This document shows, piece by piece, positions 1-33,844 of a stretch of 33,844 nucleotides of DNA; positions within the stretch are counted from its first letter, which is position 1, and each line of letters starts with the position of its first letter. Position numbers and translations under genes: made by a program. Location: positions 1-33,844 of IMG/VR virus record IMGVR_UViG_3300030330_002667; one strand, 5' to 3'. The notes below the pieces were generated by a model. The model did no database searches. It was not told the origin of the DNA and saw nothing but the letters and a program-made list of their open reading frames with translations. The stretch comes from a virus (lineage: Duplodnaviria; Caudoviricetes).

Positions 1-100
1 AGCAGAGGCTGTGATAAGCAAAACTATTCCAGCTATGGTCAACATCATCTCTTGTCTTTCCTGTGCCTCACGCCTCATCCTAGCCTCTAGTTCACGCTTT
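1..100. repeat. Terminal direct repeat, left copy (circular-assembly overlap)
   Basis: 1-100 equals 33745-33844 except position 2 (g vs a); it falls inside an ORF that reads through the junction. Confidence 0.95.
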
Positions 101-387
101 TCCTGCAAAACTTCCTTACGTATGCGTAGAAGTTGATCCCATTTGCTCTTACCCAAGTTATTACAAATCCATTCTCGAAGCTCTTCTTCAGCTTGAGCAG
201 CTTCCTGTTCTTTAGCCCATCTATCTAACGCAACAGAGTTTACGCTTGAGCCACGCTTTTCTTGTAGTTTCTTTTTAGCTTGATCTGTTTGATCAAAAAA
301 CTGTCCAATCTCTTTACTAAGAGAAGCAATTGTCTTGCCAGCAGCTAATCCTGATTTGATTCCTGCAAGAATCGTAAATACTTCCAT
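1..387 (-). CDS. Hypothetical coiled-coil protein with C-terminal TM helix, 5' part; continues across the junction to TAA at 33682 (about 149 aa)
   Basis: Manual translation MEVFTILAGIKSGLAAGKTIASLSKEIGQFFDQ...MMLTIAGIVLLITAS; frame continues ...VGSTLYLHYMGWLDIRSYFR* at the window end; missing from the ORF track because it is split. Confidence 0.8.
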   Translation of the reverse strand, partial: MEVFTILAGIKSGLAAGKTIASLSKEIGQFFDQTDQAKKKLQEKRGSSVNSVALDRWAKEQEAAQAEEELREWICNNLGKSKWDQLLRIRKEVLQEKRELEARMRREAQERQEMMLTIAGIVLLITASA

Positions 388-389
388 AT

Positions 390-707
390 CTACATTCCAT
401 CGCGTCTGGTAAACTCAACAGTTTTTTCTAGTATAGCAACACGAGCTTGCAGTTTTATTAACTCAGTCATAACACCAGCCAAGCTATCAACATCATCCCA
501 AAGATCATCAATATTATTTTTATTTTGATCAATATCTCTAATCATATTTATCTTATCAGTAGTATTACTCTTGGCATCTAATACAGAAACAGTCTCTTCA
601 AGGTTACTAATGATAGAGGCTTGTTCACTAGCATACCAAACAAAACCACCCAAAGATGAACACACCACGCCTATTACAGCTATGTTTACTTTGGGTAGCT
701 CCATCAA
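390..707 (-). CDS. Hypothetical protein, N-terminal TM helix plus coiled coil
   Basis: Hydrophobic NIAVIGVVCSSLGGFVWYA then heptad-like segment; 4-nt overlap with upstream gene. Confidence 0.75.
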   Translation of the reverse strand: MMELPKVNIAVIGVVCSSLGGFVWYASEQASIISNLEETVSVLDAKSNTTDKINMIRDIDQNKNNIDDLWDDVDSLAGVMTELIKLQARVAILEKTVEFTRRDGM

Positions 708-1246
708 TCAGGCCAATCTGCTATGGGTGGGTTGCCTGTTGGATTGCCATCGCTATCTACTGGTGTGTCAAACAAAGCTAAGAAAGCAGCATGATTAGAT
801 GCATTTGTTATTGATGCTTCAATTGTGTTTGAAGCAGTGCGTATAGCTGCTCGATCTGTAGCAACCTGACTTGGCAATGAATAGTCAGAAACCTCAGATG
901 CCTTGACCACCATCCAATCGGTAGGCTGTAGCAATCCATTAGCCTGATCTTTGATAATAGCTTTCCATGTAGATTTGAGGCCAAGTGTTACTAGCTGATT
1001 TCCATCTATATCGAGTACAGCATTCCCATCTTCATCGACTTCATTAACATCATCCAGAGCTTTGGGTGTATCAGCATCCCAATAAAAACGATTATCATAT
1101 GGGGCTGGGTCAGCCTCCCATGTCAAACCCTTTGCTGCTTTTTCATCATCCGACCAGTTGTTCCAGTTGTATGGGTGCTTGATGCCATTATTGTCAGTCC
1201 AAGATCGACCAACTTTGATAACTCGTCCACTATATTTCCAAGGCAT
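704..1246 (-). CDS. Tail-fibre-associated / tail fibre assembly chaperone-like protein
   Basis: Directly follows the fibre gene; LLQPTDW...RAAIR motif and terminal WP typical of fibre chaperones; RBS AGGAG. Confidence 0.6.
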   Translation of the reverse strand: MPWKYSGRVIKVGRSWTDNNGIKHPYNWNNWSDDEKAAKGLTWEADPAPYDNRFYWDADTPKALDDVNEVDEDGNAVLDIDGNQLVTLGLKSTWKAIIKDQANGLLQPTDWMVVKASEVSDYSLPSQVATDRAAIRTASNTIEASITNASNHAAFLALFDTPVDSDGNPTGNPPIADWPD

Positions 1247-1255
1247 TGATCTCTC

Positions 1256-4200
1256 CTATCGTGCGTTACTGTATTTGAATGGTTGTTCGGCGAAAGCCAT
1301 GTAGATAAAAGTATTACCAGAACCATTTATTGCGGCTGATGAATTTCTATGTTTAAAACCATTTGAACAAATATCTATCATGTCTGCTGTGCCTTCTGCG
1401 CTTTGAAGGTTTGGATAAAGAGGATCATTGTCTACGTTATAACCCTCTCTCTTATTATCAAACATCCACCAGTGTTGAACGGCTCCTGTTGCTGCTTTAC
1501 AAATAATAAACGCTGGTCTAAACCCAGTGTACACAAACGGCCCATTTGACGATCCGTTTCCTACGTAGCTGCCGAACTTGCTGTAGCCTTCGACACCGTG
1601 AAAGCAGTAAGCTATTCTAGTTCCTGTTCCGTTAGGACCAAATTTTCCTGCACCAAAAGTATCTGCATCTGGATTAGATGTACCCCATACTTTATTTGTT
1701 GCGCTTGATCTGTCACCTTGAGCAGCCGTACTATTTAAAAGTAAGTAATAATGGTATGGGTCTGTACCACCGTTTAAATCTTTGTGATAAACCCACCAAT
1801 TTGACGTACTGTCTCGCCTTTTTGCAATAATCATTTCAGGGGCAGAACTTAACCCATGTGCAATTCTTCCATTGTTGTTGGTATTATCACCAGTGTAAGA
1901 AACAATGCTAAACCCAGCCTCAGTATTTACACTACCTGTTGAGTCTATTGTTGCTCCATTTGTTCCCGAAGAATTACTAAACGATGTGCCAGCTTTCCAG
2001 TTCCATGCAACGTAAGTACGACCAGAAACGTTCCATTGATTGTTTGCGGCACTATGGCTAACAGTGAAACCATCAGTATCAAAGCTATTTAAACCAACTC
2101 CACTGTAATCAATCTCGGCAGATGTACCGCTAGGAAAAACAGTAAGTCCAGCACCACGCACAGAGTCTACTAATTTTTGAGCCTCACCAGAAGTGTTTCT
2201 TGATTTAACCCAGCTCCAATCAGGTTGAAAGCCAACGCCTGTTATACTTTGGCTAGATCCATTCCCACTATACAACACAGTATTAAAATAATCTTCTGGG
2301 TTCTCACCAGCATTAGGATCAATAGCTGGATCGGGCAAGTTAGCATTGCAAAGAGCTAAAAATCCTGACGGAGGTGCATAGAAGAAGTCACCCTTGCCGT
2401 TACCATCTGCATTACCTTGAGGTACTTTGGTTGCATTGAAGGAGCTGTCTTGTCCGAAGTTTGCAAGACCAACCCAAGCATATAATCCAGTTCCTAAATG
2501 TAAAGTGTATGTTCCAGTTAAGCTAGAAAAAGCAGTTCCTTGTGAAACACCATTTTTATAGAATGTCAAAGTTCCTGCATCTAAATCTAATGCAACTCCT
2601 ATAATATCCCCTGTTGTAAATGTGGCACCATAAGAACCCTGATTTCCAGAGTTATATTTATTACCAGTATTAGAATAATAAGCATAAATTGATGGATGAG
2701 TAAAATTATGGGTTTCATGGCCTGATACTGTAATATCTTTTACACCAACCATAGCTGTGCTAAATGATGTAAATGATTTTATGTATACTTCCCAATACCA
2801 CTTTCCACTCGAAACCGCAAAAGTTGCCTCACATTTAGCAGCAGATGTACCACTTACAGTTGTCTGTAAATTCCCCTCTGAAAATGTCATGTTTGTGGTG
2901 TTGCCTACGTTATTTAAAACAGCAAACCCATCAGTCGGAGTGTCAGGCATAACATCGCTATGCTGTAAAGCATTAGGCGTCCAGTGGTTGCCATTGCCAG
3001 ATGCGTCTGAAGTAAACAGTGCATCCCTTGTGTCTGCTATGGCTAGGTAGATGTATGTTCCGCTTGATGCATTGAAAGATGAATTAGTATTTTTTAACTG
3101 AAATCCATCAGAATTAAAATCTACCTCATAACTTGAGCTTGATGCTTCTGCATAATTAAGTCTTGCAAACAAAGCTAAATCATTTGGATTTGAAGGATGC
3201 CTTGTGTTATCCATTAAAATCCATTCACCAGTGCTATCTGTTCTTTTTATTAATAAAAATGCTGGCCTAAATCCTAGCGTAACTGTCGGCCCTGTTGCAG
3301 ATCCGTTACCAGTATAAGTTCCTATCTTCTGATAGCCTGACACATCTGCAAAGCAGTAGGCGACATAATCGTCTGCACTAGCGTTTGTTATATTTGCAGT
3401 TCCAACACTAAACAATGAGTTGGTTGGTGCTGTGTCGTTCCACGGGGCTGAAGAAGTTCCTGCTGCATTTGTCAAGTTTAAGTATAAAAATTTAGTTGCC
3501 CCAATATCTGAATGAAATACAGCCCAGCTTTCTGCGCTGTCACGGTTTTTGACAATAATCATCTTAGGTGCTGCACCTAATCCATGACCAACAGTAGCAT
3601 TTGATCCAGTGCCAGTATAACTTACAACACTAAATCCATAGTCCTGATTAGCTTTGACAGTAGAAATTATTGAGCCTTCTAAATGACTTGATCCCTGAGT
3701 TGAGTTTGTATTTATCTGACCGCCCATGCCACTATGGATTGAACAATAATAATAAAGTGTAGGCGCACCAGAGGCGACAGTGATTTTAACTTGTGTAGAG
3801 CTTACATAAGTAACACCAGTGGTATACTCAGTACCACCGCCATGCGTACCATTCGATGTTGTAGAAAATCTAAGTGGATGAGCAGATGGATAGTTAAATG
3901 TATAGGTAGCACCCTCAGTAAGATTAAGAGCTATCGAACTTGTTCCATGTCCATCAAATCTGTATTTGTTACCACTGTCCGAAACAACGGTAACGGTATA
4001 TGTTTTATCGTTTGTGCCACCACCCCAACACCATGCAACATTTGTTGCGGACGCTTGATTAAAACGGTTGTTTACACCAAGAGAAAACCCATCACTGTCA
4101 AAAGATGTTGTGTAGTTTGTGACAGTTGCTTCTGTGTCAGTTGTATTGCTTTCCAAAAACTTTGTTACACCACGTACAGAATCAACAAGCCCATGATCAT

Positions 4201-4987
4201 AAGTCTGACTTCTTGATTTTAGCCAAATCAAATCAGGCTTAAACCCAACACCCCCTACGCTTTGAGTTGCACCATTACCAGTATAAGTAACTGTATTAAA
4301 ACCATTAGCTGATGTTGTTTCTGTAAACGGCAAACGAAAACCATTGGTGCCGTAGGTCAAACCTGTTGGATCTTTGGGTATCCAGATACCTTCTTTGGTT
4401 TCTCCAAAGCTGGTAGGATCTAAAGCAGTGCCATCAATGAAGTTTACTTCAGCTAAGTATCCGTCAAAATAATCGTTTGAACTTGCACCTTCCCTCCCAA
4501 GAGCGTGCAAAACTGTATTATTTATCTGACCTTCATAGTTTTGACTTGGGTAAGTTGAGGTTGAAAAACTTGTTATTTGTTCCCCATTAACATAAATTTT
4601 AAGTCTGTCAGATGAAGTTGATTGAGAAGTATCAGCAACAATTACAATATGATACCACGAAGATGTATCTCTTAAAACGGCATTGGTTGTTAAGCGAAAA
4701 TTTATATCATCATCTAAAAAATCTATTTTATCAGAAGATAAACGAATTATAGTTCTTTGACTTGATGATTGCCTTACACTAAATAAATTTTGATTTGAAC
4801 TTAAATTCCCACGCTTAACCCAAGCACTCCAAGTCCAAGTCTTTCTATTGCCAGCACTTGCTGGTGTTCTGCTTAGATAAGAACTATCACCGTCCTCAAA
4901 CTTCAGAGAGTTGTTTATCTCATAGGGATAAAAACTTTCTGATGGTGGTTTGTACATCCAATGCTGTGAACCAAATGGACCTGACAT
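1256..4987 (-). CDS. Tail fibre / receptor-binding protein with LamG (ConA-like) domain, SPRY-like domain, two repeated beta modules and a cupredoxin-like insert
   Basis: TWTWSAWVKR...WYHIVIV...LKIYVNG (LamG); SSGKWYWEV...GDIIGVALDLDAGTLTFYKNG (SPRY); duplicated FNTVxYxGNG...GVGFxPD module; Gly/Ser/Thr/Asn rich. Confidence 0.85.
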   Translation of the reverse strand: MSGPFGSQHWMYKPPSESFYPYEINNSLKFEDGDSSYLSRTPASAGNRKTWTWSAWVKRGNLSSNQNLFSVRQSSSQRTIIRLSSDKIDFLDDDINFRLTTNAVLRDTSSWYHIVIVADTSQSTSSDRLKIYVNGEQITSFSTSTYPSQNYEGQINNTVLHALGREGASSNDYFDGYLAEVNFIDGTALDPTSFGETKEGIWIPKDPTGLTYGTNGFRLPFTETTSANGFNTVTYTGNGATQSVGGVGFKPDLIWLKSRSQTYDHGLVDSVRGVTKFLESNTTDTEATVTNYTTSFDSDGFSLGVNNRFNQASATNVAWCWGGGTNDKTYTVTVVSDSGNKYRFDGHGTSSIALNLTEGATYTFNYPSAHPLRFSTTSNGTHGGGTEYTTGVTYVSSTQVKITVASGAPTLYYYCSIHSGMGGQINTNSTQGSSHLEGSIISTVKANQDYGFSVVSYTGTGSNATVGHGLGAAPKMIIVKNRDSAESWAVFHSDIGATKFLYLNLTNAAGTSSAPWNDTAPTNSLFSVGTANITNASADDYVAYCFADVSGYQKIGTYTGNGSATGPTVTLGFRPAFLLIKRTDSTGEWILMDNTRHPSNPNDLALFARLNYAEASSSSYEVDFNSDGFQLKNTNSSFNASSGTYIYLAIADTRDALFTSDASGNGNHWTPNALQHSDVMPDTPTDGFAVLNNVGNTTNMTFSEGNLQTTVSGTSAAKCEATFAVSSGKWYWEVYIKSFTSFSTAMVGVKDITVSGHETHNFTHPSIYAYYSNTGNKYNSGNQGSYGATFTTGDIIGVALDLDAGTLTFYKNGVSQGTAFSSLTGTYTLHLGTGLYAWVGLANFGQDSSFNATKVPQGNADGNGKGDFFYAPPSGFLALCNANLPDPAIDPNAGENPEDYFNTVLYSGNGSSQSITGVGFQPDWSWVKSRNTSGEAQKLVDSVRGAGLTVFPSGTSAEIDYSGVGLNSFDTDGFTVSHSAANNQWNVSGRTYVAWNWKAGTSFSNSSGTNGATIDSTGSVNTEAGFSIVSYTGDNTNNNGRIAHGLSSAPEMIIAKRRDSTSNWWVYHKDLNGGTDPYHYYLLLNSTAAQGDRSSATNKVWGTSNPDADTFGAGKFGPNGTGTRIAYCFHGVEGYSKFGSYVGNGSSNGPFVYTGFRPAFIICKAATGAVQHWWMFDNKREGYNVDNDPLYPNLQSAEGTADMIDICSNGFKHRNSSAAINGSGNTFIYMAFAEQPFKYSNAR

Positions 4988-4996
4988 TATTTATCC

Positions 4997-5401
4997 TTAT
5001 GCAAAAGCTAACTGTGGTGCGCCTAATAAAATACGAGCATCAGCCATAGTAACATACGGCACTATATCCGTTGCGCTGGCCGCTGAAGATAATGCTAAAG
5101 AACCACCACCTCCTGAAACTTCATAATCTGTATCTAAACTTACTGTGTGACCTCCTGTGCTATCTTGTATAAACACTATAAAACCAGACTGCCCCACAAT
5201 CTCAGTTGTTGGATTGTCCAAAGTAAGAGCGCCAGTCAGTGTTAAAATAAAATTCTGATTGGCACTAAAGTCTAACGTCAGATTGCCAGTAGCAGTCTCA
5301 TTTACTTGTGTAGCAGCAACAGCTGTAGTTGCTGTCAAAGTAGTAAAGTTAGCAGCAATAGCAGCAGCTGGTGGAGATGCGCCTATATATCTAAATGACA
5401 T
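4997..5401 (-). CDS. Small tail-fibre-related virion protein
   Basis: LDFSANQNFILTLTG...GQSGFIVFIQDSTGG is a segment common in phage fibre proteins; position in the fibre operon. Confidence 0.6.
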   Translation of the reverse strand: MSFRYIGASPPAAAIAANFTTLTATTAVAATQVNETATGNLTLDFSANQNFILTLTGALTLDNPTTEIVGQSGFIVFIQDSTGGHTVSLDTDYEVSGGGGSLALSSAASATDIVPYVTMADARILLGAPQLAFA

Positions 5402-5712
5402 TAAGTCCTCTCCATTATGCTGAGAATAGCATCAGCACTAACTGGCGCACTACTTACAAGTGTAACCGTATCTGTTGCTACAAGATTAACTCTACTGCCA
5501 TTCAATACATCTAATGCTGAAGCAGCTGGTATAGAAACATCTTTGGCTAATGTTGCCCCAGCTGCCGTAAGCGTTACAGTGATTGCGCTCGATGTAAGGT
5601 TAGCAACATGACAACCCATAATAACTGTAGTTGTGCTAGAGGCTACTGTGTACATCGTTACCGATGTCATACCTACATTTGTATTAACGTGTCTGGTAAA
5701 TGTGTTAGCCAT
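5401..5712 (-). CDS. Small virion structural protein (tail/fibre connector-like)
   Basis: MANTF... Thr/Val/Ala-rich beta protein; TAATG coupling; tail operon position. Confidence 0.6.
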   Translation of the reverse strand: MANTFTRHVNTNVGMTSVTMYTVASSTTTVIMGCHVANLTSSAITVTLTAAGATLAKDVSIPAASALDVLNGSRVNLVATDTVTLVSSAPVSADAILSIMERT

Positions 5713-5723
5713 TATCTAACTCC

Positions 5724-6170
5724 TTACACATCGTCTATCAAAGCAGCCACAACACAATTTACTGTTGATGTAGATGAGATAGCGTGAATTTCAGCTACCG
5801 TTGTATTTGGCAACTCAAGTGCTACTGAATTACCAGCAGATACTTTAATGCCATCACTAACGCTTGTTGACGCTGTGCCAGCATCAATAACAAAGTGAAT
5901 ATCATTTGCGGTATCTGTGTTTTTGATAAACAAAAACTTTACCTTATCGCCAGTAGCTACAGCTGTTGGAGCAGTATCGTCATCTACCGCTGTATAATCT
6001 GTGAAATAACCAGCAATCAAATCTGTTGATGAGTTTGATACGCTAGTTAGTTTGTAATACCACTTGTCATTAGCATCCGCTGGACTGACAGTGATTGTAC
6101 CAGAGATAGCTTTCGCAATCTCATCAGGTAAGACCGTAGCGGTCATTGTTACTGAAGCATCATTTGCCAT
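5724..6170 (-). CDS. Putative virion structural protein
   Basis: Acidic beta-rich ORF with RBS AGGAG in the tail operon. Confidence 0.6.
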   Translation of the reverse strand: MANDASVTMTATVLPDEIAKAISGTITVSPADANDKWYYKLTSVSNSSTDLIAGYFTDYTAVDDDTAPTAVATGDKVKFLFIKNTDTANDIHFVIDAGTASTSVSDGIKVSAGNSVALELPNTTVAEIHAISSTSTVNCVVAALIDDV

Positions 6171-6179
6171 ATTTTTCTC

Positions 6180-6797
6180 CTATGTTAAGGCCAAAGCTAA
6201 AACTTCAGCTTCCTCAGTAGTTCCTAAATTTGTTCGAGCAGCTGCCGCAGTAGTTGCAGCAGTACCACCGCTTGTTATCGCAACAGGCAATGTTATTGCG
6301 CCAAGACTTCCAAGTGTTTTTACTTCAGCATCACCAGTAATATCATTAAAAGATAATACTGCACCTAATCTATTTGCACGTTCTGGAAGTTTTAAATTAG
6401 CTTCAAAATCATAATCAGTAAGTTGTAATGATCTATCTACTTTGTCTTTTAAATCAGCAGTAATTGCTATTAATCTATCAAGCTCTGTATTCAAAGACGC
6501 AATATTAAATGGGCCAGATGATGGAAAGTCAGTTGTTCGATCTAAATCAATAGCGCGTGTAATAACAACAGTAGATCCACCAGTAGCACCAGTTACAGAT
6601 ATAGTTACCGTACCAGTAGATCCATCACCACCAGATACAGTATAGTCAGTAGTTAAAGTTTTTAATGTTCCATCTACATAAACATTAAGATCATCGTTAT
6701 CAAAAAACTCAAATGGTACAGTAAAAGATGTTTGTGTTACACCCTGACCTACTGAGTATGATACCCTTGGATCATTATCTGACAAATTAATAGTCAT
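6180..6797 (-). CDS. Short tail fibre adaptor (T7 gp17 N-terminal-like domain)
   Basis: TSFTVPFEFFDNDDLNVYVDG...DYTVSG...ASLNTELDRL anchor domain plus AARTNLG motif; only 205 aa. Confidence 0.8.
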   Translation of the reverse strand: MTINLSDNDPRVSYSVGQGVTQTSFTVPFEFFDNDDLNVYVDGTLKTLTTDYTVSGGDGSTGTVTISVTGATGGSTVVITRAIDLDRTTDFPSSGPFNIASLNTELDRLIAITADLKDKVDRSLQLTDYDFEANLKLPERANRLGAVLSFNDITGDAEVKTLGSLGAITLPVAITSGGTAATTAAAARTNLGTTEEAEVLALALT

Positions 6798-6842
6798 AGC
6801 TTACCTCTTTTTTATCGAAATAGCAGTGAAGATAAAAAGTGA

Positions 6843-6852
6843 CAACGCACAA
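6843..6852 (-). promoter_or_regulatory. Putative late promoter motif TTGTGCGTTG (fibre operon)
   Basis: Intergenic, upstream of the 6797 start; one of four copies. Confidence 0.7.
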
Positions 6853-6853
6853 A

Positions 6854-9800
6854 TTATTCAAAACCTTCAGCAAAGTTTTCTAGTGTGTTGCTTATATCTT
6901 TAACATGTTCTTTTACTAAAAAGTTTCCAATCAATGGTATCTGTCTTACAGATTGATCAACAAACTCAGAGTAATCACCTCGAACAAAGTCTTTAGCACC
7001 TTTAATAAAACCATATGTGTAATCTGCTGGCGCACCAAAAATAGAAACTATACCACCAAGAGCATCAGGATCTTCTTTAAACTTAGGTTCAAACGGTGTT
7101 GGATTTGCAATATCAAACGCCATGCCCATTTCTAAAGATCTATAAGTCAAATCACTATAAAGAGCAGCAATACCTGAATAATCAAAAGATCGAAGAAACT
7201 TATCTTCTAAGTCCATATCTTCTAATGCCCAGTTTGGTGTTCTCATTTTCATAACTTGATAACCTAAGAACATAGCAATCAAAAAATGTATTGCTGGGTT
7301 TCTTACCGTACCTTGTGCATAGTTAGTTGTTATTTTGTTAAACGCACCAAACGTGTAGGTGTAAAACGTAAATGGTAAAGCTAAGAATGGTGACTCAATC
7401 TCAGCATAACCCTTTATTCTTTTTGACTCAGGCAAGCCCATCATATCAGCCAAATGCATAGGCATGTAAGTCTTACCGCTCATAACATATGGTTTGTCAG
7501 AAGCAGTACCCATAATAATTCTATTCATAACACCAGATCGAAGCGCACTTCTAAAAGCATCAACAGCATCTGCATCTGTCCACATCTCACTATTTGCAAG
7601 AATAAAACCATTCTTAGTTTTTTCAAAAGGAGACTTAGCTATCTTAGCAGCTAAATCTTTATCTATATTATATCTTGCTAAAAATACTTTTTCCCAATCA
7701 GAAGCTTGATTGTTAGTAAATCGAATAGCTGCTTCAATAATTGTATGCGCTCTAAAAGTGCTTTCTAAAGTTTTTGCAACTAAAGTAACCTGAGATAATA
7801 AATTAAATTGATAAAATGCATTATTAATTTTATCAGTTAAACCACTACGAAATGGATCGTTAGATAAAGACTCAAGCCATTTCATAGAATAAGTACCGCC
7901 AATAACCTCAAAACCATCACCAGCTTGCTGAAGTTCTTTTCTGGTAAGCTTCAAACTATTCTCATCGAGCAAAGCCATAATGCCTTTACCAATAGTTCTT
8001 ATGTCATTGTCTAAAAATATATTAGCAAAGTCTGTTAATGCAGCTTGACCAGCCCCACCAAGAAATGTCCATTGTGTAGCTGATTGTAAACCTTGAGCAA
8101 TCTTAGTATCTAACTTATCTGGTTTAAGTGTTAACCTACCAACTATTCTTTCATAAGACCCATAAAATTCTTTTGCTATTCTATTTATTTCTTTTTCAGA
8201 CATTTTAGCCTTTTGCATTTTGGATCGTACATCTGAAACCAAATCATCAATAGTTGCTGGTGCATCATCAATAGTTCTAAATTGATTTGCAAAAGCGTAT
8301 TTAGGTGCAACTTTACTATTATAAGCAATAAGAACTTGTTTTAAATCAGTAATCATAAACTCTTCTAATGCAGAGTTTGGTATGTTTAGCTTTCTATGCA
8401 TTAAATGTTTAGAACGACCAACTCCAAAAAATGCATAGTCTTCATTAAAGCCATCATCATCTACCATATCTAAGATTTCATCAGTAGTTCGATTAGCACG
8501 TTTGCGTAAAGAAGCATCATCAGTAGCTTGCGTTATAATTTCAAAACGTTGTGTAGCTGGATTGTAAGCTTCAATGTTTGGATTTTTCTTAAACTCTTCT
8601 ACAAGTTTTGCTACAAACTTTTCTCTGTTTTGCTCTATATATCTTCTATTAAAATACCTTGGAAAAAATGGTTCTCGCAAACCTTTATCTATATCAATAC
8701 CTTCTAGATACTCGTATATATTAGTAAGACGGTTTTTCATCTCATCAATATGTTTAGAAATGTTGCCTAAAGCTCTTTTTTGTTTTGGCAATAACGATAA
8801 ATCATCAAGGTATTGAGAAAAATTATTTAAATTAGTTCTGTAAGAAGCCTCAAGCGCAGAAGATAAATTAGATCTTTCTGTTTTAAGACTTTTTACAAGT
8901 GCTGTTTGTTTTTTTGACAATCCTATTTTGCGACCAGTTTTAGCTGACGTTTCTATTTCATCTATTTTAGTAGAAAGATCTGTAACTCTTTGTTCTAAAA
9001 AATTTCTATTTGTTTTTAAAATATCTTGAGCAACATTAGTTATAGATGTAGTCCTATTCATTATATCTAATTGCCTTGTAACTAAATAAGACCTTTGGTT
9101 TAAAAGACCCACTCTATTTAAAGATCTATCCCACTCATCAAAATATTCTCTTACAACTTTTAATGCTCTTACATCAGCAGCAGTATCAGGCGTTTTATTA
9201 TTAATATACATGTGAACAATATTCTTACCCCAGTCCTCGAAGGTAAGATTTTCTTTGCCAAAATAACCACGTATCTTTTCAATGCTGTTTTGTATTGGCA
9301 TATCAAGTGGAGCAGCCCCACCTCTAGGATTTACCTCTGACCATATCTCGTGAAGTTGATTGTAAGTACCGCCCCATTTGCCAGCCAACTCACCAGCTTC
9401 TTGTGCTACAGACTTACCAAAACCTTTGCCTTGTTGGTTTAATTTAAAAGTAACACCAGCATCGTTTATTAATCGCATAAACATAAGCTTTACTTCATCT
9501 GGTGCATTAGAGTTCATTACAGATTTTACTGGGGTAGGTAATGCTTTGTAAAAAATAGTATCTGTAAACCACTTACCAGCAAAATCTAAATCACCATCAG
9601 AAACTTCTGGCAATGGCTCAGTAATTATTTCAGTTGGCTCATCTGTATCTACTATTGGTTTAGTAGGAGATGCATCTACAGCTTGTCTTACTTGCCTTGC
9701 ATGATCTGATGCATTTCTTAAAGCATTTTTCTTTATTCCATCAAGAACAGCACCACCACCAAAACCAATAAAACTAGCCATGCCTTGAGCAAACACTTGA

Positions 9801-10441
9801 TTCTGAGCAGCTTCAAGCAAAGCTTCTTGAGCATCCCTGCCCTCAGACAAAGCATTTGCTAAATCTAATGAATTAGGAACGCCTACAAAAAATGCAGCAT
9901 CAGCATTAGCTATTTTCAAACCACGTTTTTTATAAGACTGATTTGCTAAATACTCTAAACTATTTAAACCTAAAACCTCTCGACCTTTATTCTTACCAAA
10001 AACAAGACCACCACCCCTAATAGCTTTAGCCATAATACCAAATGAAGTAAGCTCTGCTGCAAGTATTGGGTCAGCTACAATATTTTGAACAGCACCACCA
10101 CGCTCAAGAATCTCTTGAGCAATCTCACTTTTACTAGCATTTATATAAGCACGTTCAGCTTCCTCTATATTTAAACCACTAGCTCGAATACGTTCAGCAA
10201 CAAAACCATAAGCTGGTATTCCTAAAGACTCTATGTAGCTTTCAACATTAAAGTCTCTATCAAGATTAAGTCCCCTTGCTTCAGCAATAGTATCACTAAC
10301 AGCATTGTTAAAATAAGTAATACTATTTGCCCACCAAGTATCTCCATAGGTAGGCGCATTTGGAACAATCTTTTTTTGATCTTCGTGATTAGATGGCTTA
10401 AACTCGTGGTACTTAAAATCAATCGGCACGACTTGCTCCAA
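6854..10441 (-). CDS. Large internal virion (ejection) protein, gp16-like position
   Basis: 1195-aa helical protein; third gene after tail tubular B and before the fibre, as in podovirus synteny. Confidence 0.7.
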   Translation of the reverse strand: MEQVVPIDFKYHEFKPSNHEDQKKIVPNAPTYGDTWWANSITYFNNAVSDTIAEARGLNLDRDFNVESYIESLGIPAYGFVAERIRASGLNIEEAERAYINASKSEIAQEILERGGAVQNIVADPILAAELTSFGIMAKAIRGGGLVFGKNKGREVLGLNSLEYLANQSYKKRGLKIANADAAFFVGVPNSLDLANALSEGRDAQEALLEAAQNQVFAQGMASFIGFGGGAVLDGIKKNALRNASDHARQVRQAVDASPTKPIVDTDEPTEIITEPLPEVSDGDLDFAGKWFTDTIFYKALPTPVKSVMNSNAPDEVKLMFMRLINDAGVTFKLNQQGKGFGKSVAQEAGELAGKWGGTYNQLHEIWSEVNPRGGAAPLDMPIQNSIEKIRGYFGKENLTFEDWGKNIVHMYINNKTPDTAADVRALKVVREYFDEWDRSLNRVGLLNQRSYLVTRQLDIMNRTTSITNVAQDILKTNRNFLEQRVTDLSTKIDEIETSAKTGRKIGLSKKQTALVKSLKTERSNLSSALEASYRTNLNNFSQYLDDLSLLPKQKRALGNISKHIDEMKNRLTNIYEYLEGIDIDKGLREPFFPRYFNRRYIEQNREKFVAKLVEEFKKNPNIEAYNPATQRFEIITQATDDASLRKRANRTTDEILDMVDDDGFNEDYAFFGVGRSKHLMHRKLNIPNSALEEFMITDLKQVLIAYNSKVAPKYAFANQFRTIDDAPATIDDLVSDVRSKMQKAKMSEKEINRIAKEFYGSYERIVGRLTLKPDKLDTKIAQGLQSATQWTFLGGAGQAALTDFANIFLDNDIRTIGKGIMALLDENSLKLTRKELQQAGDGFEVIGGTYSMKWLESLSNDPFRSGLTDKINNAFYQFNLLSQVTLVAKTLESTFRAHTIIEAAIRFTNNQASDWEKVFLARYNIDKDLAAKIAKSPFEKTKNGFILANSEMWTDADAVDAFRSALRSGVMNRIIMGTASDKPYVMSGKTYMPMHLADMMGLPESKRIKGYAEIESPFLALPFTFYTYTFGAFNKITTNYAQGTVRNPAIHFLIAMFLGYQVMKMRTPNWALEDMDLEDKFLRSFDYSGIAALYSDLTYRSLEMGMAFDIANPTPFEPKFKEDPDALGGIVSIFGAPADYTYGFIKGAKDFVRGDYSEFVDQSVRQIPLIGNFLVKEHVKDISNTLENFAEGFE

Positions 10442-13400
10442 CTAAAATATTAGCATCTTCTTTAGTCATAAATTTTTCTTTAACTAATAAATCAAGTATA
10501 TCTTTATTTTCTTGCTGCTTTAATAAAGTAGGATCTAATGCAAACTTATAAGCCATAAATGCTCTAGCACCTTCTTCTGTGCCACCAGTAGGATCACCAA
10601 ACAAATCATCCTTTGTTGGGAAACCAATAGCTTTTGCTGCAAAATTACCTAATGTAAATTCATTATCACTCTTTAAGCTATCTTGCATAATTGCACGATA
10701 CCTTGTGTAATATGTTTCTGTTAGCCTTGAAATGTCAGCTTTAGGATAAGGAATGTAATCTAAAAGGTTAACAACCATTGTCATTGTTTGAGACACAGTT
10801 TCACCATCTTGTTGTATTTCCTCAGTGTACATAAAAGGTTCAAACCTACCATTTTTAGGCATCATAACCATTGCCATATTGTCAGTATTAGGAATCATTT
10901 TAAGTTTCCAATTTACATCTAAAACAATTGGAGCTTCGCCTTCTAACTCAAGTTCAAGCATTGATTTTATTGTGCTTGGCTTTGATTTTGTAAGTCTAAT
11001 TTTTTGAATTGGATCAAGTAAATTTAATATATCTTTTTCAATACCATCATCCATTCTTCGTATTTCTTGTTTGTTAAACCTCAAACTTCTTGCTTGAGAA
11101 ACAGAACCACTTAGAGTTGGGCCTAGCATTCTTTCATCTTTACCATAAGAAGATTCAACAAACTTATTTAACTTAGCAACCAGCATATCTTCACTTCGTA
11201 TGCTAGGAAGAAGTGCATAAGATACATTTGTTAAAAGCCTTTGTGTTTTAACATCTGCTTCAGCAAAGTTATCTCTTAAAAACTTATTAACATCTTTTCC
11301 AATTACATTGTTAAAAGATTGTGGCAATGAAACTCCATCCATCTGTGAAGCTTCACCAGCCATTCGAACAAGAGAAAGCCCAAAAGAACTTGAGCCACCA
11401 GCATTAGCTAATGTGTCAAAGTCAACAAATGCTGCACCCAAAATTGCTTTAGCATTATCGTTAACTTGATATGGCATTTGTTTATTATTTAAAAGATTAT
11501 AACCAATGCCAACTGCACCACCTTGAGTTAACTTAGAATAAATATGAAAAAGGTTTTCTTGTCCTTCGGTTGTTTGAGGTGGATTGGTTGCACTCATTTC
11601 TAAGAAATCAACAATCTCTTTAGGAATAACACCTGAGTTTAATATTCCATCTACTTGTTTCATATATTCGGTAGGTGTTAAAACACCACCTCTCATAGCA
11701 TAAAAAGCACCTTTTTTAGTTGAAAAGTATTGAACAGGATTGCTGCTACCATCACCCAACAATGGATTTAAAATGTTACTAGAAACAGCATCAATGTCTT
11801 CAGGATCAGCAACTGACCCAAGTGTTAAACCTCTGTCAATTTTTCTTGCTAAAGTTTCAGCTTTATCAAATTCTTTTCTTAAAGCTGTAGAAAATTTTTT
11901 AAAATCTTCAACAAAAGGATCAATATTGATATCATAATCCTTCATTCTGCCTAGTATTTCTAAGACAGCAGCTTCAGGCTTACCTTCAAATTTTTTAAGA
12001 AACTCTGTTTCTTTACCACTTTGTAATGCTTCTTCTATATCTAATAACTGTTCTTCAGAAAAACCTCTGCCATTTGTTTCTTTAGAAATAGCAGCAAATA
12101 AAATTGGCTCTATCTTATTTGCTATTGATTTATTTAATTTAGCTAGTTTATCTTCTTTTGTTTGAGAAGGAAGTTTACTAAAAGCATCTAAAGCTTTGTC
12201 TGTACGTTTTGTTAATTCTTCATGATCACCAGAATAATTGTAATCAATTAAATCAAGAAGAGCTTCTGCATAATTATCTTCTATTTGTTCTCTTTGAGTA
12301 GTTTGTTTATGAGCAATACTTTCTTTTAAAAGAGCTTGAAGAGGATTTTTAAGAGTATTTATTGTTGATGAATCAAGATCTACAGTTTTAGAAGCAAGAT
12401 CTACTTTTTCTAATAATTTTTTAGCTTCAACAATTATTTCAGGATCATTTTTATTTAAAATAAAACGAGTTTCTAAACTATTTATTTCACTTGTAAGAGC
12501 TTTAGTTGTTGCATCTTTATTTTCTTTTTTAACAAATTCACTCTTTTCATAATCAAGATTTTTTGCTTGCTCTTTTAATTCATTATATTTTTTCCATTGA
12601 TCATTGGTAAAATATTCAGGTTGAGCAACTTCATCAAACTGTCTTAAAACATCAGCTGCGCCATCAAAATCTTTTTTCTTTAGTAATGCTTTAAATCTTT
12701 CTTCAAATTTACCAAACGCAGATGAGTTAGCTATTTTACCTGCTGTTTTTTGTTTTGCTATGACTAAGTCATTTGCTTCTTTATTAGCTTTAGCAATAGC
12801 TTTTTCTTGAGCAAGAATAGCTGCTTCTTTATCACTAATTCTAGTATTGTTTGCTTCTTCTACTTCTATCCGATTGTTATTATAATCTTTCAAAGTTTCA
12901 AAAATACTGTTTCTAACTTCTAATGGTATTTTAGATTTATGTATTCTTTGAATAGCACTTGTAAGATCTCCCAAAGATTCTCTATATACTTTTTTTTCAC
13001 TTTCCTCTAATGCAGCTGGAATATAATCATCTAAGTTTGGAACAGTATTTGAAGCAAGGGCTAAACCTATTTGATCAACCAATTGTTTGTCATAAATAGA
13101 TTTAGGAATTTCTTCTATAATACCTTGCAAAGCTTTTCTTATATAATCTTCAGCAGTATCTTTTTCACCTCCATTTAATGCAGGGTTTTCAGAGAGACGC
13201 TTATTAACTGCATTATAATTTCTAACAGCAATATTTAATTTTACTGTATTATCTTTAGTTGATGACATATCTTCGCTTGTAGTAGAATTAAGATTTCTTA
13301 ATTCTGTATTTGATTCATCATTAAATTCTTGTTCAGATGCTTCAGAAATCTTTTGATAAGATTCAATACTTCCAGAATACATTGAAGATAAAAGATTAGG

Positions 13401-14297
13401 TTCAAGAGTTTCAAACTCACCAACAATTTGCAAAACCTTATTTCTTACATCATCATTTTCAATAAGGGTTGCAAAATTTATATTTTCAAGAGAAGCAGCT
13501 ATAGCTTCTTTCTCACTATCTTTCATATCTTTTGTTTCATTAGAAAGATTAGAAACAGCATAAGAAGCTGATACTTTTAATCTTCGATCTCTATTTTTTC
13601 TGTGTTGAGTATGATCGTTTGTAACTTGAAGAGCTCTGCTTTCAGCATCAACAACCTTTTGAAGATCTTCTGCATATTTATCATTACCATCTGGGCCATA
13701 ATAAATACCAGATCTTAGATTTGCAGTAAGCTCTTCAACTTCATTTATATAATTTAATTGAGCATCTAATTTTACCTGCTCAACTCTAGCTTTTTCTTGA
13801 GCAATTTGTAATGTAAGTTTTCTTTCAGCTACTTCTTCAGAAGATACTCTAAATACAGTTTCTTTAAATCTACCCTCGGCTGCTCCATAAGTTGAGTTAA
13901 CAAACCCCTCCATCATATTATTATAAGCAGTTGGGTCAGGATATTTAAAAGCAAACTCTCTAGATTTTTGCCTAATGTTTTGAGCAACTATTTGATCATA
14001 TCTTTGATTTACAATATTAAGATAAACATCTCTTCGAATGCGACCATATTCCTCTGGAACCTTTAAAGCTATAGGATTCCCATCAGTATCAAATGTTTTA
14101 AATGATGAAGCATTTACAGCATAAGCTGCATTCTCAGCTTCTTCTCTACCTTTAGCAATAGCATCTTGTAATGCTATTTGTTGAAACTCATCAGCAACTG
14201 CACTTACTGTATTCCAAACATCTTGTGCGCCAGTATCAAAAGATCTAACTCCTATTGGAGATAAAGTAACATTTTGTTTTTGTTTAATAAAACTCAT
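10419..14297 (-). CDS. Internal virion (ejection) protein, gp15-like position
   Basis: 1292-aa alpha-helical K/E-rich ORF; synteny. Confidence 0.65.
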   Translation of the reverse strand: MSFIKQKQNVTLSPIGVRSFDTGAQDVWNTVSAVADEFQQIALQDAIAKGREEAENAAYAVNASSFKTFDTDGNPIALKVPEEYGRIRRDVYLNIVNQRYDQIVAQNIRQKSREFAFKYPDPTAYNNMMEGFVNSTYGAAEGRFKETVFRVSSEEVAERKLTLQIAQEKARVEQVKLDAQLNYINEVEELTANLRSGIYYGPDGNDKYAEDLQKVVDAESRALQVTNDHTQHRKNRDRRLKVSASYAVSNLSNETKDMKDSEKEAIAASLENINFATLIENDDVRNKVLQIVGEFETLEPNLLSSMYSGSIESYQKISEASEQEFNDESNTELRNLNSTTSEDMSSTKDNTVKLNIAVRNYNAVNKRLSENPALNGGEKDTAEDYIRKALQGIIEEIPKSIYDKQLVDQIGLALASNTVPNLDDYIPAALEESEKKVYRESLGDLTSAIQRIHKSKIPLEVRNSIFETLKDYNNNRIEVEEANNTRISDKEAAILAQEKAIAKANKEANDLVIAKQKTAGKIANSSAFGKFEERFKALLKKKDFDGAADVLRQFDEVAQPEYFTNDQWKKYNELKEQAKNLDYEKSEFVKKENKDATTKALTSEINSLETRFILNKNDPEIIVEAKKLLEKVDLASKTVDLDSSTINTLKNPLQALLKESIAHKQTTQREQIEDNYAEALLDLIDYNYSGDHEELTKRTDKALDAFSKLPSQTKEDKLAKLNKSIANKIEPILFAAISKETNGRGFSEEQLLDIEEALQSGKETEFLKKFEGKPEAAVLEILGRMKDYDINIDPFVEDFKKFSTALRKEFDKAETLARKIDRGLTLGSVADPEDIDAVSSNILNPLLGDGSSNPVQYFSTKKGAFYAMRGGVLTPTEYMKQVDGILNSGVIPKEIVDFLEMSATNPPQTTEGQENLFHIYSKLTQGGAVGIGYNLLNNKQMPYQVNDNAKAILGAAFVDFDTLANAGGSSSFGLSLVRMAGEASQMDGVSLPQSFNNVIGKDVNKFLRDNFAEADVKTQRLLTNVSYALLPSIRSEDMLVAKLNKFVESSYGKDERMLGPTLSGSVSQARSLRFNKQEIRRMDDGIEKDILNLLDPIQKIRLTKSKPSTIKSMLELELEGEAPIVLDVNWKLKMIPNTDNMAMVMMPKNGRFEPFMYTEEIQQDGETVSQTMTMVVNLLDYIPYPKADISRLTETYYTRYRAIMQDSLKSDNEFTLGNFAAKAIGFPTKDDLFGDPTGGTEEGARAFMAYKFALDPTLLKQQENKDILDLLVKEKFMTKEDANILVGASRAD

Positions 14298-14299
14298 TA

Positions 14300-14728
14300 C
14301 TAAACCCCTTTAAATCTCATATATGCACTGCCCATTTTACCTATAGCAGCAAACAAACCAGCACGTCTTGTGTTTGCAGCTTTTTCATATTGAACTAATG
14401 ATGCAACAGTTCTGCTTTCTTTTTCAAGAAACTCTTGGGTTTGCATAACTGCAATGTTAGAACCAAAAGCTTTTTCTTGTGCATCTTTAAAAGCTTTTAC
14501 ATTTGTGTATTTTTCACCTTCTTGAAAAGCAAACATAGCCTCATTTACATTTACTGAAGCCTCATAGTTTCTTTGCAAAATATTTTGATCTTGAATAGCT
14601 TGAGCTTGAGCAACAATAGTTTCTATTTCCATTTGTTTAGCTTGATTCTCTTCTTGTTGAGCTTGCGCTCTAGAAGCTGCTAAAGTACCAAGTGCGCCTA
14701 TTGCTCCAAATATAAGTGGAAGTGCCAT
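14300..14728 (-). CDS. Internal virion protein, gp14-like
   Basis: Gly/Ala hydrophobic N-terminus, Gln/Ala coiled coil, amphipathic C-terminus; follows the nozzle gene. Confidence 0.7.
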   Translation of the reverse strand: MALPLIFGAIGALGTLAASRAQAQQEENQAKQMEIETIVAQAQAIQDQNILQRNYEASVNVNEAMFAFQEGEKYTNVKAFKDAQEKAFGSNIAVMQTQEFLEKESRTVASLVQYEKAANTRRAGLFAAIGKMGSAYMRFKGV

Positions 14729-17148
14729 TAAAATATTAACTCCGCTACCAAACCGTTAACTTGTAAATCAAGGGGCGCATCTTGCGTTATTGTTACTTGA
14801 GGATCTCGACTATAACCTAACAATCTAAACTCTTTCTTACCTGTTACTGGTTGAAGTTGTTGAGATAAATCATCAGTAACATTTCTAATTATTAAATCAG
14901 TATCATTTACTTTTACAGATAAAGTATCTTTTAAATCAAGAAAAGCAGCACCAACAGCTCTAGGTAAACTAGTTAACGGACCATTGCCAACCCCAGCATC
15001 AAGAGGATTTGTTTTTAATTCAACATTAAATTTTTTACCAATTTCAACAGATGTTAATGTTTTATCAACACCAGAGGCATCAATATTTCCAGATGCAACA
15101 GTAAACTGCCCAATAAAATTATTACCATTTATTACCTGAAGAACAGCACCATCATTAAAATCAGCAGAGACATCAAATACACCAGCCGTTCCAGTATAAG
15201 TTTTTGCCATATCAAGATTAAAGTTTTTGTTAAATTCACAAAGAACAATTTTTTTTGAACCATCACCAAGATCATATTCTACATTTGCAAAAACACGATC
15301 ATCAATAGTAACAGTAGAATGAAAAACACCATCAGTAGTAAACTCAACCCAACCAGCGCGTTGCTCAGCTCGATTAGAATTAAACACAGCAAGAGTACCA
15401 TCATTGTTTAAAACAAAAACATAACTCTCAGATCTTGATAAAGCTCCATACAAAGTATTCATTTCTATTGGTGTTTTAATTAAATGGGATGCCGTTGTTG
15501 ATATTGGATTTGCTATATAAGCATTCTCGCCATCAGCAAAAATATATTCTCTAGCAATCTGCCCACCCTTTTGAACAAAAAGAGTAGCACCATCAATAAG
15601 TTGAGGCCTTATAAATCCAGAACCAAATGGTGTTTGTTTTTTAAGCTGAGCGTTAAGAGGTGTTAATGGTTGATTTTGAAATGCTGGAATATACATTTCA
15701 GCAGAAGCTGCAAAAACTTGAAGGTCTCTATTAGAAACAATATGACGTATTTGCTGAACTTCACCAACAGATGCTGATATTTGAATAGAATTATTATCTT
15801 CTGAATCACCAACATCAAAGTTAAAAAACTTACCAGATTTACTAAACCATATTGAGTCAGGTTGAGCTAATGTACCAGCAAATACTAATCTGTTCTCATG
15901 AAATGTAACAGCAGCAGGGAAGCCTCGAAGAGAAGAATATGACTGTTCATCCCAAGTTGTTGTTGGTGCATGAGTAGTAATTGTAGGTGTTCCCCCACCT
16001 AAAACAGAATCATTTGCAGCACCGCCAGCAGTAAATGTAAAAGCATCATCGCTAATAACAGTAGCAACAGTTCTAGCACCATTTATATTAGAGTTACTTA
16101 TACCACCAATAGTATCAGCATCTGCAAAAGTAATTGAGTCACCAACTGATAAACCATGATTAACAAGCGTAACTTCAACAGCAGTAGACCCATTATTTGT
16201 TCTTAAAGAATTTGCAGTTAATCTTACAGTAAGAGCATCAAGAACATCACCAGTTGCAACGGTAGAGCTTTGAACATCATCAATCTCTATTTCATTACCA
16301 TTATATCTTACAGTAATTCCAATATGTTTTGGTTGCGTAACATTATCAACAGTTCCAGTTTTAGTTGCGTCACCAACCCCAGTAGCTTGAAATACTTGGC
16401 CTACTGCATTTGAATGTGCGCCTACTGTAGTAAAGTCAGATGTGCCTAATGTTTTAACAATATACCAATTATTAACAACCATAGAGCCATCAGCAACATT
16501 CTCTACCTGAACAGTTCCTGTGTCCCAATACGCAGAACTTGTAGTAAGTGTAATATCATTACCGCTAGATGCTGAAGGATCTAAAGTCATACCAGCTGTT
16601 TGAAAAGGATAGTAAGGTTGATAAACTTCTTTGTTGTCAGACTTTTGATCAAAAGCAAAACTTTCAACCTGAAAGTTAGTAAGACTTGTTCGAACAACCA
16701 TTTGAGCAATAAACAATTGATGGCAAATAAACATAACATCACCAGCTTGGGCAAATGTATATTCGTGTAAAAAGTCATCATCAAAAGGTAGAGCAGCACT
16801 TGCTATGTTTTGAGTAATTGTTTGTATTAAAGAAACATTGCCAGTTGATGGGCTAATTTGAAAAACTCTTAATTTAGCTTCTTCGATAGAAATAATATAT
16901 TGTTCATCATCCGAAAATATAAATGGTGCTAATCTACATTGCTGAGTTTTAGATGTATTAATAGTAGTGTCATATTGATAAATAGCTTCAAGACCAGATC
17001 GTTTTAAAATACCACCTTCAGATCTTAGAAAAAAGTTTTCAACACGTTGAGCAGATTGGTTATAAAGCGGTGAATCTGTTCTTGATGTTAAGGATGGGCT
17101 TACCTCTCCAAATTGAAAATTTGTAAGCGGAACTCTTACTTTTCTCAT
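14728..17148 (-). CDS. Tail tubular protein B (nozzle)
   Basis: TNFQFGEVSP N-terminus, GFPAAVTFHENRLVFAG and IWFSKSG motifs; 806 aa; follows tubular protein A. Confidence 0.9.
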   Translation of the reverse strand: MRKVRVPLTNFQFGEVSPSLTSRTDSPLYNQSAQRVENFFLRSEGGILKRSGLEAIYQYDTTINTSKTQQCRLAPFIFSDDEQYIISIEEAKLRVFQISPSTGNVSLIQTITQNIASAALPFDDDFLHEYTFAQAGDVMFICHQLFIAQMVVRTSLTNFQVESFAFDQKSDNKEVYQPYYPFQTAGMTLDPSASSGNDITLTTSSAYWDTGTVQVENVADGSMVVNNWYIVKTLGTSDFTTVGAHSNAVGQVFQATGVGDATKTGTVDNVTQPKHIGITVRYNGNEIEIDDVQSSTVATGDVLDALTVRLTANSLRTNNGSTAVEVTLVNHGLSVGDSITFADADTIGGISNSNINGARTVATVISDDAFTFTAGGAANDSVLGGGTPTITTHAPTTTWDEQSYSSLRGFPAAVTFHENRLVFAGTLAQPDSIWFSKSGKFFNFDVGDSEDNNSIQISASVGEVQQIRHIVSNRDLQVFAASAEMYIPAFQNQPLTPLNAQLKKQTPFGSGFIRPQLIDGATLFVQKGGQIAREYIFADGENAYIANPISTTASHLIKTPIEMNTLYGALSRSESYVFVLNNDGTLAVFNSNRAEQRAGWVEFTTDGVFHSTVTIDDRVFANVEYDLGDGSKKIVLCEFNKNFNLDMAKTYTGTAGVFDVSADFNDGAVLQVINGNNFIGQFTVASGNIDASGVDKTLTSVEIGKKFNVELKTNPLDAGVGNGPLTSLPRAVGAAFLDLKDTLSVKVNDTDLIIRNVTDDLSQQLQPVTGKKEFRLLGYSRDPQVTITQDAPLDLQVNGLVAELIF

Positions 17149-17741
17149 TATGTTAGCCTATTAGTAATAAACCTGTTTGTAGCAAACTTTCTAGTTGTTT
17201 GCTGTTGTGAATCTAAGTTTCTAGCTTTAGCCATTTGAAATTGAGCTTGCTGACCCATAAGAGTTGCTAACTGTTGATCTCTTGCTAAACTTACAGAAAA
17301 TACAGTTGCTAGTTCATACTCAACAGCTACAGTAAAATACGAAGGCCAATCTTGTTCTTCAGCTCTATAAGTATAATCAAGAACTAATACAGCTGTGCTA
17401 TCAACATCACAGAATACTTTATCTCCATATATTTGATAATCAATAGGATTATCATTTTGAGTTACAGTATGTGTCATTAACCAACCGCTAGGTAATTGAT
17501 AAGCAGCATCGTACCTACCAGTTGGGGCAGCTGTTAATCTATTCATTACAACTTGATTTGTAGAAAATCTCCACCGTGAATTAACCAAAGACGCTCTTGC
17601 TATATCCTCATACATATTAGAGGCTACAAGAGCCTCATTAGTATTATCATCAAAAGATGTAATTGGATCTGCACCAATTAATATTAATGCTCTACTGCAA
17701 ACATCAATTGGAGAATTAGAAGGAGTGCTTGTTACTGCCAT
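17148..17741 (-). CDS. Tail tubular protein A (adaptor, T7 gp11-like)
   Basis: DVCSRALILIGADPITSFDD...WRFS...AYQLPS signature; 197 aa. Confidence 0.9.
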   Translation of the reverse strand: MAVTSTPSNSPIDVCSRALILIGADPITSFDDNTNEALVASNMYEDIARASLVNSRWRFSTNQVVMNRLTAAPTGRYDAAYQLPSGWLMTHTVTQNDNPIDYQIYGDKVFCDVDSTAVLVLDYTYRAEEQDWPSYFTVAVEYELATVFSVSLARDQQLATLMGQQAQFQMAKARNLDSQQQTTRKFATNRFITNRLT

Positions 17742-17751
17742 ATAAAAACCT

Positions 17752-17782
17752 CAAAAGAAAGGTGGGGCCGAAGCCCCAACCT
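17752..17782 (-). terminator. Intrinsic terminator after the capsid genes
   Basis: - strand AGGTTGGGGC-TTCG-GCCCCACCT then TTCTTTT; UUCG tetraloop. Confidence 0.9.
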
Positions 17783-17783
17783 A

Positions 17784-18047
17784 TTAGTCACCGTCAGTTT
17801 CTGCAACTGCTGTACCATCAGATACATCGACAACAGTTCCAGTATTTGACAATACTGTTACAAAATTTGTTGTTGGTGTATTAGTATCATGCACCACAAC
17901 TAAATCACGAACAGCAAGCATGTTAGCTGCATCGTTAAAGTAACCTTCTGTGTTTACTGTAGCAATTGCATCAGTAGTTGTGTATCTCCACAAGCTACCA
18001 TTTGAATCACCACCAATACGAGTTAGTCCACTTGCACTATAAGCCAT
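17784..18047 (-). CDS. Putative capsid decoration / minor capsid protein
   Basis: 87 aa, between the MCP and its terminator, so co-expressed with capsid. Confidence 0.6.
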   Translation of the reverse strand: MAYSASGLTRIGGDSNGSLWRYTTTDAIATVNTEGYFNDAANMLAVRDLVVVHDTNTPTTNFVTVLSNTGTVVDVSDGTAVAETDGD

Positions 18048-18059
18048 TTTCTAACCCTC

Positions 18060-18869
18060 CTAGTTATTATCTAGCAGTTCGTAAACGCCGTTGTCATCAA
18101 TAACAACTGAACCCATTGACATCATTGATGTCGCTAGGTGCGATACTTTTTCTGCTACATAGTTTACTTCAGTTTGAACATCTGAGTTCACACCAATACC
18201 TACTGCTCTCATGTGATAAGTAAAGTTCTTACCACCAGCAACAGCTGATGTTGAAAAGATCTTGAAGCCCAAGAACTCTTTCATTGTCATACCGCCAGCA
18301 AATGGTAGGTTTTGTGGTCCAACAAAGTCGCTAGAAGCAAACTCTGTAATGTTGAACAGATCTGCAAAACCAGCTGGGGACATAGCAATATAACGCTGTC
18401 CGTCTTCTGGAATATTAGCAGTACCAAATGTTTCAAAGGTAGAAAGAAGATCAGCTTTACTTACAGCAGAACCACCAGCACCTAACTGAGTTGAGTTAGC
18501 ACCAGCATCCATAGCTGTTGTAATAAGTTCATCAGTCTTACGACCTAAGGCAGCAGCAGCAGATTCAGCAACAGCTTGACGCTCGTTGATGTTTGTTTTC
18601 AACTCGTCAAGTTTGTCGATGTACTCAGCAGCATAGAAGTCAGACATTGTTACTTCCACATTAGTATGTGCAAGTTCCATTGGCGTGACGTTGCCGTTTC
18701 TTGATTTAGTTGTTGCTGATCCAGTTCCTATTTTTTGGAATCGAGCAACATTGCCTGACACATTCGTGGAACGAATGGTATTACGCAGTTTAGAACCCAT
18801 GCGCTGGTATGCAAGATGCACATCGGTTTCAAACTGTTTAATAAAGGCTTGGTCAATTGTATTAGCCAT
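18060..18869 (-). CDS. Major capsid protein
   Basis: MANTIDQAFIKQFETDVHLAYQRMGSKLR...AAAALGRKTDELI signature; after scaffold. Confidence 0.9.
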   Translation of the reverse strand: MANTIDQAFIKQFETDVHLAYQRMGSKLRNTIRSTNVSGNVARFQKIGTGSATTKSRNGNVTPMELAHTNVEVTMSDFYAAEYIDKLDELKTNINERQAVAESAAAALGRKTDELITTAMDAGANSTQLGAGGSAVSKADLLSTFETFGTANIPEDGQRYIAMSPAGFADLFNITEFASSDFVGPQNLPFAGGMTMKEFLGFKIFSTSAVAGGKNFTYHMRAVGIGVNSDVQTEVNYVAEKVSHLATSMMSMGSVVIDDNGVYELLDNN

Positions 18870-18950
18870 TTTACAGTTCCTAAGTTAAGTTACGTTTTGC
18901 ATCTTGGGTGTCCGCTTAACATCCTCAACGAAGGTATCCTGTCGGGCTTC

Positions 18951-19469
18951 TCAGTGTATTACGGGCCTTGATGTTTTATCTGAAACACAATTTTTTGTAG
19001 GATTGCAACGCACAAAATCAACATATCGAATATTTTTCCAGTCACTAAAGCCAACAGGATGAAAGCCCAACCATACTGCCCAGTTCAACATTGACACATA
19101 TTCTTCTGCTATTTGCATAGATAAATCATCATATGACTGATCTAAGAATGACATTAATAACTTAGACCCACGTGCTAATCCCTTAAAGTTTGTTGTGATA
19201 TGTTTTGTAAATAATGCAAAGAGTTGTGGCGGCTCTTCAGAAAAGAACACACCACTTGCCATCATAATATTCCAGTTTTTATCTCTTACAACATAGACTT
19301 CAGAATCTTTTTGAAGATCACATAAAGCCTCAAAAATAGTAGGATAACCAAGATTTATTAACTCTCTTTCGGTTTCTGAATGCAATATAGAATATATTTC
19401 AGATATATGATGTTCATAAAAAGGGGTCATATAGTATGACCCACTTTGTAATATCTTTACTTCATCCAT
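18951..19469 (-). CDS. GNAT-fold / T7 gp13-like protein
   Basis: ETERELINLG...LNWAVWLGF pattern resembles gp13-like putative acetyltransferases; ATG at 19469 overlapping the scaffold end preferred over 19490. Confidence 0.5.
   Translation of the reverse strand: MDEVKILQSGSYYMTPFYEHHISEIYSILHSETERELINLGYPTIFEALCDLQKDSEVYVVRDKNWNIMMASGVFFSEEPPQLFALFTKHITTNFKGLARGSKLLMSFLDQSYDDLSMQIAEEYVSMLNWAVWLGFHPVGFSDWKNIRYVDFVRCNPTKNCVSDKTSRPVIH
19006..19015 (-). promoter_or_regulatory. Putative late promoter motif TTGTGCGTTG (capsid)
   Basis: In the 3' end of the upstream gene, about 140 nt before the MCP start. Confidence 0.65.
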
Positions 19470-20190
19470 AAAGTTTCTTAAAACCTTCATCTACCTGTTT
19501 AACAAAATTCATATCACGTTTTGCTGGCGACCAATAACGCTCATCTCTCATCATTTCTTGAAGCTCAACCTCATTAAAATTAGAAGCAATACTACTTTGA
19601 TCAATAACACTTGGGTCTTTCAAAGAGTTCATAATAGTCTCCAAAGCTATAATACCTTCGTGACTTTCACACATACGCTCAATTGCTGGCATAGCTTCTT
19701 CTGGAAAAAAATCATTAGCAAACAAACTAGCTGCTTGTATTCTTGCTTCAGAATTATCTCCTAATTGCTTTGCTTCCATTTCAAGATCAGGTTCAGAAGG
19801 TAATGCAGACATATACATCTCAAGACCTTTTTGAAACTCTTCATGTGTATATCCGTTTTCATGGCAATGATTTGCCCATTGTTTTAACAAATCACTTTCA
19901 GGTGCTTGCTCTTCATCAATAAAATCAGGCAGTTCATATTCACCAGCAGTTGCTGGAACACCTTCAGATGCTTGCTCATTTAACTCTTCCATTAAACGAT
20001 TACGAACATCATCTTCTTTCTCACCAAGCTTTGATTCTAAAGCTTTGTAAGCTTTACCTAAATCAGCTGGGTCACTAAATTTTTCTGGCAACCATTCAGG
20101 CCGCTCAGATGTTTCTTCAGTAACACTATCAACAGTAGCTACCTCTTCATTAACTTCTTCAGTCTGTTCACTTACTTGATTTTCTTCCAT
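19462..20190 (-). CDS. Capsid scaffolding/assembly protein
   Basis: Very acidic; ERPEWLPEKF...KAYKALESKLG and MMRDERYW motifs; between portal and MCP. Confidence 0.9.
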   Translation of the reverse strand: MEENQVSEQTEEVNEEVATVDSVTEETSERPEWLPEKFSDPADLGKAYKALESKLGEKEDDVRNRLMEELNEQASEGVPATAGEYELPDFIDEEQAPESDLLKQWANHCHENGYTHEEFQKGLEMYMSALPSEPDLEMEAKQLGDNSEARIQAASLFANDFFPEEAMPAIERMCESHEGIIALETIMNSLKDPSVIDQSSIASNFNEVELQEMMRDERYWSPAKRDMNFVKQVDEGFKKLYG

Positions 20191-20446
20191 TGTTTTTCAC
20201 CTTATGTGCATGTGCCATACGATTTTCAATAAGACCAACAATATAACGCTGCCCTTCCATATGACGTAATTCTTCCGTTGTAACATTGGGACCATTTACC
20301 ATTTCAATAGTAATCGATCTAAGATATTTTAATACTGCTTGTCCAGTTGCAGAACCAAACAATGTACCTACATTTTGGCTTATCTCTCGATCTTTTTCTT
20401 GTGGACGCTGTATCCCATCAACTCCCACATTAATTTTTTGACTCAA
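20168..20446 (-). CDS. Small post-portal protein (Bbp19-like)
   Basis: LFGSATGQAVLKYL...EGQRYIV motif. Confidence 0.7.
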   Translation of the reverse strand: MSQKINVGVDGIQRPQEKDREISQNVGTLFGSATGQAVLKYLRSITIEMVNGPNVTTEELRHMEGQRYIVGLIENRMAHAHKVKNNGRKSSK

Positions 20447-20449
20447 GCA

Positions 20450-21988
20450 TTACTCCATAGGTTGTGGTGCTTGAGGCTGACTTTGCTGCATTTGCTGCAT
20501 TAATGCAAGAATTTGTTCTCTTTCTTCTGCATCTCTTACTAAATTATCAGGAACACCAAACTTCTTAGCTAAGTATGCAGCTGTTTCTTCAGAGTTAATT
20601 AATACCTGCATTAACTCAGGGCCAAATGCACCTTGTGCCATTTCAAGAAACCTAGAAACAGAAGTAATGTCTTGATTAGCTTGAGCTTGTGCAAGTGGAG
20701 ATACAGATCTAACTTTTACTTCTCTACCGTTTAAAGTAGGAACTTCAATGCGACCTTGCTTCTTTAAAATATAAATAACTCTTTGAAGAACAGGTTGAAC
20801 TAACTCTACTTGCAATCTACCAAATGCAGATCCAATACGTCTTGATAAATCAGCCATACGTTCTGCAACTTCAGTAGCAGATGCTGGTGTTCGATTAGGA
20901 TCACCAAGCATATCATTATACAAAGCACGTTTAATATTATTACGCATGTCGTTCAAAACAAGTTGAGCAACATCAAAACTACCAGCAGCATTAATTGGTT
21001 GCAATCCAGCTGACCCCATTGCTTTAGGAATAATAGTCCCTGGAACAAGATTGATTGTATCAGGGTTTACAACACCATCATCTTCCATTTGATAAATTCC
21101 AGAGATAGCCATCTGTGCATTCTCAAGTATTAATTCAACAGTAAGATTAGTTGTTTTGATTGCGCTTAGCGCATTAAAAAGTGGGCCTCTACCATAAACT
21201 TCACCAGCACATTTAGACCAGCGAAAACAAATAAATGGATTTGAACCAATACCATTCATCTCTCTTTTCATAATAAGAGACTTAGTTGTCATGCATATTG
21301 CATAATGAAAGTAAGCTTCTTCATTTTTCTTATCATAATTTTTACAAATTATTTCTAATACAGTTGTTGTTTGATCTGATTGATTATTAATCAAGCCTTG
21401 AAGATTATTATCAAATGTTCCTTTTGGATATAATAAAGGAAGCTGATCATATCTTATCTTTTTTCTTTCTCTAAATACATGATCAATAATATCATCAGGA
21501 CCAGTATCTAATATAACATGTGGTAAAGGAATAGCAGAGAAACGTATAGGATTTATAGCATCTCCTTCTTCACATACTAAGATACCAGTACCAACTGCTA
21601 AGTCCATAAATGACTCATGCACTTCTTGAGCAAAGTTTGAGTTTTGTATTATCTCAAAGACGTATTCAGTTACTTCTTCAAGATCATTGTTAATACCATC
21701 GCGTTGTGCTTTTGGAACTTCTGACCCAGCTGTAAAATCAGCCCATCTAGCAAAATTAGGAACAAGACCTGATTGTAATCTAGAAGCAAACTCTTGAACA
21801 CCAACTACAGCAGTCTCATCAAAAATCTTATCATCGCGTCTTTGACCAGATACCTCATAGTAAAATGACTCACGTTGAGGAAGAGCATACTCATAACATT
21901 CTTCGAAAACGTCAACAAAGTTTGTACGCTTTGCTTTTGCTTTTTCGTATCTCTTAAGATACTCTTTTGCTATAGGGTCTTCTATCAT
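20450..21988 (-). CDS. Portal (head-tail connector) protein
   Basis: 512 aa; FASRLQSGLVP, GEVYGRGP and ATEVAER motifs. Confidence 0.95.
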   Translation of the reverse strand: MIEDPIAKEYLKRYEKAKAKRTNFVDVFEECYEYALPQRESFYYEVSGQRRDDKIFDETAVVGVQEFASRLQSGLVPNFARWADFTAGSEVPKAQRDGINNDLEEVTEYVFEIIQNSNFAQEVHESFMDLAVGTGILVCEEGDAINPIRFSAIPLPHVILDTGPDDIIDHVFRERKKIRYDQLPLLYPKGTFDNNLQGLINNQSDQTTTVLEIICKNYDKKNEEAYFHYAICMTTKSLIMKREMNGIGSNPFICFRWSKCAGEVYGRGPLFNALSAIKTTNLTVELILENAQMAISGIYQMEDDGVVNPDTINLVPGTIIPKAMGSAGLQPINAAGSFDVAQLVLNDMRNNIKRALYNDMLGDPNRTPASATEVAERMADLSRRIGSAFGRLQVELVQPVLQRVIYILKKQGRIEVPTLNGREVKVRSVSPLAQAQANQDITSVSRFLEMAQGAFGPELMQVLINSEETAAYLAKKFGVPDNLVRDAEEREQILALMQQMQQSQPQAPQPME

Positions 21989-22326
21989 TATGAAAACCTA
22001 GTGTAATATCCAGCACCACTCCCAGAAGATGTTATTAAACTTCTTCTTGAGCCAGTGCCTGTTCCAATAGTAGACTGAGCAGATCTAAGACCAGTACCTG
22101 TCAATGAAGCTCCACCACCAACTAACTGACCTAATTCAGATTGGCGCATAGCTTGACCTTTTTGTTTAGCAGCTGCACTAAGTTGCTTTTGTCTTTCAGC
22201 TTCAAGCTGCTCTTGTCTTAATCTTTCTTTTTCAGCAGCAGCTGCTGCTTTAGCAGCTTCAGCAGCTTCTTGCTGTCTTTTTTGACTTTCAGTTATTTCT
22301 GGTTGTCTTTTACTTCTAAAGCACAT
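21988..22326 (-). CDS. Small pre-portal virion protein
   Basis: MCF start, Ala/Gln helix, GSRRSLIT tail typical of the gene before podoviral portals; RBS AAGGAG. Confidence 0.65.
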   Translation of the reverse strand: MCFRSKRQPEITESQKRQQEAAEAAKAAAAAEKERLRQEQLEAERQKQLSAAAKQKGQAMRQSELGQLVGGGASLTGTGLRSAQSTIGTGTGSRRSLITSSGSGAGYYTRFS

Positions 22327-22371
22327 GATAAACTCCTTTGTTTATGCAAAAACATTTTTATTTAATATTTG

Positions 22372-22381
22372 CAACGCACAA
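22372..22381 (-). promoter_or_regulatory. Putative late promoter motif TTGTGCGTTG (portal operon)
   Basis: Intergenic, right after the terL stop. Confidence 0.7.
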
Positions 22382-23905
22382 TTATAATCTAGCCCAAAGT
22401 CCCTGTCTTCTATTTCTTGATTGCTTTTTATTAAATACATCAAAGTTTCTATTAGCTACTATAGGTTTAGATGGCTTTTGGTTATTAAGTAAAGCCCTAC
22501 CTTCACCAGCACCTAACATCATATATTGTAATGCATCATGGATATGAGAGTACATATTTTTATCAGGCTTATCAGCATAACGTTCACCAGATACTTCCAT
22601 ACGTTTATACTGATAGCCGCCCTCAAAACCTTTAATAAGTTGTTGACACCTTCGATCAATTAAAAATGCTGGCTTGCCCTCGACCATCTTTGTTAGCTGG
22701 GAAGAGACAGCTTCCAATCGAAGATCTACAGAGTTCGAAGGGGCTGGGAATGCCCTCAAGCCAGCACCACGCAGAATGTGAAAGGGAGTTGATTCATCGG
22801 TCTGCGCTCTAAAGTCCCCAGCAGGATCGCCGTATATATACACCTCAGATGCTTGAGAAAATCGGGAGGAGATCTCCTCACGCAATACTTCAGCAAACCT
22901 AACAATCCCCATATCAAAGGCCACTATCTCCGACTGGACGAGCCAGCGACCCCTGATCTTTTGTCCAAGAGTAGCCGCTGGGGTAAGTCCAAAGTCCAAG
23001 CCAACATACAACGGTGCGCCAGCCGCGACCGCTATTTCTTCTTTGGCTATGTGTACTTCTTGTGCAAACATTGGATATATCGGCTTTCCATCTTGGATTG
23101 ATCCCAACCTATTCATAACATAGACATCAATCCAGCTTTTTGTTTTACCTCGAATTAAATTGTCATAATAGTTATCAAGCATATGCTTTTTGTTTTCAGC
23201 AGTTTTATTTGGCTTGTAATTAACTATCTCACCATCTTCATCACGCTCTTCGAGCATCCCAGATGGTTGTGTAAAGAACTCCCAGTTGTCAGGCTTAACT
23301 AACATCTTAGCTTGTTCTCTTGGAATATGATCAGGGATTGGTACTTCACCAGACATAATAGGCCACCAGTGATCTTCTTCTGGTGCGTTCGTATCTGCTA
23401 TAACACCACTCCAACTAGGCCCACCATCACGCATAGAAGGATAACGACCAACACGCATGGTACAAGCATCAATGATAGACTTTGGAATTTCTCTCGCTTC
23501 ATTAATCCATATCCCTGTTAATTCTAATGATAATAATTTCTTAACATCCTCTGGTCTATCTAAGGCTAAGAAGATAACCTCTAGTTCGACCTCACCTTTT
23601 TTGATGTTGTGGGTGTAGGGGACTGACCAAGTAAACTTTCCCCAGTCGTTTTCTGGGAACCAGTCAAGCCATGTTTTAATAGTTGTAGTTCGTAGCTGTG
23701 GGTTTGTGTTTCGTATAATAGCCCATCGTGATTTTCGTTTTCCGTCTGGTGCTTTCTTTTGTTCCAAAGCTCTACGAAATACTTCAACGCAACACCCCAC
23801 TGATTTGCCAGATCCTACTGGGCCTCGAATGCCACGAAAGAAAGTATTATCTTTCATAAAGCTTTTAAGAATGTCACCATCTGGTTTGTATTTAAAATTG
23901 ACCAC
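22382..23905 (-). CDS. terL: Terminase large subunit
   Basis: Walker A GPVGSGKS, Walker B-like GIWINEARE, nuclease motifs GLDFG, GDPAG and HDALQY. Confidence 0.97.
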   Translation of the reverse strand: MVNFKYKPDGDILKSFMKDNTFFRGIRGPVGSGKSVGCCVEVFRRALEQKKAPDGKRKSRWAIIRNTNPQLRTTTIKTWLDWFPENDWGKFTWSVPYTHNIKKGEVELEVIFLALDRPEDVKKLLSLELTGIWINEAREIPKSIIDACTMRVGRYPSMRDGGPSWSGVIADTNAPEEDHWWPIMSGEVPIPDHIPREQAKMLVKPDNWEFFTQPSGMLEERDEDGEIVNYKPNKTAENKKHMLDNYYDNLIRGKTKSWIDVYVMNRLGSIQDGKPIYPMFAQEVHIAKEEIAVAAGAPLYVGLDFGLTPAATLGQKIRGRWLVQSEIVAFDMGIVRFAEVLREEISSRFSQASEVYIYGDPAGDFRAQTDESTPFHILRGAGLRAFPAPSNSVDLRLEAVSSQLTKMVEGKPAFLIDRRCQQLIKGFEGGYQYKRMEVSGERYADKPDKNMYSHIHDALQYMMLGAGEGRALLNNQKPSKPIVANRNFDVFNKKQSRNRRQGLWARL

Positions 23906-24114
23906 TAGCGCAGCCCCTTATCAACCCCAGACCTAATCATCTTCTCGACTGCCTCTGGCCCAATGTTTTCTATCACATTGTCTAGCATTTTGTTTGTCAC
24001 AAAAGACTTACCATGTTTCTTATCAAAGTATTGAAAGTGTACCTTCTTAACAATCCTTCGAAGCATAGTAAGTTCTTCTGACTTTAAGGTATTTACAAAG
24101 CTCACTCTTCCCAA
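23905..24114 (-). CDS. Hypothetical protein
   Basis: 69-aa ORF coupled to the terL start. Confidence 0.65.
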   Translation of the reverse strand: MGRVSFVNTLKSEELTMLRRIVKKVHFQYFDKKHGKSFVTNKMLDNVIENIGPEAVEKMIRSGVDKGLR

Positions 24115-24320
24115 GCCTCATTAACATCAGGCGTAGAAGGATCGTCTGCTTTTAAAGTACCGTCTTTATTTCTAGCACGTTTCTTTTTCTTAGGTTGTTC
24201 ATTAGTCCACTCTAATCTTCGAGAGTCTAATGTTCTTGTTTTACCTGTGTATGTTTTACCAGCAAGTTCATGGGTTTCCCCATCATATAACTCTCCAGTG
24301 CTTGCAATCATCCAGCCCAT
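24102..24320 (-). CDS. Hypothetical protein
   Basis: C-terminal RARNKDG..KADDPSTPDVNEAW motif, recurrent in marine phages; RBS AGGAG. Confidence 0.7.
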   Translation of the reverse strand: MGWMIASTGELYDGETHELAGKTYTGKTRTLDSRRLEWTNEQPKKKKRARNKDGTLKADDPSTPDVNEAWEE

Positions 24321-24322
24321 AA

Positions 24323-24559
24323 TTAACTCCTATATTGTTTTACTTTCCTAGCAATCTTTTTCGGTTGAGCCACAAACTGCTTACCCTTAGCCTTACCCTT
24401 TCGTTTAGCTCTGGTTGTAGCTGCATATTCAGCATCACTAAGAGCAGCAATAGCCGCGCTAGGTAAGTACCGTTCACCTGTCTCACTAGACTTCTTCCCA
24501 GACTTGGTGCGCCACTTCTGCTTGCCCCAGTTTAGTAATGATCGTTGTGACTTCTTCAT
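24323..24559 (-). CDS. Basic protein, DUF5872-like C-terminal half
   Basis: SLLNWGKQKWRTKSG...GERYLP...GKQFV motif. Confidence 0.75.
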   Translation of the reverse strand: MKKSQRSLLNWGKQKWRTKSGKKSSETGERYLPSAAIAALSDAEYAATTRAKRKGKAKGKQFVAQPKKIARKVKQYRS

Positions 24560-24903
24560 TACATTTTTCTTATTAATCTAGGTTTAGAGCTATACTCCAT
24601 TGGCATTTTAATACTGCCTCCACCACCTCTGCCTTTTAACTTGCCAATTAAACTTCTTACATTTTTTAATTTGCTTATTAATTTTTTCTCTCTTCTTCTA
24701 GATTTTTCTTTTTCTTTATCACTAGGTGTGTCTCTTATAGGATGATCTTCTGTATTAAGTTCTTGAAAAAGTTGTTCTCTATCTATTTTATCAAGAATAT
24801 TTTCTCGCATATTTAATAAAGATTTAATGCTATGTTTTCTGCCAACTCTTGTAGGCCGACCTTGAGGTTTTTTATTACCTCTGTGAGTTTTTGTATGGGG
24901 CAT
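24559..24903 (-). CDS. Hypothetical basic protein (AT-rich)
   Basis: 114 aa, K/R-rich, TAATG-coupled on both sides. Confidence 0.7.
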   Translation of the reverse strand: MPHTKTHRGNKKPQGRPTRVGRKHSIKSLLNMRENILDKIDREQLFQELNTEDHPIRDTPSDKEKEKSRRREKKLISKLKNVRSLIGKLKGRGGGGSIKMPMEYSSKPRLIRKM

Positions 24904-25070
24904 TATTTATATCCTCCACCGCGCTTTTTATATTCTTTAGCAAGCAACTGCGCCTTTCGAGCAGACCACTGACCAGCAGCCGTACCATGTGTAGCCCTTG
25001 CTTTTATTCTACGAAACAAAGTCGCCCTCATCTTGGGCTTAGTGTAATTACCTGCTGCGTTTACTGCCAT
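24903..25070 (-). CDS. Basic protein, DUF5872-like N-terminal half (55 aa; not in ORF track)
   Basis: Manual translation MAVNAAGNYTKPKMRATLFRRIKARATHGTAAGQWSARKAQLLAKEYKKRGGGYK*; TAATG-coupled on both sides. Confidence 0.85.
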   Translation of the reverse strand: MAVNAAGNYTKPKMRATLFRRIKARATHGTAAGQWSARKAQLLAKEYKKRGGGYK

Positions 25071-25315
25071 TATGGAAACTTTCCTTCATCTGGATCTGGC
25101 ATATCAAAAAGCATTTGCTCTAACTTTTTCATTCTTTCTCGAAGACTTCTTTCTTCTTTAGACATGCTGCCAGAAAAACCTCTCTTATTTTTACCAGTTA
25201 TATTTCTCATAAACAAAGTTTTCTTAGATGCTTTTGGCCTAACACCCTCAGAGTTAAGCCCAAGCTTTTTATAAATGCTTTGAAGCTCTGCATTTATTTC
25301 TTTTCGACTAGCCAT
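25070..25315 (-). CDS. Hypothetical basic protein
   Basis: 81 aa, overlaps neighbours at both ends. Confidence 0.7.
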   Translation of the reverse strand: MASRKEINAELQSIYKKLGLNSEGVRPKASKKTLFMRNITGKNKRGFSGSMSKEERSLRERMKKLEQMLFDMPDPDEGKFP

Positions 25316-25448
25316 TCTTAGACTTAGCTTTCAGTATCTTTCTTTTCAAAGCTGGCGGCAATGTCTTCTGCTTTGCAGTTAACATGTTTTTCTTTTTCTT
25401 AGATGGTCTTCCAACTTGTGATCCGTATGTTCCTTTACCCATAGGCAT
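25308..25448 (-). CDS. Small basic protein (46 aa; not in ORF track)
   Basis: Manual translation MPMGKGTYGSQVGRPSKKKKNMLTAKQKTLPPALKRKILKAKSKNG*; TAATG coupling; fills the gap exactly. Confidence 0.8.
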   Translation of the reverse strand: MPMGKGTYGSQVGRPSKKKKNMLTAKQKTLPPALKRKILKAKSKNG

Positions 25449-25756
25449 TATGCTTTTCCTTTCTTAGCTTTGTTTCTTCGACTTATCGCTCTGGCCTTTG
25501 CCCTTGCGTCCGCTTTGCTTGAGGCTCCCCACGCTTTTAGGCTGAGAAGAAGACGCGTTGGTTTTCCCTTCTCGTCTCTTTCTGGCCCCCTTGCCGCTCC
25601 CATCCTTGCTAGGAAGCTTGCCCTTCGAGGGTTGTCTCCGCTCCTTACTGGTGGCTTTAGGTTTGACCCCTGCGCTCTTGCGCTTGCTCGACCCTTTGCG
25701 TTCAGTCCCCCCTTCGGGTTCTGCCCCTCTTTCCTCTGCCAAGCTGGAGTTCGCAT
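25448..25756 (-). CDS. Basic protein, DUF6321-like
   Basis: PAWQRKEGQNPKGGLNAKGRAS...RRASFLARM motif; RBS AGAGGT. Confidence 0.8.
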   Translation of the reverse strand: MRTPAWQRKEGQNPKGGLNAKGRASARAQGSNLKPPVRSGDNPRRASFLARMGAARGPERDEKGKPTRLLLSLKAWGASSKADARAKARAISRRNKAKKGKA

Positions 25757-25817
25757 TCCATAACCTCTTTATCCATCTAAACATAATCGACCCTTACAGT
25801 AAAAAAATATTATTTCA

Positions 25818-25826
25818 AACGCACAA
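25818..25826 (-). promoter_or_regulatory. Putative late promoter motif TTGTGCGTT (basic-protein/terL operon)
   Basis: Intergenic; 9-bp core identical to the other copies. Confidence 0.6.
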
Positions 25827-25942
25827 AATACCTTTTTGAAAAAAAATGATTGGGATAGACCTAGCAACGTTTCAAGCCGTTGAGTTTTGACCCACCCCCC
25901 TCTCGTATTGCTATGCACCTGCAAGGAACCTTCCAGCAAAAG

Positions 25943-26320
25943 CTACGTCAAGTCAATTGATATGTGTATGTCCCCAGCGACCTGTACTTGGGATCGATCG
26001 ATCGGTTTGAATCCAGCACGGTCAAGGATATCCTTAGACGCCTCTAGTTGGACATACTCACTTTTTGCTCCAACCGCTAGTCTCATTACCCTTGCAGCCG
26101 CAACCGTAGCATTCATACCCAATTGATCACTAACACACTGCATCATGTACTGTTGCACATGAGGTTGCTTTAGAGCCTTGCTAGCAGTGACTCTACCAGA
26201 CTCACCTTCTGCATAACCTGCTTCTTTAGCGGCCTCAGTGATAGAGCAACCTCTTGCTACGAGTGTATCAACCAGAGCAGTTTGTTTTGGTGTTAATCTC
26301 TTATTAATAAGTTCAGACAT
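25943..26320 (-). CDS. terS: Terminase small subunit
   Basis: LTPKQ...ITEAAKEAGY HTH and SEYVQLEASKDILDRAG motif; first gene of the late arm. Confidence 0.85.
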   Translation of the reverse strand: MSELINKRLTPKQTALVDTLVARGCSITEAAKEAGYAEGESGRVTASKALKQPHVQQYMMQCVSDQLGMNATVAAARVMRLAVGAKSEYVQLEASKDILDRAGFKPIDRSQVQVAGDIHISIDLT

Positions 26321-26384
26321 TGTGTACCTTCGTTAGCCCCCCTCTCCCTCTCTCCCCCCATTACGACACCAAAACATCATGCTC

Positions 26385-26451
26385 TGTCAAGTAATGACGT
26401 TACGTCACACTTGTAGTGACGTAGGGTCATTGCCGATTTAGGTGATTGACA
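26385..26451. promoter_or_regulatory. Divergent promoter region with two operators
   Basis: TTGACA on - (26385-26390) and on + (26446-26451), flanking TGACGTTACGTCA (26395-26407) and TGACGTAGGGTCA (26417-26429); -10 boxes not clearly identifiable. Confidence 0.65.
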
Positions 26452-26464
26452 CCTAACTCGCCAA

Positions 26465-26815
26465 GTGTCTGCACACTCTACACTCCCTAAGGAGTGCAGA
26501 CACGATGATCCCTTCGATGGGTCTATCCCATCTATATCTAGCTTGGGCGGCTCGATGGGGGGGCGACCTTGCTTGGGCAAGGCTCGCTTGTCCCATCGGC
26601 CACCGTAGTAAGCTATAGTGACAAGGGATAGACACACTCAGTGATCATATATCTATCTCTTACACACAATCTTATAATGGTAACTTCCAGTTGGGCTTAC
26701 GTATCAGATTAATGCAAGGACGATCCGTTCGTTACGTCATACAAGATGACGTTACGAGCCGTTCGCCAGCGCGGCTGGTCGTCAAGCGATCCTTGCATTA
26801 ATCAGATTCGTAGCC
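26465..26815. other. Multi-hairpin non-coding element (ncRNA/leader or origin candidate)
   Basis: Three long imperfect inverted repeats, including a perfect 14-bp stem 26707-26720/26790-26803. Confidence 0.6.
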
Positions 26816-26875
26816 AGTCCTATACTTGTACATGAAGAATGTATGTAAAACATAGACAAGATATAGGAGAATAAA

Positions 26876-27397
26876 ATGTCTAAGATAATAAATGCATTAA
26901 CTAAACTATCACTTGATACTGAAGTATACAACTCATATGAAGACAAGTGGGAACATAAAGACCAGATGGATTTCCCACGAAAGATACTGATCGAAGCCTT
27001 CTTGGATAAACTCTACTGGTTGACCAAAGGAAAGAACAGTAGCACTAGACCATCTGGTAGCGAAGCCTATGTAACTCAGCAAAAAGCTAGAGTGAAGTAC
27101 GCACAAGAAACGTACAGAGGTGATGAGATCTCAGAGATCAGGCTTCGCGGCGCGATAGCGAACTGTCAAGCAGCATCTGATAAGCACGAAGTGCTTTCGC
27201 AGATGCAGACACAGCTACACACCTTCTATCTAGAAACATACGGAGAAGATTACTTACCGTATGGTTCAGCCAAGGGTTCAAATGTACCCGTATCAGCTGA
27301 GTCAGACATACCGACTGACATCCAACAGCAGCTTGAAGCTCTGGGCATGGCTGAACCAGCTAACGAGCCTACGGAACAGAAGAAGAAGAAAGCTTGA
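26876..27397 (+). CDS. Hypothetical early protein
   Basis: 173 aa, RBS AGGAG, followed by a terminator. Confidence 0.85.
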   Translation: MSKIINALTKLSLDTEVYNSYEDKWEHKDQMDFPRKILIEAFLDKLYWLTKGKNSSTRPSGSEAYVTQQKARVKYAQETYRGDEISEIRLRGAIANCQAASDKHEVLSQMQTQLHTFYLETYGEDYLPYGSAKGSNVPVSAESDIPTDIQQQLEALGMAEPANEPTEQKKKKA

Positions 27398-27405
27398 TAA
27401 CTAAC

Positions 27406-27438
27406 AAGGGTAGAGTCACACGGCTCTACCCTTTTTTT
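27406..27438 (+). terminator. Intrinsic terminator
   Basis: AAGGGTAGAG...CTCTACCCTT stem running into T7. Confidence 0.9.
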
Positions 27439-27593
27439 ACGCTAGTAAAAATAGAGCGCCATGCTATTCCTCGCAAGCTCGGGCATGGTCGCAGTCGGAG
27501 ATTGCACCTTCGGTTGGGGGTGTTATGTGTGGGTTTTGCCCCTGACTTTCAGGGCAAAATCAAAAACTTGTAGATCAATAAAAGGAGAACGAA

Positions 27594-27818
27594 ATGTCAA
27601 ACATACTAACTGAAAGAGAATCACGATTAGCAGTTGTGCTATTTGAGATGCTAAAACCACAAATCGAAAAGATGATTGATGACAAGCTTGATGGCTTCAA
27701 AGAGTCTGAAATAAATGACTCATCAAGTTTTGATATCGGAGAATACACTTCAGAGATCAATGACATGATTGAAGATTATGTTCGATACAATATCACTATC
27801 ACTTCAACAATAGACTAA
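27594..27818 (+). CDS. Hypothetical acidic protein
   Basis: 74 aa, RBS AAGGAGAAC. Confidence 0.8.
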   Translation: MSNILTERESRLAVVLFEMLKPQIEKMIDDKLDGFKESEINDSSSFDIGEYTSEINDMIEDYVRYNITITSTID

Positions 27819-27828
27819 GGAGAACGCA

Positions 27829-28209
27829 ATGATAATTACATACAACAAAAAGAAATATCCTGACATGACAACACATCAGATGATGGGTTGGGGTGGATTC
27901 ATTCCGCTTTGGATAACTGAATGGAACTTAAGGCGCACTTGCTTTGCCATTCAAGAAACTTTGTTTGATCATCTTCATACTCAGTACGAAGCTCGTTCTG
28001 GTATGGGGATAAAAGGTAGAGAAATAACTGGTGAGCTAGATGACAAAGGTATTCTTCGTCATCCAGAAGACCCACCCATGTATCCATTTATGACATGGGA
28101 TACTGAAGAAGGTTCAGTTTACTTCTATCCTTATTCAGTAATGGGTATTCCACTTGAGCGACCAAGCATTACTACTGGTCAAACACATTATGTAACGAGG
28201 ATGGACTAA
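27829..28209 (+). CDS. Hypothetical protein
   Basis: 126 aa, RBS AAGGAGAAC. Confidence 0.8.
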   Translation: MIITYNKKKYPDMTTHQMMGWGGFIPLWITEWNLRRTCFAIQETLFDHLHTQYEARSGMGIKGREITGELDDKGILRHPEDPPMYPFMTWDTEEGSVYFYPYSVMGIPLERPSITTGQTHYVTRMD

Positions 28210-28433
28210 TGGGTAGATCAACACCTAAATTTACACGCAGAGACTTTGAGTTTATTGCTGACCACATCATGCCTTACATGAGTTGGGCTACTGGCATTGA
28301 GCAAGTAGCCAATGAACTCAAGCGCACCAATCCAAATTTTGATTGGGACAAATTCGTAGATCGTGCTACCAAGAACTGGGAAGAAGAACATTTACGAGGT
28401 CAGGAGAACTTATATGACGACATCCCATACTAA
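28209..28433 (+). CDS. Hypothetical protein
   Basis: 74 aa, TAATG-coupled; FTRRDF...TNPNFDWDKF motif; acidic DDIPY tail. Confidence 0.75.
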   Translation: MGRSTPKFTRRDFEFIADHIMPYMSWATGIEQVANELKRTNPNFDWDKFVDRATKNWEEEHLRGQENLYDDIPY

Positions 28434-28593
28434 ACTTTGTAAGGAATGTGGTGGTGATGGGTACATCGAGTATGATGTACCCAAACCTCACGGATTTGAC
28501 AGAGATGTTGGATACATAGATAGTGCTACCGAAGTATGCCCTGAGTGTCAGGGTCTTGGTATTGCATATGAAGAAGAGGATATTAGTTTCTAA
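28414..28593 (+). CDS. DnaJ-type CxxCxGxG zinc-finger protein (59 aa)
   Basis: CKECGGDG and CPECQGLG; ATG 28414 preceded by GGAGAAC, preferred over the track start at 28363. Confidence 0.8.
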   Translation: MTTSHTKLCKECGGDGYIEYDVPKPHGFDRDVGYIDSATEVCPECQGLGIAYEEEDISF

Positions 28594-28848
28594 TTGCCCA
28601 ACACAAGGTTGTCTCACAACTACAATGCTATGATAGATATGTTAGTAGCAGCGAGACATGAACAGAGATTAAGCCAGCCACAGCTGGCAAATATCATAGG
28701 CTGTACCGAATCTTTGATTCACAAATGGGAGCAGCACAAGAGAGTACCGTCTGGTTTCTTTCTTATGTGTTGGTTAGAGGCATTAGGATATGACATCGAA
28801 GTCACGAAAAAAGAAGACAACAATAACGTGCGTCAGTTGCGAAAGTAA
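28594..28848 (+). CDS. XRE/Cro-family HTH transcriptional regulator
   Basis: RHEQRLSQPQLANIIGCTESLIHKWEQHKRVPS; start uncertain (TTG 28594 or ATG 28630). Confidence 0.85.
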   Translation: MPNTRLSHNYNAMIDMLVAARHEQRLSQPQLANIIGCTESLIHKWEQHKRVPSGFFLMCWLEALGYDIEVTKKEDNNNVRQLRK

Positions 28849-29110
28849 AACGGAATGGTTTGTTGCTATACTAAAAAACAATAGTGAAAGAACAATGGAG
28901 AAGCATTGGTATGTGTGTCTCCATTGCTATGAGGAGGACAGATGGCAAATCGTAACAAGTCAAAAGGAACATACCACGAAAAATGGTTTGTCGATTGGCT
29001 CAACAAAATCAAGGCGCAGATCAAAGCGAAACGCGTCCCCCTCTCAGGAAGTTTGGGAGGCGAGTATTCAGGGGACATCCACCTCGACATCAATGGACAA
29101 CGATTGGTAG
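28790..29110 (+). CDS. Putative zinc-finger protein overlapping both neighbours
   Basis: CVSC...CLHC pair; fills the 28849-28941 gap; GAGG upstream. Confidence 0.5.
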   Translation: MTSKSRKKKTTITCVSCESKTEWFVAILKNNSERTMEKHWYVCLHCYEEDRWQIVTSQKEHTTKNGLSIGSTKSRRRSKRNASPSQEVWEASIQGTSTSTSMDNDW

Positions 29111-29301
29111 GTGAGGTAAAGTATAGGGATACATCTAATTTCCCTAGCCCCTTCAAAGTATTAGAAGGCAGGGACATTGCCTTTTATAAAAGACGGAGAG
29201 GAACTCCGCAAACGTTGGTCATCATGACTGGCAATCAATTTAAACAACTAATGGAGAACAACAATGGAATCTCAAAACAAACTAATCAAGAAACATCTTG
29301 A
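28942..29301 (+). CDS. PD-(D/E)xK Holliday junction resolvase-like nuclease
   Basis: NKSKGTYHE...RVPLSG...GD...EVKYR motif; RBS GAGGAGG. Confidence 0.8.
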   Translation: MANRNKSKGTYHEKWFVDWLNKIKAQIKAKRVPLSGSLGGEYSGDIHLDINGQRLVGEVKYRDTSNFPSPFKVLEGRDIAFYKRRRGTPQTLVIMTGNQFKQLMENNNGISKQTNQETS

Positions 29302-29464
29302 AGATGGTCACACCATCACAGCAATCGAAGCATTAGAAATGTTTAAATGCTTTCGTTTGGCATCAAGAATATCTGATCTCAAGCAAGCTGGTTGTGTTAT
29401 CGACAGTCAATTCATCGAAGTCGAGAGCGGAAAGAAAGTCAAAGAGTATTGGATTGCACAATGA
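29264..29464 (+). CDS. Winged-helix HTH protein
   Basis: ITAIEALEMFKCFRLASRISDLKQAG motif; RBS GGAGAAC. Confidence 0.8.
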   Translation: MESQNKLIKKHLEDGHTITAIEALEMFKCFRLASRISDLKQAGCVIDSQFIEVESGKKVKEYWIAQ

Positions 29465-29820
29465 AATCATTAGGTCGTGCTGTAGAAGATAGTGTGTGGT
29501 CTCAAAGCTTGAGCCGCACACCACATGAGATCTATGCAAAAGATAGAGAGAAACAAAGAGAGAGCAGAATGCACTGGACTCCTGACACTCTCAAAATTAT
29601 GGCCGAGCGTATCCTCGAACGCAAACCAGTTGGTCATAATTATCTTTGGGGTCGAGAAGCTATTGAAATGATTAATAAAAATCTAATCATGGAAAGCGAT
29701 CTCGAGCCCCATCGAAGAGCATATGCCAAATCACTACGTGAGACTTACAGTGGTGATACAGCTGACATCATGCTGCTCGAACTCATGACTCAGCATGAAA
29801 AAGTAAAAGAAATGACGTAA
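29461..29820 (+). CDS. Hypothetical protein (119 aa)
   Basis: ATGA overlap at 29461-29464 favours this start over 29392. Confidence 0.7.
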   Translation: MKSLGRAVEDSVWSQSLSRTPHEIYAKDREKQRESRMHWTPDTLKIMAERILERKPVGHNYLWGREAIEMINKNLIMESDLEPHRRAYAKSLRETYSGDTADIMLLELMTQHEKVKEMT

Positions 29821-29825
29821 CGTCA
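29813..29825. promoter_or_regulatory. Palindromic operator TGACGTAACGTCA
   Basis: Perfect 6-1-6 palindrome upstream of the exonuclease gene. Confidence 0.7.
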
Positions 29826-29889
29826 CAAACTGTTACCCTATCGTTTGTGGTAGGGTAACAAAACAAAAATAATAAATGGAGAACGTAAC

Positions 29890-30666
29890 ATGGAACGCAA
29901 AGGTTTCATTGGTGGTAGTGACTGCACCAAAATTATGGAAGGCCATTGGCTAGAACTATGGAAGGTAAAGACAGGTCGTGAAGAACCAGAGTCTTTACTA
30001 CGCAACTTACCTGTTCAGCTTGGTAATCATACTGAGAACTTCAATCTTAAATGGTTTGCAATGCATGAAGCAAAAGCTGTTGTTGCACATCAACGTGAGT
30101 TTACTGGGACTATTGGAACAGTGCCAGTCAAAGCTACAATCGATGGTGCTATACAAGGTGAAAGAAATATTATTGAAGCCAAGCACACCAATAACTTTTA
30201 TAACATGGACAAGATGTTGGACAGATACATGCCACAGATACAGTTGTACTGTCACATGGCAAAGGCAGAGGGTGTCTATCTGTCTGTAATATTTGGTAAT
30301 AGTAACTGGGAGTGTGTGCATGTCGCATATGACGAAGAGTATTTCAATTCTATGTGGGCAGTGGTGTCTGACTTCTGGGGTTACGTTGTACGCGATGAGG
30401 AGCCAGTTGATATCAACACACCAAACATCTCAAGAGTATCAATTGCGTTGGACGATATGGTCACACGAGATGCATCAACCGACAACCAATTCGTTGACGC
30501 AGCCGTTACCTACATCCACGGATACGAACAAAACAGAGTCTTCAAGAATGCTGAGAAAGATCTCAAGCAAATGGTCGGTGATAACGAACGAGAAGTTTTC
30601 TGCGACCAACTCACCGTCAAGCGTGACAAGCGCGGACATCTTAGAATAACAAGGAGAACCAAATGA
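29890..30666 (+). CDS. YqaJ/lambda-exonuclease-like recombination nuclease
   Basis: RKGFIGGSD...LWKVKTG...ATIDG...IIEAK...QIQLY motifs. Confidence 0.92.
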   Translation: MERKGFIGGSDCTKIMEGHWLELWKVKTGREEPESLLRNLPVQLGNHTENFNLKWFAMHEAKAVVAHQREFTGTIGTVPVKATIDGAIQGERNIIEAKHTNNFYNMDKMLDRYMPQIQLYCHMAKAEGVYLSVIFGNSNWECVHVAYDEEYFNSMWAVVSDFWGYVVRDEEPVDINTPNISRVSIALDDMVTRDASTDNQFVDAAVTYIHGYEQNRVFKNAEKDLKQMVGDNEREVFCDQLTVKRDKRGHLRITRRTK

Positions 30667-31124
30667 CTACAAAAACTAAAACAAATATTATCAAGCTGCT
30701 CATGGATGCACGTGCAGCAATACAGCCTATCAAAAAGAGCGGTACTAATCCACACTTCAGAAGCAAGTACGCTACGCTCGAAGGTGTGATCGAAGCAGTC
30801 ACTGAGCCACTAGCAAAGCATGGCTTTCTATTGATCCATCGATCAACACAAAACGAGCATGGCATGACCATCACAACAGAGCTTGTGCATGAGTCAGGCG
30901 AAAGCTTTGTTACTGCAATACCTCTTGTGCTAGGCAAGAATGATATGCAAGGATTGGGTAGTGCAATTACATATGCACGACGCTATGGCATCATGTCTCT
31001 TCTAAACCTCCCTGCGGAAGACGATGATGGTAACCAAGCATCAAAGGGTGCGGCACCGAACCCCACAAATTCGGGTGACGCACCCCGACCCAAAACAATA
31101 AACGCAAGTAATACAAATTGGTAA
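30663..31124 (+). CDS. erf: ERF-family single-strand annealing protein
   Basis: NPHFRSKYATL...HESGE...QGLGSAITYARRY...EDDDG. Confidence 0.95.
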   Translation: MTTKTKTNIIKLLMDARAAIQPIKKSGTNPHFRSKYATLEGVIEAVTEPLAKHGFLLIHRSTQNEHGMTITTELVHESGESFVTAIPLVLGKNDMQGLGSAITYARRYGIMSLLNLPAEDDDGNQASKGAAPNPTNSGDAPRPKTINASNTNW

Positions 31125-31145
31125 TTCTTGGGGATAATCCTATGA

Positions 31146-31154
31146 TGCTATAAT
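31146..31154 (+). promoter_or_regulatory. Extended -10 promoter upstream of ssb
   Basis: TGCTATAAT matches TGnTATAAT in an intergenic gap. Confidence 0.65.
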
Positions 31155-31219
31155 AACCTGATCGAGGGGCAGGTTCCCCAAGAACCCCTCACCAACACTA
31201 AACAAAAGGAGTCAGAAGC

Positions 31220-31624
31220 TTGACAGAATATGATAACAACAATAGTGGTGTTGCATTCCCACCTTTCGAAGACATGAAAATGATATTGCAAGGCAAAGTA
31301 AATGTAGAGGGTCGTGATTCTAAGTGCGTGGTTGTACGCAGAGTCACACAGTCTGGCATGGAAGTCATGGAAGTGTACGAGAAAGTTGGTGTTATGTTTA
31401 AAAACGACAACGCCAAAGAGAACGCACCAGATTACACTGGTAAAGTCTATGACACAGCAGACAAGCAAATGCCTTGGACTGCACCATATACAGACAAACG
31501 ACTGGCAGCATGGAGAAGAATGAAAGATGGCAAGCCTTACATGTCATTCGTTTTATCTGATCCACAAAATAAAAATGATGAACAGTCAAATAATTCCTTG
31601 CCTGTTGATGAGATACCGTTTTAA
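31220..31624 (+). CDS. ssb: Putative single-stranded DNA-binding protein
   Basis: NAPDYTG...AAW...PYMSF motif, acidic DEIPF tail, follows exo-erf; TTG start with RBS AAGGAG. Confidence 0.65.
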   Translation: MTEYDNNNSGVAFPPFEDMKMILQGKVNVEGRDSKCVVVRRVTQSGMEVMEVYEKVGVMFKNDNAKENAPDYTGKVYDTADKQMPWTAPYTDKRLAAWRRMKDGKPYMSFVLSDPQNKNDEQSNNSLPVDEIPF

Positions 31625-31728
31625 TTAGAGGCACGTTCTCCAAGAGAGTGCGCTCACACTGCTCAACATGCCTGTTAGCCTCGCTGCTCTCTTGTTACTT
31701 GCCAGCCCTTTGGGGCTGGCCTTTTTTT
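31625..31728 (+). ncRNA. Candidate 3'UTR-derived sRNA carrying anti-SD seed GUUCUCC
   Basis: Non-coding hairpin 31628-31655 containing the complement of the early-gene RBS motif; ends in a terminator; expression not shown. Confidence 0.45.
31701..31728 (+). terminator. Intrinsic terminator
   Basis: GCCAGCCC-TTTG-GGGCTGGC then C and T7. Confidence 0.92.
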
Positions 31729-31742
31729 GGAGTAATTAAACT

Positions 31743-32072
31743 ATGGATTTAACAGACGAAACAAAAGAATTAATACGTGAAGAAGTATATGAGTATCTTA
31801 AAAATGAACCAATAAGATTCTCTGAAGAATACACAGAAAATATTCAATCATCTATTGAAGACTACTTCATGTATATAAAACAAGTATTAGAAGATGAACA
31901 TTCTACACTTGAATCATTAGAAATAAGTAACGCAGCAATGACTATGCAAGCTATGTATTTACTTGTGTCATGTTGTTTAGAAGAAATATTACCAAGAGTT
32001 TATTTAAAACCAGAATGGTTGCGAAGCGAAGGCTGGGAAGAATTTATAAAAAAAGCTAAAAAAGGAAAATAA
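31743..32072 (+). CDS. Hypothetical acidic protein (AT-rich)
   Basis: 109 aa, RBS GGAG. Confidence 0.75.
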   Translation: MDLTDETKELIREEVYEYLKNEPIRFSEEYTENIQSSIEDYFMYIKQVLEDEHSTLESLEISNAAMTMQAMYLLVSCCLEEILPRVYLKPEWLRSEGWEEFIKKAKKGK

Positions 32073-32074
32073 AA

Positions 32075-32359
32075 ATGTCACCACTAGAACAAATGATAGC
32101 AGATGCTAAAGTATGCAACGATAAGTTGTATAAAATAGAGGGTAAAATGAATGTACACAAAAGGCGCGGCAAACTATCGAGCGGAAGTAAGCCGAAGCAG
32201 ACACCACGATCTGCCACGTTTGGTGAGGGATGGCGCAACAGCCCCCTCACTGAACGAGAGATTGATGATATAAAATATTTTCTAAGCAAAGACTGGTGCG
32301 TAGGATCTACAGCAAAGATTGTAGGTGTCAGCATGAGTACAGTAAAGAAGTACATGTAA
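32075..32359 (+). CDS. Hypothetical protein with C-terminal HTH
   Basis: LTEREIDDI...VGSTAKIVGVSMSTVKKY. Confidence 0.7.
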   Translation: MSPLEQMIADAKVCNDKLYKIEGKMNVHKRRGKLSSGSKPKQTPRSATFGEGWRNSPLTEREIDDIKYFLSKDWCVGSTAKIVGVSMSTVKKYM

Positions 32360-32589
32360 TGGAGTTCTTCTATACGCTATTGGTTATTGGTTACGAAGTA
32401 GCAGAAAATCCAACACATGTAATAGTTGTTTTTGATGACTATGATTCTTGTCAGCAATCACTAGTCATAGCAGATCCTCTGTACAATTACATAGATGCAT
32501 ACGAGATGTACTGCATAGAAAGTGACGTAACGTCACGAATTATTATGCCAAAGCCTAGACCGAAAGCTCAAAGTGAGGCGCATCAATAA
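32359..32589 (+). CDS. Hypothetical protein (76 aa)
   Basis: TAATG coupling gives start MEFFYTLLVIG; two Cys and a PKPRP tail. Confidence 0.7.
   Translation: MEFFYTLLVIGYEVAENPTHVIVVFDDYDSCQQSLVIADPLYNYIDAYEMYCIESDVTSRIIMPKPRPKAQSEAHQ
32522..32536. promoter_or_regulatory. Palindromic operator GTGACGTAACGTCAC
   Basis: 7-1-7 palindrome with the same core as 26395 and 29813. Confidence 0.6.
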
Positions 32590-33016
32590 ACGGACGTCTA
32601 CCTTGTGACCTTCGAAGATCGATGTATTCATTCATTGCATCTTCCATTGTGCCTTCGTATTCACCGATTGAGTTGATGTGCCAAGCAGCACCCCAACGCA
32701 CATGAATGCCAAGATCATTTGCCGCTTGCTTGATGGCATCCGCAATATCATCGTAGAGATTAAGTTCCCAAGATACTCTTGATCCTACGTAAGCTACTGT
32801 ATCTATTGCAATTCCTTCGAGGTGTTTGCTTTTCATGGTTTGAGATGCACCCTTGTCTACAAGCTGACGCTGTTGCTCCATTGTTCGAAGACCACCCAAG
32901 TGTGGTATTCCAAAGTCAACCTTGGTGATACCAATTGCATACTTTGCAATAGCTACCATGTTTTCATCAACACCTTCGAGGCGATCTAAACTTCTTTGAC
33001 TTAACTTGAATGTCAT
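32555..33016 (-). CDS. Endolysin, peptidase M15 (L-Ala-D-Glu peptidase-like)
   Basis: LSQRSLDRLEGV, GLRT, SKHLEGIAID (SxHxxGxAxD) and DAPHFEL. Confidence 0.93.
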   Translation of the reverse strand: MTFKLSQRSLDRLEGVDENMVAIAKYAIGITKVDFGIPHLGGLRTMEQQRQLVDKGASQTMKSKHLEGIAIDTVAYVGSRVSWELNLYDDIADAIKQAANDLGIHVRWGAAWHINSIGEYEGTMEDAMNEYIDLRRSQGRRPFIDAPHFELSV

Positions 33017-33354
33017 TTCTTTAGTCCTTTCATTGTACGAATACCAAAGCTTGCAGCTATTGAAGCATACATAGCCCAGCTAAACCACTGAGGCGCAGCC
33101 TGAAGATTCTCAAAGCCCTGCTTCATGTATGGTTGTAGCCAAGGTACGAAGCTACCTAACACGATTGCGATAAAGCATAATGTCCATGCTTCGTCTTTCC
33201 AGCTATCTGCGCTGGCCTCTATAGCAGCTTGCTCCCAGCTAATTTCACCAGTAGCAATCTTCATTTTAGTTTCAGCTTCAGCAGCTTTGACCTTTGCTTT
33301 GCTGTCAATAAATGTTGTAGCTAAGTTTGCTACGCTGGAAAGTATTCCAATCAT
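33013..33354 (-). CDS. Putative holin
   Basis: SWKDE followed by two TM helices and ASFGIR basic tail; ATGA-coupled to the endolysin. Confidence 0.75.
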   Translation of the reverse strand: MIGILSSVANLATTFIDSKAKVKAAEAETKMKIATGEISWEQAAIEASADSWKDEAWTLCFIAIVLGSFVPWLQPYMKQGFENLQAAPQWFSWAMYASIAASFGIRTMKGLKK

Positions 33355-33575
33355 GACGCACCCCTATCTGTTTTTGCTTCTTTGTTCATCCATATTCCAA
33401 AGCAACCAGTAAGCGCACCCATGCAAACAGATACTAAACCAGCAGCTTGTGTAATGTTAGGAAAATCAGGTGGCAAAGACATGTACCAATGCACCGCTTG
33501 ATAAGTAAGAATAGTAACTACTAACATCATCAACCTAGGAAAAATTTTATAATCATCAATTATTGTCGAGGCCAT
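33351..33575 (-). CDS. Small two-TM membrane protein (lysis cassette)
   Basis: IFPRLMMLVVTIL and AGLVSVCMGALTGCFGIW helices. Confidence 0.7.
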   Translation of the reverse strand: MASTIIDDYKIFPRLMMLVVTILTYQAVHWYMSLPPDFPNITQAAGLVSVCMGALTGCFGIWMNKEAKTDRGAS

Positions 33576-33678
33576 TGGAATATTCCTTTGCTATTCTTCT
33601 GTCACTTGTTTGTATAACTAGCTTTCCGTCATCTGTATATACTACGAACCTATTGTATTTAATCTCTACTAACTTCAC
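33556..33678 (-). CDS. Small hypothetical protein (40 aa; not in ORF track)
   Basis: Manual translation from GTG: MKLVEIKYNRFVVYTDDGKLVIQTSDRRIAKEYSNGLDNN*; fills the gap. Confidence 0.55.
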   Translation of the reverse strand: MKLVEIKYNRFVVYTDDGKLVIQTSDRRIAKEYSNGLDNN

Positions 33679-33681
33679 AGT

Positions 33682-33844
33682 TTATCTAAAATAACTTCTT
33701 ATGTCTAACCACCCCATATAATGCAGATATAGCGTAGAGCCAACAACAGAGGCTGTGATAAGCAAAACTATTCCAGCTATGGTCAACATCATCTCTTGTC
33801 TTTCCTGTGCCTCACGCCTCATCCTAGCCTCTAGTTCACGCTTT
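33682..33844 (-). CDS. 3' part of the junction-spanning protein that starts at 387
   Basis: In frame with 1-387 through the 100-bp overlap; stop TAA at 33682-33684. Confidence 0.8.
   Translation of the reverse strand, partial: KRELEARMRREAQERQEMMLTIAGIVLLITASVVGSTLYLHYMGWLDIRSYFR
33745..33844. repeat. Terminal direct repeat, right copy
   Basis: Matches 1-100, with 98 bp exact (3-100 = 33747-33844). Confidence 0.95.

What the first reader, a model, noticed from the sequence alone, without database searches (positions are those of the whole stretch)
26866..31728. Candidate phage anti-Shine-Dalgarno sRNA circuit: six early genes share RBS GGAGAAC, and its complement sits in a hairpin 3' of ssb
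Seen: GGAGAAC occurs at 27584, 27819, 28403, 29253, 29878 and 30653, each ending 3-5 nt before an early-gene ATG. GGAGAAT at 26866 precedes the first early gene and would pair by G-U wobble. The trailing AAC is not needed for 16S pairing, and I did not see the motif before ssb, the genes after it, or late genes. The non-coding 31625-31728 segment (hairpin 31628-31655, terminator 31701-31728) is on the same strand and contains GTTCTCC at 31635-31641. ACGTTCTCCA (31633-31642) is a perfect 10-nt complement of TGGAGAACGT at the exonuclease RBS (29877-29886), and CGTTCTCC also matches GGAGAACG at 27584 and 27819. Known: sRNAs with C/U-rich anti-SD seeds repress multiple mRNAs in alphaproteobacteria. 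Inference: the ssb transcript (own extended -10 at 31146) or a processed 3' fragment shuts off translation of the early regulon in trans. Alternative: GGAGAAC is a protein-bound translational operator.
Basis: partly seen in the sequence, partly recalled or inferred. Interest (0 to 1): 0.85.

Follow-up and report, generated by a model that had tools for sequence, protein, structure and literature searches.

The report
Phage RNA seed silences early genes
In a family of uncultured marine phages, a short word in the untranslated tail behind the ssb-like gene is the mirror image of a tag in the ribosome-binding sites of many early genes and changes in step with that tag across relatives, so it likely pairs with those messages to turn early protein synthesis off.

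Summary
Observation confirmed. Six GGAGAAC sites lie 3-5 nt before early ATGs, and the only reverse copy lies 10 nt behind the ssb stop. The tag is early-specific: 31/45 early versus 1/47 late GGAG sites in five genomes. The seed is kept 8-10 nt after the stop down to about 48% protein identity. It co-varies with the tag: 70 both, 40 neither, 9 tag only, 1 seed only among 120 scored relatives. Clades that switched the tag to GAGGAAGTA or GAGGAAATG carry the matching new seed in a loop, and the bases beside the core change in step. Best reading: a 3'-UTR RNA that blocks several early ribosome sites. No transcript or function is shown, and one lineage keeps the tag without the seed. Closest known: PcrX and icaR 3'-UTR regulators, T4 RegB shut-off, and the unexplained Cluster K start-associated sequences, whose lone reversed copy in Adephagia also sits in a hairpin loop. 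Earlier unchecked notes of this scan report similar seeds in other phages.

The parts
26866..26872 (+). GGAGAAT tag before the first early gene (G-U wobble target; weakest, predicted net -2.9 kcal/mol)
27406..27438 (+). terminator-like hairpin behind the first early gene; would put that target on a separate transcript
27584..27591 (+). tag GGAGAACG before ORF 27594 (8-nt match to the seed)
27819..27826 (+). tag GGAGAACG before ORF 27829 (8-nt match)
28403..28409 (+). tag before the 59-aa zinc-finger-like ORF at 28414
29253..29259 (+). tag before the winged-HTH ORF at 29264
29877..29886 (+). tag before the exonuclease; 10-nt perfect match, best predicted target (net -10.3 kcal/mol)
29890..30666 (+). 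YqaJ/RecE-like exonuclease gene
30653..30659 (+). tag before erf
30663..31124 (+). Erf single-strand annealing protein gene
31125..31190 (+). three-stem pseudoknot RNA: P1 31125-31134/31175-31184, variable P2 region 31135-31155, P3 31156-31160/31170-31174, pseudoknot 31164-31169/31185-31190; optional in the family
31220..31624 (+). probable SSB gene (DUF736-like, all-beta model, acidic DEIPF tail); its ribosome site GGAGTCAG lacks the tag
31625..31728 (+). structured 3'-UTR RNA (fold z -3.4; no Rfam match)
31633..31642 (+). seed ACGTTCTCCA; core GTTCTCC at 31635-31641, 10 nt after the stop codon
31641..31694 (+). long stem-loop behind the seed; loop carries recurring ACACTG and GCCTC words; absent in minimal relatives
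31701..31728 (+). intrinsic terminator; covarying stem with G-U pairs in the + orientation

Best explanation
The tail of the ssb message carries a 7-11-nt seed that is complementary to, and co-evolves with, a tag overlapping the Shine-Dalgarno site of about half of the early genes; it likely pairs with those sites as RNA and would block ribosome loading, shutting early translation down while ssb and late genes escape. Shown: the complementarity, its early specificity, the fixed place of the seed between stop codon and terminator, and compensatory change across the family. Inferred: the tail is made as the end of the early exo-erf-ssb message, since many relatives have no room for an ssb promoter. 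Inferred: it outlasts the rest as an ssb mRNA or a shorter processed piece, protected by the terminator and, where present, by the upstream pseudoknot. Inferred: it then titrates two to eight tagged sites mostly in trans, as a delayed negative feedback at the early-to-late switch.
For: Early 31/45 versus late 1/47 GGAG sites carry GGAGAAY in five near-complete genomes. The six tagged starts rank 1-6 of 41 window starts by duplex energy. The seed is in 132 of 187 loci, 129 of them 8-10 nt after the stop. Seed and exonuclease tag: 70 both, 40 neither, 9 tag only, 1 seed only of 120 rows at 95%; 6 independent pairs on well-supported branches, median p 0.031. Motif switches: GAGGAAGTA with TACTTCCTC (L108-110, 113, 118) and GAGGAAATG with CATTTCCTC (L111, 114), both seeds in open loops; the new tag is again early-biased (5/11 vs 0/24 and 7/10 vs 2/15). 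Own UTR beats swapped UTRs in every seed class. Flank: sister loci L376 and L388/L403 have different 11-nt perfect matches; among seed-bearing rows the own match is 8.31 vs 7.46 +/- 0.15 permuted, 0/20000; non-exonuclease targets also co-vary, 56/95 vs 40.8 +/- 5.6, 51/10000. All 9 non-Watson-Crick cells of 210 in the 7-nt core are G-U (the row selection partly enforces this). The ssb site matches its own UTR over at most 6 nt in 52 of 52 rows. In clade L041 the 3' seed is gone and GTTCTCCT sits in the pseudoknot's P2 loop.
Against: No transcript or functional data. A lineage related to L136 (L459, L469, L523, L529, L530) keeps GGAGAAC at the exonuclease and other early starts with no seed in the DNA held, and L364-371 have GGAGGAAGTA without a complement; their whole genomes could not be searched. 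In the first set only 4 independent pairs were available, p 0.125, and the trait patterns were widened after seeing the data. The seed is only partly open: mean unpaired probability 0.5-0.65, opening cost under 2 kcal/mol in 26 of 44 UTRs, 1.4 for six bases and 3.8 for all seven in the window, rising to 6.8 when 225 nt of ssb coding sequence are folded with it. A terminator separating a tagged gene from the seed was found in only 5 of 32 loci, so trans action is not forced by the layout. In clade L041 only 9 of 55 early sites keep GGAGAAY. 6 of 52 flank positions mismatch.
Confidence: 0.6

Rival explanations
1. Same pairing, but only in cis: the 3' end of one long early message folds back on a ribosome site of the same molecule (mainly the exonuclease site), icaR-style, silencing it or making an RNase III substrate once transcription is complete.
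For: Most targets and the seed can lie on one transcript: no separating terminator in 27 of 32 loci. The exonuclease site has the longest or tied-longest match in 16 of 25 loci, mean 8.3 vs 7.8 nt. Precedent: icaR (abstract).
Against: One seed faces 2-8 tagged sites per locus; non-exonuclease sites co-vary too; the window's first gene is tagged yet followed by a strong terminator-like hairpin.
Confidence: 0.17
2. The tag is a protein site (a RegB-like nuclease/S1 site or a translational or DNA operator), and the reversed copy is a site on the opposite strand or a decoy; co-variation follows changes in the protein's specificity.
For: The T4 RegB consensus GG*AGRAYARAA matches GGAGAAY, and RegB also silences early messages. 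The seed-less lineage keeps the tag. Many early proteins have no known family.
Against: No RegB or RelE hit among early proteins in PHROGs or Pfam. Departures in the core are G-U wobbles in the + orientation. The structure and poly-T belong to the + strand. Single-base flank matches of up to 11 nt differ between sister phages. Switched seeds sit in hairpin loops.
Confidence: 0.12
3. The pairing is real but not repressive, or is aimed elsewhere: it closes the message into a loop that stabilises it or recycles ribosomes finishing ssb, or the seed mainly hits host messages.
For: The seed sits at a fixed 8-10 nt from the stop, about the edge of a terminating ribosome (footprint size recalled). GGAGAAC-N3-5-ATG occurs 34 and 37 times in two Rhodobacterales bins that hold relatives.
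Against: The duplex covers the GGAG core and is predicted stronger than the 16S-tail duplex at all seven sites. Host-directed targeting would not explain phage tags changing in step with the seed.
Confidence: 0.08
4. Ordinary strong ribosome sites with an A-rich spacer, and a chance complement near a terminator.
For: GGAGA is a common Shine-Dalgarno word; the window count alone is only p about 0.01.
Against: Conservation of the seed in otherwise diverged UTRs; AAC follows GGAG in 211/359 early sites of seed-bearing rows vs 12/160 of the others; compensatory switches.
Confidence: 0.03

Closest known systems
PcrX and other 3'-UTR-derived sRNAs of Rhodobacter sphaeroides (PMC8625941, passages read)
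   Same: Cut from the 3' UTR of a polycistronic message, ends at the terminator, and regulates a gene of its own operon.
   Different: Host-encoded and experimentally shown; here phage-encoded, predicted only, with one seed matched to a private tag on many ribosome sites. No sequence or Rfam relation.
icaR 3'-UTR/Shine-Dalgarno pairing, Staphylococcus aureus (PMC3868564, abstract and outline read)
   Same: An anti-Shine-Dalgarno word in a 3' UTR blocks initiation.
   Different: icaR silences its own gene; here the carrier gene (ssb) escapes and several upstream genes are matched.
Start Associated Sequences of Cluster K mycobacteriophages and Microbacterium cluster EF phages (PMC3203893, PMC7302621, passages read)
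   Same: Over-conserved tag at the ribosome site of non-structural genes, with bases not needed for 16S pairing; four K1 phages have one copy in the opposite orientation; function stated as unknown.
   Different: 13-nt tag, unrelated sequence and hosts; the reversed copy lies in an intergenic hairpin loop rather than behind ssb; these papers propose no RNA partner at that site in the passages read.
T4 RegB endoribonuclease (PMC3014915, passages read)
   Same: Early messages are marked by an extended GGAG motif (GGAGRAYARAA) and inactivated at the ribosome site.
   Different: The effector is a protein nuclease with S1; no homologue found here, and RegB needs no complementary RNA.
Phage antisense RNAs: P22 sar, lambda OOP and aQ, 24B_1 (PMC12197685, parts 1-2 of 6 read); P1/P7 C4 and P4 CI (recalled; one search found no paper)
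   Same: Phage RNA pairs with phage mRNA to control translation and timing.
   Different: Those have one or two targets and are mostly cis-antisense or act in lysogeny control; no C4 Rfam match here.
Flaviviral xrRNA (PMC7603331, passages read), for the upstream pseudoknot only
   Same: Three-way junction whose third-stem loop pairs with sequence 3' of P1; xrRNAs are reported there to block 5'-3' exonucleases including RNase J1.
   Different: P1 is 9-10 bp with no linker before the pseudoknot; the 5' tertiary contacts were not identified; no Rfam match; nuclease resistance untested.

Membership tests
3'-UTR-derived base-pairing sRNA | Conserved seed in a 3' UTR ending at an intrinsic terminator | tested here: met
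3'-UTR-derived base-pairing sRNA | Seed complementary to target translation-initiation regions, with compensatory change | tested here: met
3'-UTR-derived base-pairing sRNA | Seed single-stranded or cheaply opened | tested here: inconclusive
   median opening cost 1.5 kcal/mol, under 2 in 26 of 44; a weak self-hairpin is frequent
3'-UTR-derived base-pairing sRNA | Discrete RNA accumulates by processing or from an internal promoter | not testable with these tools
   needs infection RNA data; the proposed promoter is not conserved
3'-UTR-derived base-pairing sRNA | Represses targets in trans, often with Hfq | not testable with these tools
   needs reporters; host unknown
Known Rfam families (C4, Cuckoo/CcsR, xrRNA and others) | Covariance-model match | tested here: not met
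   no match over 31125-31728 at E <= 5
T4 RegB system | GGAGRAY-type motif in early ribosome sites | tested here: met
T4 RegB system | regB-like nuclease gene | tested here: not met
   no such PHROG or Pfam hit among the early ORFs tested; remote homologues not excluded
Start Associated Sequences (Cluster K type) | Asymmetric repeat 3-7 nt before non-structural gene starts, one reversed copy | tested here: met
   against the description
Start Associated Sequences (Cluster K type) | The 13-bp Cluster K consensus and the extended inverted repeats | tested here: not met
   the tag here is a different 7-10-nt word; extended repeats were not searched for
xrRNA (upstream element) | Three stems with a loop-to-3' pseudoknot supported by covariation | tested here: met
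   94.8% of 483 cells paired, 11 of 21 pairs with two-sided change, 0/500 shuffles
xrRNA (upstream element) | Blocks a 5'-3' exoribonuclease | not testable with these tools
   needs an in vitro RNase J or Xrn1 assay
SSB (gene 31220-31624) | SSB fold, acidic C-terminal tail, position after exo and annealase | tested here: inconclusive
   Foldseek hit to Vibrio phage JSF9 SSB, E 7.9e-4, TM 0.42; no PDB match at E <= 0.001; DUF736 below cut-off

The most novel reading that the evidence does not exclude
Lytic phages can time the early-to-late switch with no protein regulator: early genes carry a private barcode in their ribosome sites, and one nuclease-protected RNA (pseudoknot cap, ssb, seed, terminator) reads the barcode and silences the whole set. 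The same logic explains the start-associated sequences of Cluster K mycobacteriophages, whose single reversed copy is the seed. The hypervariable P2 loop of the pseudoknot is a second, exchangeable guide.
Probability: 0.35. Interest if true: 0.92.

Novelty: new variant of a known kind. Interest (0 to 1): 0.78.

Why it matters
How small phages without their own polymerase or nuclease shut off early translation is poorly known. A seed that co-evolves with a regulon-wide ribosome-site tag would be the RNA counterpart of T4 RegB and a compact, orthogonal multi-gene off-switch. It also gives a direct test for a question left open since 2011: the role of start-associated sequences. In the cultured phage Adephagia the one reversed copy lies in the apical loop of a stable plus-strand hairpin in a non-coding gap, so the idea can be tested genetically in Mycobacterium smegmatis.

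Tried and rejected
Antisense ribosome site: no minus-strand start opening 20 or more codons follows the motif in 0 of 53 seed-bearing rows. Conserved ssb promoter: 1 of 33. Rfam: no meaningful hit. Expression: no RNA holder listed; the one run X1 is contigs of unknown kind, and shows only a relative that keeps 31628-31727 and lacks ORF 31743. RNAalifold on a MAFFT alignment recovered only the terminator because the middle stem is out of register between clades; per-sequence folds were used instead. A first pseudoknot parser failed and was rewritten. The pattern scan for the pseudoknot was mostly chance: 13 of 80 listed loci passed the parser. P2 loops against the phages' own ribosome sites gave only 6-8-nt Shine-Dalgarno-core matches with no early/late pattern. 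The nearest isolate, Pelagibacter phage Hodr, has GGAGG-type sites, a different SSB and no gap behind it. PDB Foldseek gave nothing at E <= 0.001; the wide structural search was not obtained. Whole records of the seed-less lineage are not held. The careful tree did not finish; quick trees were used. Literature searches that found no description of this element; the library is open-access only.
Full report
Context. The window is a whole 33.8-kb phage record, 38% G+C. Structural and packaging genes lie on the minus strand; an early block lies on the plus strand from 26876 to 32589 with HTH proteins, a resolvase, a YqaJ exonuclease, Erf and a probable SSB. The SSB call is moderate: weak DUF736 similarity, an all-beta model, a Foldseek match to a Vibrio phage SSB at E 7.9e-4, no PDB match. 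The nearest isolate is Pelagibacter phage Hodr (terminase 66%). Relatives occur in two Rhodobacterales bins and one Opitutae bin. The host is unknown; a marine alphaproteobacterium is an inference.

Observation. All coordinates hold. The count alone is modest (1 of 100 shuffles), but position and class matter. In the window and four near-complete relatives, 31 of 45 early GGAG sites read GGAGAAY against 1 of 47 late ones. Genes were called by my own heuristic, G003 was left out of that sum because it lacks the 3' seed, and the genomes are kin, so the Fisher p of 1.5e-12 overstates independence. The six tagged starts take ranks 1-6 of 41 by duplex energy with the seed region; the GGAGAAT start ranks 12th. 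The extended -10 is private to this genome.

Conservation. GTTCTC(C/T) follows the ssb stop in 132 of 187 loci, at 8-10 nt in 129, while the rest of the UTR varies from a bare seed plus terminator to a long hairpin. The terminator covaries and its non-canonical pairs are G-U on the plus strand. No Rfam family matches.

Co-variation. From 162 loci holding both exonuclease and ssb, 83 representatives at 95% gave 52 with seed and tag, 28 with neither, 2 tag only and 1 seed only (a mis-called start, L182). Only 4 independent pairs were well supported, p 0.125. Adding 92 usable loci of 196 new ones gave 120 scored rows (L182 dropped): 70, 40, 9 and 1; at 85%, 30, 26, 6 and 0; six independent pairs, median p 0.031. 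The patterns were widened slightly for this second count. Stronger are the switches. L108-110, L113 and L118 use GAGGAAGTA and show TACTTCCTC in a loop; L111 and L114 use GAGGAAATG and show CATTTCCTC; L119-120 pair GGAGAG with TTCTCTCC; L491 pairs GGGAGATA with TATCTCCC. Each class matches its own UTR best: 0.53, 0.59, 0.78 and 0.35 of sites with 7 or more complementary bases, against 0.00-0.36 swapped. The new tags are early-biased as well. Within GTTCTCC carriers the next base pairs in 46 of 52 rows, own beats permuted 0/20000 at 85% and 4/20000 at 75% dereplication, and non-exonuclease targets follow, 51/10000. Permutations do not fully remove kinship, and these phages are mosaic (L025 looks recombinant).

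Against. L459, L469, L523, L529 and L530 keep GGAGAAC with no seed in the DNA held, and L364-371 keep GGAGGAAGTA with no complement. This may be lag after seed loss, a seed elsewhere, or a protein reading the tag; their genomes could not be searched. Seed accessibility is middling. A terminator splits a target from the seed in only 5 of 32 loci.

Second element. Between erf and ssb lies a three-stem pseudoknot: 94.8% of cells paired, 11 of 21 pairs with two-sided change, better than all slid controls (23 sequences chosen from 33 distinct copies). It is optional, 56 of 189 loci. In clade L041 the 3' seed is absent and GTTCTCCT is displayed in its P2 loop; there GGAGAA is in 33 of 55 early sites against 12 of 76 in seed-less loci, though the full GGAGAAY is in only 9 of 55. 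Its layout resembles xrRNA, which is reported to resist RNase J1, and R. sphaeroides has RNase J. A protective 5' cap for the ssb-seed RNA is a hypothesis only.

Mechanism. Shown: complementarity, early specificity, plus-strand structure, co-variation. Inferred: the seed pairs over the GGAG core, with predicted net energies of -2.9 to -10.3 kcal/mol after opening costs, and excludes the 30S subunit. Inferred: because erf or its analogue abuts the ssb site in many relatives, the tail is made with the early message, survives its decay, and builds up to silence 2-8 sites per locus, while ssb, whose site matches at most 6 nt, stays on. I put this at 0.6, cis-only pairing at 0.17, a protein-read motif at 0.12, non-repressive or host-directed pairing at 0.08, and chance at 0.03.

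Known systems. It works like PcrX (passages) and icaR (abstract), and has the same purpose as T4 RegB, whose consensus even matches the tag (passages). It is a member of none by sequence. The anatomy equals that of start-associated sequences, whose function is left open in the passages read (supplementary figures not read). In Adephagia 16 copies are forward and one reversed; the reversed one is in the loop of a plus-strand hairpin in a non-coding gap, z -3.0 for 101 nt and -6.6 for a 141-nt stretch with a neighbouring hairpin. The region is conserved in 182 records; the loop word was found in 2 of 5 phages examined, so this extension is a lead. A phage sRNA review (parts 1-2 of 6) lists no regulon-wide case in the parts read, and searches found none. 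C4 and P4 CI are recalled. Eight unchecked notes of this scan describe similar seeds in other phages; none covers this family. They are not evidence, and three supplied the icaR lead.

Verdict. A real, conserved, co-evolving RNA element; a new variant of a known kind; function predicted, not shown. Interest 0.78.

Noticed in passing
window 31125-31190: New covarying three-stem pseudoknot RNA starting right at the erf stop and ending 26-33 nt before the ssb start; found by my parser in 56 of 189 loci, 0 of 60 shuffles. Its P2 region is hypervariable even among close relatives and often shows TCCTTT-like words. xrRNA-like layout.
   Followed up: partly
L331:30683-30695 (Adephagia 58682-58694): The single reversed start-associated sequence of this Cluster K phage sits in the apical loop of a strong plus-strand hairpin in the gap between genes 92 and 93. 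The same loop is in Nutello; it was not found within one mismatch in Ximenita, Bryler or Yuna (2 of 5).
   Followed up: partly
window 26395, 29813, 32523 (half-sites 26730, 26748): Palindrome TGACG(T/A)(T/A)ACGTCA in the divergent control region, before the exonuclease and near the end of the early region; present in 25 of 83 representative loci. Candidate operator for one of the HTH proteins.
   Followed up: partly
window 31659-31683 and relatives: ACACTG and (TT)GCCTC recur in the loop of the middle hairpin, and GCCTC also in some P2 loops; no consistent phage target found. Possible host-directed seeds.
   Followed up: partly
relatives, 3' UTR: AACT lies just before the terminator stem in 55 of 58 seed-bearing rows, also in minimal UTRs that are only seed, AACT and terminator.
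   Followed up: no
window 29830-29861: Hairpin followed by an A-rich stretch just upstream of the exonuclease ribosome site; could be a processing or 5' stability element.
   Followed up: no
window 31200-31222: The ssb ribosome site GGAG(C/T)CAGAAGC is itself very conserved across the family, more than a Shine-Dalgarno site needs; the window's clade uses a TTG start.
   Followed up: no
window 31743-32072: A 109-aa ORF with no family hit sits right behind the terminator and is missing in close relatives: a variable insertion slot.
   Followed up: no
window 1-100 and 33745-33844: Near-identical terminal repeat; the window is a whole circularly permuted phage record without DNA polymerase or integrase hits.
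   Followed up: no
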